Shown: positions 1 through 64,000, counted from the stretch's first letter. The stretch: DNA of 64,000 nucleotides from Pirellulales bacterium (GCA_050248495.1 JBFWSG010000004.1:23686-87685), one strand, 5' to 3'. Program-made: numbers and translations. Notes: generated from the sequence alone by a model not told the origin.

Positions 1-502
1 TTCCGTCAAAAAAGCGCGATTGGATCACGTCCCGCTGTTCCGTTGGCAATGTGGCCAAGGCCACTTTTAGAGCCTGCGCCGCTTCATCCCCGGCGACAGC
101 GCTGCTGGGATAATCTTCATCGAGCGCGACGAGCTCGATCAATTCGGCAACAGTACTCATCTTTCCGGCGTCGGCTGGCGTGATGCGATGCATGTCGCCG
201 CCGCGCTTCTTGCGGCGCAGCCGCTTCACCGCGTCGGCGAGCCGATGGTCCGCAATCGCCTGCAGCCACGCACGCAGTGTACCGCCAGCCGGATCGTACT
301 TGTCGAAGTCGCGGAACGCTTGCGTCAGCGAGTCTTGCAGCACGTCGTCGGCACTCAGGTGTCGACGCAGCGTCGCGGGGATATTGGCCGCGATATGCCG
401 CTCGAGGCGCGAGAAATGCGCCAACAGCAGTTGTTCAATCGCGGTCGCGTCGCCTTGGATCGCCCGATCGATCAGCTCACGTTCGACTTCGGGCTTGGCC
501 AT
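1..502 (-). CDS. ECF-type RNA polymerase sigma factor (sigma-70 family), partial; runs off the window start
   Basis: The reverse complement of 481-502 gives ATG GCC AAG CCC GAA GTC GAA (MAKPEVERELIDRAIQGDATAIEQLL...), a typical sigma-70 region 2 N-terminus. The C-terminal part (RLRRKKRGGDMHRITPADAGKMS) looks like a region-4 helix-turn-helix. This ORF is missing from the track because it is truncated by the window edge. Confidence 0.7.
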   Translation of the reverse strand, partial: MAKPEVERELIDRAIQGDATAIEQLLLAHFSRLERHIAANIPATLRRHLSADDVLQDSLTQAFRDFDKYDPAGGTLRAWLQAIADHRLADAVKRLRRKKRGGDMHRITPADAGKMSTVAELIELVALDEDYPSSAVAGDEAAQALKVALATLPTEQRDVIQSRFFDG

Positions 503-730
503 CGTTCGAAACTCCGCTGCCTGAAAGCGCTTTGCGCATCATATCCCCCAAATTGTAGGCGGTTTGCGAACAATCTCGCAAGCTGCGTACTTTGTGCCGA
601 AGTTGACGGCGACGGAAATGCGACAGCACGCCGAGGCGAATTTTTTGCTTTTTCGCGCGCGCCCCGCCGCGAAATATCGCTAGGTACTTAGGGTTGAAAT
701 CGAAGCCCTGAGAATCGAAAGGAGATTGCT

Positions 731-1414
731 ATGAGATCTACCCTCTTAATCATCGCCGTTTGGTCGTTCCCCGCGTTCGCCTACTGCCAGGCCAACGATC
801 CGATCTACCGGTTTCCGGAGCCGGCCCATTCACCGGTGCCGCTCTTTGCGTCGGATTACTGCTTCACCCAGGATCACCCGTCGACGGCAGCGGAAGGTTT
901 GCTCCGTGGCCTGGCCGCTTGGACTCATTCCCAAGGCAACTACCTGGTGAACCGCCAGCAAGCCGCGATCCTGTACGAGTATGTCCGCCACTTGGAGATA
1001 CTCAACAAACACAGTCGCGCCGAATGGAACGACTGGAAGCGCGCCCGCCGCGAGAAAAAGGTCCAAGCGAAACGCGAAAAGAATCTGGCGTCTCGCGCGG
1101 TCCGACTGCAAACGGCGTACGAGCTAAACGTCGATGAGCTGGACCGTTCCACGGGCACGATCTTCTGGCCCCAGGCGCTGCAGGCTCCGCAGTATGCTCA
1201 GCAGCGCGAGCGGCTCGACGAGTTGTATCGCCGGCAAGCGGGCTACGACAACCCGACGCCGAGCGACGCACGAGCGATCGTGGCCGAATGCGACCGGTTG
1301 ATCCGCCAGTCGAACCATGACCGCACGAAAATTGCCGCCAGCGACCACAGCGCCGCCCAGCGATTCTTGCGAGGTCTGAAGTACGAGCCTCTGTTCCGTT
1401 TGCAGGTGAACTAA
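731..1414 (+). CDS. secreted hypothetical protein (N-terminal signal peptide)
   Basis: A GGAG Shine-Dalgarno motif sits 6 nt upstream of the ATG. The N-terminus MRSTLLIIAVWSFPAFAYCQA is hydrophobic, the third codon positions are GC-rich, and an inverted repeat (gccccgtggcc...ggccacggggc) follows at 1436-1475. Confidence 0.7.
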   Translation: MRSTLLIIAVWSFPAFAYCQANDPIYRFPEPAHSPVPLFASDYCFTQDHPSTAAEGLLRGLAAWTHSQGNYLVNRQQAAILYEYVRHLEILNKHSRAEWNDWKRARREKKVQAKREKNLASRAVRLQTAYELNVDELDRSTGTIFWPQALQAPQYAQQRERLDELYRRQAGYDNPTPSDARAIVAECDRLIRQSNHDRTKIAASDHSAAQRFLRGLKYEPLFRLQVN

Positions 1415-1518
1415 CGCCGCCTGCCTCTGTGCCCCGTGGCCTGACACCACTGCCTCAATTGGTTTGGCCACGGGGCCTCTTCGATTTCACACGTCGGTCG
1501 TCCTCGTCGCGTGCGCAA

Positions 1519-1566
1519 CAAAAAAGGCCGTGGCGGCGTTTGGCCGGCCACGACCCTTTTTAAGTC
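1519..1566. terminator. A-run/hairpin/T-run element that could act as a terminator on either strand
   Basis: The sequence reads aaaaaaGGCCGTGGC..TGGCCGGCCA..CGACCcttttt. The stem pairs at 7 of 8 positions and is flanked by A6 and T5 runs. Confidence 0.35.
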
Positions 1567-2041
1567 AAACCTCCGGTTGATGGCGACGATGAGGAGTCGC
1601 TCGAAGAAAGGCGAGGTCGGGCTGTGCTGCGCACAGTCATGTGTTCGACCCTAGCCAATCGAAATTATGGTCCTCCCGACGGTATTCAACCGGAAAGTTT
1701 GATTTGGTTCGCGTCGTGTGGAATCGGATCGGTTGGTCCGCTGCGCACCTGCGACGCGTAATTGTATCGGCCGCTTTCGCCGAGGCGCTTCAACGAATCG
1801 CGCCGCGGGGAGTGAGACGATACAACATAATCGTAGTTCGCGGAAGCAGCGTTGGGAAATTATTTTTGCACGATCTGACAGCGAGCAAACGCTGTGCCGC
1901 AAACTGTGCCGGCGCGGGTAGCAAACACCGTGCCAGCGGCCGCTTCGGCTGCCAAACGCTCTTGCGGCTGCTCGTCGATTGCAGTAAAAGTTCCGCCCTC
2001 GTCGCTCGTACTCATCGATTTTCTCTGCGAGGTTGCGGAAC

Positions 2042-2488
2042 ATGGCAGCTTCAATTCCGTTCGGCTCACGGCGGTGTGGTCAACGACTGCTCGCATGCAC
2101 GGCCCGCTGGACATTGCTGATCGCGTTGGTCGGTGTCGGCAATTGGAGCGGCACCGCTGCGGGCCAGGGAAGCGCGACACCTTCGGGCAGGCCCACGATG
2201 CGGCCGCTCGACCCGGAGCATCCCGAGACTTACCGCGAGGTACTGATCTTTGGCCTGCGAGCCAAGCTCCCCTCCGAGCTGGAGTTCGTCGACTCGGTCG
2301 TCGTTGCCGTGGAGGAAGGCAAGCTCCCATCTCGACTGGTGGATCAAACCTATTTCTGGGCTCGCGCCCGCTCGGGCAGCAACGCGCTTGGCCGCTCGAA
2401 TCGCCCGATCATCTATTTCATTCCGGCCCTCGAAGCACGGGTGAAAAAGCTGCATCTCAACGTGGAACTCGCCGGTGGATTGCCGTAG
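2042..2488 (+). CDS. hypothetical secreted protein
   Basis: The ATG at 2042 starts MAASIPFGSRRCGQRLLACTARWTLLIALVGVG, which looks like a signal peptide. Codon usage is strongly GC3-biased. The upstream TTG at 2033 used by the ORF track is less likely. Confidence 0.45.
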   Translation: MAASIPFGSRRCGQRLLACTARWTLLIALVGVGNWSGTAAGQGSATPSGRPTMRPLDPEHPETYREVLIFGLRAKLPSELEFVDSVVVAVEEGKLPSRLVDQTYFWARARSGSNALGRSNRPIIYFIPALEARVKKLHLNVELAGGLP

Positions 2489-2601
2489 CAGAGCGGGGCT
2501 CGTTGGTTCTCCACCCGGTAGTCAGCGGCAGCCCAATCGGTTAAGATTGTCCCCTTGGGGCGCGAGCGCCGAGTTTTCTCCCCCTACCCAGTGGTTGGAT
2601 C

Positions 2602-2919
2602 ATGGCCCGGAAAGTAGTCAGTCGCAAAGAAAAACGAGCGGAAGTCGAAGCGGCGGAAAAGGCCGGCAAAAAGACGACGGCTACCAAGACCAAGAAGGAA
2701 CCGGGCGCCAAGGCGGCCCCCAAGCGCAAGAGCAGGGCCAAGGCGACCAAGGACATCCGCCTGAAGGCCTTCTGGGGCGTGTTCAATCAAACGCTCAAGC
2801 GGATCGCGCTATTCGAATACAGCGAGCGCAAGAAGGCGGATAAGATGGCCGCCGAGCTCACCGCCAACGGCAAGTCGCCCCACTTCGTCCAGCTGGTAAA
2901 AGACGTCGTGCAAGAGTAG
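2602..2919 (+). CDS. lysine/alanine-rich basic protein, histone H1-like / possibly nucleoid-associated
   Basis: The N-terminal ~55 aa are KKTTATKTKKEPGAKAAPKRKSRAKATK, low-complexity and highly basic. A non-repetitive C-terminal domain follows (FWGVFNQTLKRIALFEYSERKK...). Confidence 0.55.
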   Translation: MARKVVSRKEKRAEVEAAEKAGKKTTATKTKKEPGAKAAPKRKSRAKATKDIRLKAFWGVFNQTLKRIALFEYSERKKADKMAAELTANGKSPHFVQLVKDVVQE

Positions 2920-2943
2920 CGGCCCACAAGAATAGCGGCCCAC

Positions 2944-2965
2944 ATAGCCCGGCCATCCTGGCCGG
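2944..2965. repeat. REP-like palindromic unit, type A (ATAGCC + CCGGCCATCCTGGCCGG)
   Basis: CCGGCCA-TCC-TGGCCGG is a perfect hairpin. The same unit recurs at about 12352 and 40489. Confidence 0.7.
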
Positions 2966-3008
2966 TGCTGAGGCCGCGCTTTGTATTTCTTCGCCGATCG
3001 GCCCGGTT

Positions 3009-3030
3009 CGACCCAGGATGGGTCGGCTAT
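3009..3030. repeat. REP-like palindromic unit, type B (CGACCCAGGATGGGTCGGCTAT)
   Basis: CGACCCA-GGA-TGGGTCG is a perfect hairpin followed by GCTAT. It is the reverse-orientation analogue of type A and recurs twice at 40440-40488. Confidence 0.7.
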
Positions 3031-3038
3031 TTGCGCTG

Positions 3039-3135
3039 TCAGCCGCCGAGCACCGCGGTGAGCTTCTCCTTCGTCGCCGGGTCGTCGAACTCCAACTTGC
3101 CGAAGCCGCGATGGGCGCCGGCCGCGACTGCCGCA
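3039..3135 (-). pseudogene. 3'-terminal fragment (about 31 codons plus stop) of the receiver-like gene found intact at 5242-5610
   Basis: About 95 bp are roughly 90% identical to 5242-5340. The fragment translates to AAVAAGAHRGFGKLEFDDPATKEKLTAVLGG*, against AAVAAGAHRGFGKLEFDDPATREKLAAVLG* in the intact gene. Upstream of the fragment the similarity stops abruptly. The rest of the 3039..3689 minus-strand track ORF is antisense to the sigma-factor gene. Confidence 0.65.
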
Positions 3136-3239
3136 GGCTGGCGATTCTTCAGCACCGAGACACTTTCCGCGAAATGATTCGTGCCCTGTGGCGACTTGTA
3201 TGATGAAACGCGCAAGGCTGACGCGGTTCGGGTGCTCCG

Positions 3240-3776
3240 ATGACGGATTGGGATGACCTGGTGTGCCGAGAGGGACCGGCCGTTTGGCGGACGGCCTATC
3301 GGCTCATCGGGAATCAGGCTGACGCCGACGAGTGCTTTCAGGAGACGTTTCTCGCGGCACTGGAGCTGTCGCAGCGTCAGCCAGTTCGCAATTGGCCCGC
3401 GTTGCTGCAACGGCTCGCTACGACTCGCGCGGTCGACCGCATACGCAGCCGGATGCGGCGCAGACGGAGCGAAGAAGTCGCCGACGTCGCCTCCGCTGTA
3501 GGAAGCGAACCTGACCCGGCCGAGCAGATTGAAAGCAAAGAGTTGGTCGAAGCGCTGCGTTGGGCGGTGGCTCAATTGCCCGCCCGGCAGGCCGAGGCCT
3601 TCTGCCTTCATGAATTTGCCGACTGGAGCTTCGAGCAGGTTGCCGAGCAGCTGGGCACCACAGTCAACGCCGCGACGGTGCTGCTCCATCGCGCCCGACA
3701 GAAGCTACAAGAGCTGTTGAAGATGCAAAACTGTCTTTCGGCCGCACTCGACGAGCAGCGGCCAATTAGGGAATAG
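3240..3776 (+). CDS. ECF RNA polymerase sigma factor (sigma-70 family, regions 2 and 4)
   Basis: CFQETFLAALELSQ is region 2.2-like. EQVAEQLGTTVNAATVLLHRARQKLQELL is a region 4.2 helix-turn-helix. Confidence 0.9.
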   Translation: MTDWDDLVCREGPAVWRTAYRLIGNQADADECFQETFLAALELSQRQPVRNWPALLQRLATTRAVDRIRSRMRRRRSEEVADVASAVGSEPDPAEQIESKELVEALRWAVAQLPARQAEAFCLHEFADWSFEQVAEQLGTTVNAATVLLHRARQKLQELLKMQNCLSAALDEQRPIRE

Positions 3777-3780
3777 CGCC

Positions 3781-5232
3781 ATGACCGGCACGCATCGCAA
3801 CGAAGAATCCGAGGAGCTCTTGAATCGAGCTGTGGCCACAACTAGGCAACTGCCGCTGCCGACCGGGCCCTCGCCAGCCATCATGTCGCGAACTTTGGTG
3901 GCCTTGCGTGAGGCCGCGAGCCAGCCAGATATCACCTTTTTGCAAAGGATATATCACATGCCATGGACAACCAAAATAGCGGCGGCGTTGGCCACGGCAG
4001 CCAGTTTGTTGGTTGTATACGTGGGCCTATCGAACTTAACGGGCAGCGCACCGGCGTTTGCCGACGTCGTGGAAGTATTGAACAGCGTGCGTAGCGCCAC
4101 CTGGAAAACCACGACGGAGATCAAAGAGCTTCAAGAGGGATCAGTCTCATTGCTGGGCGGTGGAGTCACCACCACCAGAAGCTACGCCGCCGCGAGCGAG
4201 GAGAAGAGGCCTCAAAATGAGACCGGCGCAATGCGTGGCGCCGCGGAACGTGTGTCCACAGATGAGAACAGAGGCCCTCAAAACGAAACCGTCACTTTTG
4301 CCGGAGTTGGAATGTTCCTGGCACCTGCCCACGAACGAATGGAGTCTACCGGTCAGGGTGTGAAATCGATTCAAATCGTGGACGGTGAGAAGGACCAAGC
4401 ACTCACCCTGATTCCGGCCACGAAAATGGCCATCGTTATCCAGCTTAAAAACCTGCCACCAGGGCGCGAGAGTCCTTTCGGCAAGACTTTCCAAGGCTTG
4501 CGAGAGCTTGTTGTAGACGCCCAAAGTGGCAAAACGGGTAAGGCGGAGCGGCTTGGCGTCGAAACGATCGACGGCCGCCCTGCTGAGGGATTTCGAATTC
4601 AACTGGGCTCCACCGAAGTGAAGATCTGGGCCGATCCCAAAACTTTGCTGCCCGTCCGCGTCGAACAGACTACGACCTCCGGGCCGAAAGTCCGCCACGT
4701 GATGTCCGATTTTAAAGTCGACGTGGAACTCAACAAGGAATTGTTCAGCCTTGAATTGCCCAAAGGCTATACGCTCCAACAAACGGCACAGATCGACCTC
4801 GCGAAGGACCCGATCCACTATCTGGCGGAGACGCTGCGGCTCACGGCCGAAGTCAATGACGGTGTCTTTCCGCCCACGTTGCGCGGTGACGACGGCATCG
4901 ACGGAATTCTGATGCGATCGCCAGAAAAGTTGGCGAAAGCCATGGGCTCAGGCGCCGAGACTCCACAGCAATCAAGAGATACGGGAATCAAACTTTCTAT
5001 GAATCTCGGCGCTACGTTCGGCTTCTTAGGTGTACTCTCGGCTGAACAAAACGACTGGCACTACGCGGGCAAGGACGTCAAACTGAACGCGCCAAACCGG
5101 CCGATCTTCTGGCTCAGGCGCCACAAAGCGAGCGAGACCTACCAGGTGCTGTACGCCGATTTGAGCGTCAAAGAGGTTTCGCGGGAAAATGTGCCGAAGG
5201 CGCCGGCTCCGAATCCGCAGCCCGGGCCATGA
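3781..5232 (+). CDS. putative anti-sigma factor / single-pass membrane protein cognate to the upstream ECF sigma factor
   Basis: The gene starts 5 nt after the sigma factor stop. A cytoplasmic N-terminus is followed by one transmembrane helix (IAAALATAASLLVVYVGL) and a large extracytoplasmic domain with an internal RPQNET/GPQNET repeat. Confidence 0.6.
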   Translation: MTGTHRNEESEELLNRAVATTRQLPLPTGPSPAIMSRTLVALREAASQPDITFLQRIYHMPWTTKIAAALATAASLLVVYVGLSNLTGSAPAFADVVEVLNSVRSATWKTTTEIKELQEGSVSLLGGGVTTTRSYAAASEEKRPQNETGAMRGAAERVSTDENRGPQNETVTFAGVGMFLAPAHERMESTGQGVKSIQIVDGEKDQALTLIPATKMAIVIQLKNLPPGRESPFGKTFQGLRELVVDAQSGKTGKAERLGVETIDGRPAEGFRIQLGSTEVKIWADPKTLLPVRVEQTTTSGPKVRHVMSDFKVDVELNKELFSLELPKGYTLQQTAQIDLAKDPIHYLAETLRLTAEVNDGVFPPTLRGDDGIDGILMRSPEKLAKAMGSGAETPQQSRDTGIKLSMNLGATFGFLGVLSAEQNDWHYAGKDVKLNAPNRPIFWLRRHKASETYQVLYADLSVKEVSRENVPKAPAPNPQPGP

Positions 5233-5241
5233 GGCAATTGG

Positions 5242-5610
5242 CTATCCCAGCACCGCCGCGAGCTTCTCTCTCGTCGCCGGGTCGTCGAACTCCAACTTGC
5301 CGAAGCCGCGATGGGCTCCGGCCGCGACTGCCGCGTCCTGGTGATCGGCGTAGTTGGTGACGAGCATCACCGGCACATGGGCGACTTCGGCCGCCCGTTT
5401 GATCTCCCGCAGGATCTCGATGCCGTCCGAGTAGTCGGCGTCCAGCTTGCGGTTGATCAGCACCAGGTCGAAGTGGCCGGCGCGCAGCTCGGAGAGCGTA
5501 TCGGAGAGGCCGTGCGTCTGCACGATCTCGACATCGAAGTGGTTGGTGAGGTAACGTCGGATCGCGGCGTGGTCCGGCCCGCATTGCCCCACGTCGAGCA
5601 CGCGCTTCAC
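5242..5610 (-). CDS. receiver-like (CheY-fold) single-domain protein, atypical
   Basis: It is 122 aa with an alternating beta/alpha pattern and conserved-looking Thr (VMLVTNY) and Lys (GFGKLEF). The phospho-acceptor position appears to be Asn (DLVLIN), not Asp. Its start overlaps the upstream PQQ-propeller gene by 4 nt (5607-5610). Confidence 0.5.
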   Translation of the reverse strand: MKRVLDVGQCGPDHAAIRRYLTNHFDVEIVQTHGLSDTLSELRAGHFDLVLINRKLDADYSDGIEILREIKRAAEVAHVPVMLVTNYADHQDAAVAAGAHRGFGKLEFDDPATREKLAAVLG

Positions 5611-7400
5611 GACTTTGATTCCTTGTCGGCTGCTTTTTTGTCGTCCTTCTTGACGTCCTGCTTGCCGGCGGCCGCATCCTGCGAGGTATCTTTCTTCGGC
5701 GGCGCCTTGGGCTCGGCGCCTTCCTGGATCGCGAATAGGTGGGTGCGGTTGGCGATGTAGAGTACGTTGTCGGCGACGACGGGCGTGCTGTAGACGCTGT
5801 TGCCCATGTTGATTTCACCCAGCGCCGGCATATCGTCTTCCATGGCCACCTTTGGATCGGCTGAGTGACGGAAGATCGCGACGTCGCCATCTTCATCGCC
5901 GACATAGACTTTGCCGTCGACGATCAGCGGCGAGCCCCAGGCCGCGGCCAGCATGTCGTACACCCAGTTCACCTTGCCGGTCTTGGCGTTGAGGCAGTGG
6001 AACAACCCGCTGAAGTCCGCGATGTACAAGATGTCGTCCTTGATCGCCACGGTGCCCACAGTGCGGTGCATCGTTTCTTCAAAGTCGATCTCACCATCGC
6101 CGTTCGTGTCCTGGCTGGCGTAGTGCCAGATGACGGCCGAATTCGGATTCGGCCGCGCGAAGTCGCCCTCTTCCTTCACCACGGCCTGCAACCGCTTCGG
6201 CGGAATCGGCGTCGACGGGTCCTTCGAGTTGAAAGCCAGTTCCGGCGACACGTCGCCCCGCTTGGTCGGGTCGATGCAATACAAATGTCCGATGCCTTCG
6301 CCGTGCTCCGGATCCTCGCCGACCGCCACATACACCAGGCCGTCGTAAATTACCGGCGTGGCGATGATGTGGTTCCGCGTGGCCTTGCCGCTCACGGTGT
6401 AGAACGCATCCTTCGGGTTGGCGTCGAACTTCCAAAGCAACTTGGCATTGCCTTTGCCATCGCCCTCGGGAACGAAGCTGTAGACCCAGCCGTCCCCGCC
6501 GGCGAATAGAACTTGCGGCACTCCGCCCAGAACTCCATAAGTCGGCGACGACCACTGGCCGTGCAAAATGTTCAGCCCCGGCGAGCGGTCGGTCCAGAGC
6601 ACCTTCTTCGTGTCCTTATCCATTACGAAAAAACTCGGAGCATCCGGCGCGGGGATATAGTTGTGCTCGACGTCGACGCCGTTCGAAGTGTTGACGAACA
6701 ACAACTTGCCGGCGTCCGTCACCGAGCAGCTGCACATGTTGTGCTGCGAGATGCCCATCTCCTTCATCATGTCGAAGACCCAGATGACGTCGGCCTCGTC
6801 GTCGGTCGTGAACTGCTCGTCTTTATACGGCCCGTCATTTTCGCCGTCGTGGAAGCCCTCCGTGTCGAGGCAGCGGACCTCGCCGCGATTGGTGACAAAC
6901 CACAGCTTGTGGTCCTCGACCAGCGGCGCGGAGCAGACGCCCTGTTGCGGCCAATCGTGGACGCGCCCCGTCGGCAGCTTCTCGCTCGAATGCTGCCAGA
7001 GGAACCGACCGTCCTTGATGTCGAACGCCAACAGGCACCCCAAGTCGACGCTCGCCGGATAGCGGCTCAGCCAGCCGCCGTAGTTGTTAGTGCCGACAAA
7101 GACCTTGCCGTCGGCAACCACCGGATTGCCGTAGCTCTGCGAGCCGAGCTTGGCGACCCATTTGATATTCTTCGAGCCGGTCGGGTCCCAATCGCCCGTG
7201 CGGAGATTGAATTTGCCGACCTTCCATTCGCTCGGGATGTTGTGGCCGACCGCGACGTTATTGCGGCTGGACGAAATTCCCCATTGATTCACTTCGTGGG
7301 TGACCTTGTCATTCGTGTCGACGGCGTCGCCTGCAACCGCCGCCATACCAACAACACAGCATCCGCCCGTCACGATCAGCTTCAATAGCCAAAACTTCAT
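5607..7400 (-). CDS. PQQ-like beta-propeller repeat protein (BamB/PQQ enzyme-repeat family), secreted
   Basis: It has a signal peptide. Repeated motifs such as G.VY.G..DG.L.A.D..TGK..W recur throughout. The C-terminus is a lysine-rich tail. Confidence 0.8.
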   Translation of the reverse strand: MKFWLLKLIVTGGCCVVGMAAVAGDAVDTNDKVTHEVNQWGISSSRNNVAVGHNIPSEWKVGKFNLRTGDWDPTGSKNIKWVAKLGSQSYGNPVVADGKVFVGTNNYGGWLSRYPASVDLGCLLAFDIKDGRFLWQHSSEKLPTGRVHDWPQQGVCSAPLVEDHKLWFVTNRGEVRCLDTEGFHDGENDGPYKDEQFTTDDEADVIWVFDMMKEMGISQHNMCSCSVTDAGKLLFVNTSNGVDVEHNYIPAPDAPSFFVMDKDTKKVLWTDRSPGLNILHGQWSSPTYGVLGGVPQVLFAGGDGWVYSFVPEGDGKGNAKLLWKFDANPKDAFYTVSGKATRNHIIATPVIYDGLVYVAVGEDPEHGEGIGHLYCIDPTKRGDVSPELAFNSKDPSTPIPPKRLQAVVKEEGDFARPNPNSAVIWHYASQDTNGDGEIDFEETMHRTVGTVAIKDDILYIADFSGLFHCLNAKTGKVNWVYDMLAAAWGSPLIVDGKVYVGDEDGDVAIFRHSADPKVAMEDDMPALGEINMGNSVYSTPVVADNVLYIANRTHLFAIQEGAEPKAPPKKDTSQDAAAGKQDVKKDDKKAADKESKS

Positions 7401-7531
7401 CGCTTACACCTTCAGTTCAATCGCACAATTGTCTCACGCCAACGCGCGAATGCGCACAGGGGAGCAGTTGTGTTGAAAATCGTTTCGAATTGTCTTGTTC
7501 TTCGCGCCTTAGCGCCTTTGCGTGAGATAAA

Positions 7532-9811
7532 TTAGTTGTTCGGCGTCACGATCACGTTGTCCACGAAGATTTCCGCCTCGGGACAATTGCCGTAGAGGCC
7601 CGGTGTGCCGTGCAGATTGGGCGACTGATCGACCATCTCGACGGTCCAGTCCTGCGGCTCGGCATCGCCGCGCTTCCAGATCTTGCCCATCACCTTGGCT
7701 TCCTTTTCGCCCGGCTCGACGCGCAGCTTCATCGTGTACCAGGTATCCGGCACCGGGTCGAAGTCGACGCTGGTGTGCTTGCGATAGTCGCTCGTCGTCC
7801 AGGAGTCGAGCCGCAGCTTCTTGCTCAGCCCGCGGATCGTGAGCTGGTAGCGGCCGTCGATCAGCCCGATGTCGGAAATCTTTCCGCTCGCTTCGTCCTT
7901 CTTCAGAAGCACGTCACCCTGGATCGTGTAGTTCGACAGGTCGATCGGCCCCATCCAAACGAAGCTCCGCGTGCCGAGCTTGTTGTTGGGATCTTTCGGC
8001 GTGGGGAGGACGGTCTTCTTGGCGATGTACTTCTCGCCGCCGCTCTCGCGCGGCTCGAAGCGGACCCGGCCGCCGATCCAGGTGAGCGGCACGTCGCCGT
8101 CGTTGAAGTCGAATTTCCAGGGGAGCGGCGGCGTGATCCGCACCCGGGCCGTGCCCGTCAAGTCGCCGAGCTTGCAGGTGACCAAGGCGGTGGCCTGCTT
8201 TGCGTCCTTGGGGGCGATGTACGTGCCGTCGGAGGTGATGCTCCCCGGGCCGTCGACTGCATATTTAAGTGCGTCCGGCGCAAGCTTAGCCTTGATTTCA
8301 CGTCCGCGGGAATCGAACAGCTTTACGTGATACGACTGCTCCCCGCCGGGCTTGAGCAGCGCGTCGTAGGGAATTACTTGGAGCTGGGCGGGGCCGGCCT
8401 TGCCGTCCGGCGTCGACTCCTTGGGCTCCGGCGGCAGCGGATCGGCCGACGGCTTCACCGACGGATCGGCGATGCAATACAGCGCGCGTGAGGTCGGCAG
8501 GAACAAGCGGCCATGCGACACCGCGAGCGAGCCATCGCTCTGGTCGTTCGGGAGCCGCAGCTGCTGGATGACTTTGACGCCGGTTTTCGTCGGCTTGAGG
8601 ACGTACCAGCGGCCTTCCATCGTGCACAGGTACAGCTTGCCGTCGGCCACCAGTGGCGTGCTCCGCATGCTGGTACCCAGCGCCTTGCGAGCGATGAACT
8701 CGCCCGTCTTGGCGTTATAGATGTAGAGCTTTGCCCGGTCGTCGACAAAGTAGACGCGATCGTCAAGGATCACTGGCGAGGACTTGCCCGCCATCACTTG
8801 CAGCTCTTGCCACAGCTCGGTCCCCGTCAGGTCGCCTGATTTCTTGCCGTCGAGCGCGACGACAGCACCCATCGAACTGCCAACGCGGTTCTCTTCGCTG
8901 TGACTGATATATACAGTGCCGTCCGGCGCCACCAGCGGCGAGACATTCATGCCGGAACCGGACATTGGATAATGCCAAAGCGGTTTGCCGGTCCGCGGCT
9001 GCAACGCCCACACTTCGCCGTCGCCCGAGGCAAACACCAGCGCCGCCTGGCCGTCGATCATCGTCACGGTTGGCGTGCTGTAAGTCGTATCGAAAGGACT
9101 GATGCCCGTGCCGTTGAGCCAGCGGAGCTCGCCGGTCTTCTTGTCGAAGGACATGAAGCGATGCGCCGGGCGCGCCAGCCCGCCCCACTTCGGTGCATCG
9201 CCCCAGCCGACCACTACGGCGCTGATCAGCACCGTGTCTTCGAACACCACCGGCACATTCGTCCGGCCGCCGTAGGTCGAGATCAGCCCGAACTCTTCAT
9301 GCAGGCTGCGCTCCCATTTGACTTTGCCGGTCTTGCCGTCGAGGCAACAGAAGTAACCGCTCACGCCCTGGATGTAGACGTCGCCGGTTTCGGGATCGAC
9401 GACCGGGCAGGACCAGCCAATCCGCTCGTCCGGCACGTCGGTCAGATACATGTTGAAGCTGTGTTCCCAGATCGTCTTGCCCGTTGCGGCGTCGACGCAG
9501 ACGACTTTCTCCGACTCTTCCTCCGTGGCCGGCTTATCTCGGACGATCGTGTAGAGGCGGTCCTGAAACACGACCGGCGACGAACGGCCGCCGAGGTCCT
9601 CGCGAATCCAGAGCAGATTGCTCCCCTGGCCGCCGTCCGGATCCCAGCTTTCCGGGAGCCCTTTTTCCGTGGAGACGCGATCCTGCCGCGGACCACGCCA
9701 ATTTGGCCAATCCATCGGGTCCGGACCGGCCGCGGCGACGAAACTCACCAGCGACTCGACGAGCAAAACGGACGCAAAACCAAGGGAAACGACGCGAAAT
9801 CGACCGTTCAT
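7532..9811 (-). CDS. PQQ-like beta-propeller repeat protein with an extra C-terminal beta-rich domain, secreted
   Basis: It is a paralogue of 5607-7400, with motifs such as CLDGKTGKVKWE and YIYNAKTGEF. The start is likely at 9811 (MNGRFRVVSLGFASVLLV signal peptide, AGGTGA Shine-Dalgarno 7 nt upstream); the track ORF extends to 9901. Confidence 0.8.
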   Translation of the reverse strand: MNGRFRVVSLGFASVLLVESLVSFVAAAGPDPMDWPNWRGPRQDRVSTEKGLPESWDPDGGQGSNLLWIREDLGGRSSPVVFQDRLYTIVRDKPATEEESEKVVCVDAATGKTIWEHSFNMYLTDVPDERIGWSCPVVDPETGDVYIQGVSGYFCCLDGKTGKVKWERSLHEEFGLISTYGGRTNVPVVFEDTVLISAVVVGWGDAPKWGGLARPAHRFMSFDKKTGELRWLNGTGISPFDTTYSTPTVTMIDGQAALVFASGDGEVWALQPRTGKPLWHYPMSGSGMNVSPLVAPDGTVYISHSEENRVGSSMGAVVALDGKKSGDLTGTELWQELQVMAGKSSPVILDDRVYFVDDRAKLYIYNAKTGEFIARKALGTSMRSTPLVADGKLYLCTMEGRWYVLKPTKTGVKVIQQLRLPNDQSDGSLAVSHGRLFLPTSRALYCIADPSVKPSADPLPPEPKESTPDGKAGPAQLQVIPYDALLKPGGEQSYHVKLFDSRGREIKAKLAPDALKYAVDGPGSITSDGTYIAPKDAKQATALVTCKLGDLTGTARVRITPPLPWKFDFNDGDVPLTWIGGRVRFEPRESGGEKYIAKKTVLPTPKDPNNKLGTRSFVWMGPIDLSNYTIQGDVLLKKDEASGKISDIGLIDGRYQLTIRGLSKKLRLDSWTTSDYRKHTSVDFDPVPDTWYTMKLRVEPGEKEAKVMGKIWKRGDAEPQDWTVEMVDQSPNLHGTPGLYGNCPEAEIFVDNVIVTPNN

Positions 9812-10364
9812 GGACCCATCACCTGTCGAAAAACGGAAAAACCACCTGGCGAGAGGCTGAGCATCAGGAAGGCGACTGGAGAGTCGACCCAGCCGATACA
9901 AATTACGAGTTCGAGCCGTTTTGGTTCGATTTTCCTGGGGGATGATTCTGCGGCACTGCCAGCACCCGACCTCGCTGCATCGACTCCAGCCTCTCCCGCC
10001 CGACTCCTCAACGTTGCCAACTAGATAAACTCTAACGCCAGGATATCAGACTTCGTGGCCACTCACCACGTCCGGAGGGACTCACAACCGGTACGACCGG
10101 AAGCCCTTCGCCACGTGGCGCGCACTGCAAAGTCACCTTAAAAGTTGCGGCAGGCCCCACACCAAAAAATTCTTCCGATCCCTTCGAGGCGCGGTCGATA
10201 CGAGGGATGTCGCAGTGAGAGCACCCGCGTGCTTTCGCGCGACGGAGAGTCTGAACGTCGGCGCATCGGCCCGGACAAAATTCGAGCCATGGATTGGCTT
10301 GACTGATGCGACGACGTCCTACCTTGGAACCCCCCCAGCACGTCCCGCCTGATTCCGACTCCCG

Positions 10365-10381
10365 GCACTTTAAAAGTGCCC
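10365..10381. promoter_or_regulatory. palindrome GGCACTTT-A-AAAGTGCC upstream of the Cys-rich protein gene
   Basis: Perfect 8-bp inverted arms with a 1-nt spacer lie about 150 bp upstream of the 10528 start. Confidence 0.35.
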
Positions 10382-10527
10382 CTTACGCCGGTCGGAGACT
10401 CGGCTCGGAGTAGAAAGCATCCGTCTACACGATCGAACTGCGCGTTCGGCGTGGGGCGGCATCGCGCGTTGCCGGAAGTCGGCACAGATTCGCTGTGGGG
10501 AATTCCACAAATAGGAGACGATGTTCG

Positions 10528-11319
10528 ATGAAGTGGAACTTTTTGGGAGCGCTCATGATGAGCATCGCCCTGGCGAGCCCAAGTTTTGCGACTTGCTGCT
10601 TGCTGGACAAGATGCTCGGGGGCGGCTGCGGATGCTGCGAAGAGGCAAGCTGCAGCTGTTGTGAAAAATCGTGCTGCTGCGAGGAAGCGTCCTGCGGTTG
10701 TGAAGACAGCTGCTGCTCCTCGTGCGGCTGCGGCGGCGGTGGCTGCTGCGTGCTCGATCGGCTGAGCGGCTTGTTCAGCTGTCATCACGGCTGCGGCTGC
10801 TGCGAAGCCAGCTGCGGTTGTGAAGAAGCTTCTTGCTGTGCCGAAGCCTCGTGCGGCTGCGAAGATAGCTGCTGCTCGAGCTGCGGTTGCAAGAAGGGCT
10901 GCTGCCTGTTGGACGGCCTGTGCGGCATGTTCAAGTGTCATCACGGCTGCGGCTGCTGCGAAGCCAGCTGCGGTTGTGAAGCTTCTTGCGGTTGCGAAGC
11001 CTCGTGCGGCTGCGAAGATAGCTGCTGCTCGAGCTGCGGCTGCAAGAAGGGCTGCTGCCTGCTCGGTGGCCTGTGCGGCCTGTTCGGTCACAATCACGGC
11101 TGCGGCTGCTGCGAAGCCAGCTGCTGCTGCGAGCCCAGCTGCGGCTGTGCCTCGTCGAGCTGTGGTTGCGAAGGTGGTGGCGACAGCGCCGCTCCTGCCG
11201 AAGAAGCTGCTCCTGAGGAGAACGCTTCGGCTCGCATGATCCCGCCGTTGCCGATGGCTGATCCGAATGCCTCGATCAGCCGCGAGCGCGACGTCGTCCG
11301 CACCAGCTTCACCCGCTAA
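10528..11319 (+). CDS. secreted, extremely cysteine-rich (about one-third Cys) tandem-repeat protein, metallothionein-like
   Basis: A GGAGA Shine-Dalgarno precedes the ATG at 10528. The signal peptide is MKWNFLGALMMSIALASPSFA. Three ~50-aa repeats follow (CHHGCGCCEASCGCE(E)ASC..EDSCCSSCGCKKGCCLL.GLCG.F) with CxC/CC motifs, Glu and His, and a Cys-free acidic tail. Confidence 0.8.
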   Translation: MKWNFLGALMMSIALASPSFATCCLLDKMLGGGCGCCEEASCSCCEKSCCCEEASCGCEDSCCSSCGCGGGGCCVLDRLSGLFSCHHGCGCCEASCGCEEASCCAEASCGCEDSCCSSCGCKKGCCLLDGLCGMFKCHHGCGCCEASCGCEASCGCEASCGCEDSCCSSCGCKKGCCLLGGLCGLFGHNHGCGCCEASCCCEPSCGCASSSCGCEGGGDSAAPAEEAAPEENASARMIPPLPMADPNASISRERDVVRTSFTR

Positions 11320-11356
11320 GCGGCGAGTGAGCACGGTCGACTAGATCGATAGCAAC

Positions 11357-11396
11357 AGCCTGCCTCGGACCACAAGTCCGAGGCAGGCTTTTTTTG
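11357..11396 (+). terminator. rho-independent terminator of the Cys-rich protein gene
   Basis: cagcctgcctcggac-cacaa-gtccgaggcaggct is a 14-bp perfect stem. It is followed by tttttttg. Confidence 0.8.
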
Positions 11397-11420
11397 TGCC
11401 CGCACTCGTTCCATTTTCTG

Positions 11421-11510
11421 CCGCAGATGTCGCAGATGGCCGCAGATAACGCTCGGCGAAATCTGCATTCACCTAGGCTCCCAAATCTGCGAACATCTGC
11501 GCAATCTGCG
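11421..11510. promoter_or_regulatory. heptamer dyad array: 3 direct CGCAGAT units followed by 4 inverted ATCTGCG units
   Basis: The direct units are ccgcagat gt cgcagat ggc cgcagat. The inverted units are aaatctgc, aaatctgcg, acatctgcg and caatctgcg. The array ends about 30 bp before the ATG at 11540. Confidence 0.55.
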
Positions 11511-11539
11511 GCAACAAAATACCAAGGCCTCTGGCAAAC

Positions 11540-12325
11540 ATGTCCGGCAAAGGAATAGTCCTGGCCACGCTCCTACTGACCGCGATCTGCGGCGAGTCGT
11601 TCGCCCAGGGCACTTCTGCGCCGGTTGCTGCTCAAACGCCGACCGCCACCTCGCCCGACAAGATCGCCGCGGCTGTCGCCCAACTGATCGCCGACGCGAT
11701 CCCCCGCGAATACGAACGCAAGAAAGACTGGGGCCGCCAAAAGGAAATCACCACCGGCCTCCACAGCTACGGCAACTTCTTCAAATTCGACATGCACCGC
11801 ACCAAGACGGCGGTCAACCACGGCGTCTGGAAACACTATCGCGCCACACTCGTTGATCCGCAGCACAATTTACAGGTGCGGATCGACAACCTCCGCAGTG
11901 TGGCCGCCGGCCGTATTGCGTTCACGCTATTTGTGACGACGAAACTTCACGGCTGGGGACGGGCCAAAGTCTACGACCGAGGCGTCCACGTCATCGCGCT
12001 GGAAGCGGAGACCGACGCCAAGGTCAGCCTCTGGCTGGACTGCGAAATCGCCCTCGAAGCCGCGCCCGCGTCGTTCCTCAGCGGCATTGCGGTCCGGCCG
12101 CAGATCACTTCCGCCCGCATGAATCTCGATGAATTCCGCCTGACTCGGATCAGCGACGTCAGCGGTCCCGTGGTCCGCGAGCTGGGCGACGGGATCAAGC
12201 ACCTGATCGAAGACGAGCTCAACGGCCCGAAACTCGCCGCCAAGCTGAACCATTCGATCGAGAAGCGCCGCGACCGCCTGGTATTCACGCCCGATATGTT
12301 GCTGGGCGCGACACCCAACAAGTGA
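11540..12325 (+). CDS. secreted hypothetical protein
   Basis: The signal peptide is MSGKGIVLATLLLTAICGESFAQG. The ORF is clean, 261 aa, with GC-rich third positions. Confidence 0.7.
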   Translation: MSGKGIVLATLLLTAICGESFAQGTSAPVAAQTPTATSPDKIAAAVAQLIADAIPREYERKKDWGRQKEITTGLHSYGNFFKFDMHRTKTAVNHGVWKHYRATLVDPQHNLQVRIDNLRSVAAGRIAFTLFVTTKLHGWGRAKVYDRGVHVIALEAETDAKVSLWLDCEIALEAAPASFLSGIAVRPQITSARMNLDEFRLTRISDVSGPVVRELGDGIKHLIEDELNGPKLAAKLNHSIEKRRDRLVFTPDMLLGATPNK

Positions 12326-12348
12326 AACCAACGCAAGCTGCGTCAGCC

Positions 12349-12400
12349 ACATAGCCCGGCCATCCTGGCCGGAACAGGGTTTGGCCATCCCGGCCGGGAA
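12349..12400. repeat. REP-like element (two type-A-like palindromes)
   Basis: catagcccGGCCATCCTGGCCgg aacagggttt GGCCATCCCGGCCgg lies between two convergent genes. Confidence 0.65.
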
Positions 12401-12424
12401 ATGACTCCGCCATCTCGGCTGGCG

Positions 12425-13297
12425 TCACGAAGCCATCGTCCCCTTGATGGCGATGAACTGTTCCTGCGGCAAGATCATGTTGCGAATCCGTAGGCCAAAC
12501 TTGTCGCCGACCTTCACCACTTCGCCCATCGCAATCGGCTGATCGCAGACCACCAGGTCGAGCATCTCTTCGCACGATTTGTCGAACTTAATGATCGCAC
12601 CGGGCACCAGCTCGCGGATCTCTTGCACCGTGTGCTTCTGCGAGGCCAGATTCACCGCCACCGGCACCTGTACCTTCAAAAAGCTACGGCAATATTTCGG
12701 CAGCCGCGCCAGATCGTCCCATTCCTCTTCGGCCTGCTCCAAGGGGGGCGGTACTGGCTTCGCTGGAGCCGCCGCTGCCGCCGCCTGTTGGGGCAACAGC
12801 TCGGCATGCTTGCCAACCGGCCACAACACACTCCAGCGCCCTTCGTTGGCTTCCTGCTGAATTGTAATCGAAACATGCGTCGCACCCGCAGAGAGCTCCG
12901 CGCGGCCGAGCGCCGCCGCCACGCTCTCGAGCGGCACGATGTGATACTCGTCGGCCACGTGCGACGCCGGCAGAAGCAGCATGCTCAGCTCTTGCGCGAG
13001 GGTGCTCAGCCGGCTCTTGCCTGTCGCGTCCGGCGCCACATACCAAGGCGGCAACATCCCCGACGCTTCCGGCAACACCGCCACCGCCGCCGAATCGCCG
13101 CAGCGGAACACCACGGCGAGGCCCCCGCCGTCGAATCCGTCGGGGGGCGACTCTGGATCGTAGGCCGCCGGATCGTGGACCGTCGCCCCGGCAAATTCAC
13201 CGTCAAACGCTCGGGCCATCGCGCCCAGGATCTCGTCCGCCGAAGCCCGGCAGGCCAGCACGAGATCTTCGGCGATGTCCGGTGTAAACGCGGCCAT
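12425..13297 (-). CDS. fliN: flagellar motor switch protein FliN/FliY family (C-terminal SpoA domain)
   Basis: The C-terminus VPVAVNLASQKHTVQEIRELVPGAIIKFDKSCEEMLDLVVCDQPIAMGEVVKVGDKFGLRIRNMI matches the FliN/SpoA consensus (..PIAKGEVVVVDDNFGVRITEI.). Confidence 0.65.
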   Translation of the reverse strand: MAAFTPDIAEDLVLACRASADEILGAMARAFDGEFAGATVHDPAAYDPESPPDGFDGGGLAVVFRCGDSAAVAVLPEASGMLPPWYVAPDATGKSRLSTLAQELSMLLLPASHVADEYHIVPLESVAAALGRAELSAGATHVSITIQQEANEGRWSVLWPVGKHAELLPQQAAAAAAPAKPVPPPLEQAEEEWDDLARLPKYCRSFLKVQVPVAVNLASQKHTVQEIRELVPGAIIKFDKSCEEMLDLVVCDQPIAMGEVVKVGDKFGLRIRNMILPQEQFIAIKGTMAS

Positions 13298-13529
13298 GGA
13301 TTTTGCGCGCAGCGACAGGATGTGGGGAAAAGCAGGACCATCCGCGCACCCTCGCAGCCGATGCGCGGACAGTCACAGCATTTATCGGCCGCCGCGGTCG
13401 TCAAACTTGCCGCAGTCTCCCTCAATCCCGCCGCCGCCGCCCGAACCTGGGACCGAGTTGCTCGATCTCGTATAATTGCCTGACGATTTCGCATGCTGGC
13501 ACTGCTGGCCCCACGGCCGAACAAACTCC

Positions 13530-14672
13530 ATGTCGACCGCCACCCTCACTCCCGCCCCCGCCTTCGAGCTGCAACCCTACAAGTCGCTCTCGAACGACGA
13601 GCTCGCCGCGCGGATCCAAAAGGTCCGCGACGAAATGGGCCCGCGGCTGTTGATCCTCGGCCACCATTACCAGCAGGACGAGGTGATCGCGCTCGCCGAC
13701 CTCTCGGGCGACAGCTACCGCCTCAGCCAGCTCGCGGCCGAGAACCGCGACTGCCGCTACATCGCCTTTTGCGGTGTCCACTTCATGGCTGAAACGGCCG
13801 ACATCCTCGCCAACCGCCCGGAGAAGCTCGCGGAGCGCGGCGGCCAGCGCGTGCCGGTGATCCTGCCCGATCTCGCGGCCGGCTGCTCGATGGCCGACAT
13901 GGCCGCCATCAACCAGATCGAAGACGCCTGGGACCAACTCGGCGAGGTAATCGACACCGCCGACCTCACGCCGGTCACCTACATCAACTCCGCCGCCAGC
14001 CTCAAGTCCTTCGTCGGCCGAAACGGCGGCATCGTCTGCACCTCGTCGAACGCCCAGGCCGCGATCGAGTGGGCCTTCGCCAGAACCAGTCGCGTGATGT
14101 TCTTCCCCGACCAGCACCTCGGCCGCAACACGGCCCTCGGCATGGGCATCGCGCTCGACCAGATGCCGGTCTGGGATCCCTACGCCGACGCCCTCGGCGG
14201 CAGCACGGAAGACGAGCTCCAGCGCAGCAAAGTAATCCTCTGGAAGGGCCACTGCAGCGTCCACCAGATGTTCCGCCCCGAGCACGTCCGCCTGTTCCGC
14301 GAGAAGCACCCCGGCATCAAGATCCTCGTCCACCCCGAGTGCCCGCGCGAAGTGTTTGAAATGGCCGACGAATACGGCTCGACGGGCAAGATCATCAAAA
14401 CGGTCGAGTCCGCGCCGCCGGGCACCAAGTGGGCCATCGGCACCGAACTGCACCTGGTGAACCGGCTCAAGCAGCAGCACCCCGAACAGGAAATTCACTT
14501 CCTCTCGCCGGTCGTCTGCATGTGCGCGACGATGTACCGCATCGACCTCGCCCACCTCTGCTGGAGCCTGGAAAACCTCGCCGCTCTCACCCCCGTCAAC
14601 GTCATCGAAGTCGACGAAGAAACCGCCAAATGGTCACTCATCGCACTCGAGCGGATGCTCGAAGTGAAGTAG
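13530..14672 (+). CDS. nadA: quinolinate synthase A
   Basis: Signatures include ILGHHYQ, CGVHFMAETADIL, VHPECP and the Cys ligands. The start is likely the ATG at 13530 (MSTATLT). Confidence 0.85.
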   Translation: MSTATLTPAPAFELQPYKSLSNDELAARIQKVRDEMGPRLLILGHHYQQDEVIALADLSGDSYRLSQLAAENRDCRYIAFCGVHFMAETADILANRPEKLAERGGQRVPVILPDLAAGCSMADMAAINQIEDAWDQLGEVIDTADLTPVTYINSAASLKSFVGRNGGIVCTSSNAQAAIEWAFARTSRVMFFPDQHLGRNTALGMGIALDQMPVWDPYADALGGSTEDELQRSKVILWKGHCSVHQMFRPEHVRLFREKHPGIKILVHPECPREVFEMADEYGSTGKIIKTVESAPPGTKWAIGTELHLVNRLKQQHPEQEIHFLSPVVCMCATMYRIDLAHLCWSLENLAALTPVNVIEVDEETAKWSLIALERMLEVK

Positions 14673-14707
14673 CGAGACGCTTTTCGTCGGCGAGTTCTCA
14701 AAACAAC

Positions 14708-14742
14708 AGCAGCGTCGCACAGGGCCATGCCGCGCGACGCTG
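14708..14742. terminator. hairpin between the convergent genes nadA and the GY-rich protein gene, could terminate transcription on either strand
   Basis: GCAGCGTCGC-acagggccatgccgc-GCGACGCTGC is a 10-bp perfect stem. Confidence 0.5.
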
Positions 14743-14772
14743 CTTCGCTTTCCAACGCGGTCGTCGCCCGCG

Positions 14773-15075
14773 CTAAAAGCCGATCGACAGTGACACGCCG
14801 CCAGGATAGTTGCAGTGGCCGTGATGGCAGCCGCCGCCGTAGCCGTCATAACCTCCGTAGTACACCGGCGCGCCGTAGTAGATCGGCGGGTAATAACTCG
14901 CACGGTACACGCCCGGATAATATCCGCCGTAACCGCCGTAATACGCTCCGTAGTAGCCGCCATACCCGCCGTACCCGCGCCGGCAGCCGTGCGCCTCGGC
15001 CGAATCGGTCGCCACAAAACCCGCGACGCCCAGCGCCGCCACGAAACTGATCGCCAACAACACGCGACGAAACAT
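14773..15075 (-). CDS. small secreted glycine/tyrosine-rich low-complexity protein
   Basis: A GGAGAG Shine-Dalgarno precedes the ATG. The signal peptide MFRRVLLAISFVAALGVAGFVA is followed by GYGGYGGYYGAYYGGYGGYYPGVYRASYYPPIYYGAPVYYGGYDGYGGGCHHGHC. Confidence 0.65.
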   Translation of the reverse strand: MFRRVLLAISFVAALGVAGFVATDSAEAHGCRRGYGGYGGYYGAYYGGYGGYYPGVYRASYYPPIYYGAPVYYGGYDGYGGGCHHGHCNYPGGVSLSIGF

Positions 15076-15364
15076 CGGTCTCTCCTCGGACGCCTCGAAT
15101 GCGTCCTCTCACCTCGGGGGGAACTGACGGCGATCGGCCCGACACCCGGAACCGAATTGCCGTCGAAGATGAAGTTGCAGCCCCCGTGCCGCGCCGCAGC
15201 GCAGTCGCCCTAACCGTCGCCGCAAGAGCCATTTACAACGACGCGCGAAATCTTGCAGGCACCGCCCACACCGCGAAAAGCGCCTACAAAGCGACGACGC
15301 CCTGTATCAAAGGCGAACCATTCACAAGTACCCAGTGCCCAGTACTCAGTACTGCCTTTCCCAC

Positions 15365-15396
15365 TCCCTGCCCCCTGCCCCCTGCCCCCTGCTCCC
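15365..15396. repeat. simple tandem repeat (CCCTGC)x4 overlapping the 3' end of the OYE gene region
   Basis: The sequence is ccctgccccctgccccctgccccctgctcccc. Confidence 0.4.
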
Positions 15397-15398
15397 CT

Positions 15399-16856
15399 CT
15401 ACTCCCACGCCTGCTTGATCTCCACCAGTTTCTCCCGCTCCGGCAGCTCCTTGTAGTGCGGGTCGAGCGGGTAGCACCCCGAGATCAGCCCGTTCCGCGG
15501 CGCCGTCGTGCAATCGCTGAACGTCCGACAAATCCGCTTGCGGCTCAGCGGCTTCCCCGCGAGCGTATCCGCCGGCAGCTCCGGATACGAAAGCACCATC
15601 CGCCCCAGCCCGACGAAATCGACCCAACCCTCGCGGACCACGGCCTGCCCCACGTTCGGCAAATACTCCTGCAGATACGAATACCCCGTCCCCACGAGCG
15701 GCAGCGACGGCACGCTCCGCTTCACGTCGCGCACCGCCTGAATCTGCCGGCACACGCCCACGAGCGGATCCTCCGGCGGTAGGTACCCATCGGTCGGCGG
15801 AAAGATCGCCGGCCGCTGCATGTGCGGATTGTAGTACGGGCTCCCGCACGTGAGATTCACCATCGCCACGCCATGCTGCATCAACATGCGGACGAGTTGC
15901 AGCGGTTCCGCCAAATCCATTTGCAGCGGATCGTCCGCCGACACGCCGAACCCAAACTGGTACGGCAACAGATTCTCAAAATCCATCGGCCGCCCCAGCT
16001 GCCGGCCGCTCGCAAATGGCACCGAGTCGAACACGCTCAGCCGCACGCCGACGATTAACTGCGGCAATTCCTCCCGAATCCGATCGATGATCGTGAGCAT
16101 CAGCCGCGCCCGCCCGGCCAGGTCGCCGCCAAACTTCCCCGGCCGCGTCCGCGCGCTCAAAAACTCGTGCAGCAAATACCCGTGGCAGGCCTTCACGTCG
16201 ACAAATGCAAAACCCACCTCCGCCGCCAGGTGAGCCGCCCGCACATAGTCGTCCGCAAGCACCTCCAGCTCGGCATCCGTGAACACCATCCGGTCGTCGC
16301 CGGGCGCGAGATGATACTTCTCGGCCAACAGCGGATGATGGTACGCAATCCGCGGCTCGAACTTCTTGTGATCGTTCGGCTTGCAGAACCGCCCGCTATG
16401 CGTCAGCTGCAGTCCCACCAAGAGCCCATCGAGCGTTCCGAACGACTCCCGATGCGCCGCCCGCAAGCCGTCGAGTAGCGCCGCGAGCCCCGCGCGATTG
16501 CTCTCCACTGCCAATGTCTGATTCGGATTCGCCCGCCCGTCCGGCCGCACGGCCGCCGCCTCGCCGCCCCAGATCAGCTTCGCCCCGCTGAGCCCGAAAT
16601 TCCGCCACCGCCGCAACGTGTGCTCACTCGGCGAACCGTCCGTGTTCGCGTCCCAGCCCTCCATCGCATGAATGCACCAGCGGTTCGCCACCTCAAACCC
16701 GGCAACCGAAATCGGCGCCGCCAGCGGCGACCCGGCTTCGCGGGAGAGCACCCGCTCATCCACCGGCAGCTCCAGCCCCAACTCCGCAAGCCGCGCGCGC
16801 AGCGCCCCCACGTCCCGCATCTGGGCCACCTTGGGATAACTCACCGCCTCAGCCAT
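15399..16856 (-). CDS. NADH:flavin oxidoreductase, Old Yellow Enzyme family
   Basis: CHGYLLHEFLS is the OYE active-site motif (HGAHGYL). The TIM-barrel length and layout fit, and a C-terminal Cys-containing extension is present. Confidence 0.85.
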   Translation of the reverse strand: MAEAVSYPKVAQMRDVGALRARLAELGLELPVDERVLSREAGSPLAAPISVAGFEVANRWCIHAMEGWDANTDGSPSEHTLRRWRNFGLSGAKLIWGGEAAAVRPDGRANPNQTLAVESNRAGLAALLDGLRAAHRESFGTLDGLLVGLQLTHSGRFCKPNDHKKFEPRIAYHHPLLAEKYHLAPGDDRMVFTDAELEVLADDYVRAAHLAAEVGFAFVDVKACHGYLLHEFLSARTRPGKFGGDLAGRARLMLTIIDRIREELPQLIVGVRLSVFDSVPFASGRQLGRPMDFENLLPYQFGFGVSADDPLQMDLAEPLQLVRMLMQHGVAMVNLTCGSPYYNPHMQRPAIFPPTDGYLPPEDPLVGVCRQIQAVRDVKRSVPSLPLVGTGYSYLQEYLPNVGQAVVREGWVDFVGLGRMVLSYPELPADTLAGKPLSRKRICRTFSDCTTAPRNGLISGCYPLDPHYKELPEREKLVEIKQAWE

Positions 16857-16961
16857 AGCGCCAACTTTCTCGCAGATTCATCAACGGGTGCCGCCGCCAA
16901 ACTCTACATTCTAAACCCCCGCCGAATCTTCCACTAACCCACGATTCCAGCCACCCAACGG

Positions 16962-16977
16962 ACTGGTCGCTTCAGCG
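16962..16977. repeat. variant copy of the GCTTCAGC-loop hairpin element (GGTCGC-TTCA-GCGACC)
   Basis: It belongs to the same family as 17039, 18013 and 18249. Confidence 0.5.
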
Positions 16978-17038
16978 ACCAATAACACCCGCCACACTTC
17001 AATCGTCCACACCCGCTATACTACCCCCACCACCCCAG

Positions 17039-17060
17039 GCGAGCTCGCTTCAGCGAGCGT
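17039..17060. repeat. hairpin repeat element GGCGAGCTCGC-TTCA-GCGAGCG (copy 1)
   Basis: The element occurs as three near-identical copies (17039, 18013, 18249). Each has a GCTCGC/GCGAGC stem with a TTCA loop. Confidence 0.7.
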
Positions 17061-17064
17061 GTAG

Positions 17065-17166
17065 CTCCACCCTCAACCCTCCACCCTCAACCCTCCACCC
17101 TCAACCCTCCACCCTCAACCCTCCACCCTCAACCCTCCACCCTCCACCCTCCACCCTCCACTCCAC
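17065..17166. repeat. C-rich tandem minisatellite: (CTCCACCCTCAACC)x5 then (CTCCACC)x3
   Basis: It lies directly upstream (within 5 nt) of the ATG at 17171. Confidence 0.8.
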
Positions 17167-17170
17167 ACTT

Positions 17171-18013
17171 ATGCACATCCCCTCGCACTGGACCCGCGGC
17201 ACCGCCACCATTCGCCTGCCCGATGGCCGCGAGTTCCCGCTCACCGTCTGGGGCTGGGCCAACGACAAAGCCGCCGCCCAACGAATTGCCGCCGAGCGCC
17301 TGCAGCGTGTCCAGGATCGGTTCCGCTCTGGCGACTGGCCCGATTGGTACGCCTACGGGTCGCGCCCGCTCCGCGAGGAAATCCTGCAAACCTTCCACGC
17401 CGACGGCGCCGCCGAACCCGTCGCCATCGTGACCCGCAACGGCTACGGCACCCAAGTCCTCAACACATCCTCCCTGCTCTTTCTCGACATCGACCGGCCG
17501 CTGCCCACCTTGCGACAGCGCCTCCCGCGTTGGCTCGGCGGCAAACCCGCCCCCACCGGCGAAGAAATCCTCTTCAGGCTCCGCCGCGCGCTCGAAGCGC
17601 ACGCGCCCACGACATTCCGCATCTACCAAACCGCCTGGGGCTGGCGCGTTGCCGCGGTCGACCGTGAATTCAATCCCACCAGCGACTCGACCCAATCGCT
17701 CATGCGCGCGACCGACACCGATCCGTACTACATGCGCCTCTGTCAGGTGCAGCAAAGCTTTCGCGCCCGATTGACCCCCAAACCGTGGCGCTGCCACGTC
17801 GCCCCGCCAACGTCCCAATATCCCCGCACGGACGAACAGGCCCAGCGCCAATTCGCCGCCTGGCTACGTGACTACGAGCAAAAAACAACCGGCCACGCCA
17901 CCTGCCGCTACCTCGAAACGGTCGGCACGAGCAAACCGAATTCAACCCTCGCGTCACTCCTGGAACTCCACGACACCGTCACCCGCAGCCACGAACCACT
18001 CCCGCTGGCCTAG
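17171..18013 (+). CDS. hypothetical protein (possibly a 5' portion of a longer gene interrupted at 18011)
   Basis: The 280-aa ORF has good GC3 bias. It ends at a TAG formed at the junction with hairpin repeat copy 2. Confidence 0.65.
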   Translation: MHIPSHWTRGTATIRLPDGREFPLTVWGWANDKAAAQRIAAERLQRVQDRFRSGDWPDWYAYGSRPLREEILQTFHADGAAEPVAIVTRNGYGTQVLNTSSLLFLDIDRPLPTLRQRLPRWLGGKPAPTGEEILFRLRRALEAHAPTTFRIYQTAWGWRVAAVDREFNPTSDSTQSLMRATDTDPYYMRLCQVQQSFRARLTPKPWRCHVAPPTSQYPRTDEQAQRQFAAWLRDYEQKTTGHATCRYLETVGTSKPNSTLASLLELHDTVTRSHEPLPLA

Positions 18014-18038
18014 GCGAGCTCGCTTCAGCGAGCGGGCG
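18013..18038. repeat. hairpin repeat element copy 2 (GGCGAGCTCGCTTCAGCGAGCGGGCG)
   Basis: It starts within the stop codon of 17171..18013. Confidence 0.7.
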
Positions 18039-18245
18039 ACTCAGCATCTGACACCCGCCACCTTCCGCACCTGCCGCCTCGAGTACGTGAAGCAAGCCCG
18101 CAACCCGCTCACGACCTCCCAGTCCCACCGTCTGCAACAACTCGACTACCGCCTGCAACTCGTGGCCGAAGGCCAAGCCTCCGCCGCGACAATCCGCAAC
18201 GAAGCCCTCGATACCCTCGACGCCTTCAATTGGTCCCTGCCCTAA
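18039..18245 (+). other. coding-like ORF segment without an ATG; it may be the displaced C-terminus of the 17171 gene or a small GTG-initiated gene
   Basis: Frame 0 is open from 18012 to the TAA at 18243-18245 with strong GC3 bias (TQHLTPATFRTCRLEYVKQARNPLTTSQSHRLQQLDYRLQLVAEGQASAATIRNEALDTLDAFNWSLP). Deleting 22 nt of the hairpin element (18012-18033) joins it in frame to the upstream gene. Confidence 0.4.
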
Positions 18246-18248
18246 TGC

Positions 18249-18274
18249 GGCGAGCTCGCTTCAGCGAGCGGGCG
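18249..18274. repeat. hairpin repeat element copy 3
   Basis: It is identical to copy 2 and lies 3 nt after the TAA at 18245. Confidence 0.7.
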
Positions 18275-18753
18275 TCCTGCCCCAAGACTTCGCCACGCTC
18301 GGATCACTCTTCGTCGCCAACCCCAACCACGCCCTGCGCTCGCCGCCATAGGCCGTTCGCACCATCAGGATTTGCGCCTCGACGATCGCTGGCGCCACGT
18401 AAGCACAATGCGCCAGCACAATCTCACGCAGCACGACTCGAACCAATCGCTGGCGAAACCGTCTCACGACTTCCATCGCATCTCTTCCAAAAAGGGTTCC
18501 AGCATGCAGGGGAAATACGCCACATCGCCTCAAGAGTTTCCCAGCCCCGTTCACAGCTCCTGTCCCTCATCCCAGGCCCGGGATTGTAGCCGGGCTTTAT
18601 GTCCACCAACTCCATACAATTCCGGGGAGGTCGAACGATAGTCGCAAATGCTGGCGTGCTTCCGTCAGGTGCTTGCTTCCATCGACCAGGGCCCGATAAT
18701 CTGCGCTCACAATCAATCGCCTCCTCCAGTTACTCCTCCTTCCGAGCGCGAAC

Positions 18754-19644
18754 GTGGGACGTCTTACATTTCTGGTGGTCTTCACGAGCAATGCATTGTT
18801 GCTGCCCACGGCCTGTTTTTCAGCCGTCTCGAAAATTGACTCACCGTCACAAATCGAAAGCGGCACCACGATTTCGTTCGACGGCATCCCGGATTTGACG
18901 GTTCTAAATACCTTGTATCAGAACCAAGGTGTCACGTTCACACGCGATGACGCGGGGCCAATCTTCGCATTTGACGTTGTCGCGATCGGTCGCATAACCA
19001 CGTCGCCGCGAAACGTCCTCGCGACGATTCAGGCCGGAAGTGCCTCTGGCCCGACCACCCATCTCAACGTGCTGACGACGGCGCCGGCCCAAGCGATCGG
19101 AGCCTACTTTGGCAATGATCAGAACAATCCCGACTTCAAGTCGATTCGCCTTTCGGCATACGGGCTCGCTGGCGAATTGCTGGGATCCGTCGAGTCCGCC
19201 GCAAACAACAACATCCACGTCGACCAGTTCATTGGACTACGGAGCGACTCGCCAATCGGCAGAGTCCGCTTCCAGAATTTGAATGCGACCGGGGGATTGG
19301 CGGGCGGCTACTCAGTGGTCATCGATGACCTGGTGTTCTCCTCCGCGGCGCCAAATGTCCCTGGCGATTTCAACGCCGATCAATTCGTGGACGCCGCGGA
19401 TTACACGACTTGGCGCGACCACCTGGGCACCAGCTTTAACCTCAACGGCAACGGGAGTGAAGAGGGCGCGAGCGCGGGCGTGGTCGACCTGGCCGACTAC
19501 GCCTTGTGGACGCAACATTTCGCGCAGCCTGGCAGTGCCAGTCACGGCAGCATTGTGCCCGAGCCCATCGCCGTGTTGACAATGTCGACGGCTTGTTGCT
19601 TCGTATGCTCAGTGCGCCGGCGCCAAATCAACCACATGAGGTAG
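18754..19644 (+). CDS. PEP-CTERM-anchored secreted protein with dockerin-like Ca-binding repeats
   Basis: It has a signal peptide and two dockerin-type segments (GDFNADQFVDAADYTTWRDHLG and VVDLADYALWTQHF). The C-terminus VPEPIAVLTMSTACCFVCSVRRRQ is a PEP motif plus a transmembrane helix and an Arg cluster, i.e. an exosortase sorting signal. Confidence 0.7.
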   Translation: MGRLTFLVVFTSNALLLPTACFSAVSKIDSPSQIESGTTISFDGIPDLTVLNTLYQNQGVTFTRDDAGPIFAFDVVAIGRITTSPRNVLATIQAGSASGPTTHLNVLTTAPAQAIGAYFGNDQNNPDFKSIRLSAYGLAGELLGSVESAANNNIHVDQFIGLRSDSPIGRVRFQNLNATGGLAGGYSVVIDDLVFSSAAPNVPGDFNADQFVDAADYTTWRDHLGTSFNLNGNGSEEGASAGVVDLADYALWTQHFAQPGSASHGSIVPEPIAVLTMSTACCFVCSVRRRQINHMR

Positions 19645-19848
19645 ACGAAGCGCAGCCGCTAACAGCGGAGGGGGAGAATCGAACTCGACCGGCGCAGGGG
19701 CCGATCCGGGCTGGGCTCATAAGGCTCGTTGCATCACCAGACGCGGGCCGCTCTCCTAGGCTGGGAGTCATAAGCACCAAAAAGCATCCACCAGATGAGA
19801 AACAGAGACATAGGGGAATAGCGACAAACCTGCTCTACCTGAGGTTGG

Positions 19849-20097
19849 CTATTCGTGGCTAAAGAACTCTTTGTCAGAAACGTTGTCTTTTTTGGACAAC
19901 TTAAACTTCTTGCGGACGCCAGCCACGTAACAATCTAGGATCTCGTCCTCTTTCTTCTGCTTGGGAATCGGATACGAGAAGATATTCCCGTTGATGTTCC
20001 GCTTGAACATCGTGTGGCTGCCCTTGCCGCGCGCGGTCTCTTCCCAGCAATCATAGTGCGATAGAATGCGGCGGAGCTTTCTTAGCGAATACGGCAC
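19849..20097 (-). CDS. hicA: HicA-like mRNA interferase toxin
   Basis: LRKLRRILSHYDCWEETARGKGSHTMFKR..YPIPKQKK matches the HicA consensus (GW....KGSH..F.....P.HKK). It has an approximately 30-aa C-terminal extension. Confidence 0.6.
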   Translation of the reverse strand: MPYSLRKLRRILSHYDCWEETARGKGSHTMFKRNINGNIFSYPIPKQKKEDEILDCYVAGVRKKFKLSKKDNVSDKEFFSHE

Positions 20098-20106
20098 GCG
20101 GACATT

Positions 20107-20529
20107 TTACACCGCGCACGTACTTCCACCAGCGTATTCCCGATACTGGCATTCCTCGATCTCGAACGAATCGATATGCCGTGGAGCGCTAACTTCCTTG
20201 AGCTGCAATTCGCCAATGGCGATGTTCTTCCCGGCGGCAAACATCTCAAAAAACTTGCCGTCAGCCGGGCTGAAAAGATTGGCCGGATTATCGTGCTCGA
20301 TTGAAGCCTCGATTTGAAGAGCGATTGCATCGCCCAATTGATCCAGCGCTTCCTCGCGGGTATCCCCGTCACCCATCAAATCGAATTCAAGGCAATGCGC
20401 AACCCAAGCGTTCCCTTCCTTGTAGAAGACGATGCGGATCGGCAATCGCATTGACTCTGCCATGAACTTCCTTACACGCGGCGCAACAAAACGGCCCGAC
20501 CTGAACGGCTGGGCCATGATCGTTTCCAT
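20107..20529 (-). CDS. hicB: HicB-like antitoxin (UPF0150/HicB N-terminal domain)
   Basis: PIRIVFYKEGNAWVAHCLEFDLMGDGDTREEALDQLGDAI is HicB-like. The start is likely METIMAQ at 20529, with an AGGAAA Shine-Dalgarno; the track start is 20568. Confidence 0.55.
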   Translation of the reverse strand: METIMAQPFRSGRFVAPRVRKFMAESMRLPIRIVFYKEGNAWVAHCLEFDLMGDGDTREEALDQLGDAIALQIEASIEHDNPANLFSPADGKFFEMFAAGKNIAIGELQLKEVSAPRHIDSFEIEECQYREYAGGSTCAV

Positions 20530-20686
20530 CTTTCCTGGTTTGACATCCCGATCATCCTGACAGTCCATTTAATCGGGTCGCTAATGCAACTATATCCAAC
20601 CAAACGGCCGAAAGCAAAAGACTGGTCATGCCCCCCAGAAGTGCCGTCAAATTGATGAAAACACCGAGAAATACGCGGCCGGCGCC

Positions 20687-20726
20687 CGCGCGGATAGCTT
20701 TCAAAGCTTTGAAAGCTATCCGCGCG
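20687..20726. promoter_or_regulatory. 40-bp perfect palindrome CGCGCGGATAGCTTTC-AAAGCTTT-GAAAGCTATCCGCGCG
   Basis: Two 16-nt arms around a palindromic 8-nt core were verified by eye. It lies about 160 bp upstream of hicB and about 340 bp upstream of the HNH gene. Confidence 0.75.
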
Positions 20727-21062
20727 CACACGATCTGTCAACGGATGGCGGGTGCCAGAGGTCAAAATGAGGGCGCCAACTCCGTTGTAAATCACGAGCT
20801 CGGCCGCTATGATGACGCCCGTAGAACGAAACGCTGGCCTCTGGGGTGTTGCACTCGCCACCCCAGGGGCCAACTTCGTTTTTCGACATTGACGAAAATG
20901 CGATAGCACTGTTAGACTGTTCACGTTGTAGGAGTCCTGTCCGAACGGATTCGAGCGTTTCGTTCTACAAGCCTCTCGCTCAGCCGCCTCTGGCTCGCAC
21001 TCCTGGTATTTGTTTCCGCGCACCCGGTGCGCGCTGACATCCTTTTTAAAGGAGTGCATGTC

Positions 21063-21359
21063 ATGTATTGCAATTGGACGCATGAGGAACGGTCTGCTGT
21101 GTGGTTCAAGGGTCGCGCTGTCCCCGGCGTCGATGGCGACAAGTGGCGTCTCGACGTTTGCGGAGCTTGGATCGGCTGGCAGTTCTACGGCAACCGCAAC
21201 TCGCAGTATGGATGGGAAGTGGACCACATTGATCCACGCGGCGGCGACGGGCTTCACAATCTTCAGCCGCTCCAATGGGAAAACAACGTAGCCAAAGGCG
21301 ACGGACACTTGGCATGCGTTGTTACGGCATCGGGCGTGGAGAACGTTGCCGTTCGTTAG
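21063..21359 (+). CDS. HNH endonuclease, small stand-alone
   Basis: An AAAGGAG Shine-Dalgarno lies 7 nt upstream of the ATG at 21063. The HNH motif is YGWEVDHIDPRGGDGLHNLQPLQWENNVAKGD. Confidence 0.7.
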   Translation: MYCNWTHEERSAVWFKGRAVPGVDGDKWRLDVCGAWIGWQFYGNRNSQYGWEVDHIDPRGGDGLHNLQPLQWENNVAKGDGHLACVVTASGVENVAVR

Positions 21360-21567
21360 TCCTTTCCCGCGTTCCCTCCGGATGACAGAGCGCGCTCGTG
21401 GCTAGATCGAAGTCCGCGCGCACAAACACTCTGTCGTCCTCTGGGACGGCATCCATAATCCGGCGGATGCACTCACAGAGTGCGTCCGCCTCTTCGTTTC
21501 CAAGGGTCAACGGGTAGTCCTGCTGCCGAACGCTTTCAAGCAGCAATCGGATTGTCGCGTTATTCAA
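21322..21567 (-). CDS. hypothetical small protein (81 aa)
   Basis: An AAGGAG Shine-Dalgarno lies 4 nt upstream of the ATG. It converges on, and overlaps, the 3' end of the HNH gene. Confidence 0.4.
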   Translation of the reverse strand: MNNATIRLLLESVRQQDYPLTLGNEEADALCECIRRIMDAVPEDDRVFVRADFDLATSALCHPEGTRERTNERQRSPRPMP

Positions 21568-21727
21568 TGGTGCTCCTTAGCCATCCAGCGCGGTCGCCCG
21601 GAATGCCAGGCGAAGGGGGCGGGATGGTCGCAGGGCCGCAGAATCGCGGCAAGACCGCAGAGACGCACTCGGCGTGCCGGCGGCGACATTGTGGTAAGCT
21701 GGGCGAAATTCCGCCGGGGGTCCGACT

Positions 21728-21782
21728 CGCACACTTACATCCAGCACCACCTCGCTTTGGGTGGTGCTGGATTAAGTGTGCG
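21728..21782. terminator. long hairpin with a 23-bp stem and one bulge, directly downstream of the 21788..22432 gene
   Basis: cgcacacttaCatccagcaccacc-tcgctttg-ggtggtgctggattaagtgtgcg. Its left arm is part of a 39-bp direct repeat shared with 25788-25825. Confidence 0.55.
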
Positions 21783-21787
21783 GGGAT

Positions 21788-22432
21788 TTACGCGTGCCGA
21801 TAGCGTAGGTCGGGTATTCGGACGCCATAGCCAGCGCAGACATCGCACTCAGCTTCTATGCGCCCGAACTTATGGCCAGTGCCCTTGCATATCTGGCATT
21901 TGGGATAGTGGGACAATTCACCGGGAAGCTCGCCGGTGCCACCACACTTGCTGCAAATAGCTTCTATGCGATTCCATTTCAGACCAGAGCCTTTACACAG
22001 AGGGCATCTCATGGGCGGAATCGAATCTGCCGGATCGTTGCTTCCCGTTTTGCCTTCACGCACCATTCTTCGGTGAAGCATGAAATCGGCGATGGTTGCT
22101 GGTGTAAATCGCGGGATTTTAGGGAGGGCGGTAGACTTCACTACTGTGGTAATGGTCGCTGGCGATGGCGAAGCTGTAACTCCGTGAAATGTTTCCAGAA
22201 GTCCCCGCAATTTCGGAAGATTGACAACGACAATGATCGTCAGCCCAAGTAGGCAAAGTCCGGTTCGTACGATGTCATGGCTAAGAATCGTTGCGACAGC
22301 GTTGAACGCCATCCCCCAATTCCGGATGTCATCCGGCAGGCCACCCAAGCCAATAATACCAATTACAGTACCTAGCACGTTCCCTACTCGGCGCACGTTG
22401 CGCCACGGTGGTACGTTCCAATCGACAGCCAT
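21788..22432 (-). CDS. membrane protein (2 predicted transmembrane helices) with four DnaJ-type CXXCXGXG zinc-finger repeats
   Basis: The repeats are CPLCKGSG, CSKCGGTG, CQICKGTG and CDVCAGYG in the C-terminal 80 aa. The transmembrane helices are VLGTVIGIIGLGGL and LCLLGLTIIVVVNL. GC is about 52%. Confidence 0.6.
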   Translation of the reverse strand: MAVDWNVPPWRNVRRVGNVLGTVIGIIGLGGLPDDIRNWGMAFNAVATILSHDIVRTGLCLLGLTIIVVVNLPKLRGLLETFHGVTASPSPATITTVVKSTALPKIPRFTPATIADFMLHRRMVREGKTGSNDPADSIPPMRCPLCKGSGLKWNRIEAICSKCGGTGELPGELSHYPKCQICKGTGHKFGRIEAECDVCAGYGVRIPDLRYRHA

Positions 22433-22518
22433 GCCATGCTCCTACGACTTGACGCGCGCAGCCGTAGGCCATACCATGCAATCACCTAGATTGTGCATGG
22501 CCTACGTGGTCATTCAAA

Positions 22519-22551
22519 AGCTGACGGCTCCACCCGTCAGCTTTTTTGTTG
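22519..22551. terminator. hairpin plus T-run (agctgacgg-ctccac-ccgtcagct-ttttttg)
   Basis: The 9-bp stem lies between the zinc-finger membrane gene and the transposase. It is palindromic and could function on either strand. Confidence 0.45.
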
Positions 22552-22601
22552 CGTGAATTATATCGACTCTCTGCACAAAGCTACAGTGGCGGGGGCACCA
22601 C

Positions 22602-23561
22602 CTAGTCCGCCATCACATTCTCAATCATTTCTCGCACCGACCACACCTTTGTTGCAACGCCGTGGGCAACGGCCGGCGTCAGCCCTTTCAATGTCTTGTG
22701 TTGACGGCAATAGTTGTAATGACAGAAGTACACGGCCAGCGCGGCACGGTGGTTGTTCCACTTCTTTGAGAAGCAGTAGGTCAAGCGGCCCATGCGCTTC
22801 ATGTGGGTGCGGATGCTGCCGTTCATTCGCTCAACGTGCGAGGTGCATATCTGATCTTGTTGGAATGGCGTGCCGTGCATCGGGGTCCGGCTGGCCCCTA
22901 TTATCCGAGCCGGTGAGTACCGGCGCTGGTCCTCGTAGACATTGACGCCGTATATCTTTTGCATCACGCCGTGGTCGACGCGGTGTCCAAGCTGCTTTTT
23001 GATTTCGCTTGGATAGCTCCGCCAGCCGTCGCTACTAACGTGGAAGTGACCGAACGTGGCCCGGTCCAGTTTGGCGATGAACTGCTCGGTGTGCTGCTGG
23101 CTGCGGCGGCCCATGTGCCAAGTAATGAGCAGCTTTGATTGGCGGTCGATGGCGGTGTAGCAATAGCTGTCGCCGCAGCCGCCAACCATCTTCTGCGCTT
23201 TTGTGGTCGCGTTTTTTGCTAAAATAAATTGCCAAATTTCGTCCACCTGGGTGTCGCTGACAAACACGTCCTTAATGTGTTCGGCCATGTACTTTTCGCA
23301 GTGCTCGCCGAGCATCGTGAGCAGCGAGAGGATCGTCATTAAGTCGGTGCCGGTGAAGCGGGCGGTGGCGCGAACATTCATGCCCTCGCACAGCAGCTCG
23401 ACGATCTTGGCGGCTTGCTCAACGCCGATCCGCATGCCGCCCAGCATGGCGGTGGATTCGGTCCAGGACGCGCCGCAGCTCTTGCAGCGGTAGCGGGTGG
23501 CCCCGGCCTTAGTTTTCCCATTCGTGCGGCGGTTCTCATGCTGACAGACGGCGGCAATCAT
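22602..23561 (-). CDS. DDE transposase, IS1595-family-like
   Basis: An N-terminal zinc ribbon (RYRCKSCGASWTE) is followed by a DDE-like core (DEIW..., AIDR, SDGWRSY). The C-terminal motif is YFCHYNYCRQHKTLKGLTPAVAHG. Confidence 0.75.
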   Translation of the reverse strand: MIAAVCQHENRRTNGKTKAGATRYRCKSCGASWTESTAMLGGMRIGVEQAAKIVELLCEGMNVRATARFTGTDLMTILSLLTMLGEHCEKYMAEHIKDVFVSDTQVDEIWQFILAKNATTKAQKMVGGCGDSYCYTAIDRQSKLLITWHMGRRSQQHTEQFIAKLDRATFGHFHVSSDGWRSYPSEIKKQLGHRVDHGVMQKIYGVNVYEDQRRYSPARIIGASRTPMHGTPFQQDQICTSHVERMNGSIRTHMKRMGRLTYCFSKKWNNHRAALAVYFCHYNYCRQHKTLKGLTPAVAHGVATKVWSVREMIENVMAD

Positions 23562-23756
23562 TGCGAAACTTCCCCGTTCTTAGGGCCTTCGCTATGATTC
23601 AGTTCTCTAGGCTGGAATCTGGCGAAAGCCGGTTCTAGTTGCCCCCGGTCGCGTGCCAACGCTTCCGGGGGTTTACTTTTGCCTACATTTATTCTACCCA
23701 TAATTAATCGGCATTGCAAGGGTTGACGCAAGATTATTTATGGGTATATTTATGGC

Positions 23757-23933
23757 ATGGAAAACAAACGAGGCAGGCCGCCTAAGGCCCCAGAAGACCG
23801 CAGGACTGAGGACATCAAAATCCCACTGAGCGAAGCGGAGAAGCAGCAGATTCAATCTGCGGCCGAATCCGACGACGCCAAGCCCGTTACATGGGCCAGG
23901 AACGTGCTCTTGAGGGCCGCCAAGAGGCGGCTG
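23757..23933 (+). CDS. small ribbon-helix-helix DNA-binding protein (MobC/CopG-like), 58 aa
   Basis: This ORF is absent from the track because it is under 60 aa. It translates to MENKRGRPPKAPEDRRTEDIKIPLSEAEKQQIQSAAESDDAKPVTWARNVLLRAAKRRL. The RGRPPK, K-I-P-L-S-x-x-E and VTWARNVLLRAA pattern is typical of MobC-type RHH proteins. Confidence 0.5.
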
Positions 23934-24199
23934 TGAGCGGAGAGCAGGGGTTACGATCCCAGCCGCGAAAAGTTTGCACGGCCCCCTTCGGCGGGTTATA
24001 AACCACGCTACGCCAGCCAAGACGCGGGCCGCTCTCCGATAGAGAACGGTCTGTTGAGGCTTAGAATGTGGCGAACATGTTTCTAAGACACCTACGCTAC
24101 TGCTTGGTTCGCGGCTGGTTATTGATGCACCCAGAGCGATGCGCCAGAGGCCGTTATGGACGATTGATAAGGCGCACCCGAAGATACAGGCAAAGTAGG

Positions 24200-25699
24200 A
24201 TGACTACGGTCGATGCAGCGATCAATCCAAGTAAAAGTTTACCCGACCACTGGAGCGAATCGATGTCCGACATCACGTCGGTAAACGAGCAAATCGCTGC
24301 ATTGACGCAACGATTAGCCAATGTGAATGAGTCGGCAAATGCGTATGCGACTGCCGGACACGTGTTCGCCGCGGCCATAGCGCTCTTCACGGCCGCAGTA
24401 TTCTTTACATCGTATTTGGGGGCAAGTAAAACGCGGCAGGTTAAGAAAATCAGCGACGAACTTGCAACTGCTAGGGAAGCGCAGCTGAGTTTGATTCTTG
24501 CTGACAAAGACGCCAAGATCGGTGCAGCTAACGCGACGGCAGCTACAGCGAATGCCGAAGCAGCCAAGGCAAACGAGGGCCTCGCAAAGGCAGGCCTCGA
24601 TATTGAGGACCGCAAGAATGAGAACCTGAAATTGGAGTCGCAGGTTACCACTCTCCGAACAGCGGCCGCCAAAGCTGATGCAGCACTTGAGGAAACCCGA
24701 ATTAAGGCGGCAGAAGCGCTTGAGGGTCTCGCGGAAACCGGGGAATGGCAGCGAATACAAGAAATGATTCGCTCGGAGATCGAAGAAGAGCTGACCCCGC
24801 GAGGCGTTAACATAGAGTTGGCTAGTGCCAACATTCTAAAAGAGTTTCGCGGGACGAAATTCTTCGTGACAACGCCAACAGAAGTAGAGCCGATAAGGCT
24901 GGGTAAGGGAATTGAAGATTTGCTGTTAGAGTCAGGGTGGGAGCGTGTCGCGCCACTCTCGGCGATTGTCGAATCCGAAGAGTTTGAATTCGATAACAAC
25001 GTGACATTCAAGTCAAACTTTCGATCCGAGGAAGAATTAAAACCGGCAGTATATGCACTTGCCATCGTCCTGCAAAAAGAGCGAATTGACTGTTTCCATT
25101 TCATCGACACTTCTCCCAAGAGAGGGCAACCGCCAATTCCTAAAGGTGCCATTAGCATCGTCGTGGGACCAAAGCGCACAACGTACTCCAGGCAATTGAC
25201 CGACAGGGCGGACTCACCTCGGTGGGATGCTCGGCAGAAAGCGATGGTAGAGCTTGAGGGCCGCCGCGAAACAAAAGCACCACCAGATGCCTCCCTGCTC
25301 GGCCCCATGTCTGAAAATGCGTGGCGCGTCTTTGCAGAATGCGCGCCAACTTCAGGAGACGCAGTGTTAGTTGGAAATTCAATGAACGATCCGGCGGATG
25401 AATGGGTCGTCGGCGTCCGCGATGGATTGTTGGTGGCCGGATGGACCGTGGTATCGACCGTGCTATTCGACGAACAGCGTATGCTCGGCATTGAGCGCAA
25501 CGCCGTAATTCTTCGTAAGAACGCGCCAGCAGCACGCAGGCAACAGGCGGAGAAATTGCACAAGGCGCTCTCTGATGCCGGGTTCCAGCCAGTTTTTGTG
25601 GAGACAGAATCGCCGCCGAAAGGATTCGCGGTGTGCGTGTTAATTGGCGGTCCCGGAGATGGCGCGCAGGGCGACACTGGCCCGGCCAAACCGGAGTAG
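24200..25699 (+). CDS. hypothetical membrane-anchored coiled-coil protein (about 500 aa)
   Basis: The start is likely MTTVDAAI at 24200; the track start at 24068 gives an implausible Arg-rich leader. It has one transmembrane helix (HVFAAAIALFTAAVFFTSYL), about 120 aa of Ala/Lys/Glu coiled coil, then a C-terminal domain of about 300 aa with two related sub-modules. No family was recognised. Confidence 0.6.
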   Translation: MTTVDAAINPSKSLPDHWSESMSDITSVNEQIAALTQRLANVNESANAYATAGHVFAAAIALFTAAVFFTSYLGASKTRQVKKISDELATAREAQLSLILADKDAKIGAANATAATANAEAAKANEGLAKAGLDIEDRKNENLKLESQVTTLRTAAAKADAALEETRIKAAEALEGLAETGEWQRIQEMIRSEIEEELTPRGVNIELASANILKEFRGTKFFVTTPTEVEPIRLGKGIEDLLLESGWERVAPLSAIVESEEFEFDNNVTFKSNFRSEEELKPAVYALAIVLQKERIDCFHFIDTSPKRGQPPIPKGAISIVVGPKRTTYSRQLTDRADSPRWDARQKAMVELEGRRETKAPPDASLLGPMSENAWRVFAECAPTSGDAVLVGNSMNDPADEWVVGVRDGLLVAGWTVVSTVLFDEQRMLGIERNAVILRKNAPAARRQQAEKLHKALSDAGFQPVFVETESPPKGFAVCVLIGGPGDGAQGDTGPAKPE

Positions 25700-25787
25700 A
25701 AAGTGTTAATCACGGCGCACCCCCTGCGGAGTCGCCGCTTTTCGGACTCGCGGAACGCACCCACGACCGGACAAGGCGCCTCACTGC

Positions 25788-25825
25788 TGCCGGGGGACCG
25801 ACTCGCACACTTAATCCAGCACCAC
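25788..25825. repeat. direct repeat of 21713-21751 (gccgggggWccgactcgcacacttaMatccagcaccacc)
   Basis: Of 38 nt, 37 match copy A with one extra base, and the match extends a further 10 nt (gccctttgg vs tcgctttgg). The two copies bracket 4.07 kb holding the zinc-finger membrane gene, the transposase, the RHH gene and the coiled-coil gene. Confidence 0.6.
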
Positions 25826-26431
25826 CGCCCTTTGGCACACCCGTTGCATCTAATCCGTCGTCGCCTGAACGATCAGGCACCAAGCGTTCGGAACAAACGC
25901 TCGGGGCCGAACAGAGAAGAGGCATTTTGTCTGGGGTCGGTCGGCGAAGAGGCAAATCTGCCGTGTTCGGATCTGCATATCAGGAAAGAAGTTAGCGAGA
26001 TCTGCCCACCTCCCACAGAAACTCGCAAACCAGGCGCATTTCCGACACGTCACGGGCGAGTCGCGGTCTTCCGAGAGGCTAGACCACGACTCGCCCATCT
26101 TTTTTGACTGTTGCAAAATCGTACATGTGTATTTTTCCAATACACTTTTCTGGGACACTTCGTCACCCACCTGCCAGTCGACAAATCACGTCCGCAGAAT
26201 TTTTCCAAGATTTTCTCGGCCGCCAATTCGCGGAATCGCTCGACCCGCAAATCCACGACTGCTCAACTGTGTGTCCCCCGGTTGAGCAGTCGCAAAAAGC
26301 CGGCAAAAAGTGGTAGCCGCCCGTTGAACAGTCGCCCCCTTTTTTTCCGACACCTCGCACCGCCTGCGGACGTTAGAACGTGGGGCAGCCAAATCCGCGC
26401 GGTCGATCATAATCAAGCAATGAGGATCTCA

Positions 26432-26491
26432 CCGCTAATCCGCGCTAATGGACGCTAATTTCCATTAGCGCTCCTTAGCGACAATTAGCGG
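26432..26491. promoter_or_regulatory. heptamer dyad array: 3 direct CGCTAAT units followed by 3 inverted (A)TTAGCG units
   Basis: ccgctaat ccgcgctaat ggacgctaat ttcc attagcg ctcc ttagcg acaattagcg. The centre (cgctaat-ttcc-attagcg) is a perfect palindrome. The array ends about 25 bp before the GTG start at 26515. Confidence 0.55.
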
Positions 26492-26514
26492 TTTGCTTTA
26501 CCGGGACCAAGGCT

Positions 26515-28275
26515 GTGGCGCACGTCACTCGACCATCGCAGGTGCTCGCATTCGCCGCGGTCGCACTGTTGACACAGGCTGCATTCTTTCATCGCACGGC
26601 TCGCGCCGCGGACCAGGTCGTCGCCAGCGCTGCGACGGCGCCCGCGCGATCGGCCGGTGACGCCAACACGCCGCCGGAAGTGGCCCTGATCGACGAGGCG
26701 ATTTCGGCCGCCTGGGCGGACCAGAATCTCGCTCCCTCCCCGCCGGCTAGCGATGGCGAGTGGTGCCGCCGCGTGTATCTCGACATCCTGGGCCGCATCC
26801 CGACCGTCACCGAGCTGCGCCAATATTTTGCCGACCGGAAACGCGACAAGCGGGCCCGGCTGGTCGACCGGTTGCTCGGCCCCGAATATCGCGACGAGTA
26901 CGTCCACAACTGGACGACGATCTGGAGCAACGTCCTCATCGGCCGGACGGGCGGCACCGATCGCCGCTCGCTCACCAGCCGCGAAGGGATGCAGGTGTAT
27001 CTGAGCGAGGCGCTGGCTTACAACCGGCCGTACGACCAGATGATGCGCGAGCTGGTCACCGCCACGGGCGCCTGCCGGCCGGAGGACAAGAATTTCAACG
27101 GCGCGGCCAATTTCCTGGCCGACAAGATGGAAGAGAATGGCGTGCAGGCCACGGCCAAAACGGCCCAGATTTTTCTGGGCATGGCGGTGCAGTGCACGCA
27201 GTGTCACAACCATCCCTTCAACGAGTACCAGCAGAACCAGTTCTGGGAGCTCAACGCCTTCTTCCGCCAGACCCGCGTGCGGCGGATTCGGCTCGATGAC
27301 CAGCGGCAGCGGTTCGCGGGCCGCGTGGTCGACCGCGACTACCGCGGCGAGACGGGCGACGTTGCGAAAGCCGACCTGTTCTACGAGCTCCGCAACGGCC
27401 AGATGAAGGTCGCCTACCCGGTATTCGTCGACGGCACGTCGCTGGCCGAAGTCTACAAGGAGAAGGGTGAGGATTTTGGCGATCATGGCAAACTCAGCGA
27501 CGTCAACCGCCGCGAGGAGCTGGCCAAGTTGATCGCCGGGTCGCGTGAGTTTGATCGGGCAATCGTGAATCAGATTTGGGGCCATTTCTTCGGTTACGGA
27601 TTCACGAAGCCGGTCGACGACATCGGCCCGCACAACACGCCGTCCCACCCCGAGCTCCTCGACCAGCTCGGCCAATCGCTGCGCCGCGCGGAGTTCGACC
27701 TCAAGCAACTGATGCGGTGGATCGCGCTCTCGGAAGCGTACAGCCTGTCGAGCCGCACGACGAAGAAGAACGAGGCCGACGATCCGGAGCTGGGAGCGCG
27801 GCCGATGTTCACCCATTTCTACCTGCGGCAGATGGAGGCCGAGCAGCTGTACGAGTCGCTGCTGGTGGCGACCGCGGCCGACCAGACGGTGCAGAGCGAC
27901 GAGCGACGGGACGAGGTCCGCGAGCGGTGGCTGCGACAATTCAGCAAGGCTTTCGGCACAGACGACGGCGGCGAATCGACGAGTTTTAATGGCACGATCC
28001 CACAGGCGCTCGCGTTGATGAACGGGCCGCTGGTAAAACGGGCCACGGGCAACCAGGGGGGCAGCATGCTGGCCTGGGTGGCCGAGCATCCGAAGATGAA
28101 CAGCGCCGAGAAGATCCGCTACTTGTACCTGGCGGCGCTGTCGCGGCGACCGACGAAACCGGAGATCGCCTTGTCGAACGATCTGCTGGCGGCCCGCAAC
28201 GGGAATGTCGGGGCGGCGCTGCAAGACATTTGGTGGGCACTTTTGAATAGTAACGAGTTCATATTGATACACTAA
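26515..28275 (+). CDS. DUF1549/DUF1553 domain protein (planctomycete PSD1-like family)
   Basis: CTQCHNHPFNEYQQNQFWELNAFF is a DUF1549 signature. WALLNSNEFILIH is the DUF1553 C-terminal signature. A signal peptide is present and the gene starts with GTG. Confidence 0.8.
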   Translation: MAHVTRPSQVLAFAAVALLTQAAFFHRTARAADQVVASAATAPARSAGDANTPPEVALIDEAISAAWADQNLAPSPPASDGEWCRRVYLDILGRIPTVTELRQYFADRKRDKRARLVDRLLGPEYRDEYVHNWTTIWSNVLIGRTGGTDRRSLTSREGMQVYLSEALAYNRPYDQMMRELVTATGACRPEDKNFNGAANFLADKMEENGVQATAKTAQIFLGMAVQCTQCHNHPFNEYQQNQFWELNAFFRQTRVRRIRLDDQRQRFAGRVVDRDYRGETGDVAKADLFYELRNGQMKVAYPVFVDGTSLAEVYKEKGEDFGDHGKLSDVNRREELAKLIAGSREFDRAIVNQIWGHFFGYGFTKPVDDIGPHNTPSHPELLDQLGQSLRRAEFDLKQLMRWIALSEAYSLSSRTTKKNEADDPELGARPMFTHFYLRQMEAEQLYESLLVATAADQTVQSDERRDEVRERWLRQFSKAFGTDDGGESTSFNGTIPQALALMNGPLVKRATGNQGGSMLAWVAEHPKMNSAEKIRYLYLAALSRRPTKPEIALSNDLLAARNGNVGAALQDIWWALLNSNEFILIH

Positions 28276-28282
28276 AGGGAAT

Positions 28283-28364
28283 GACGAATGACCAATTCCT
28301 AATGACGAATGAATACGGTAGGCGGACGTACATACGTCATTGGGCATTCGGAATTCGTCATTCC
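28283..28364. repeat. TGACGAATGA / TCATTCGTCA repeat cluster (family also at 44897-44995 and 63480-63580)
   Basis: aatgacgaatgacc...taatgacgaatgaatac...cgtcattggg...ggaattcgtcattcc. The last unit is the exact reverse complement of ggaatgacgaattcc at 44899. Confidence 0.6.
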
Positions 28365-28382
28365 GCAGCGAAGGTTGCCACT

Positions 28383-29654
28383 ATGAAATGCGACTGCAGT
28401 ATTCCCCCCGGCATGACCCGGCGTCATTTCATGCGTCACCTGGCCGGTGCGTCGGCGCTGGCGCTCCCGGCGTTTGCGTTCACGCGGACACTGCGGGCCA
28501 ACGCTCCGGCGCTCTCGAAGGCGCACAAGTCGGCGATTCTGATCTGGCTCGGCGGTGGTCCACCGACGATCGACATGTGGGACCTCAAGCCGGGCGCCCC
28601 GACCGCCGGCCCGCTCAAGCCGATCAACACGACCGGCGATTTTCAGATCAGCGAGCGGTTGCCCAAGCTGGCCGAGCAGGGGAAGCACCTGGCGATCGTC
28701 CGCGCGATGAGCACCCGCGAGGCCGACCACGAGCGCGGCCGCTACTACATGCACACCGGCTACGTGCCGAACCCGAGCGTCGAGTATCCCAGCTACGGCT
28801 CTGTGATTTCGCACGAGCTCGAAGACCTGGTGCCGCAGCTCGAGATTCCGCCGTTCGTGTCGATCGGGGGCCCCAGCGAAGGGCCGGGCTTTTTGGGAAT
28901 GGCCTACGCGCCGTTCCAGGTCGACGCCAACGGCAACGTCCGCGACACCGAGATGAGCGTTCCCTGGCAGCGGATGGTCGATCGGCTCAAGCTCCTTGAA
29001 GCCGTCGAAACGCGATTCATCCGCGAGCGGCGCGGCAGCGCCGCCGAGGAGCACGCCAAGGTGCTTAAGAAGACGCAGGATTTGCTCACGAGCGACCAGA
29101 TGAAGGCGTTTCAGGTCCGCAGCGAGGAGCAGAAGGTCCAGGATCGCTACGGCAACACGAACGTCGGCCGCAGCTGCCTGATGGCGCGACGCCTGGTGGA
29201 GGTCGGCGTGCCGTTCGTCGAGGTCGACTTCGGCGGCTGGGACCTGCACAAGGACTGCTTCACGACGCTCGACACGAAGCTGCCGGAGCTTGACCAGGCG
29301 TACAGCGCGCTCCTGGAAGACCTCGCCCAGCGCGGATTGCTCTCGAACACGGTGGTGCTGTGCATGGGCGAGTTCGGCCGTACGCCGCGGATCAACGGCG
29401 ACGCCGGCCGCGACCATTTTGCCCGCGCGTGGAGCGCGGTCCTCTCGGGCGGCGGCATCCGCGGCGGCCACGCGATCGGCAAGACCAACGCCGACGGGAC
29501 AAGTGTCGACACTGAGCCGTTCTCATCCGAAGACCTGATGGCCTCGGTGCTGAAGGCGCTCGACATCTCGCTGGAAACTACCTTCACAACGCCCAGCGGC
29601 CGCCCGATGAAAATCGCTAACAGCGGCCGGGTCATTGGCGAGCTGTTTGCGTAA
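28383..29654 (+). CDS. DUF1501 domain protein (sulfatase-like fold, Tat-type signal), usual partner of DUF1549/DUF1553
   Basis: The Tat signal is MTRRHFMRHLAGASALALPAFAF. DUF1501 hallmarks are present (LIWLGGGPPTIDMWDLKP, GGGIRGG). The start is placed at 28383 because the track's first 34 codons lie in the repeat cluster. Confidence 0.8.
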   Translation: MKCDCSIPPGMTRRHFMRHLAGASALALPAFAFTRTLRANAPALSKAHKSAILIWLGGGPPTIDMWDLKPGAPTAGPLKPINTTGDFQISERLPKLAEQGKHLAIVRAMSTREADHERGRYYMHTGYVPNPSVEYPSYGSVISHELEDLVPQLEIPPFVSIGGPSEGPGFLGMAYAPFQVDANGNVRDTEMSVPWQRMVDRLKLLEAVETRFIRERRGSAAEEHAKVLKKTQDLLTSDQMKAFQVRSEEQKVQDRYGNTNVGRSCLMARRLVEVGVPFVEVDFGGWDLHKDCFTTLDTKLPELDQAYSALLEDLAQRGLLSNTVVLCMGEFGRTPRINGDAGRDHFARAWSAVLSGGGIRGGHAIGKTNADGTSVDTEPFSSEDLMASVLKALDISLETTFTTPSGRPMKIANSGRVIGELFA

Positions 29655-29767
29655 GGTAGAATAGCAGGGAGCTTGGAGCAAGAAGCGATATTTGGTCGAT
29701 ATTCGTTCTTACTCCGTGCCCCATGCTCCCCGCTCCTTGCTTTCCATACTTCCAGGAGGGTCCTTTG

Positions 29768-30052
29768 ATGGCCAATCGTCCCGAGCATCCGGAACACATC
29801 GTCGTCGTCGCTACCGCGCCGAATGAGCTTGAAGCGGGGGTGATGGTCGCGGCCCTGGAAGAGGCGGGCATCAAATCGACGATGTCGGGCGCTGCGACGG
29901 CCGATTTCCGCGTGGCAATACCGGGCGACGTCGAGATCCTCGTGGCACAGGAAGACGAAGCGCGAGCCCGCGAGATCATCCGCCTCGGCGAAGAGGACAA
30001 GGAAGATGTCGATTGGTCGCAAGTGGACGTCGGCGAGCCGGAAGACGAGTAG
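29768..30052 (+). CDS. DUF2007-like small protein (putative signal-transducing protein family)
   Basis: An AGGAGG Shine-Dalgarno precedes the ATG at 29768. The pattern IVVVATAPNELEAGVMVAALEEAGIKS...VEILVAQEDEARAREII fits DUF2007, and there is an acidic tail. Confidence 0.5.
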   Translation: MANRPEHPEHIVVVATAPNELEAGVMVAALEEAGIKSTMSGAATADFRVAIPGDVEILVAQEDEARAREIIRLGEEDKEDVDWSQVDVGEPEDE

Positions 30053-30402
30053 CGCGGTCCGTCGCGCGGTTCGTTGTGGGAGGCCTCTCCGGGTCCGGTT
30101 GACGCCTCCGAATGCCGCGCTCAATCGGCGTCGCAGTCGCCTCCCACAATTCTGATTTGTGACGCAACTCATTGCGCTGCCTGCGGATGATCGCGGTCCG
30201 ATTTGCGGCAAGATTCCCGCGGCGAGTGCGAAATACTCTCAATTCCGCAGGCCGCCAGGACAGCGGCAGTGCAAGTGTGCCGATTCTGCCGGTCGCAGGG
30301 CGTGGGGCCTGGTGGCGATTCGCAACGAAGAACGGCAAAAGCTACAATTTCGGACGGTTCGCGTCCGCTGCGGCGACACCGCGCACATGTGGGAGCTCGG
30401 CC

Positions 30403-31110
30403 ATGTTGGACACCATCTTCTCGATTGCGGCGCTGGTCGGTGGAACCGTCCTGGGCTTCCAGTTCGTGATGATGCTGCTGGGCTTCGCGCAGCATGGCCC
30501 GGCCGACATCGCGGCGGGGCATCACGTCGATCTGGGCGGCGCGGACGGATTTGACGGGTCGCTCGATGGGTCGATGGATACCAGCGGAAGTCTGGGCCAC
30601 GACGCCGGGCTGGGGCACGAGAGCGGCGCCGGCCACACTCACCAGGGCGATGTCTCGGATCACGGCGCCCATTGGTTCTACGAAGTCATTTCGATCCGCA
30701 CCCTCAGCGCGGCGGCCACTTTCTTTGGCCTGGTCGGCAAGGGCTTGTTGACCAATGGCCATACGCCGCTAGCTTCGTTCGTGTACGCGAGCCTGGCAGG
30801 CATAGCAGCGCTGTATGGCGTGTACTGGTTATTCCAGCAAATCTATTGGCTGCAAAACTCAGGGAATGAGGACGTCCGCTGCGCGATTGGCCTGTCCGCC
30901 ACGGTGTACGTGCCAATTCCGGCAGCGCAGTCGGGGGCGGGTAAGGTAACCTTTCGGCTGCAAGATCGCACGGTCGAGTACCAAGCTGTGACCGATGAAG
31001 GTTTGCGATTGGCCACTGGCGAACGAGTGGTGATCGTGGGAATTGTCAATTTGGGCACGGTTTGCGTCGCAAGAGAATCTCAAACGGCCGACGCTCAAGT
31101 TTCGGCCTAG
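30403..31110 (+). CDS. NfeD-like membrane protein (N-terminal transmembrane segments plus C-terminal OB-fold)
   Basis: A GGGAG Shine-Dalgarno lies 6 nt upstream of the ATG at 30403. The C-terminus GKVTFRLQDRTVEYQAVTDEGLRLATGERVVIVGIVNLGTVCV is an NfeD beta-barrel. A His/Gly/Asp-rich linker is present, and the gene sits immediately upstream of flotillin. Confidence 0.65.
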   Translation: MLDTIFSIAALVGGTVLGFQFVMMLLGFAQHGPADIAAGHHVDLGGADGFDGSLDGSMDTSGSLGHDAGLGHESGAGHTHQGDVSDHGAHWFYEVISIRTLSAAATFFGLVGKGLLTNGHTPLASFVYASLAGIAALYGVYWLFQQIYWLQNSGNEDVRCAIGLSATVYVPIPAAQSGAGKVTFRLQDRTVEYQAVTDEGLRLATGERVVIVGIVNLGTVCVARESQTADAQVSA

Positions 31111-31165
31111 GAACAAATCGTAGAAAACACTTTCGACCTTCTTTGACCAAAAAGGCATCCATTCC

Positions 31166-32836
31166 ATGAACGTCAATTCAATCCTATTTGGCCAAACTGC
31201 CATCTCTTCGCTCAACGCACTCTTTGCCGAAGCTTGGCCGTGGCTGGCGGGACTGGCGTTGATTGTAATTTTCTTCATGTTCCTGGGTTTTGTAAAATCG
31301 ACGATTCGCCGCTGCAGCAGCAACCAGGTGCTCGTGATCTATGGCGGGCTCACAGGCACGGGCCGCACGGCAAAGACGATCCACGGCGGCGCCGGCATTG
31401 TGCTGCCGTTTTTGCAGGACTACCGCTACCTGAGCCTGGAGCCAATTCAGATCGAAATCCCGCTTCGCGGCGCGCTCTCGATGGAGAATATCCGCGTCAA
31501 CGTGCCGAGCGTATTCACGGTGGCCGTCGGCACGCAGCCCGACGTCATGAACAATGCCTCGATCCGTCTGCTGGAGCTGACGACGGACGAAATTCGCAAG
31601 CAGGCCGAGGAAATCATCTTTGGCCAGCTGCGGCAGGTGATCGCCTCGATGAAGATCGAGGACATCAACCGCGACCGCGATACGTTTCTGCAGCATATTC
31701 AGAATTCGGTCGAGCCGGAGCTCAAGAAGATCGGCCTGGTGCTGATCAACGTGAACATCACGGACATCACGGACGAGAGCGGGTACATCGACGCGATCGG
31801 GCAGAAGGCGGCGTCGCAGGCGATCCAGCAGGCCCGCGGCGACGTGGCCGAGGAAGTGAAGCAGGGCGAAATCCGCGTGGCCGACGCCGAGCGTGAGAAG
31901 ACGGTCATGGTCGCCAGCGCCACGAAGCTGCGCGAAATCGGCACGCGCGAAGCAGCCCGCGAGCAGGCGGTAAAGATCGCGATGCTCGAACGGGAACAGA
32001 CCGTCGGCGAGCAGACGGCGGCCTTCCAGCGCGACGTGGAGGTGAAGCAGGCCGAGCAGAACAAGCGCGTGGCGGTAGCCGAGGCGAATGCGGCGGCGGT
32101 GGACGGCGAGAACATCGCCGACGCCAAGATCGCCCAGTCGCAGGCGACGCTGCTCGAACAGCGGGCCGAGGCGTATGAGCGCGGTGAATCGCGCAAGCGA
32201 GCTGCCGAGGCCGCGGTCATCGAGGTGCAGAACCGCGCGATGGCCAAGGCGGCGGTGGCCGAGGCGGAACGCGTCGAAGCCGAGGAGCGGGCGAAGTTGG
32301 AAGCTCCCGCCAAGGCGCAAAAGGCTCGGATCCTGGTCGACGCCGAAGCCGAGGCCCAGAAGCGCCGGCTGGAAGCGGAGGGTGAGGCGGCGGCGATTTA
32401 CGCCCGGCTCGAAGCCGAAGCCCGCGGCCATTACGAAATCCTGGCCAAGAAGGGCGAAGGTCTTAAAATGATTGTCGAGGCCTGCGGCGGCGCGCAGCAG
32501 GCCTTTCAGCTGATGATGCTCGAGCACCTAGATACGCTCGCCGAAAGCTCGGCCAAGGCGATCAGCAATATCAAGTTCGACAAGGTCGTGGTGTGGGAGA
32601 ATGGAGGCGCGAATGGCCGCTCGAACACGGCCGACTTCCTGCACAAGATGGCTGGCACGCTGCCGCCGATGATGCAGGTCATGCGCGACATCGGCGGCAT
32701 TGAGATTCCCGAGAGCCTGGCGAAGCTCGCCGGCGAAGATGGGGCGACGACGGGGAACGGCAATGGACGAGCTCCGTATGCGGAGAACGCGGTTGCGGTC
32801 GAGGAACCAGTGGCGACGGCGACGAAGAAGTCGTGA
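31166..32836 (+). CDS. flotillin-like SPFH/band-7 protein
   Basis: An N-terminal transmembrane segment is followed by an SPFH domain (VLVIYGGLTGTGR...IQIEIPLRGALSMENIRVNV) and a long Ala/Glu-rich coiled-coil flotillin domain. Confidence 0.85.
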   Translation: MNVNSILFGQTAISSLNALFAEAWPWLAGLALIVIFFMFLGFVKSTIRRCSSNQVLVIYGGLTGTGRTAKTIHGGAGIVLPFLQDYRYLSLEPIQIEIPLRGALSMENIRVNVPSVFTVAVGTQPDVMNNASIRLLELTTDEIRKQAEEIIFGQLRQVIASMKIEDINRDRDTFLQHIQNSVEPELKKIGLVLINVNITDITDESGYIDAIGQKAASQAIQQARGDVAEEVKQGEIRVADAEREKTVMVASATKLREIGTREAAREQAVKIAMLEREQTVGEQTAAFQRDVEVKQAEQNKRVAVAEANAAAVDGENIADAKIAQSQATLLEQRAEAYERGESRKRAAEAAVIEVQNRAMAKAAVAEAERVEAEERAKLEAPAKAQKARILVDAEAEAQKRRLEAEGEAAAIYARLEAEARGHYEILAKKGEGLKMIVEACGGAQQAFQLMMLEHLDTLAESSAKAISNIKFDKVVVWENGGANGRSNTADFLHKMAGTLPPMMQVMRDIGGIEIPESLAKLAGEDGATTGNGNGRAPYAENAVAVEEPVATATKKS

Positions 32837-32985
32837 CGCTGCGAGGCTGGGTGGCTGGCGGTCGAGGTTGAGCCGAGCCCCCAGGGAATTGTCGCGCAGT
32901 GGTACTGCTGGGGGCTCGTAGACCAAGCATCCTGCTCGGTGCCCTCTCGACCGCCAGCCACCCAGTTCACGCGCGGAAGTATCGG

Positions 32986-33735
32986 TTACTTCGTGTCGTG
33001 CTCTTTGCACCAGGCGATCATTTGATCGACGGTCATTGACTTCTTGTCGATCGGCCCGGATGGCGCTTTGGCGGCGGGGGCTGGTGCCGCGGGGGCTGGT
33101 TCGTCGGCCGGCGCTTCGGCTGCGGCCTCTTCCACCGGTTCTGGCTCCGCTGGCGGTTTCGCTGCGGGGGCCGGTGCGGCTTTGCCTGCCGCGCCGCCAG
33201 CTCTCGCGGCGGCGAGCATGTCGGCGACGCTCATCTTCGAGCGGTCGACCTTGGCGGGGGCGGCGCCGGGGGCTTTGGGTGCTGGGGCAGGTTTGGCTTT
33301 TGCTTCCCCGCCCGCTGAAGCTCCCTCGCCGCCTGCCGGTTTGGCGGGGGCCTTCGCGCCTCCGCCGGAGCGGAGCGCGGCGAGGATGTCGGCGGTGGAT
33401 TGCTTCGCACCGCCGGTCGCCGCTGGTTTTGCGGCGGGCTTGGCCGCCGGCTTTGCCGCCGCGGCCTCCTTCTTGGCGGGGGCTTCCTTGGCGGGCGCTT
33501 CTTTGACCTTGGGAGCGGGCGGCGTGTCGACCACCTTCAGGAACGCGGGGTCGATGTCATACCAGCCGATGTTGAGGTGATAGTCGTTGAACTCGACCAG
33601 GGCGCGGCCGCTCATGTTGACCGTCTTCACCGTGCCATACGTGTCGCGGAAGCGGGCCAGCTCGGGCCGCGAGCCGTCGACCACCACGTACTTATCCGTG
33701 TACTTCCGCTTGAGCTCGTCAATCAGGTCGACCAT
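32986..33735 (-). CDS. hypothetical protein with a globular N-terminal domain and an Ala/Pro/Lys-rich low-complexity region
   Basis: The short motif [SM][VT]AD[MI]LAA[AL]R[AS]GG recurs twice ([26 protein letters not shown]), with a related terminal [23 protein letters not shown] repeat is present. The mirror + strand ORFs are rejected as GC artefacts. Confidence 0.55.
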
Positions 33736-33899
33736 CGCGCGACATTCGCTCCGTACTGCAAGAAACCACCGTGGATGGGGAGTCCGCCATTTTGGTCCAA
33801 AGCCGCCCGGCGGGCAAGGACGGCCGAATGGTTGCCGCCGCCCGCGACGCCGTCCATAATCAAGCTCCGGTTTCCCGCTACATCCAGGAGAGATTTCCC

Positions 33900-34721
33900 A
33901 TGCGTTCGCGGCGGCTGTTGGTATCGGCGATTGTTGCTGGTGGGGTCTTGTCGGCGGTGGCTGTCGTGGCGATGAACCGCGAGTACCTGCCTGGAATCGA
34001 ATGGCAGGAGCCGCCGGTCGTGACGCCCGGCGAGAACGGCAGCCCGCCGTCCGATGCGATCGTGCTCTTCGACGGCACCGACCTCTCGGCCTGGGAACCG
34101 TCGAACACGTGGAAGGTCAAAGACGGCGTCTTGACCGAGGGCAAGGGAGATATTCACACCAAGCAGAGCTTTGGCGACGTACAGCTGCACGTCGAGTGGT
34201 CGTCGCCGACTGAACCGCACGGCGAGGGCCAGGACCGCGGCAACAGCGGCGTGTTTCTGCAGGATCGCTACGAATTGCAAGTGCTCGATTCGTACAAGAG
34301 CAAGACCTATTTCGAAGGCCAGGCGGGAGCGATCTACAAGCAGACGCCGCCGCTGGTGAACGTCACGCGTCCGCCGGGAGAGTGGAACTCGTACGACATC
34401 ATCTGGACCGCACCGACGTTCAACGACGACGGCACGGTCAAGACGCCGGCCTACATCACCGCGCTCCACAACGGGGTGTTGATTCTCAACCACTTCGAAG
34501 TGGTCGGCCTCACGCCGTGGACCGACGCGCCGAAGTACGAGGCCCACGGCGCGGCCCCGATCCGGCTGCAGGACCACGGCCACCCGGTGCGGTTCCGTAA
34601 CATCTGGGTCCGCGAGCTCAAGCCGCTCGAGGCCAAGCGAATCCGCGAGCCGTATTTCCACGACCACGACAGCGGCAAGGAATGGCCGGTGTCGGCAGGC
34701 GAAACGCCGCCGGCGACGTGA
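33900..34721 (+). CDS. DUF1080 (3-keto-disaccharide hydrolase-like) secreted protein
   Basis: An AGGAGAG Shine-Dalgarno precedes the ATG at 33900. The signal peptide is [24 protein letters not shown]. Motifs [11 protein letters not shown]...WKVKDGVL...NSGVF...ELQVLDS...GEWNSYDII fit DUF1080. Confidence 0.7.
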
Positions 34722-34768
34722 AATTGTGTTGCACGATCCAGCCTTGGCCATCCGCAATATTGTTGGTC

Positions 34769-35053
34769 ATGACGTCGCGCCGAATACAAATCGATTTGCG
34801 GCAGATATTCTTGTCGATGATCTTCTTCGCCGGCGCGGCCACCGTGTTCGCCGCAAGCCTGAATGACCAGATCTACAATAGCGGTCACGGAATGCTTGTG
34901 TGGGCAATCATTCCGCCGACGATCGGTGCACTTGTCGGCGCAGGAATCGGAGTGCTTTTTCGCCGAGTTTGGCTGCTTGCGACGATTGGATTTATCTTGC
35001 CATTCATGGTTGTCTGCTACGCAATGTGGCAGTTATCAAATATCGATTGCTGA
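34769..35053 (+). CDS. small hypothetical membrane protein
   Basis: Three hydrophobic segments are present (IFLSMIFFAGAATVFAA; AIIPPTIGALVGAGIGVLF; LLATIGFILPFMVVCYAMW). Confidence 0.35.
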   Translation: MTSRRIQIDLRQIFLSMIFFAGAATVFAASLNDQIYNSGHGMLVWAIIPPTIGALVGAGIGVLFRRVWLLATIGFILPFMVVCYAMWQLSNIDC

Positions 35054-35097
35054 CGGTCGATTTTGATTCCTCAATTTGGCCAGCCAATCGCACGCAA

Positions 35098-36220
35098 TCA
35101 CTCGTCGTCGTCGCCGTCTTCGATGGGCTGGCCGGCGCGCCAGCGGAGGACGGAATCCAGGAAGCCTTGGATGTCGCCGTCCAGGACGTTGTGGAAGTTG
35201 CCCTGCTGATACTTCGTGCGGGCGTCTTTCACGCGCTGGTCAGGGTGCAGAAAGTAATTGCGAATCTGCGAGCCGAAGCCGACCTTGGCCTGCTGCTGGT
35301 ACTTGGCCGCGTCGGCGGCTTCGCGTTTTTCTTCCTCGGCGCGGGCCATCCGGGCGCGGAGCATCTTCCAGGCGGTGGCCCGGTTCTTGTGCTGCGACCG
35401 TTCGCTCTGACACTGCACGACGATGTTCGTCGGCAAATGGGTGAGTCGAATCGCGCTCGAGGTCTTGTTGACGTGCTGGCCGCCGGCGCCGCTCGCGCGG
35501 AACACGTCTTCGCGGACGTCCTCGGGGTCGATCTCGATTTCGACCGAGTCGGAAATCTCCGGCGACACGTCCACGGCCGCAAAGCTCGTCTGCCGTTTGC
35601 CTTCCGAGTTGAACGGGCTAATCCGCACGAGGCGGTGCATGCCGGTCTCGCCGCGGAGGTAGCCGTAAGCCATCGGGCCGCGGATGGCGACCGAGGCGTG
35701 CGTGATGCCGGCCTCTTCGTTGTCCTGCCGCTCCAGGAGCTCGACCGAGTAGCCGTTCTTCTGGGCCCAAAGCGTGTACATGCGGAGCAGCATCTCGGCC
35801 CAGTCGTTGGCGTCGGTGCCGCCGTCGCGAGCGTTGATCGTGAGGATCGCGCCGGCGGCGTCGTGCCGGCCGTTGAGCAGGGCCTTAAGCTTCAGCTGCT
35901 CGACCAGCGTTTCGAGGGCGGCGATTTCGCTCGGCACTTCGGCCGCGAACGACGGATCTTCTTCCGCCATTTCGATCATCGCCGATACGTCATCGCTGCG
36001 CTTGATCGCTTCATCGAGAGGCGCGATCACGGAGGTGAGCGACTTGCGCTCCTCAACCGTGGCTTGCGCTTTTTCCTGGCTGCCCCAGAAATCGGCTTCG
36101 GCCATGCGCTCATCGATGGCCTTGATGCGGTCCTTCTTGGCCGCGTAGTCAAAGAGAGTCTCGTAGCTGGAGGATGCCTTCGCGGATCGCTTTGGCGCGG
36201 TCGATGAATTCTTTTTCCAT
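35098..36220 (-). CDS. prfB: peptide chain release factor 2 with programmed +1 ribosomal frameshift
   Basis: SPF and GGQ motifs are present (SGAGGQHVNKTSSAIRLTHLPT). The true start ATG is at 36218-36220 (MEKEFIDRAKAIREGILQLRDSL). It is followed by the canonical CTT TGA C shift site at 36148-36154, after which the frame continues as DYAAKKDRIKAIDE... Confidence 0.85.
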
Positions 36221-36468
36221 GCTTCTAAAGGCTCCTAGAAAACACTACGTGCGACGCGCCATTTGGTTGCGAATTATCACAATTGCGATTACGACCAGTG
36301 CGATCAGCAGCATTTCGGTTGGTCCGATGCCGATCATTTTCGCTCCCTCACGACATAGTGAGTCGGGCTGGAAAGCCTGACCGACGGTGGAAAATCATTA
36401 TAGGTGGCGGCCATTCGGCGGACGAGGGCGCTTGTGGCGGCGTTGGAAAGGGCCGTAGACTCGAAGAT

Positions 36469-37719
36469 ATGTCGCGCGTTGTGCTGGCCATGAGTGGAGG
36501 AGTCGATTCGAGCGTCGCGGCCCACTTGCTCACGCAGGCGGGCCACGAGGTGATCGGCGTCTTCATGCGCCATGGGGAGCAGTCGCCCGTGGCGTGCGCG
36601 ACGACCGAGAGCGCGGCAGCCGGCGACCTACGCGTCGCCGGGGTGGGGGCGAAGCCGGCGACCGGCCCGCGTAGCGGCCCGGCTGGTCACACGAATTCGG
36701 GGGCGCTGCCGATTGTTTCGCGGCTCGATCATAAGCAGGGGTGTTGCACGGCGGCGGATGCGGAGGATGCGCGGCGCGTGGCCGACAGGCTTGGCATCCC
36801 GTTCTATGCTTTGAATCTGCAGGAAGAGTTCGGCCAGATCATCGACTACTTTGTGGCCGAGTACACGGCGGGCCGGACACCGAATCCGTGCGTGCAGTGC
36901 AACAACTGGATCAAGTTTGGCAAGCTGTTCGACTACGCGGACAGCGTCGGCGCCGAGTTCGTGGCGACGGGGCACTACGCGCGGCTCGAGGCAACTGCCG
37001 CCGGAGGCTCGGCGCTCGTGCGCGGCGTTGACGCGGCAAAGGACCAGTCGTACGTGCTGTTCGGCATTCGCCGCGACCTCTTGCCACGGATGATGCTGCC
37101 GGTGGGCGGATTCGAGAAGCCAGCGATCCGCGCGATGGCAGCGGAATTGGGCCTGCGCGTCGCCGACAAAAAGGACAGCCAGGAAATCTGCTTCGTGACG
37201 CACGATCGGTACGACGAGTTCGTACGGCGACGGGATGCGGGCGACCGCGGTGGTGAAATGGTCACCTCCGACGGCACGGTCGTCGGCGAGCACCGGGGGA
37301 TCGAAAGCTTTACGGTCGGCCAGCGCAAGGGCCTCGGCGTCGCACTGGGGGACCGCAAATTCGTCGTCCGCATCGAACCCGAGTCGCGCCGCGTGGTGAT
37401 CGGCGACCGAGAGGAACTGTATTCGCGCGAGCTGACGGCGCACGGCGTGAACTGGCAAAAAGGGGACATTCTGCTTTTATCCGAGCGGCTCGCGAAGGCG
37501 GCGGTGGTGGGCGGAAAAGTAGAATGTCCCCTTTTTAGGTGTTGGGCACAAATTCGCTACAACGCTACGGCGCAACGAGCCACGATGGCGGTGCTGCCAG
37601 ATGCGCGGATACAGGTAGAATTCGACGAGCCGCAATTTGCGATCACGCCGGGCCAGGCGGTCGTCTGCTACGACGCCAAAACCAACTCCCGTGTGCTTGG
37701 CGGCGGGTGGATCGAGTGA
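36469..37719 (+). CDS. mnmA: tRNA-specific 2-thiouridylase
   Basis: The PP-loop (SGGVDSS), the catalytic Cys region (RTPNPCVQCN) and the C-terminal barrel (ITPGQAVVCYD) are present. A low-complexity insertion of about 45 aa follows the PP-loop. Confidence 0.85.
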   Translation: MSRVVLAMSGGVDSSVAAHLLTQAGHEVIGVFMRHGEQSPVACATTESAAAGDLRVAGVGAKPATGPRSGPAGHTNSGALPIVSRLDHKQGCCTAADAEDARRVADRLGIPFYALNLQEEFGQIIDYFVAEYTAGRTPNPCVQCNNWIKFGKLFDYADSVGAEFVATGHYARLEATAAGGSALVRGVDAAKDQSYVLFGIRRDLLPRMMLPVGGFEKPAIRAMAAELGLRVADKKDSQEICFVTHDRYDEFVRRRDAGDRGGEMVTSDGTVVGEHRGIESFTVGQRKGLGVALGDRKFVVRIEPESRRVVIGDREELYSRELTAHGVNWQKGDILLLSERLAKAAVVGGKVECPLFRCWAQIRYNATAQRATMAVLPDARIQVEFDEPQFAITPGQAVVCYDAKTNSRVLGGGWIE

Positions 37720-37807
37720 CGGGTTGTAGGAGGCCTCTCTGAGGCCGATTACGCGCTCGAATTGACAACGTTATCGGCGTCGGAGACGCCTCCTACAGGA
37801 AGCAGTC

Positions 37808-39865
37808 ATGCCCAATCATCTCGCCCACGAATCGAGCCCGTATCTCTTGCAGCACCAGAACAATCCGGTGGATTGGTATCCCTGGGGGGACGCGGCAATT
37901 GAAAAGGCGCGGCGGGAGGGGAAGCCGATTTTTCTGTCGATCGGTTACTCGGCCTGTCACTGGTGCCACGTGATGGAGCACGAGAGTTTTGAGAGTGAGG
38001 CGATCGCGGCAGTGCTCAACGCGCATTTCGTGTCGATCAAAGTCGACCGCGAGGAACGGCCGGACCTTGACCAGATCTACATGAACGCGGTGCAGATGCT
38101 CACGGGCCGCGGCGGCTGGCCGATGAGCGTGTTTCTCACGCCGGAGCTCAAACCGTTCTATGGTGGCACGTACTGGCCACCGACCGGCCGGCAGGGCATG
38201 CCGGGGTTCGATCAAATTTTGACGGCCGTGGTCGATGCCTGGCAGAATCGCCGCGAGCAGGCCATGACGGCGGCGGACCAGCTGACGGCTGAGCTGCAAA
38301 AAGTCGGCGCGGGCGAGGGCGGCAGCGATGCGAGCGCGCTCTCGCTCGATTTGATCGGCGGCGCGGTGAACCAGCTCGCGCGGATGTTCGATCGGACGTA
38401 CGGCGGCTTCGGGCAGGCGCCGAAGTTTCCGCATCCAATGGATTTGCAGCTGCTCTTGGCCGTTTATTCGAGGAACAAACAGCCGGCGCTACTCGACATG
38501 GTCCGCGTGACGCTCGACCGGATGGCGGCGGGCGGCATTTATGATCACTTGGGCGGCGGCTTCGCGCGGTACTCGGTCGACGCCCACTGGTTGGTCCCTC
38601 ATTTCGAGAAGATGCTCTACGACAACGCCCTCCTGGCTCGGGCGTACACTGACGCGTACCTCGTCACGGGCGACACAAACTATGCCCGCATCGTCCGCGA
38701 GACGCTCGACTACGTGCTCCGCGACATGACCGACCCCAAAGGCGGCTTCTACAGCACCGAGGATGCCGACAGCGAGGGCGAGGAAGGACTGTTTTACACC
38801 TGGACGCCGGACGAGATCGACGCGGTGCTCGGCGACGAACGCGGGGCGACGTTTGGCCGCGTATTCGACGTCACCGACGCCGGCAATTTCGAGCACGGCC
38901 GCAGCATCCTCAACCTGCCGAAGACGCTCGAGCAGTGTGCCAAGATTATGAAACGGCCGCTCGAGGAACTGGTCAATGAATTGACGCAGTCCAAAAAAGA
39001 ATTGTTCGAGGTGCGTGAGAAGCGCACTCATCCCGGCAAGGATGACAAGGTGATTGTCGCGTGGAACGGGCTGGCGATCGACGCCATGGCCCGGGCCGGC
39101 ACGGCGCTTCACGAGCCGCAGTACGTATTGGCGGCCGAATCGGCGGCCGACTTCATCTTGCGCGACATGCAGCAGGACGGCCGGCTGCTGCACACCTGGC
39201 GGCAAGGGCAGGCGAAGCTCGCGGCCTATCTCGACGATTACGCGGCACTCGCCAATTCCTTCGTAACGCTGTACGAAGCGACAGGCTGCGAACGCTGGAT
39301 CGACGAGGCGGTGCGGCTGATCGACGTCGTGCTGGAGCGGTTTGCTGATCGTGAGGGAGGCGGCTTCTTTTACACAGCAAACGATCACGAGACGCTGCTC
39401 ACACGGACCAAGGAACTCACCGATAGCAGCGTGCCGAGCGGCAATTCCCTGGCCGCGACGGCGCTGCTGCGGCTGGGGAAGCTGCTCGGCCGCGGCGAGT
39501 ATTTGGAGGCGGCCGAGAAAACGCTCCTGGCCGCCGAGCCGGTTCTGCAGCGTGCGCCAATGGCGGCCGGGCAGATGCTGCTGGCGCTCGACCGGTATTT
39601 GGGGCCGAGCAACGAATTGGTGCTGGTCGGCACGATGGATGAGGAATTTGAGAACGCGGTCCGTGCAATTCACAACCGCTACTTGCCGCGCAGCGTGCTC
39701 GCATACCGGGGCGAAAGGTCTGAGTCCGCGCTTCTTGACGAAATATTCGCCGGCAAGGTCGCGCCGGACGGCGGCCCGGCGCTCTATGTCTGTGAAAATT
39801 ACGCCTGTCGAGAACCCGTCGTAGGTATCGCGGCGATTCAAACGGCGGTCGACAACTTCGCCTAG
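37808..39865 (+). CDS. thioredoxin-domain protein (DUF255/YyaL family: N-terminal thioredoxin fold plus C-terminal six-hairpin domain)
   Basis: [50 protein letters not shown] is the family N-terminal signature. Confidence 0.85.
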
Positions 39866-40371
39866 CCGCCGGCGCTTGCGGCGCGCCGTTGCTCGCGCTG
39901 ACTGATCACCAGTACCAGATAGATCGCCAGCACCTGGACCGGCAACGGGACGGTCTCGGTGAAGTCGCCCACGCGGCTGCGCGTGAACAGGCCGGTATGC
40001 TGAATCGTGCCGACGACGCTGTCGCCGCTCATGAGATGGTAGGTCCTCGTGAACCAACCGGCCGGTTGCAGGAACCAGGTTTCCTTGGCTTCATCGAGCA
40101 CTGCCTCCAGTTCGAACCGCCGCGACCAGAAGCCGCGTTTCACCTGGCACACGCTCGCGTCGCCCGAGAGCAGTTGAAAGCCGTCCTTCCAGAGCGACGT
40201 CTTGCGAATCGCGAAGGGATGCCCGGCGATGGTGAAGTCGCAGCCTTCGATCCAGAACTGCATCTTCAGCGACGCGACCGTTTCGCCGCCACGGCGCAAG
40301 TCGAAATGGCGCGAAAAGGCGCCTTGTGGCACGATGTCCCAGTGGCTGGATGGCTCGGTCATGCGGTCCAT
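39862..40371 (-). CDS. hypothetical protein
   Basis: The ORF is clean at 169 aa with a hydrophobic C-terminus. It overlaps the previous gene by 4 nt in convergent orientation. Confidence 0.45.
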
Positions 40372-40439
40372 TCAAGATGACGAGGCGGCGATTGGCAATG
40401 GCGGCACTTGACCGAATCAAGGCGGGCGGCGAATTCATT

Positions 40440-40512
40440 CGACCCTGGATGGGTCGGCTATTTTTCACGACCCAAGATGGGTCGGCTATATAGCCCGGCC
40501 ATCTTGGCCGGA
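40440..40512. repeat. REP-like array: two type-B units plus one type-A unit
   Basis: cgaccctggatgggtcggctat ttttca cgacccaagatgggtcggctat atagcccggccatcttggccgg. Confidence 0.7.
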
Positions 40513-40532
40513 AAAAGTGGCGCAAAAAAGAA

Positions 40533-40574
40533 GCCGCCTGCTCGAGTCAACTCGGGCAGGCGGCGGCAGGGTGT
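40533..40574 (-). terminator. rho-independent terminator (minus strand)
   Basis: On the + strand the sequence reads aaaaaag-GCCGCCTGCTCGAG-tcaa-CTCGGGCAGGCGGC. On the minus strand the hairpin is followed by a U-run. Confidence 0.5.
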
Positions 40575-40759
40575 TGGAGGGAGAGAAGGGGTGAGGTGTC
40601 ATTCCTCAAAGTGTTGTGTCATAGGCTGCAGGTGCTCCGGTTGGTGATGAAAACCGTTCACACCTTCTCCTACGGCCGGCCGGCGGGGTGTTACGGCCGC
40701 GGCAAAAAATGGCAAGTTTTGCAGCAAGTCCCGCGAAATCACGGTCCCGATGCGCCGGC

Positions 40760-43700
40760 CTAGGGATCCGCCTTCTCAATCCTGGGTAGTGGGAAGACGA
40801 GCAAGTTGTTGTCCCAGACCTGGTAGACTTCGTGACGTATGCGACCCTGGGTGACGCCGTCAGGAAGCCCGCTGGCTTCGGTCACGAAGGTAGCTTCCGG
40901 CGCACGGCCGAGTGCGCCGGTGCTCCACAAGAGCGGCGTGTGAGCGGCAATCGACTCGTGCGATGCGTCATAGAAACTGCGGAGTTCCAGCTCCAAGCCT
41001 TGCGGCCGGTACGCGAATTCGCGGCCTGTGTACGGATCGATAGGCACGAACGGCAGGTAGTCAGATACGAGATCGGCCAGCGCTCCTGGATAACTACCGT
41101 GGTCGGCGCGATAGGCTAACAGGGCGAGCTGTTGCCGCAAGCCCAAACCGGCGACATCGGCATTGACGACCGAAGCGAGCCATCCGCCGAACGAGCGGTT
41201 CTTTTGCAATTCCCTCCGCAGGAAGGGCGATGTGCGGAGCCACGAATAGGGCGGATTCTCAGGCTTCCAATCATCGTCGTAGCGATTGAAATAATTGCTG
41301 CCCGATTGGACTTGTTGGATCTTGCGGCGGAGACTAAAGCCGATGTCTTCGTTCCTGTCTTCACCTTCAACCAGTACGTTGTGCTGCGACCAGTCGCGTA
41401 GCATTTCCTGGTTGAGCCGCCAGATCACATTGCGCCACTGGGCGACCTCGGCGATCGTGAGATAGTCGAGGATGGAGAGCGCCCGGGCGCGCTCCAGCGG
41501 CAATTCGTTCGACATCACGGCCACGTAATCGTCGACGCTGGCGTCCTTGCCCAAGAGCCGCGTCGGCTCCTTGCCGCGGATGATCGCCCGCAGCTGTTCG
41601 TGTGTGGCGACGATTTGCGGTGGGGGCGTCCACAACGCGATCGAGCTGACCGTGTCCGGAGTCGGCTCGCGCTCGGTCACGGGCGGATAGATTCTGTCGA
41701 GCGCGGCGATGGCCCGCTTGATCCGCTCGCTGGTCTGGCCCTTCGCGCCGGCCCACCGGACAAGGCCGCTTTGGGCGCGCAGCCGTTCCTGGACCGACTG
41801 ATAGACGTTCGTCGACGGCCCGTTCCACAACCGTTCCCAGAGCGTCAGGGCTGCGAGGTGAAACTCGAGCGCGGCGTCCAGCTGTCCGTCGCGCGTCGCC
41901 CAGCGGGCGGCTTCCCGGAGCAAAAACCTGAGGTCCTGGACCCGAGAGAAGCCGCCTTCGGAGACGGTGAGTCGGTAGTCGCCGAGGGCCAGCGGCACGG
42001 CCTCTTTGAGGATCTTTTCGTTGGCGGCCACGAGCGCCTGCAAATATTCGTCACCGTAGGAGCCCATCCCCATCCCTTCCTCTTCGACCAGCTTGTCGGG
42101 CCGCGGCGGGTAGTCGATCTTTTCACCGAGGCGCACGAGTCGATCGACTGTGGCCTGGTTTTTCTCCGGAAGATCGGCGGCCGATTGTTCGACCCAATGG
42201 GCGACGATCTGGTCAGCATGAAACGGCAACCCCGTTGAAAATTGCAGTTGACCACCAACTTGAATTGGACCCTCGAGATTCGTCAGCGCCTGGTATTTGT
42301 CTTCCAGGCTGATGGACCGCGCCGCAGGCAATCGCCACGCGATGAAGACGAGCGGGATCAACACCGCGGCCGCCACTTTGGCCCAACTGGCGAACGACTT
42401 GCGATCGACGAGCCAATCGGGGACGCGCAGCCACGTGGCGGCAACCAGGCCCAGAGCGATCGGCAACAGGAACACCGGCGGCTTGAGCTGCCAGGTCCAA
42501 GCGGCGAGGCCCCACGCCCCCAGCGGCAGCGCCAGCGCCAGTGCCGCGAAGCCGGCCACCAGCGCGCGGCGAAAAAAGAGCGACGTCGCCTGGCCCAGCG
42601 CGAAGCCCAAGGCGGCGCCCCACAAGCCAAATGCGAGGCTGCGGCTGGCGATGTCCAGATCGCGCCATTGTTCGGCGAGATATCGCGTGTCCCAGCTTGG
42701 ATTATAGTAGACGATATTCGGAAATTGGCGCCGCATCGCTGCGATGAAATCAAATGTCGCGGAGATCGATACGATGGCCGCCAGAATTGCCGCAAGCGCG
42801 ATCGGCATCGACCAGACCGCGAGCCGCGAGAACCAGACGTACCGCGGCCAGACGGCATGCTCGGCCAGGAAGCGATATTTGAACTGTCGCTGGTCGGCAT
42901 AGAACACCACCGACCAATAGATCGCCATCGCCAAGAGGGCAATCGGATACGGAAACATCACCAGATGGCTGAAACGAATCCGCGTCGCCATGTTCAGCAT
43001 GTCGGCGATCAGCAGCAGCATGAAACAGAGCCCGGGCACGATCAGCGACATGGCCAGCATCGGCTTCCATGATTGTCGCCAGGTGTGCCAGAGAAGATGG
43101 CCGAGCACTCGCGGGCTGTGGTGTCGAATTAGCGCGGCGCCGCGAGAGGCGACGCCGCGGAGGTAAGTGAGGGGTCTGGAATTGTCGGATGTCGACGGAG
43201 CGGGCGCCGTCGTCTCCGACGCTTTCCCTTGGTGCTCCTGGACCAGCCAGCGGCGGGCAACGAGCACATCGATCACCAGGATGCAGACGGCGACTGCGAT
43301 CCGGGGCACCAGCACGCCCGCATAGCTTTCGAGCATCATAAAGTTATCGGTGCGCTCGCCGAAGATGTTTGCGATCCAGGTGACGGCGAGCGACTCGGCG
43401 CCGATCGCCAACAGGGCCGCCAAGAGCGGCTGGCGAATCAATAGCGAAAAGAACATCCCCCAGGCCAGCATCTCAATGATTGCGAAGCCAAATGTCGAGA
43501 GCAGGAGCGAGAATTGCGCCGCGCTGGGCGCCCGCATGCCGGCAAACTGCCACGCAGTGATCAATAGCAAGGCCGCGAGCATCAATGAGCTGGTAACGGC
43601 GAACGACGCTTTGCCTGTAAACAGCGGCAGCCAGCGCGTGGGGAGGCCACTCAGGTAGGCATATGTTTCCTCTTCGTGCTCCATGGAAAACGTCGTAGCG

Positions 43701-43906
43701 GCAACGCCGACGGCGTAGAGCGCGGCAGCGGCGAGCGCGATGCCGAACACCGTGGTCACCGGATCGGAGCTGGGCGGCGCCAGGGCGATCGTGACCGCCT
43801 GCAACAGCGCGGCGATCACGCAGGCCGCGAGCCAGAAGCCGCGCAGGGTGCGGTATTCCTTCCAGGCAAAACGCGCGGCGACGGGGGAGAGGGTGACAGA
43901 TGACAT
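40760..43906 (-). CDS. ABC-2-type transporter permease with a very large (about 600 aa) extracytoplasmic domain
   Basis: Multiple N-terminal and central transmembrane helices are present. It lies immediately downstream of the ABC ATPase in the same operon, and the large soluble domain is inserted between the membrane bundles. Confidence 0.65.
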   Translation of the reverse strand: MSSVTLSPVAARFAWKEYRTLRGFWLAACVIAALLQAVTIALAPPSSDPVTTVFGIALAAAALYAVGVAATTFSMEHEEETYAYLSGLPTRWLPLFTGKASFAVTSSLMLAALLLITAWQFAGMRAPSAAQFSLLLSTFGFAIIEMLAWGMFFSLLIRQPLLAALLAIGAESLAVTWIANIFGERTDNFMMLESYAGVLVPRIAVAVCILVIDVLVARRWLVQEHQGKASETTAPAPSTSDNSRPLTYLRGVASRGAALIRHHSPRVLGHLLWHTWRQSWKPMLAMSLIVPGLCFMLLLIADMLNMATRIRFSHLVMFPYPIALLAMAIYWSVVFYADQRQFKYRFLAEHAVWPRYVWFSRLAVWSMPIALAAILAAIVSISATFDFIAAMRRQFPNIVYYNPSWDTRYLAEQWRDLDIASRSLAFGLWGAALGFALGQATSLFFRRALVAGFAALALALPLGAWGLAAWTWQLKPPVFLLPIALGLVAATWLRVPDWLVDRKSFASWAKVAAAVLIPLVFIAWRLPAARSISLEDKYQALTNLEGPIQVGGQLQFSTGLPFHADQIVAHWVEQSAADLPEKNQATVDRLVRLGEKIDYPPRPDKLVEEEGMGMGSYGDEYLQALVAANEKILKEAVPLALGDYRLTVSEGGFSRVQDLRFLLREAARWATRDGQLDAALEFHLAALTLWERLWNGPSTNVYQSVQERLRAQSGLVRWAGAKGQTSERIKRAIAALDRIYPPVTEREPTPDTVSSIALWTPPPQIVATHEQLRAIIRGKEPTRLLGKDASVDDYVAVMSNELPLERARALSILDYLTIAEVAQWRNVIWRLNQEMLRDWSQHNVLVEGEDRNEDIGFSLRRKIQQVQSGSNYFNRYDDDWKPENPPYSWLRTSPFLRRELQKNRSFGGWLASVVNADVAGLGLRQQLALLAYRADHGSYPGALADLVSDYLPFVPIDPYTGREFAYRPQGLELELRSFYDASHESIAAHTPLLWSTGALGRAPEATFVTEASGLPDGVTQGRIRHEVYQVWDNNLLVFPLPRIEKADP

Positions 43907-43945
43907 GGGAGTGAGAACGATGAGCGGTGAATGATGAGTGATGAA

Positions 43946-44893
43946 CTAGGCCAGACCAGGCGAATCGATCATGGGCGATGGCGTTAACAGCGCGGCCGAC
44001 GTTGTCGAGGGCGCGCCCGTCATGTAAGCGACAAAAATCTCTTCGAGCGACGGCGTCCGCGACTCCACGGCGGTGACGCCGGTCGTAAAGCGGAGCGCAT
44101 CGATCGCCGCTTCATCGAGGCCGCGGGTGATGAGCTCGTATTGCCGCCCTCGATGCCGTTCGTGAATCACCTGTCCCTCCAGCGGCGGCAGCGGGCGATG
44201 CGGGTCCTCCATCGTCACGGTGACTTGCCGCGTGCTGCGTTTGATATCTTCCAAACGGTCGACCAGGAGCACGCGGCCGGCGTGGACGATCGCAACGATA
44301 TCCGCCACCCGTTCCACCTCGCCGATCTGGTGACTGGAGAGGAGCACCGTTCGTCCCTCGGCGGCGACGTCGACCATGCTTTCGAGAAACTCACGGCGGA
44401 CCATCATGTCGAAGCCGCTCGTAGGCTCGTCCAGGATCAATAGCTCCGGCTTGTGGGCCATGGCGAGCGACAACGCCACTTTGCCGCGCATGCCCTTGGA
44501 CATCTGACTGAGCTTGCGGTCGAGCGGTACGCGGAAGCCCTCGACCAGGCGGCGGAATTCGAATTCGAAGCCGTCTGGATAGAAGCCCGCGGTAAACCAG
44601 CCGATCTCGGCGGCGGTCATCCAGTCGTAGAGCGTGGGCCGCTCCGGCAGGTAGCCCACTCGGCGACGAATTTCAAAGCCCTCGCGGCGGCTATCGAGCC
44701 CCAGCACGCGGACCTCGCCCGCCGTGGGCGACGCCAGGCCGAGCATCAACCGGATCGCCGTCGTCTTGCCGGCGCCGTTTTCGCCCAACAGCGCGAAGAC
44801 CACACCGGGCGGCACCGCGAGCGAGACCTGGTCCAGCGCGGCCTGCTGGCCATAGAGCTTGGTGACGCGATCGAGCTCGATAACCGGGTTCAT
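43946..44893 (-). CDS. ABC transporter ATP-binding protein
   Basis: Walker A (GENGAGKTT), the ABC signature (LSQMSKGMRGK), Walker B (LLILDEPTSGFD) and the H-loop are all present. Confidence 0.9.
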   Translation of the reverse strand: MNPVIELDRVTKLYGQQAALDQVSLAVPPGVVFALLGENGAGKTTAIRLMLGLASPTAGEVRVLGLDSRREGFEIRRRVGYLPERPTLYDWMTAAEIGWFTAGFYPDGFEFEFRRLVEGFRVPLDRKLSQMSKGMRGKVALSLAMAHKPELLILDEPTSGFDMMVRREFLESMVDVAAEGRTVLLSSHQIGEVERVADIVAIVHAGRVLLVDRLEDIKRSTRQVTVTMEDPHRPLPPLEGQVIHERHRGRQYELITRGLDEAAIDALRFTTGVTAVESRTPSLEEIFVAYMTGAPSTTSAALLTPSPMIDSPGLA

Positions 44894-44896
44894 AAG

Positions 44897-44995
44897 TTAC
44901 TCCAGGAATGACGAATTCCCAATGACGAATGACGAATGACGAATGAGGTTTCGTGGTGCCGAGCTTCGTCATTAGTCATTCGACATTAGTCATTG
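44897..44995. repeat. TGACGAATGA / TCATTCGTCA repeat cluster
   Basis: ggaatgacgaattcc caatgacgaatgacgaatgacgaatga ... cgtcattagtcattcgacattagtcattgac. Confidence 0.6.
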
Positions 44996-45008
44996 ACTTC
45001 CTCTGTGG

Positions 45009-45401
45009 TTAATTCTTCTTCGCACGACGCAACGTGGCTATTTCCGCGCGGACCAGTTGTTCGATTTCGGCGTTGTCGAGGCCGCTGGTGGCCGCTTCTT
45101 CCAGGACCAATTTGAGTCGGGCGCGGATCAGTTTGGTCCGTTCCGACTGGCACTGGCGACGGGCGGCCGGCGCGACGGCCAGGCCCGTGCCGCGGACCGA
45201 TTCGAGCACGCCGTCGTCTTGCAATTGGCGATAGGCACGGGCGACGGTGTTTGGATTGATCGCCAGGTCGCGGGCCAGCTCGCGGACGCTCGGGACCAGC
45301 TCGCCCGACGCCAGGGCCCCGTCGGCGATGGCGAACTTCACCTGCCGCACGATCTGGTCGTACACGGCCAGCCCGTTATGTGCGTCGATGGTGAAGAACA
45401 T
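45009..45401 (-). CDS. GntR-family transcriptional regulator, YtrA subfamily
   Basis: The winged HTH is PSVRELARDLAINPNTVARAYRQL. A short C-terminal helix is present. It leads an ABC-transporter operon, as in ytrA-type systems. Confidence 0.85.
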   Translation of the reverse strand: MFFTIDAHNGLAVYDQIVRQVKFAIADGALASGELVPSVRELARDLAINPNTVARAYRQLQDDGVLESVRGTGLAVAPAARRQCQSERTKLIRARLKLVLEEAATSGLDNAEIEQLVRAEIATLRRAKKN

Positions 45402-45433
45402 CTGCTGGGCCTCCGACGAAGGGAGCGGTCGAC

Positions 45434-45454
45434 TGTACTAGCGTACTAGTACGG
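45434..45454. promoter_or_regulatory. putative YtrA operator: TGTACTAG-C-GTACTAGTAC
   Basis: It contains the perfect 10-bp palindrome GTACTAGTAC (45443-45452) and a direct GTACTAG repeat, about 35-55 bp upstream of the GntR start codon. Confidence 0.5.
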
Positions 45455-45907
45455 TAACAAAGCGTGGCCGCGCGCGTCAAGCCGATTGTCGAAGAGTTTC
45501 CCTCCGCCGCCGCGGCGAGGTGCTGGTTCGCGTGCAAAAATCGGTGACGCAATGCGCGAACGAGGCCGATAGACTCGCCGCGATCGGCAGTGCTTGCGCG
45601 ACCCTCAAAGGGGAAGGAGCAGTTCCCGCTGATCGGCTGGGAATTGCGACGAAAATACTTGACTTTTCATTTGCGGCCCGATAGGCTCAAGCCTTCTAGC
45701 CGCAAAACGACATTGCGGCCGTCAGCTCTTTTCCCGAAAACTTAGGTTCTGCGACGGCGGCTAGCCTGGACGCCGCGCGGGACTACGGGGCGGCTTCCGA
45801 GGGGGAGCTGGTCCAGTGTATGTCCGTTGGATTTGTGGGCAGAAGCACTTCTATCGGTGCGCCGTCGCTGGGGCGCGGCGTTCCTTTGCACAGCTAGCGA
45901 GGTTTCT

Positions 45908-48004
45908 ATGTTTCGCAATCTGATATCGTTGATCGCTCGGCCTTCCACGGTGAAGTCGCGTCGTCGCCGTGGCCACAACAACTTGCGCTCGCTGTTGTCG
46001 ATCGAGAGTCTGGAAGATCGTATTGTGCTGGCGACTTCGGTCACCATCACGCCGGCAGCGGGCGTATTCGGCATTCAGGATCTCGACTACCAATACCAAA
46101 AGCTGGCCACGTTCGTCGTAACGACGGATGATTTTTCGCTTCCCGCATTTTCGATTGATTGGGGCGGCGACCCGACGATTCCCGGTAACATTACACCCAT
46201 CGAGTCGACCTTCACAAGAACGGACATCTCGCTGGTGCCGGGTGAAACAAGCACCTTCGAGGGAGTTCTGTACGGCACGTTCAGCTACGATCTTGCCGGC
46301 CCGAAGACTGCCACCATCACGGCCGTCGATCCGCTTAATCCGTCGGTCGAATTGGCAGCGGAAGGCATGGCAATTAATGTTTTTGAACAGCACTCCGGAA
46401 GCGAAACGTTTTCTCTCCTACCGCCGGCCGGACCCATCTCCGAAGCCGGCAGCTACGCTTACACGCTGAATTCGAGCTTTGGCGTTTCGGCAATCTCTTA
46501 TTCCATCGACTGGGGCGACAGCGTGCAAACCGGCATCAGCACCTTCGATGCGGTATCGTTGCATTCGCACACGTACGCGGATGATTCGCCGTTTGCGCTC
46601 AATAACTACCGGATTTCAGTTGCGGTGGAGACTGCTGGCGGCACCTTCGCCATTCAGGGCCCGGCGGTGGAGGTTCTCGACGTGGCGCCAAGCGTCGTCA
46701 TCGATGGGCCGACCAGCATTGCTGCGAACGACACGTACACGCTCAATTTGTCGTCCAGCGACGTTAGTGCCGAGGATCAGCCGGTTCAATGGCTGGTTTA
46801 CTGGGACTATGTGAACGACCCTGGCACATTCGAGATCGTGGATGCGGACCTCACGTCGGTGACTCATGTTTACACGACCGATGGGCCGCGGACGATTTTT
46901 GCCGAGTTCATGGACGATGACTTTCTTACCACGCCATCCAATACCGTTGACGTCACCGTCGGCAGCCAGCCGACGGCAGACGCGGGCGGTCCCTACACCA
47001 CGCTCGCCGATGTGCCGATCACGCTCACCGGCGTCGGCGCTGGCGGCACGAATCTGGCCTACGCCTGGGATCTCGATGGCGACGATATGTACGGCGAGCT
47101 GGGTGAAGTCGGCGCCGCGGTCACGTTTGATCCGGCCGGCGTGGCGGGTACGCGCACCGTGCGGCTCAAAGTAACCGACCTCGACACCAACGTCGTGAGC
47201 GAGCCGGATGAAGCCATGATCACGGTCAACGCCACCGGCGCGCTGGTGGTAGATGAAACTTTGCACGTGCTGGGCAGCGGCACGGGTGGCGACACGGTGA
47301 CCGTGAGCGTCAGCGGCGGCAACATCGTCGTCAACACAGGTTCCGGACCGCAGACGTTCAGCCTCGCCTCGATAGATGAGCTCAACGTCCGCACGGGGGG
47401 CGGCAACGACATCATCACGATTGCGGCCGCTGTCACGATTCCGACGACGGTTGACGCCGGCGACGGCGACGACCTCATCCTGGGTGGCGGCGGACGCAGC
47501 GTGCTCATGGGCGGTGCGGGCACCGACATCATTTACGGCGGTGCAGGCGACGATGTGCTCATGGGTGGTACGGGCAACGACCTGTTATTGGGCGGCGGCG
47601 GCAACGACGCTCTCGTGGGCGGCGGCGGCACCGACATCCTGGAAGGCGGTGATGGACGAGACGTTCTTGTCGGCGGTGTCGGCAGCGACGCCATCTTGGG
47701 CGGAAGCGGTGACGACATCCTCATCGGCGGCTACACGATCCACGACGGTAACGTCGCGGCGCTGGATCAGATCATGAACACTTGGACGAGCGGCGCCAGC
47801 CTGACCGCTCGAATCAATCTCCTCACGGCGGTGGGTGGTTTGCTCGAGGCCAATGAAGCCGTGTTTGACGACGATGCAATCGACGTGATTACCGGTGGGG
47901 CCGGCGCCGACTTGATCTTTGGCGACCGCAGCCTGTTCGGGGATGGTGCGATCGATCTGATAGCGCTGCAGACGGCCCAGGACCGCTTGATCGCGCTCAA
48001 TTGA
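45908..48004 (+). CDS. secreted RTX-type (hemolysin-type Ca-binding repeat) protein with PKD-like modules
   Basis: The C-terminus holds 12 or more nonapeptide repeats (GGAGTDIIYGGAGDDVLMGGTGNDLLLGGGGNDALVGG...). The N-terminus is RRRRGHNNLRSLLSIESLEDRIVLA. Confidence 0.75.
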   Translation: MFRNLISLIARPSTVKSRRRRGHNNLRSLLSIESLEDRIVLATSVTITPAAGVFGIQDLDYQYQKLATFVVTTDDFSLPAFSIDWGGDPTIPGNITPIESTFTRTDISLVPGETSTFEGVLYGTFSYDLAGPKTATITAVDPLNPSVELAAEGMAINVFEQHSGSETFSLLPPAGPISEAGSYAYTLNSSFGVSAISYSIDWGDSVQTGISTFDAVSLHSHTYADDSPFALNNYRISVAVETAGGTFAIQGPAVEVLDVAPSVVIDGPTSIAANDTYTLNLSSSDVSAEDQPVQWLVYWDYVNDPGTFEIVDADLTSVTHVYTTDGPRTIFAEFMDDDFLTTPSNTVDVTVGSQPTADAGGPYTTLADVPITLTGVGAGGTNLAYAWDLDGDDMYGELGEVGAAVTFDPAGVAGTRTVRLKVTDLDTNVVSEPDEAMITVNATGALVVDETLHVLGSGTGGDTVTVSVSGGNIVVNTGSGPQTFSLASIDELNVRTGGGNDIITIAAAVTIPTTVDAGDGDDLILGGGGRSVLMGGAGTDIIYGGAGDDVLMGGTGNDLLLGGGGNDALVGGGGTDILEGGDGRDVLVGGVGSDAILGGSGDDILIGGYTIHDGNVAALDQIMNTWTSGASLTARINLLTAVGGLLEANEAVFDDDAIDVITGGAGADLIFGDRSLFGDGAIDLIALQTAQDRLIALN

Positions 48005-48053
48005 GGCCCTCTTATTCTGGCAGCACAAAAGGTCATGCGGTCGAATACATGGT

Positions 48054-48080
48054 CCGGAGCCGCTCATTCGCAGCTCCGGA
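48054..48080 (+). terminator. hairpin downstream of the RTX gene (tccggagc-cgctcattcgca-gctccgga)
   Basis: An 8-bp perfect stem is followed by a weak T-rich tail. Confidence 0.35.
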
Positions 48081-48371
48081 CTATTTCGTTTCCAGGCAGT
48101 AAACACCGGCAAAATCGGCCCCTCCGGTGTTTTCCTGCTTGGCGCAATGTGTGCTACGATAGATCATTGACACTTGAACGCCGGTGACGATTGCGCCGGC
48201 GCCCAGGCGGAGTGTCTGTTTATCATTTCGCCATTGAGTTAATTTAGGGCGCCGAGCCGTTTAGCCCGAGTAGAGAATATGCGCCCAGATTGCGGGGCGG
48301 CCTGGGCTTAGCGTCTGCGTCGCCCCTGCCGCCATTGGGTCGGCCCGATCCGGCCCGCCAACTCCCCCACC

Positions 48372-48404
48372 ACGAAGTAGCCCACGTAATACGAAGTAGC
48401 CCAC
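48372..48404. promoter_or_regulatory. 14-bp direct repeat ACGAAGTAGCCCAC x2 abutting the start codon of the large transglutaminase-like gene
   Basis: cACGAAGTAGCCCACgtaatACGAAGTAGCCCACcATG. The second copy ends 1 nt before the ATG at 48406. Confidence 0.45.
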
Positions 48405-48405
48405 C

Positions 48406-51400
48406 ATGCCGATCCGCGTCGCGCTCCACCATCGCACCGAGTACAAGTACGATCGCCTGACCGAGCTGGGTCCGCAGGTGGTTCGTTTGCGCCCGGCGCC
48501 CCATTGCCGCACGCCAATCCGCGCCTACTCGCTGAAGATCTCGCCGCCCGGGCACTATCTCAATTGGCAGCAGGATCCGTACGGCAACTACCTCGCGCGT
48601 CTGGTGTTCAACGAACAGGTCAACGACTTCGTCGTCGAGGTCGACGTGCAGGCCGAGATGACGGTCATCAATCCGTTCGACTTCTTTCTGGAGCCCGCGG
48701 CCGAAAGGTATCCGTTCTCCTACACACCGACGTTGCTCAAGGACTTGATGCCGTTTCTGCACGTCTCGCCGGTGATGGAGAATTCACCGCTGGCGGACTT
48801 CATGCGGACGATCGACACCACGCCGCGGAAGACGATCGACTTCCTGGTCGACTTGAACCGGCACTTGAAAGAAGTGATCGGCTACGTGATCCGCTTGGAG
48901 CCCGGCGTACAGACGTGCGACGAAACGCTCAGCAAGCGGACCGGCTCATGCCGCGACTCGGGGTGGCTGTTGGTGAACATCCTGCGGCACATGGGCTTTG
49001 CCGCGCGGTTCGTGTCGGGCTACTTGATTCAATTGACGGCCGACGTGAAGTCGCTCGACGGGCCGAGCGGGCCGGAACACGACTTCACCGACCTGCACGC
49101 CTGGGCCGAAGTCTATCTGCCGGGGGCGGGCTGGATCGGCCTCGACCCGACGAGCGGCCTGATGGCGGGCGAAGGGCACATTCCGCTGGCCTGTACGCCT
49201 GAGCCGATCAGTGCCGCGCCGATCACCGGCACCACGTCCGAGGCGAAGTGTGAATTCGGTTTCGAAATGAGCGTCACGAGGATCCACGAAGATCCGCGGG
49301 TCACGCTGCCGTACACCGACGCCCAGTGGCAGGCGATCACGGATTTCGGCCACCATGTCGACGAGCACCTGGAGCGCGGCGACGTGCGGCTCACGATGGG
49401 CGGCGAGCCGACCTTCGTGTCCATCGACGACATGGAGAGCGACGAATGGCGGACCGCGGCCACGGGCCCGCACAAGCGGCGGCTCGCCGGCGATCTGTTG
49501 ATGCGATTGAAACATCGCTGGGCGCCAGGTGGCTTGTTGCACTTGGGACAGGGCAAGTGGTATCCGGGCGAATCGCTGCCGCGCTGGGCGCTGCGCTGTT
49601 ACTGGCGCGAAGATGGCCAGCCGATCTGGCGCGACGAGTCGCTGTTTGCCGATCCGTTGGTACCGGGCACCCACACCGCCGAGGACGCTCAGCGGTTTGG
49701 CCGCGAATTGGCAGCCCGGCTGGGCGTGAATCCGGACTTCGTCACTTTTGGTTACGAAGACGCGCTCTACTACACCTGGAAGGAGCGGCGGCTACCAACG
49801 AATGTCGATATCCGCGATTCAAAGCTGGAAAACAAGGAAGAGCGGGCGCGACTGGCCAGAGTGTTCGAACAAGGAATCACTTCGCCTATCGGTTGCGTTC
49901 TGCCGCTACGAAAGCTGTGGTGGCTCGCCGAACCGGTGTGGGAGAGCGGCACCTGGGTCGTCCGCTCGGACGAGATGTTCCTGATCCCCGGCGATTCGGC
50001 GATGGGTTTCCGCCTGCCGCTGCAATCGCTGCTGTGGTACAGCGGGGCAAAGGCCGAAATGGCTGGCTACGCGATCGAGCCATTTGAAGCGCGGCTGCCG
50101 CTGCCGGAACACGACCAATTGCGTGAAGAGCTCTTTGCTCGCAGCGCGGCCTGGGCTCACAAGCGGCAACCCGTGCTCGTGGGCGGCGGCGATTCGTCCG
50201 GCGGCCCCGACAGCGGCGGCGGGCGACATGGCGGTGGTGGCGGCGAAGGCTTTGGCACCAACGGCAAGACGCCACACGATCCGTTTGCCGATCCGCGCGA
50301 TTTGCCCGAGTGGCAGCGGAACGATCCGGCGTTCGTCGTGCGGACGGCCATCTGCGTTGAGCCGCGCGGCGGCGTGCTGCACATCTTCATGCCGCCTTTG
50401 GATCGGCTCGAAGACTATTTGGAGCTCGTCACCGCGATCGAAGACACCTCGGCGGCGCTCGCGCTTCCGGTCGTGATCGAAGGCTACCTGCCGCCACACG
50501 ACTCGCGCGTCGACCATATCAAAGTGACGCCCGACCCCGGCGTGATCGAGGTAAACGTCCACCCGGCCCATCATTGGGAAGAGCTGGTCGACATCACGAC
50601 CAGCGTCTACGAAGACGCGCGCCTCGCGCGCCTCGGCACCGAGAAGTTCGATCTCGATGGCACCCACACCGGCACTGGCGGCGGCAACCACGTGGTGCTC
50701 GGCGGCCGCACGCCGCAGGACAGCCCGTTTTTGCGCCGGCCCGATTTGCTGCGGAGTCTCGTGGCCTACTGGCACAATCACCCGTCCCTCTCGTACCTGC
50801 TCTCGGGCACGTTCATCGGCCCCACGAGCCAGGCACCGCGCGTCGATGAAGGCCGCCGCGACTCGACGTACGAGCTGGGCATCGCGTTCGAGCAGTTGCC
50901 CAAGGACGGCTATTGCCCGCCCTGGCTCATCGACCGCGTCTTTCGGCATTTGCTCGTCGACGGCACCGGCAACACCCACCGCGCCGAGTTCTGCATCGAC
51001 AAGCTGTTTGCACCGGAATCATCGACCGGCCGCCTCGGGCTCGTCGAGTTCCGCGCGTTCGAAATGCCGCCCCACGCCCGGATGAGCCTCGCGCAGCAGG
51101 TGCTGCTGCGGGCGCTCGTGGCCCGCTTCTGGGAGCGGCCCTACGAAACAAAGCTCGTCCACTGGGACACGACGCTCCACGACCGCTTCATGCTGCCCCA
51201 CTTCGTGCGGCAAGATTTTGAAGACGTCGTCACCGACACGCGCGAGTCCGGTTTCGAGCTGGACCTGGCCTGGTTCGCGCCTCACTTCGAGTTCCGCTTT
51301 CCGATCATGGGTGAGTTCACCCAGCGGAGCACGCGCGTCGAACTGCGCAAAGCAATCGAACCGTGGTACGTGCTCGGCGAAGAGCCGGCCGGCGGCTATA

Positions 51401-51846
51401 CCGCGCGGTACGTCGATTCGAGCGTCGAGCGGCTGCAGGTGAAGGTCGAAGGCATGACCGACACGCGGCACATCGTCACGTGCAATGGCCGCCAGGTGCC
51501 GCTCCATCCGACCGGCACCCAGGGCGAGTTCGTCGCCGGTGTGCGGTACCGTGCCTGGCAGCCGCCCAGCTGTCTCCACCCGACGATCCCGGTCGACACG
51601 CCGCTCGAGTTTGGTCTGGTCGACACGTGGCAAAACCGCTCGCTGGGTGGGTGCACCTACCACGTAGGCCATCCGGGCGGTCTGAACCCGTCGACTTTCC
51701 CGATCAATGCCTTCGAGGCCGAGAGCCGTCGAGCGGGGAGATTTTTCCGAATCGGCTACCAGGGAGGCGTTTTGCCGCCGGCGCGGGAGGAAACAAACCC
51801 CGATTTCCCGATGACTCTCGACCTCCGCCGCGGACGAAACCGATAG
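48406..51846 (+). CDS. large transglutaminase-like family protein (Bact_transglu_N + transglutaminase core + DUF2126)
   Basis: The N-terminus is [29 protein letters not shown]. The Cys-His-Asp core context is [27 protein letters not shown]...DLHAWAEVY...WIGLDPT. Confidence 0.8.
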   Translation: [1146 protein letters not shown]

Positions 51847-51918
51847 AATTTACGTATCTCGCATGGTTTGCCTCGTCTCGCGTTGTCATCCTTCTAGGCG
51901 TTCAAGGCGGATTTTTAA

Positions 51919-54489
51919 GTGTCAGTTTCGGAGATGCGCTCGGACATAGGATTGTTCGGCCCGTACGCCGGCATTCCGAAACATTTCGACGAAGTGTTTG
52001 CCGCACCGGGCAAACTTCGGACGCATTGGCGTCGCTTCTCCGAACTCACGGCCGCGCTCGGTAAGGAAGAATTCGGCCGCCGCTGGGAGCAGGCCCGCCG
52101 CCTGATCGAGCAGCAGGGTCTCACCTACCCGGACCCCAGCGATCCGACGGGGCAGCGGCGCCCCTGGGAACTCGACCCGTATCCACTTTTGATCGCCGCC
52201 GACGAATGGCGTTCAATCGCCGCCGCGCTGCGCCAGCGGGCCCGGTTGCTCGACCTCGTGCTCCGCGACGTCTACGGCTCCCAGGAGCTGCTGCAGCGGG
52301 GGCTTTTGCCGGCAGAGCTCGTGTATCGCCATCCGAGCTTCCGGCTGCCGTACTGCGGCCAGCTGCCGCCGCACGATCGCTATTTGCATTTTTATGCCGC
52401 CGACTTGACGCGCTCGCCCGACGGCCAGTGGTGGGTGCTGGCGGATCACACCGAAGCGCCCTCCGGCGTCGGCTTCGCGCTCGAAAATCGGCTCGCCATG
52501 TCGCGGATGCTCCCCGAAGTGTTCCGCCAATGCCACGTGCAGCGGCTCGCGCCCTATTTCGTCGCCGTGCGCGAAGAGCTGGTCCGTCTCGCCCCGCAAC
52601 ACTATCGCGACCCGCGGATCGTGATCCTCACGCAGGAAGCGGGCGGCCACAACTATTTTGAAGACGCCTACGTCGCCCGCTATCTTGGCTACACGCTGGC
52701 CGAGGCGGGCGACCTCGCGGTCCGCAACAACCACGTCTTCATGAAAACGCTCGGTGGGCTGCTGCCGGTCGACGTGCTGGTCCGCCGGCCCAACAGCGAC
52801 GAGTGCGATCCCTTGGAGCTCTCCGACCGCTCGGCGTTCGGCGTGGCAGGCTTGATGCACTCGGCCCACACTGGCCGCGTCGCCGTCGCCAACACGCTCG
52901 GCAGCGGCCTGGTCGAATCGCCCGTGTTCATGGCCTTCATGCCGAGCTTGAGCCAGGCGCTGTTGGGCGAGCCGCTGTTGATGCCCGGCGTGGCTACCTG
53001 GTGGTGCGGCGACAAGAAGTGGCGGCCGTATGTGCTGGGGCGGCTCGACCAGCTCGAGGTGCAACACGCCTATCGCCGCCGCGGCTCAGAGCACCAATCG
53101 GCGGCCGAGCTGGCCAGTCTCTCGAAAGCCGAGCTCGCGGAGCGAATCGCCGCCAATCCGACTCAATACATCGCCCAGGAACGAGTGACCCGCTCCACCG
53201 CACCGATCTGGAGCAACGGCAACGCCGCCAAGCCCGCCTACGTCGCCCTCCGCGTGTTCGTCGTGGCCAGCGGCAGCGGATACACGGTGATGCCCGGCGG
53301 ATTGACGCGCGTCTCTTCGTCCCTCGAAACGTTGCGGCTCTCGCTCGTCGAAGGCCATCACAGCAAAGACACCTGGGTCCTCTCCGACGGCCCCGTCGTG
53401 CCGGTCACGCTGATCAAGACCTCCGACGACGAGGTGCCTCTGCGGCGCGGCGGCGTCGACCTCCCCAGCCGCGTGGCCGAGCAATTTTTCTGGATCGGGC
53501 GGCAGGCCGAACGGGCCGAGTCGCTCGCCCGGTTGCTGCGGACCGTGACCATGCGGCTCACCAGCGAAGCCGACTCGACGACGCTCGTCGAGTTGCCGAG
53601 CCTCTTGCGCGTGCTCGCCGAAGGCGGACAGATTGAGCCGGGCTTTGTGGTCGACGAAATTCGCACGCGGCTGCCGGCCATCGAGCGCGTGCTGCCGCTC
53701 GCGGTGTTCGACGACGAGCAGCCGCATGCCCTGCGGGCCACAGTCTCGCAGCTGGCCCATTTGAGCGCGCTCGTCCGCGACCGCATCTCGCTCGACACCT
53801 GGCGAATCCTGCGCCAGCTGGACGAGCAGTTCTGGCCGTCGACGTCGGAAACCGATCTGGCCGATCTGTTGGAAAAACTAAATTCCCTGCTGCGCAACCT
53901 GGCGGCATTCACGGGCCTCGCGCTCGAGAACATGACCCGGACCCAAGCCTGGCAGTTTCTGCAGCTCGGCCGGCGGATCGAACGCGGGATGCAAACCTCG
54001 AACCTGGTCCGCGTGATGCTCCACTCCGGCGGGGCGACCGAACATGCGGTGCTCGAAGCGCTGCTCGAGGTGGCCGACAGCATCATGACCTACCGCTCGC
54101 GGTATCTGGCCCGCGTCCAGCTCGCGCCGGTGCTCGACCTCTTGCTCACCGACGAGTCGAACCCGCGGTCGGTGGCGTTTCAATTGGCCTGCTGCGCCGG
54201 CCACGTCGAGCAGCTGCCGCGCGACCCGCTCGAAGACGACTCGCCGGAAATGAAACTCGTCGCCGCGATGGTCGAGCTGATTCGCAACGTCGACAGCCAG
54301 ACGCTGGCCCGCGACTACATCGCCGGCGACGCGGAGCAGCTCGACGGGCTCTTTGCCCAACTCGAGTCGCTGCTGCCCAAATTGTCGGACGCCGTTTCAC
54401 ACCGCTACTTGCTGCACGTCGGCCCGACGCAGCGGCTGGCGGAAATCGGCGCAGCGGACAGCTTGCATCACGCGGAGCTTGCCGACTAA
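51919..54489 (+). CDS. circularly permuted ATP-grasp domain fused to an alpha-E domain (DUF404/DUF407 + DUF403)
   Basis: Its position between two transglutaminase-like genes is the conserved operon context. It is 856 aa, with the N-terminal half cpATP-grasp-like and the C-terminal half alpha-helical. Confidence 0.75.
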   Translation: MSVSEMRSDIGLFGPYAGIPKHFDEVFAAPGKLRTHWRRFSELTAALGKEEFGRRWEQARRLIEQQGLTYPDPSDPTGQRRPWELDPYPLLIAADEWRSIAAALRQRARLLDLVLRDVYGSQELLQRGLLPAELVYRHPSFRLPYCGQLPPHDRYLHFYAADLTRSPDGQWWVLADHTEAPSGVGFALENRLAMSRMLPEVFRQCHVQRLAPYFVAVREELVRLAPQHYRDPRIVILTQEAGGHNYFEDAYVARYLGYTLAEAGDLAVRNNHVFMKTLGGLLPVDVLVRRPNSDECDPLELSDRSAFGVAGLMHSAHTGRVAVANTLGSGLVESPVFMAFMPSLSQALLGEPLLMPGVATWWCGDKKWRPYVLGRLDQLEVQHAYRRRGSEHQSAAELASLSKAELAERIAANPTQYIAQERVTRSTAPIWSNGNAAKPAYVALRVFVVASGSGYTVMPGGLTRVSSSLETLRLSLVEGHHSKDTWVLSDGPVVPVTLIKTSDDEVPLRRGGVDLPSRVAEQFFWIGRQAERAESLARLLRTVTMRLTSEADSTTLVELPSLLRVLAEGGQIEPGFVVDEIRTRLPAIERVLPLAVFDDEQPHALRATVSQLAHLSALVRDRISLDTWRILRQLDEQFWPSTSETDLADLLEKLNSLLRNLAAFTGLALENMTRTQAWQFLQLGRRIERGMQTSNLVRVMLHSGGATEHAVLEALLEVADSIMTYRSRYLARVQLAPVLDLLLTDESNPRSVAFQLACCAGHVEQLPRDPLEDDSPEMKLVAAMVELIRNVDSQTLARDYIAGDAEQLDGLFAQLESLLPKLSDAVSHRYLLHVGPTQRLAEIGAADSLHHAELAD

Positions 54490-54524
54490 CTTGGAACGGT
54501 AATAGCCGGCAACGCGACGCACCG

Positions 54525-55409
54525 ATGCGATACAACATCCGCCACACCACGATCTACTCCTACACCGATCCGGTGCCGGTTTGCCACAACTTGGTGCATC
54601 TCGCGCCGCGGGACACGCCGGCCCAGTCGTGCCGCGAGCATCGCGTGGTGATCGATCCGCAGCCCTCGGTGCGGGCCAAGCGGCGCGATTACTTTGGCAA
54701 TGACCTGGAGTTCTTCTCGATCCAGGAAGCGCATGAAGGACTGAGCGTCACGGCGATGAGCCTGGTGGACGTGTCGTCGCCGGTGCTGAAGGTCGGCGTG
54801 AAAACTCCGCCTTGGGAAAGCGTCGTTGCCGAGATTCCGGCGAACACGCGGCCGCCGGGACTGGCCGTGTATTTCCTCACGCTGCCCTCGCCGCGGATTC
54901 GCGCCTCGACCGCGCTGGCCGAATACGCGCGGCCCAGCTTCCCCGCCGGGCGGCCGATCTTTGATGCCGTCCGCGATTTTACGGCCCGCATCCACAACGA
55001 CTTCACGTTCGATCCCAAGGCCACTACGGTGAGCACGCCGCCGGAAGAGCTGCTCCAATTGCGCCGCGGCGTGTGCCAGGATTTCGCCCACTTGCAGATC
55101 GCCTGCCTGAGGTCGCTCGGCCTGGCGGCGCGGTACGTGAGCGGCTACGTAGCCACCAATCCGCCGCCCGGAATGCCGCGGCTCGCCGGCGCCGACGCCT
55201 CGCATGCCTGGGTCAGCGCCTTCTGCGGCCCCTTGGGCTGGGTCGACTTCGATCCAACCAACGACACCGTGGTCGGCGATCAGCACATCACCATCGGCTG
55301 GGGCCGCGACTACGGCGACGTCTGCCCGATCCAGGGCGTCTTCATCGGCGGCGGTCAGCACAGCATGCGCGTGGGCGTCGACGTGATCCCGCTGCCGGCG
55401 CTGAAGTGA
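54525..55409 (+). CDS. transglutaminase-like protein (Bact_transglu_N plus transglutaminase core)
   Basis: The N-terminus is MRYNIRHTTIYSYTDPV. The catalytic-Cys context is GVCQDFAHLQIACLRSLGLAARYVSGY...DASHAWV...WVDFDPTN. Confidence 0.8.
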   Translation: MRYNIRHTTIYSYTDPVPVCHNLVHLAPRDTPAQSCREHRVVIDPQPSVRAKRRDYFGNDLEFFSIQEAHEGLSVTAMSLVDVSSPVLKVGVKTPPWESVVAEIPANTRPPGLAVYFLTLPSPRIRASTALAEYARPSFPAGRPIFDAVRDFTARIHNDFTFDPKATTVSTPPEELLQLRRGVCQDFAHLQIACLRSLGLAARYVSGYVATNPPPGMPRLAGADASHAWVSAFCGPLGWVDFDPTNDTVVGDQHITIGWGRDYGDVCPIQGVFIGGGQHSMRVGVDVIPLPALK

Positions 55410-55415
55410 GCCCCG

Positions 55416-58400
55416 CTACTGCGAACCGTTATCGCGGGCGCCGCGGCGGATGGCGGCCAGGCGGTCGCGGAGCGTGAAGGCGTGCGGCTGATGATGGGTC
55501 GCCGAATGCTCGGCCTCGCCGTTTTCGGCGAGCGTCAGGGCCTTCTTTCGCGGCGGTTGCATGATTTCCGGCTCGCGGGCCGCAATCGCTTCGACTGCCG
55601 CCACTCGCTGCGGCAATTCGTCGCGAGCGGAATCGTCCTCTTCGGCGTCGTGCGGCGGATGATCTTCGTGGTCGCGCTTACGCCTCTGCGGCTGAACCGG
55701 AAACGCCTTGCCAAGCGGGCCGGCGAGCAGGGCCGGCAGCATGATCAGCTCGGCCACCATGCCGGCCACGAGAATCGAGAGCATCAGCCAGCCCATTCGC
55801 TGCGTCGGCGTGAAGGTGCTCAAGACGAACACCGACAGGCTCAGACCGCTGACCAGCGCTGCCTGGATCGTTGGCGGCGCACAATGGCGGTAGGCTTTGC
55901 GAATTGCGGCCCGCCGGTCGCGGAGCCGATTAAGATCCTGACGGTACCAGGTGAGAAAGTGAATCGTATCGTCGACCGCCACGCCGAGCGCAATGCTGGC
56001 CGACATCATCGAGCCAATGTCGATGTTGATTCCCAGCCAGCCCATGGCTCCGAAAATCACCAGCACGGGCAGCACGTTCGGCAACATCGCCACCGCGCCG
56101 CCGGCAATGCTTCGCGAGACGAACATCAACAGCGGAGTGATCGTCACGAATGACCAGAACGAGCTCTGCATCAAGTTGTCGAGCAGCGCCCGTTGGGCTT
56201 TGTATACGATCGGGACGACGCCCGTGTAGACGGCCGAAATCGTGTCGGCACTGGGCTGGTCGTGATTGACGATGAACGTGTCGCGCCCGGCGCTGACGTC
56301 CCGGGCGTCGACCACATGGATGCCCGCGTCCTTCAGGTCCTTGATCTGAGCATCGGTGAACGGACCGGCGAGCACCACGCTGTCGAATTTCTTCAGTGCG
56401 TCAAGGAGCTTGTCGCGCTGCGCCTGGTCGAGCTTCGCCAGGTTGTACGAAGCATATTGAATCTTGAGCCGCGCATTCCGCAGAAACATTTTCCAGGAAT
56501 CGGCAAAGATCTGCTGCGAATCGATATCCGCGGCCGAGCTGGTCGAATTGGCGCCGGCCTTGGTCGAAGCAATTGACTTGGAATTCGCTTCCTTCTCGGC
56601 GCGCGGATCCCAGATGCAAACCGTGTCGCCGGCAAACGACTCGCCGGGATGGTCGGCCACGAGCTGCCGCAACACCACCTGCCGCAACCGCTGCGCGGCC
56701 AGGACGGGTTCAACGATGTGCCGCACGCTTTCCACAAACTCGCCGTAGTCAAGATCGCGGAACGCAGCCGCTCGCAGACTCACGCGCCACAGCTCCGAGC
56801 CGTCGCTGTCGTCGGTGGCGAGATAGCCGCTCTTGGTCAGGTTTTTGTGGCTGGCTTCGAGCTGGGCGTTGGTCGTGGTACGGCGACCGACGGCAAACAC
56901 GTCGCGCCCCTCCGGCAGCGGCGGGGCAAACGTGGCCGCGGCCATCGCCGGGCCGACGAGGTCTTTCCCTTCCGGGCCGATCTCCCGCTCGATCGAGTCC
57001 TGAATCCAGGCCACTGTCTCCATCCGCTCCAGGAAGGAGAGCGTTTCCGGAACTTCATCTACGTCGACGTCCAGCTCGTTGTCACGCAGCATGTGACTCG
57101 GGAAGCGGACCACCACTTCCATCGGCACCAGCCGGGCAACATTGTTTTCCAGCCAGCCATAGTCCGTGCGAACGCGGGCCTGGCTGTCGAACAGCTTGAG
57201 CAAGTCGATCGACGTATGCATCATCGTGACGCCATAGCCTACGATGCCGATGAACAAGAAGCAGCCGATCGTTACGGCCGCGTTGTGCCGGATCAAAAAA
57301 CTGCTGACATTGGACCAGACCTGCTCCGACCAGATGGTGCCGGCGTGAGGATCGTGATGCCGATGGTGGTGCTCCTCTTCGTCCTTGTCAGACTTCTTCG
57401 GTAGCCAGGCGCGAGTCGGCCACATTTGTAGCGCCGCAGGCAACAGCGCAAATAACATGATCAGCATCAGGAACACGCCGATCGCCGAGAACACGCCGAA
57501 CTTGGCGATCGGCGCGATGTCGCTCACATACAGCGAACCGAGCCCGATACCGGTGGTCACCGAGCACAATAGCGCCGGCTTCCAGCCCAGGCGAATCGCT
57601 TCTCCCGGCGCGCCTTCGAGACCATGCTCCTTGAGCGCTTCGCGGTAGTAGTTGATCAGGTGAATCGAGCCGGAGATCGCCAGCACATAGAGCATCGACG
57701 GCATCGACATCAACACCGCGTCCATCCTATGGCCCGACCAGTAGACGGCCGACAGCCCCGCGGCGGCGCTTAACATGCCGCAGCCAAACACGATCGCCGT
57801 GAGCCGGATACTCCGCAGCGACCACCAGGCCAGGAGTATGCCCAAAAGACCCGAAATCGCGCCGAGGCGGGCGATCGTGCGGCCCCCCTCTTCGTCGATG
57901 GCCACGTTTTCGACCGGCGGGCCGCCCAGGCGGACTGATTCCATCGGAACGCCGCATTGTTCCAGCGCCTTCCACAAAATGCCCGGCTTGCGCTTCCACG
58001 GCAGTTTGCCGTCGGGGACGCTGCGGCCTAGCACGCCGGGGAAGTTCTCGATCGCGGCGTCCGAGAGCATCACGACGATGCAAGTTTGCTTACCGTCCGG
58101 CCCGATCAGCACATTTTCCAGCCGCTTGTGCGCCTCGGCGTACGGGATCTCCGATGGCTTGGAGGTCAGGTCATTGAGCAGCCGCCGGGCGGTCGTCACG
58201 GCCTGAAACATTCCTTCGTAGCCGGCGGGCTCACCCGGCTTGGGCCTCACATCGGCATTCGGGCCCAACAGAAACTTGGCCAGCCGCTCGATCCGCGGAT
58301 CGTCTGGCTTGGCATCCGGCAGCTCCGGGTTGTCGCCGAGCGTGCAGCCGTCCCAGCTGATCAGCACGAATTGGTCGGCGACGAAATGCTGGCGGAACCA

Positions 58401-58604
58401 GCGAAGTTCCGTCGTCTCGCGGAAGGTCGACGGCAGCCAGTCCTGGACCTTGTTCGTATTGCTCTTTACCGCCTTTTGAGCGCCCTGCAATAGCAGCGGC
58501 GTGGCGAAGGCGAAGAGCATCAAGATGGCTAGCGAATAGCGCGCGTAAAACGGCTTCTGCTGGCTCATTGCGCGATCGCTCGAGTTTCGTTGGACGTTGG
58601 GCAT
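55416..58604 (-). CDS. MMPL/RND-superfamily exporter with two 6-transmembrane-helix bundles
   Basis: Two hydrophobic bundles are each followed by periplasmic domains. A His-rich stretch (EEHHHRHHDPHAG) is present. The size and layout fit an MMPL/HpnN-like transporter. Confidence 0.65.
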   Translation of the reverse strand: MPNVQRNSSDRAMSQQKPFYARYSLAILMLFAFATPLLLQGAQKAVKSNTNKVQDWLPSTFRETTELRWFRQHFVADQFVLISWDGCTLGDNPELPDAKPDDPRIERLAKFLLGPNADVRPKPGEPAGYEGMFQAVTTARRLLNDLTSKPSEIPYAEAHKRLENVLIGPDGKQTCIVVMLSDAAIENFPGVLGRSVPDGKLPWKRKPGILWKALEQCGVPMESVRLGGPPVENVAIDEEGGRTIARLGAISGLLGILLAWWSLRSIRLTAIVFGCGMLSAAAGLSAVYWSGHRMDAVLMSMPSMLYVLAISGSIHLINYYREALKEHGLEGAPGEAIRLGWKPALLCSVTTGIGLGSLYVSDIAPIAKFGVFSAIGVFLMLIMLFALLPAALQMWPTRAWLPKKSDKDEEEHHHRHHDPHAGTIWSEQVWSNVSSFLIRHNAAVTIGCFLFIGIVGYGVTMMHTSIDLLKLFDSQARVRTDYGWLENNVARLVPMEVVVRFPSHMLRDNELDVDVDEVPETLSFLERMETVAWIQDSIEREIGPEGKDLVGPAMAAATFAPPLPEGRDVFAVGRRTTTNAQLEASHKNLTKSGYLATDDSDGSELWRVSLRAAAFRDLDYGEFVESVRHIVEPVLAAQRLRQVVLRQLVADHPGESFAGDTVCIWDPRAEKEANSKSIASTKAGANSTSSAADIDSQQIFADSWKMFLRNARLKIQYASYNLAKLDQAQRDKLLDALKKFDSVVLAGPFTDAQIKDLKDAGIHVVDARDVSAGRDTFIVNHDQPSADTISAVYTGVVPIVYKAQRALLDNLMQSSFWSFVTITPLLMFVSRSIAGGAVAMLPNVLPVLVIFGAMGWLGINIDIGSMMSASIALGVAVDDTIHFLTWYRQDLNRLRDRRAAIRKAYRHCAPPTIQAALVSGLSLSVFVLSTFTPTQRMGWLMLSILVAGMVAELIMLPALLAGPLGKAFPVQPQRRKRDHEDHPPHDAEEDDSARDELPQRVAAVEAIAAREPEIMQPPRKKALTLAENGEAEHSATHHQPHAFTLRDRLAAIRRGARDNGSQ

Positions 58605-58843
58605 CTTGCCGCCGCGACGGTCGTGCTCGACCGCTCGGCGTCCATATCGGGGTCACGGCCCGAAACGGGATTCGGGACCAAAATTCGCCATTCCTTCGGC
58701 GGTTCTATTGTAAACTTGCGGGCTTGCGCGTGTCGAGGCGAGCTATCGGCCGTGGCGTCCGCTGTCTCGAACGGCCATAATCAACGCATAAGCCCCCGGT
58801 GGGGAAATCTTGCCTTTGGATCTCGTCTTAAGGTGCATGACGC

Positions 58844-61582
58844 ATGCAAAGGCCGTGGGTCGCCATCGTTTCGTTTTGGGTAATTTGGGTCGCGGCCGCA
58901 CGAGTGCTGGCAGCCGAAAGCGACGCGATCAATTCGCTACCCGCCGCGATGGACGCCAGCGCCCAGTGGCCGCAGCCCACGAATGTGTCCCGGCCGTGGA
59001 CCCGCTGGTGGTGGCTCGGGTCGGCCGTCGACCCGGAGAATCTGTCTCGGCTATTGGAGACCTATCAGGCGGCAGGCCTGGGCGGCGTCGAGATCACGTC
59101 GATCTATGGCGTCGAGGGCATGGAAGACCGCGAGCTGCCGTTTCTGTCCAACGATTGGCTGAGGGCGCTACGACACACGGTCCGCGAGGCGCAGCGGCTG
59201 GGCATGGGTGTCGATCTCGCGACCGGGTCCGGCTGGCGGATGGGCGGGCCGAGCGTCACGGAGGCTGATCAGAATCTCGAAGTCGTGATTCGCAAAGTCA
59301 CTCTCACGGGCCCCGATGTTTTCGGGCGGCAGTTCCCTTCGCCACCCCAAGCGCTCGTGGCGTATAGCGCGGGCGGCGACACGGTCGACCTGACCGCGGA
59401 AGCGGCAACCAAGGGTCAAGTTCGCTGGGACGTGCCCGAGGGCAATTGGACAATTTACATCGTCGACCAGCGCTGGTCGCGCGACAACGTGAAGCGCCCG
59501 GCCCCCGGCGGCGAAGGACGCAACATCAATCCTCTTTCGCGCCGCTCGGTGGAAAGCTTTCTCGCCTATTTCGGCCACAAACTCGGCTCCCTGCCTGCCG
59601 AAGGCGTCCGCGCCCAGTTCCACGACTCCTACGAATACGAAGGCAACTGGTGCGATGACTTCTTCGACCAGTTCGAGCGACGGCGCGGCTATCGGCTGCA
59701 GGACCATCTGCCGGCGCTCGACGGAGACGCGGATGCCGACGAAGTCGCGCGCGTCAAGCACGACTACCGCGAGACCGTGTCCGACCTGGTGCTCGAGAAT
59801 TTAATCGAACCATGGACGGCATGGTCGCACGAACAAGGGATGCTCGCCCGCAATCAATCGCACGGTTCGCCGGCCAATTGGCTCGACTTGTACGCGGCGT
59901 GCGACATCCCGGAGATAGAAAGCTTCGGGCGATTGGAGGGCGGCGACACGAACCGACTCGTCTTCAAGTTTGCGTCCTCCGCTGCCACCGTAACGGGAAA
60001 GCCGCTCGTCTCCAGCGAGTCGGCCACCTGGCTGGATGAGCACTTCCAAGAAACGCTCGGCGAAGTGAAGGAGATCGTCGACCGACTCTTTCTTGGCGGC
60101 GTGAACCACATCTTCTATCACGGCACCGCCTACTCGCCCGCCGACGCTGCCTGGCCCGGCTGGCTGTTCTACGCGTCGACTCAGTTCAATCCGCAGAATC
60201 CGCTCTGGCGCGACTTCGCGGCGCTGAACGAATACGTCACCCGCTGCCAAGCGGTGCTGCAGTCGACGCGACCCGACAACGACATCCTGCTCTACTGGCC
60301 GATCCACGATTTCTGGCAAGACGAGCGCGGCCTCCGCAAGGATCTCCGAGTCCACAACAGCCGCGAGTGGTTCGACGCCACCGAGTTCGGCGAGACCGCC
60401 CGCTGGCTCGAAGAGCACGGCTATTCGTTCGATTACATTTCCGATCGCCAGATCATCGCCAGCGAAATCGAGGGCGGGAGAATCAAGACGCCGGGCGGCC
60501 GCTACGCCGTGCTGCTGTTTCCCGGAACCAGAACGCTGCCATTGAAAACGGGCCGGGCGGTCAACCGGCTCGCCAAGGGCGGTGCGACCATCGTTTCCTA
60601 CGGCCAGGCGCCCGCCGGCACGCCCGGCCGGAAATTCCGCGACGAACAAGCGGAGTTCGACGCGCTGGCCCGCGAGTTCATGCCCCGGATGAACCGGTCC
60701 GATGGCTTTTCGCGGGCGAGTTTAGGGCAGGGCCAGATCGTCATCGCCAAGGATCTCGACAGAACACTCCAGGAACTCAAAACTCCCCGCGAAGCTTGGG
60801 CAGTAGAGGGCCGGCTCCAATTCCTCCGCCGCAGCTGGTCCGGCGGCAGCGTGTACTTCATCAAAAACGTATCGCCTGAGCCGTTCGACGAACGAATCCA
60901 ACCGGTGACAGATTTCGCCACCGCGCTAATCATGGATCCCGTGGACGGGAAGATCGGTCGGGCCGACTACGATGCCGATACCGGCGGCCTGCGGTTGCAG
61001 CTCGCCCCCGGGCAGGCCGTCTTTGTGAAGACGTATCGCAAGTCAATCGACGCTCCCGGATGGAACTATCAGGCCCCAGCCCACTTGCCTTCCGAAGTGG
61101 AGGGTGAGTGGAGCGTCGAGTTCGTTGCCGGCGGGCCGGAGCTGCCGCCCCCTTTCAAGACACATCGGCTGGCCAGTTGGACGGAGCTCGCAGGTGCTGA
61201 AGGCGAACGCTTTGCCGGCACCGCGCGGTACACCATTCGCTTCGCACCGGACGTCGCTGCCAGGCGTTTTCTCCTCGATTTAGGACACGTTGCGGATAGC
61301 GCTCGGGTGAGCCTCAACGGCAAACCGGTGGCCACGCTCTTCGCGCCGCCCTACCGGGTGGAAATCGGTCCGCTCTTGGCGGAGAATAATACACTTACGA
61401 TCGAAGTCACCAGCGTCGCGGCCAATCGGATTCGCGATCTCGATCGGCGCGGCGTGAAGTGGCGGATTTTCAAAGACATCAATTTCGTGAACATCGAATA
61501 TAAGCCGTTCGACGCGTCACAGTGGCCGTTGCGGCCAGCTGGGTTGTTCGGGCCGGTGACGCTCACGCCACTCGCCGATTGA
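58844..61582 (+). CDS. secreted glycoside hydrolase, possibly GH106 alpha-L-rhamnosidase-like
   Basis: A signal peptide is followed by a PWTRWWWLGSAVDPENLSRLLE...GLGGVEI N-terminal motif typical of that family. The rhaA gene is immediately downstream. Confidence 0.5.
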   Translation: MQRPWVAIVSFWVIWVAAARVLAAESDAINSLPAAMDASAQWPQPTNVSRPWTRWWWLGSAVDPENLSRLLETYQAAGLGGVEITSIYGVEGMEDRELPFLSNDWLRALRHTVREAQRLGMGVDLATGSGWRMGGPSVTEADQNLEVVIRKVTLTGPDVFGRQFPSPPQALVAYSAGGDTVDLTAEAATKGQVRWDVPEGNWTIYIVDQRWSRDNVKRPAPGGEGRNINPLSRRSVESFLAYFGHKLGSLPAEGVRAQFHDSYEYEGNWCDDFFDQFERRRGYRLQDHLPALDGDADADEVARVKHDYRETVSDLVLENLIEPWTAWSHEQGMLARNQSHGSPANWLDLYAACDIPEIESFGRLEGGDTNRLVFKFASSAATVTGKPLVSSESATWLDEHFQETLGEVKEIVDRLFLGGVNHIFYHGTAYSPADAAWPGWLFYASTQFNPQNPLWRDFAALNEYVTRCQAVLQSTRPDNDILLYWPIHDFWQDERGLRKDLRVHNSREWFDATEFGETARWLEEHGYSFDYISDRQIIASEIEGGRIKTPGGRYAVLLFPGTRTLPLKTGRAVNRLAKGGATIVSYGQAPAGTPGRKFRDEQAEFDALAREFMPRMNRSDGFSRASLGQGQIVIAKDLDRTLQELKTPREAWAVEGRLQFLRRSWSGGSVYFIKNVSPEPFDERIQPVTDFATALIMDPVDGKIGRADYDADTGGLRLQLAPGQAVFVKTYRKSIDAPGWNYQAPAHLPSEVEGEWSVEFVAGGPELPPPFKTHRLASWTELAGAEGERFAGTARYTIRFAPDVAARRFLLDLGHVADSARVSLNGKPVATLFAPPYRVEIGPLLAENNTLTIEVTSVAANRIRDLDRRGVKWRIFKDINFVNIEYKPFDASQWPLRPAGLFGPVTLTPLAD

Positions 61583-61618
61583 GCAGGGGACACGACTAAT
61601 GTTCAGGGGGACGGACGA

Positions 61619-62890
61619 GTGACGACGAGCGACAAGGCAATTCAATCGGCATACGCCGCCGCCAGAGAGCGCTATGTGGCGCTGGGCGTCGATACGGACG
61701 CAGCCCTCAAGCGGCTCGCCGCCATTCCGATTTCGCTCCACTGCTGGCAGGGCGACGACGTTGCCGGGTTCGAGAACGCCGGCGAAGAGCTCGGCGGCGG
61801 ACTCGCGGTCACCGGCAACTATCCTGGCAAAGCCCGCACGCCCGAGGAGCTCCGCGGCGATCTAGATCAGGCTTTCGCGCTGCTTCCCGGCAAACACCGG
61901 CTCAATCTGCACGCCTTCTACGGCGATTTCGGCGGCCGCCGTGTCGACCGCAACGAGATCCGTCCCGAACATTTTCAAGGCTGGATTGACTGGGCCAGGT
62001 CGCAGCAAGTCGGCATGGACTTCAACCCGACTTTTTTCTCCCACCCCAAAGCCGCCGACGGCTTCACCCTATCGAGTGCGGACAAAGGCATTCGCGAATT
62101 CTGGATCGAGCACGGCATCCTCTGCCGCCAGATCGGCGCTGCCATTGGCAAAGCCCTTGGCACCGCGTGCGTGACCAACGTCTGGATCCCCGACGGCTAC
62201 AAGGATTTACCCATCGACCGCCGCGGTCCGCGCGAGCGGCTCGCCCAATCGCTCGACGCCATCTTCGCCGAGAAGCTCGACCCCAGGCACAATCTCGACG
62301 CCGTCGAAAGTAAACTCTTTGGCATCGGCTCCGAGAGCTACGTCGTCGGCTCGCACGAGTTCTACCTTGGCTACGCGATCAAGCACAAAACGCTCCTCAC
62401 GCTCGACGCCGGCCATTTCCACCCCACCGAAACGATCAGCGACAAACTCTCGGCCGCGTTCTCTTGGCTCGACGAAATTCTGCTCCATGTGAGCCGCGGC
62501 GTCCGCTGGGACAGCGACCACGTCGTGATCCTCACCGACGAGCTCGAAGCCATCGCCCAGGAGCTGGTTCGCGGCGACTACCTCGCCCGCACCCACATCG
62601 GCCTCGACTATTTCGACGCCAGCATCAACCGCGTCGCCGCCTGGGTGATCGGCACCCGCGCGATGCTCAAGGCCCTGTTGCTCGCGCTGGTGGAACCGAC
62701 CGCCAAACTCCGCGATTGCGAACGCGCCGGCGACTTCACCGCCCGCCTGGCCCTCTTGGAAGAAATCAAAACCCTCCCCGCCGGCGCCGTCTGGGACTAC
62801 TACTGCCTGGAGCAAAACGTCCCCGTCGGCCTCGCCTGGCTCGATGTTGTTCGTACGTACGAACGAGAGGTGCAGAGTCGCCGCGGCTAA
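61619..62890 (+). CDS. rhaA: L-rhamnose isomerase
   Basis: It is colinear with E. coli RhaA throughout ([73 protein letters not shown]). Confidence 0.9.
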
Positions 62891-62941
62891 TCAAGGTGCC
62901 GATTTCCGACTATGAGAGAATTGCAGCAGACGCGTCGCAGG

Positions 62942-63415
62942 CTAGTCGCCGTCCCAAACAACCTCGCAATTGGGAAGAGCTGAGCGGACTCTCGAAATTC
63001 CGGCGATAGTGACGTGGGTGCCTTCAACGTGGATGTATTCTAACGTCTTGATCTTGGACAGGATTTCCAGCCCAGTGTCGGTAACGCCTGTATTCGTCAG
63101 GTCAACATTGTCCAGCTTCGACAAGTCATTTAGATGTCGCAGGCCGTCGTCCGAAACCTGTGTGCCTTCTAGGCCAATGACCGTGAGCTCTTCTTGGAAC
63201 GCCTGCAGAAGTCGGAGCGAGTCATCGGAGATCCTTCGTTGACGACACTGGATCCCAAAAACTTGCGATCCACCATGGCGAAGTGACACGTGAGCTCCAA
63301 GTTTTTGGAAGTGCTCAATAGCGCTTTGACGGTCGATCATGGCGCCCCCGGCGGACGTATCCGCGCCACAAAGCAACGGAAAATTTCGGAGCGTGAATTG
63401 TAGCAGATCTTCCAA
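62942..63415 (-). CDS. leucine-rich-repeat protein
   Basis: Repeats such as LxxLxLxxTxVxDxGL occur (LIGLEGTQVSDDGLRHLNDLSKLDNVDLTNTGVTDTGLEIL). Confidence 0.45.
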   Translation of the reverse strand: MEDLLQFTLRNFPLLCGADTSAGGAMIDRQSAIEHFQKLGAHVSLRHGGSQVFGIQCRQRRISDDSLRLLQAFQEELTVIGLEGTQVSDDGLRHLNDLSKLDNVDLTNTGVTDTGLEILSKIKTLEYIHVEGTHVTIAGISRVRSALPNCEVVWDGD

Positions 63416-63479
63416 ATTTGGGCCCGCTCAGCGATTTAAGCCATCCAAGCGGCACGGCGATTGCTCCTCAGCAGCCTGA

Positions 63480-63580
63480 ATTCGACCGTCATTCATTCGG
63501 AGTTTCGCACCAATTGTGGAGTCATGGAATGCCCATAGTCATTCGTGTGAGGTTAGCTGCCATTCGGCTCGCTCATTCGT
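63480..63580. repeat. TCATTCG-family repeat cluster
   Basis: The units are cgtcattcattcgg, tagtcattcgtg, gccattcggc and cgctcattcgttg. The cluster overlaps the 5' part of the track ORF starting at 63418. Confidence 0.45.
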
Positions 63581-63888
63581 TGCGGCTGTCGATTCTCGAA
63601 GAAACCAAGACGTGGGAGATTGGCGTCGACGACGAAGGGCGTGCGGGGATCGTTGCCGGGCCCTTTCGCCTCGTGATCACGCCGCGAGCAGTGCGGCTGT
63701 TCGACGCCCTGCATCTTTATTGCGACGGGGCCGAGATTTGGCTGCCGCTCTGGTGGCGTCTGCGAATGCGAAACGCCGTGCGGCTGGTGCTGGCAGAAAA
63801 CGCGCTCGAAATGCTCGACGTTGAGGAGCCGACCAAGACTTCGAAGTCTGCGCGAGTGGCCCGCCGACGTGAGAAGCAATCGGCATAG
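63529..63888 (+). CDS. hypothetical protein
   Basis: GC3 is biased from MPIVIRV at 63529 onward. The start is uncertain because of the upstream repeat cluster. Confidence 0.35.
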   Translation: MPIVIRVRLAAIRLAHSLRLSILEETKTWEIGVDDEGRAGIVAGPFRLVITPRAVRLFDALHLYCDGAEIWLPLWWRLRMRNAVRLVLAENALEMLDVEEPTKTSKSARVARRREKQSA

Positions 63889-64000
63889 GCCTACGCCGGG
63901 TGGCTGGCGGTCGAGTGACAGCGCGCTCCCGGCTACTTAGCCACACACCGCCGCAAACTTCTCGGCAGCGGCATTCCAGGCGTCGCGTTCGTTCGGCTCG

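Follow-up and report, generated by a model that had tools for sequence, protein, structure and literature searches.

REPs, also described as BIMEs and REPINs, are repetitive extragenic palindromes that are mobilized by RAYT transposases. Bacterial MITEs such as Correia, ERIC, and Nezha are nonautonomous elements with terminal inverted repeats; arms built from three phased subrepeats are, to our knowledge, unusual among them. The omega repressor of pSM19035, a ribbon-helix-helix protein, binds cooperatively to arrays of 7-bp heptads in direct and inverted orientation. These heptads are contiguous (7-bp period) and occur only at a few promoters and centromeres of the omega-encoding plasmid. Among phages, the repressor of cluster A mycobacteriophages binds to stoperators, each a single asymmetric site of 13 bp, and the PeSL mobile regulatory cassettes of T4-type phages combine a stem-loop with an early promoter. 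We know of no stoperators or PeSLs that have three-unit arms or are shared with host chromosomes at housekeeping operons. In Planctomycetes, REPs tagged with GTAG or CGTC have been reported (PMC3733652). TAACTGA heptamer repeats of Beggiatoaceae, Cyanobacteria, and Bacteroidetes are almost always direct (169 sets, versus 1 that is indirect), and each genome has essentially a single unit (PMC4679880). The function of such intergenic heptamer tandem repeats (STRR type or TAACTGA) is unknown, and a post-transcriptional role is suspected (PMC4679880; for Nostoc, bioRxiv 10.1101/2022.06.06.494920).

Here, we studied a heptamer array within a 64-kb stretch of DNA from an uncultured Pirellulales bacterium (the entire stretch is called the window below). 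An initial annotation had placed a dyad of CGCTAAT heptamers at positions 26432-26491, and its coordinates proved right within 1 nt. The array reads cac CGCTAAT ccg CGCTAAT gga CGCTAAT ttcc ATTAGCG ctc CTTAGCG aca ATTAGCG g. Exact CGCTAAT copies start at 26433, 26443, and 26453 on the plus strand and occupy 26464-26470 and 26484-26490 on the minus strand; the sixth unit (CTTAGCG, 26474-26480) has 1 mismatch, leaving 5 of 6 units exact. The unit period is exactly 10 bp. As annotated, the center CGCTAAT-TTCC-ATTAGCG forms a perfect palindrome, and across the whole dyad, the 29-nt arms are 79% complementary. Spacers are not complementary between the arms (ccg/aca and gga/ctc). The window contains eight exact CGCTAAT heptamers, five of which lie inside the 58 bp of the array, and a search within the window for a CGCTAAT regulon found the other three at chance level. 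Scanning loosely for at least three direct plus at least three inverted heptamers returned 4 arrays in the window, versus 0 to 1 per shuffle in a control of 8 dinucleotide shuffles of the window. A stricter chained scan returned 50 arrays in 1.07 Mb (window plus related loci); the control, shuffled locally, gave none. The dyad of six heptamers is thus real and nonrandom.

Because a period of 10 equals 1 modulo 3, the three TAA triplets of the left arm (26436, 26446, and 26456) fall into three different frames, one per plus frame, and the TTA triplets of the right arm (26465, 26475, and 26485) likewise yield TAA in all three minus frames. Each of the six reading frames is thus closed by a stop within the array, which excludes that it is coding. 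The possibility that it lies within the true coding sequence of the downstream gene, which the initial annotation had named as an objection, was ruled out by these stops and by an in-frame TAG inside the array at 26476. The GTG at 26515 is the first possible start after this TAG, and protein similarity to orthologues begins at the same codon. The annotated distance of about 25 bp between array and GTG corresponds to 24 nt, and the expected domains were found in the downstream genes, placing the array upstream of a DUF1549/DUF1553-DUF1501 pair as had been proposed. The features of the locus are listed in Table 1.

Table 1. Positions of the array, its parts, and adjoining features in the window
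Feature	Position	Strand	Basis
Conserved 45-nt block GTTAGAAC...GATCATAATCAA, presumed promoter region	26372..26416	+	inferred
Full hairpin-capable element, with two extra flanking pairs; equals the ~60-bp indel relative to L076 and L080	26431..26492	+	
Left arm, three exact CGCTAAT units, spacers ccg/gga	26433..26459	+	
Dyad center TTCC, tetraloop if folded	26460..26463	no strand	
Right arm ATTAGCG/CTTAGCG/ATTAGCG, spacers ctc/aca; three CGCTAAT-type units on the minus strand	26464..26490	-	
U-rich tract TTTGCTTTA directly 3' of the hairpin	26492..26500	+	
PSCyt2 (DUF1549) plus PSD1 (DUF1553) gene, GTG start	26515..28275	+	
Contiguous-heptamer sister element (GAATGAC/GTCATTC), which fills the space from the DUF1549/1553 stop to the DUF1501 start	28279..28363	+	
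DUF1501 gene, likely true start ATG 28383	28383..29654	+	

For the DUF1501 gene, the mechanically called start (ATG 28281) falls within the sister array, and ATG 28383 is in frame, lies 20 nt past that array, and agrees with the starts of orthologues. Upstream of the operon, the block at 26372-26416 was the best-conserved noncoding stretch across the five closest loci, and its GTTAGAA(T) part is also kept in distant orthologues; we presume the block to be the promoter region. The array begins 17 nt 3' of the block. Scans of positions 26050-26600 for a sigma-70 consensus promoter and for canonical terminators returned none. The tract at 26492-26500 is T-rich in relatives whether or not they have the array. 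Upstream of the array, the first confident gene call is 2.9 kb away, and an uncharacterized open reading frame (ORF) ends 325 nt upstream. No DNA-binding or regulator domain was found in the ORFs neighboring the operon, and the 64-kb window holds no second DUF1549/1553 locus.

The array was then compared with the closest orthologous loci, which share 85 to 90% protein identity and a 4-fold-site identity of 0.61 to 0.65 (individual loci are designated by L numbers). The initial annotation had taken uniqueness and lack of conservation in relatives as a sign against the array, and the outcome was divided. A CGCTAAT array is shared with L077, where it lies at the same place in partly decayed form, and with L078/L079, which carry it twice, one copy on each side of the promoter-like block; the two L078 copies have flanks in common. 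Conversely, the array is missing as a clean gap of ~60 bp in L076 and L080 (86 to 88% amino acid identity) and is also missing from L001, L002, L003, L040, L051, and all more distant orthologues. Despite the missing array, the GTTAGAA...CATAAT promoter-like block is retained in L076, L080, L001, L002, L003, L040, and L051. Since L077, L076, and L080 belong to one clade (4-fold identity of 0.74 to 0.77), the simplest history is ancestral presence followed by loss. Among Pirellulales chromosomes, CGCTAAT was seen in arrays only at this orthologous locus. A related array is present in Mariniblastus (L020), and a weaker CGCTAAT/CGCCAAT cluster was noted in L013.

Units and spacers differed in conservation. 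Between the window consensus and L077/L078, the heptamers are 81 to 93% identical, compared with 0.61 to 0.65 at 4-fold sites (P = 0.001 to 1e-5), whereas the spacers are 56% identical. Within arrays, mirrored units are 90% complementary and mirrored spacers 42%; inside the arms, spacers are 37% identical, while the units stay identical. The 7-nt units are thus conserved above the neutral rate, and the spacers are not. This pattern, together with the exact 10-bp period, the perfect units, and the position shortly past the promoter-like block, would be in keeping with a locus-specific operator: a transcription factor (six protomers or a dimer of trimers) would occupy six CGCTAAT sites on one helix face 3' of the promoter and repress or activate the DUF1549/1553-DUF1501 operon. 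The second L078 array upstream of the promoter, giving that locus a copy on either side of the block, would allow DNA looping. Several observations speak against such a site. The promoter-like block persists in seven loci from which the array is absent, no regulator gene adjoins the operon, the remaining CGCTAAT heptamers of the window occur at chance level, three-unit CGCTAAT arms follow unrelated genes in phage-like contigs, and arrays of the same build with other units hold matching positions in other lineages. Because the array is polymorphic, lacks a neighboring regulator, has its arm beside unrelated genes and in phage-like contigs, and is replaced by other units in the same positions, we consider a dedicated operator improbable. 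The regulatory tie to the DUF1549/1553-DUF1501 pair that the initial annotation implied was accordingly not supported, given same-build arrays beside unrelated genes, a heptamer that varies by lineage within one operon gap, and the lack of an adjacent regulator gene.

That the array is a second instance of a recurring architecture was confirmed, as further members occur in the window with CGCAGAT(G) units at 11421-11511 and AATGACG units at 28279-28363 and 44907-44994. The two AATGACG arrays have an irregular 23-nt stretch, GACGAATTCCYAATGACGAATGA, in common and are therefore copies rather than independent growths. The element at 28279-28363 is conserved in L076, L077, and L080, and other unit families replace it in other lineages. 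Counting the window, 19 orthologous loci have an array in the DUF1549/1553-DUF1501 spacer; at least 10 different units are represented, and some of the arrays are nested. Across the related loci, which were ascertained through one operon and whose gene calls are our own GC3-based calls rather than curated ones, arrays are almost all intergenic and adjoin unrelated genes. Their density was 10.1 per 100 kb in loci with an orthologue at least 62% identical versus 0.6 per 100 kb elsewhere. Arrays of the same build adjoin NfeD/Band_7, M48 peptidase/VanZ, GntR/ABC ATPase, and phage head and tail genes. Arms with CGCAGATG, for example, are present in the window at 11421, in L007 between NfeD and Band_7 (two copies), and in L010 between M48 peptidase and VanZ. 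Nesting was observed in L010 (1292-1520), where CACGGAG arms surround CGCAGATG arms, and in L016 (9473-9835), where three layers are stacked. In family members, the interiors between paired arms range from 4 to about 100 nt. Arrays were rare in convergent gaps (1 of 44) in this small sample.

The arrays also occur in the same kind of places as classical REPs. GTAG-tagged REP doublets are located in the window at 30079 and 37729, in gaps equivalent to array gaps, and one syntenic gap contains a GTAG REP doublet in the window and a heptamer array in L076; arrays and classical REPs therefore share a niche. A transposon lies next to the array (21760-25826, with a DDE transposase at 22602-23561), and a link between the two was rejected, as the 23-bp inverted repeats of the transposon are unrelated to the arms. 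No autonomous transposase-bearing element with arm-like ends was seen in 1.3 Mb of loci, and comparison of the filled site (window) with empty sites (L076 and L080) revealed no target-site duplication. Across array families, the flanks are palindromic extensions, the sole exception being a TTAG/TTAG case in L089. A literature search that included literal sequence strings found no description of these arrays.

Most spaced arrays follow one grammar, in which a flank ending in AAC or ATC is followed by three repeats of [C-R-C-N-N-A-K + 2-3 nt]. In the window and L001 to L080, a set assembled without recourse to a DNA pattern, C-R-C-N-N-A-K was matched by 47 of 60 triple-repeat arms in intergenic positions (78%; period of 8 to 11 nt), compared with 8.6% expected by chance, the pattern having been defined post hoc after the data were seen. 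Examples of units are CACGGAG, CACAGAG, CACGAAG, CGCCAAG, CGCAGAG, CGCAGAT, and CGCTAAT. In a set of 105 arms, the 5' flank ended in AAC in 38, ATC in 21, and CAC in 10, and the 3' flank was commonly GAAG or AAGA. Arms occur face-to-face as dyads, nested in up to three layers, or solo. At least one arm is present in the cultivable Adhaeretor mobilis HG15A2 (L014, 3544-3566).

This regularity bears on the question of whether the arrays are a neutral by-product, in which replication slippage and intrastrand template switching would inflate hairpins into symmetric subrepeat arrays that nothing recognizes and that serve no function. Copy numbers are symmetric on both arms, the contiguous 7-bp arrays look prone to slippage, and direct-only tandem runs exist (window 17068-17165; L007 20923, with 13 copies), all of which would be expected from such a process. 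However, a recent 10-bp duplication predicts identical spacers, at odds with the low spacer identity within arms and the low complementarity between them; units, spacings, and flanks recur across genomes and phage-like contigs, and more than three-quarters of spaced arms obey the same grammar. Because the spacers have diverged while the units are identical, and because families share units, spacing, and flanks across genomes, we regard neutral slippage as very improbable.

Several narrower readings of the arms were tried and set aside. A three-frame stop as the purpose of the arms holds for CGCTAAT, AATGACG, TTAGCTA, and TGATAGT; CACGGAG, GGAGCGA, and CCGTGGT are stopless. The spacings of TTAAC plus units do not fit an ECF-type or a sigma-70-type promoter. 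Many family members are bounded by ...TTAAC and GTTAA... (CTCAC and GTTTG in the window copy), and these AAC...GTT boundaries had suggested integron attC sites (RYYYAAC...GTTRRRY). That candidate was dismissed, as the genes on either side are not cassettes but belong to syntenic housekeeping loci or encode phage structural proteins. Reading the purine-rich arm strand as a CsrA-like GGA motif or as Shine-Dalgarno-like is speculation. GGA is frequent at unit junctions in several families and is nearly absent from the window copy.

Exact three-unit arms were also found in IMG/VR, with CGCTAAT in 14 contigs and CGCAGATG in 8; GenBank phages (INPHARED) gave no real match to either arm. One of these contigs, L089, is a genuine head-tail module of a phage, and most of its gaps contain CGC[T/G]AAT dyads. 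L096 is a Mu/GTA-like tail module in which CGCAGAT, ACAGGAT, and CGCAGAG arms, along with a GTAG REP, crowd the gaps. L087 carries six solo arms, every one of them on the gene strand. In three cases, the arm begins 1 nt past a TAA that is part of the TTAAC flank; a fourth arm begins 8 nt past a TGA. Where the next start codon is evident (three arms), it is located ~45 to 65 nt downstream of the arm. Overall, solo arms were oriented in sense in 23 cases versus 8 in antisense (P = 0.011). Of 105 arms, 19 had the stop of a long ORF at most 10 nt upstream on their own strand, compared with 6 when the other strand was considered (P = 0.009). The numbers behind both comparisons are small and not fully independent, given that a single contig contributed six arms and that two unit patterns had been used to fetch the IMG/VR loci.

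The bias toward the gene strand raises the possibility that the sense-strand arm, as RNA or single-stranded DNA, is a three-site platform for a putative factor acting right after the upstream gene, by termination, reinitiation, or processing, in chromosomes and phages alike; a facing arm would mask this platform or duplicate it for the other strand. Consistent with such a role are the orientation of solo arms, the frequent start of arms 1 to 10 nt past a stop codon that is often embedded in a TTAAC or TGATC flank, the presence of arms in most gaps of a phage structural operon, and the persistence of the same arm unit over contigs with G+C contents of 45 to 63%. On the other side, the window copy has no nearby upstream gene end, the supporting counts have the limits given above, no candidate factor is at hand, and the many unit variants would require either many factors or one adaptable factor. 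As an account of the array, we consider this role rather unlikely. A bolder formulation would be that the three-unit arm (xAAC + [C-R-C-N-N-A-K + 2-3 nt] x3) is an unrecognized cis-acting gene-boundary signal of Pirellulales and the phages that carry it, read on the gene strand right after stops by a family of factors with specificities that differ at four positions of the heptamer. Facing arms would then mask the signal or make it bidirectional, and the unit variants would form a small recognition code and not merely selfish DNA. We give this idea a small but appreciable probability.

If transcribed, the array would form a stable structure. As RNA, the element (26431..26492) had a minimum free energy of -32.5 kcal/mol, the predicted fold consisting of three helices of 7 to 9 bp split by a 3x3 internal loop and a 1x1 mismatch, and the 101-nt leader folded with a z-score of -4.1 relative to shuffles. 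This long interrupted hairpin is followed by UUUGCUUUA. An RNA structure under selection could thus be envisaged: a 5'-leader hairpin kept for protection of the 5' end, a terminator or attenuator formed by hairpin plus UUUGCUUUA, or a site of RNase III processing, with the intercistronic arrays resembling REP or T7 R-site hairpins. Besides the stability of the fold and the U-rich tract on its 3' side, two further observations are in line with this. In almost all lineages of the clade, a long palindrome of one kind or another occupies the intercistronic gap of the operon, which suggests that structure is wanted there, and 6 of 25 intergenic gaps of the window (24%) folded with z < -3, compared with 4% of coding controls. 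By this measure, it would be too strong to say that nearly every gap of the window holds a palindrome.

Other results argue against a selected RNA structure. In 32 arrays, sense and antisense strands showed no asymmetry in stability (18 versus 14 arrays; P = 0.23 to 0.47 in energy and G·U tests) and no excess of G·U pairs on the sense strand (84 versus 74). This comparison gives no support for a selected RNA hairpin, while leaving room for one. Further, the array spacers do not pair, a fold of three helices needs no identical sequences, solo arms lacking a partner are common, and arrays are rare in convergent gaps, where terminators are expected. The terminator scan was empty at the array, and Rfam 15 yielded no match at the gathering threshold over the window and none at E values up to 1 over 26100-28500. 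Overall, selection for RNA structure as the reason for the array appears unlikely, though not negligibly so.

Compared with the described systems, the arrays share with REPs and REPINs that they are short, extragenic, capable of forming hairpins, and dispersed in many copies of several families, a dispersal seen at the superfamily level across related genomes. Like these, they often occur between codirectional genes, singly or as inverted doublets and clusters, and vary among close relatives. They differ in that the array has neither GTAG nor CGTC at either end and that its unit is a nonpalindromic 7-mer, repeated three times per arm with ~10-bp phasing, in place of a 20- to 40-bp stem-loop. 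Moreover, heptamer arms also occur solo and with strand bias, and arrays are rare in convergent gaps (in the small sample given above). No RAYT (Y1 HUH transposase) gene was found within the 64-kb window. With MITEs, the arrays have in common a length of 60 to 130 bp, terminal inverted arms around a variable interior, nesting, presence/absence polymorphism, and families that span genomes; unlike MITEs, they show no detectable target-site duplication, their flanks prolong the palindrome, and the loci yielded no autonomous element with matching ends. The STRR/TAACTGA repeats likewise have 7-nt units in intergenic positions near start codons, at many loci with unrelated downstream genes, and the contiguous-heptamer sister arrays of the window (AATGACG and ACCCTCA, at 28279, 44907, and 17068) resemble this class. 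Those repeats, however, are contiguous and direct, whereas the CGCTAAT array is spaced by 10 bp, has inverted arms, and belongs to a family with many unit variants. As with stoperators and PeSLs, one short sequence family recurs in many phage intergenic gaps (L087, L089, and L096 to L098). The omega heptads provide a precedent for recognition of heptamer arrays by a protein, but the arrays described here are dispersed by the dozen beside unrelated genes. In its behavior, the array is closest to REPs/REPINs and MITEs, yet it is without the features that define each of the known classes, namely, the tag, the palindromic unit, a detectable target-site duplication, and a contiguous, direct-only arrangement. 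This sets it among dispersed intergenic palindromic repeats, with a modest chance of a new kind of gene-boundary signal.

On balance, we favor the reading that the array belongs, as one copy among many, to a superfamily of modular repeats that are dispersed between genes, behave like REPs or MITEs, and are read by a putative sequence-specific factor. The superfamily is apparently undescribed and fills gene gaps in this Pirellulales group and in phage-like contigs. Its copies are gained, lost, duplicated, and nested, and many unit variants lie beside unrelated genes in many Pirellulales genomes. The module would be the arm: a short flank usually ending in AAC or ATC, three C-R-C-N-N-A-K units 8 to 11 bp apart (about one helical turn), and often a GAAG end; in the window copy, two CGCTAAT arms would represent such modules, facing each other across 4 nt. 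The units may be contact points of the putative factor, three per arm. This factor might either move or copy the element, in a MITE/REP-like spread, or use the arms as punctuation at gene boundaries. Since neither a target-site duplication nor a transposase or autonomous element was found, the mode of spread is something we can only infer. The 5' leader of the DUF1549/1553-DUF1501 operon would have acquired its copy in an ancestor shared by the window, L077, and L078, with later loss from L076 and L080.

Locally, the window copy of this repeat superfamily probably acts through a leader hairpin of -32 kcal/mol, as predicted by the folding model. When transcribed, the copy would give the leader, between presumed promoter and GTG start, a hairpin that has stops in six frames and is followed by a U-rich tail. 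Such a hairpin might serve as a generic leader element that insulates or attenuates, possibly affecting mRNA stability, rather than as a signal-responsive switch. Two observations count against the repeat reading: in Pirellulales chromosomes, CGCTAAT was seen at this one orthologous locus only, and persistence of the array in three lineages with conserved units also fits a locally useful regulatory site.

For the DUF1549/1553-DUF1501 family, the result is negative, in that the array says nothing specific about regulation of the pair. The arms have practical consequences for genome analysis. They cause miscalls of start codons, as illustrated by ATG 28281, and could pass for operators in comparative-genomic searches for regulons. 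Because they differ among close relatives, they may also serve as strain markers. Intergenic repeats, among them REPs, MITEs, and the heptamer repeats of cyanobacteria, influence how operons are expressed and how plastic genomes are, mostly by mechanisms yet to be worked out. In an uncultured soil and freshwater clade of Pirellulales and in phage-like contigs, a single grammar spans most spaced repeat arms. If a factor reads these arms, they would offer a new handle on gene-boundary control in Planctomycetota, in which promoters, terminators, and regulators have barely been charted.

Besides the six-heptamer CGCTAAT/ATTAGCG dyad upstream of the DUF1549/1553 gene (the main array), the window contained further heptamer arrays built on other units. 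The CGCAGAT(G) array was preceded by a canonical hairpin-plus-T-run (11360-11395) and held a seventh unit, ATCTGCA, in its 37-nt centre. An open reading frame (ORF) of 261 aa, whose product had no Pfam match, began at ATG 11540, 28 nt downstream of the array end. The arms of this array were also found in two related loci (L007 and L010) and in 8 IMG/VR contigs. It is probably the structure to which the initial annotation referred when it described the main array as a separate instance of the same architecture.

Within the operon itself, ATG 28281, the mechanical ORF start, fell inside the GAATGAC/GTCATTC array, and the DUF1501 gene likely starts at ATG 28383. This array had an irregular 23-nt stretch in common with the AATGACG array. 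The direct-only tandem run stopped 6 nt before ATG 17171, and its unit was the reverse complement of GGTTGAG/GGTGGAG dyad arrays in the orthologous loci L002, L040 and L076. In other related loci, arrays were nested in several layers: L016 (9473-9835) showed CGCRGAG arms around CGCCAAG-type arms around an ACAGGAT dyad, and in L010 (1292-1520) CGCAGATG arms sat inside CACGGAG arms.

Arms also occurred without a facing partner. In the window, such a solo arm began 9 nt past the TAA of a PQQ-propeller gene (7532-9901), with the next gene start (7400) lying ∼100 nt beyond it. In two phage-like contigs (L089, 1557-7734, and L087), CGC[T/G]AAT arms were present in most intergenic gaps of the phage structural operons. 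Three solo arms of L087 began 1 nt past a TAA stop codon inside a TTAAC flank, and a fourth began 8 nt past a TGA.

Table. Repeat features and neighboring elements in the window and in L087
Feature	Position	Strand	Description
Solo arm CGCAAAG-g-CGCTAAG-g-CGCGAAG	7500-7522	-	On gene strand
CGCAGAT(G) dyad array	11421-11511		3 units, 37-nt centre, 3 inverted units
Direct-only tandem run, CCACCCTCAACCCT / CCACCCT	17068-17165		7- and 14-bp period, ∼13 heptamers
∼4.07-kb element	21760-25826		Perfect inverted repeats of 23 bp (GGTGGTGCTGGATTAAGTGTGCG) at both ends
DDE transposase-like ORF	22602-23561	-	Inside ∼4.07-kb element
45-nt non-coding block, GTTAGAACGTGGGGCAGCCAAATCCGCGCGGTCGATCATAATCAA	26372-26416		Near-invariant across five closest loci
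GAATGAC/GTCATTC contiguous-heptamer dyad array	28279-28363		Occupies DUF1549/1553-DUF1501 intergenic gap
GTAG-tagged REP doublets, GTRGGAGGCCTCTCYGAGGCCGAT ... TCGGCGTCGGAGACGCCTCCYAC	30079-30160, 37729-37800		REPIN-like
Palindrome, ∼115 bp, GGCTGGGTGGCTGGCGGTCGAG ... CTCGACCGCCAGCCACCCAG	32845-32960		Convergent gap after Band_7 gene
ABC-transporter ATPase gene	43946-44893	-	Flanks AATGACG array
AATGACG dyad array	44907-44994		Between GntR-family regulator and ABC-transporter ATPase genes
GntR-family regulator gene	45009-45401	-	Flanks AATGACG array, other side
Six solo arms	L087	-	On gene strand

The window contained other palindromes as well. GTAG-tagged repetitive extragenic palindrome (REP) doublets of the same type were also present in L076 and L047; the mnmA-DsbH gap was occupied by such a doublet in the window and by a heptamer array in L076. 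The ∼115-bp palindrome had a fold z of -6.5, and the equivalent position in L076 carried an unrelated, nested palindrome.

On the upstream side of the operon, gene order was different in every relative. In the window, the ∼4.07-kb element, which also encodes a DnaJ-type zinc-finger ORF and ORFs of unknown kind, ended ∼600 bp before the main array and had a lower G+C content (0.55-0.56). TTGGCAAC(C)TATGG formed direct repeats upstream of the operon in L080 (20-110) and occurred once each in L076 (about 2440-2460) and L078 (about 4790-4800). The 45-nt block had a GGGGTTAGAATA core common to distant orthologues. It matched neither the sigma-70 consensus nor Rfam, and is possibly a Planctomycete promoter or leader element.
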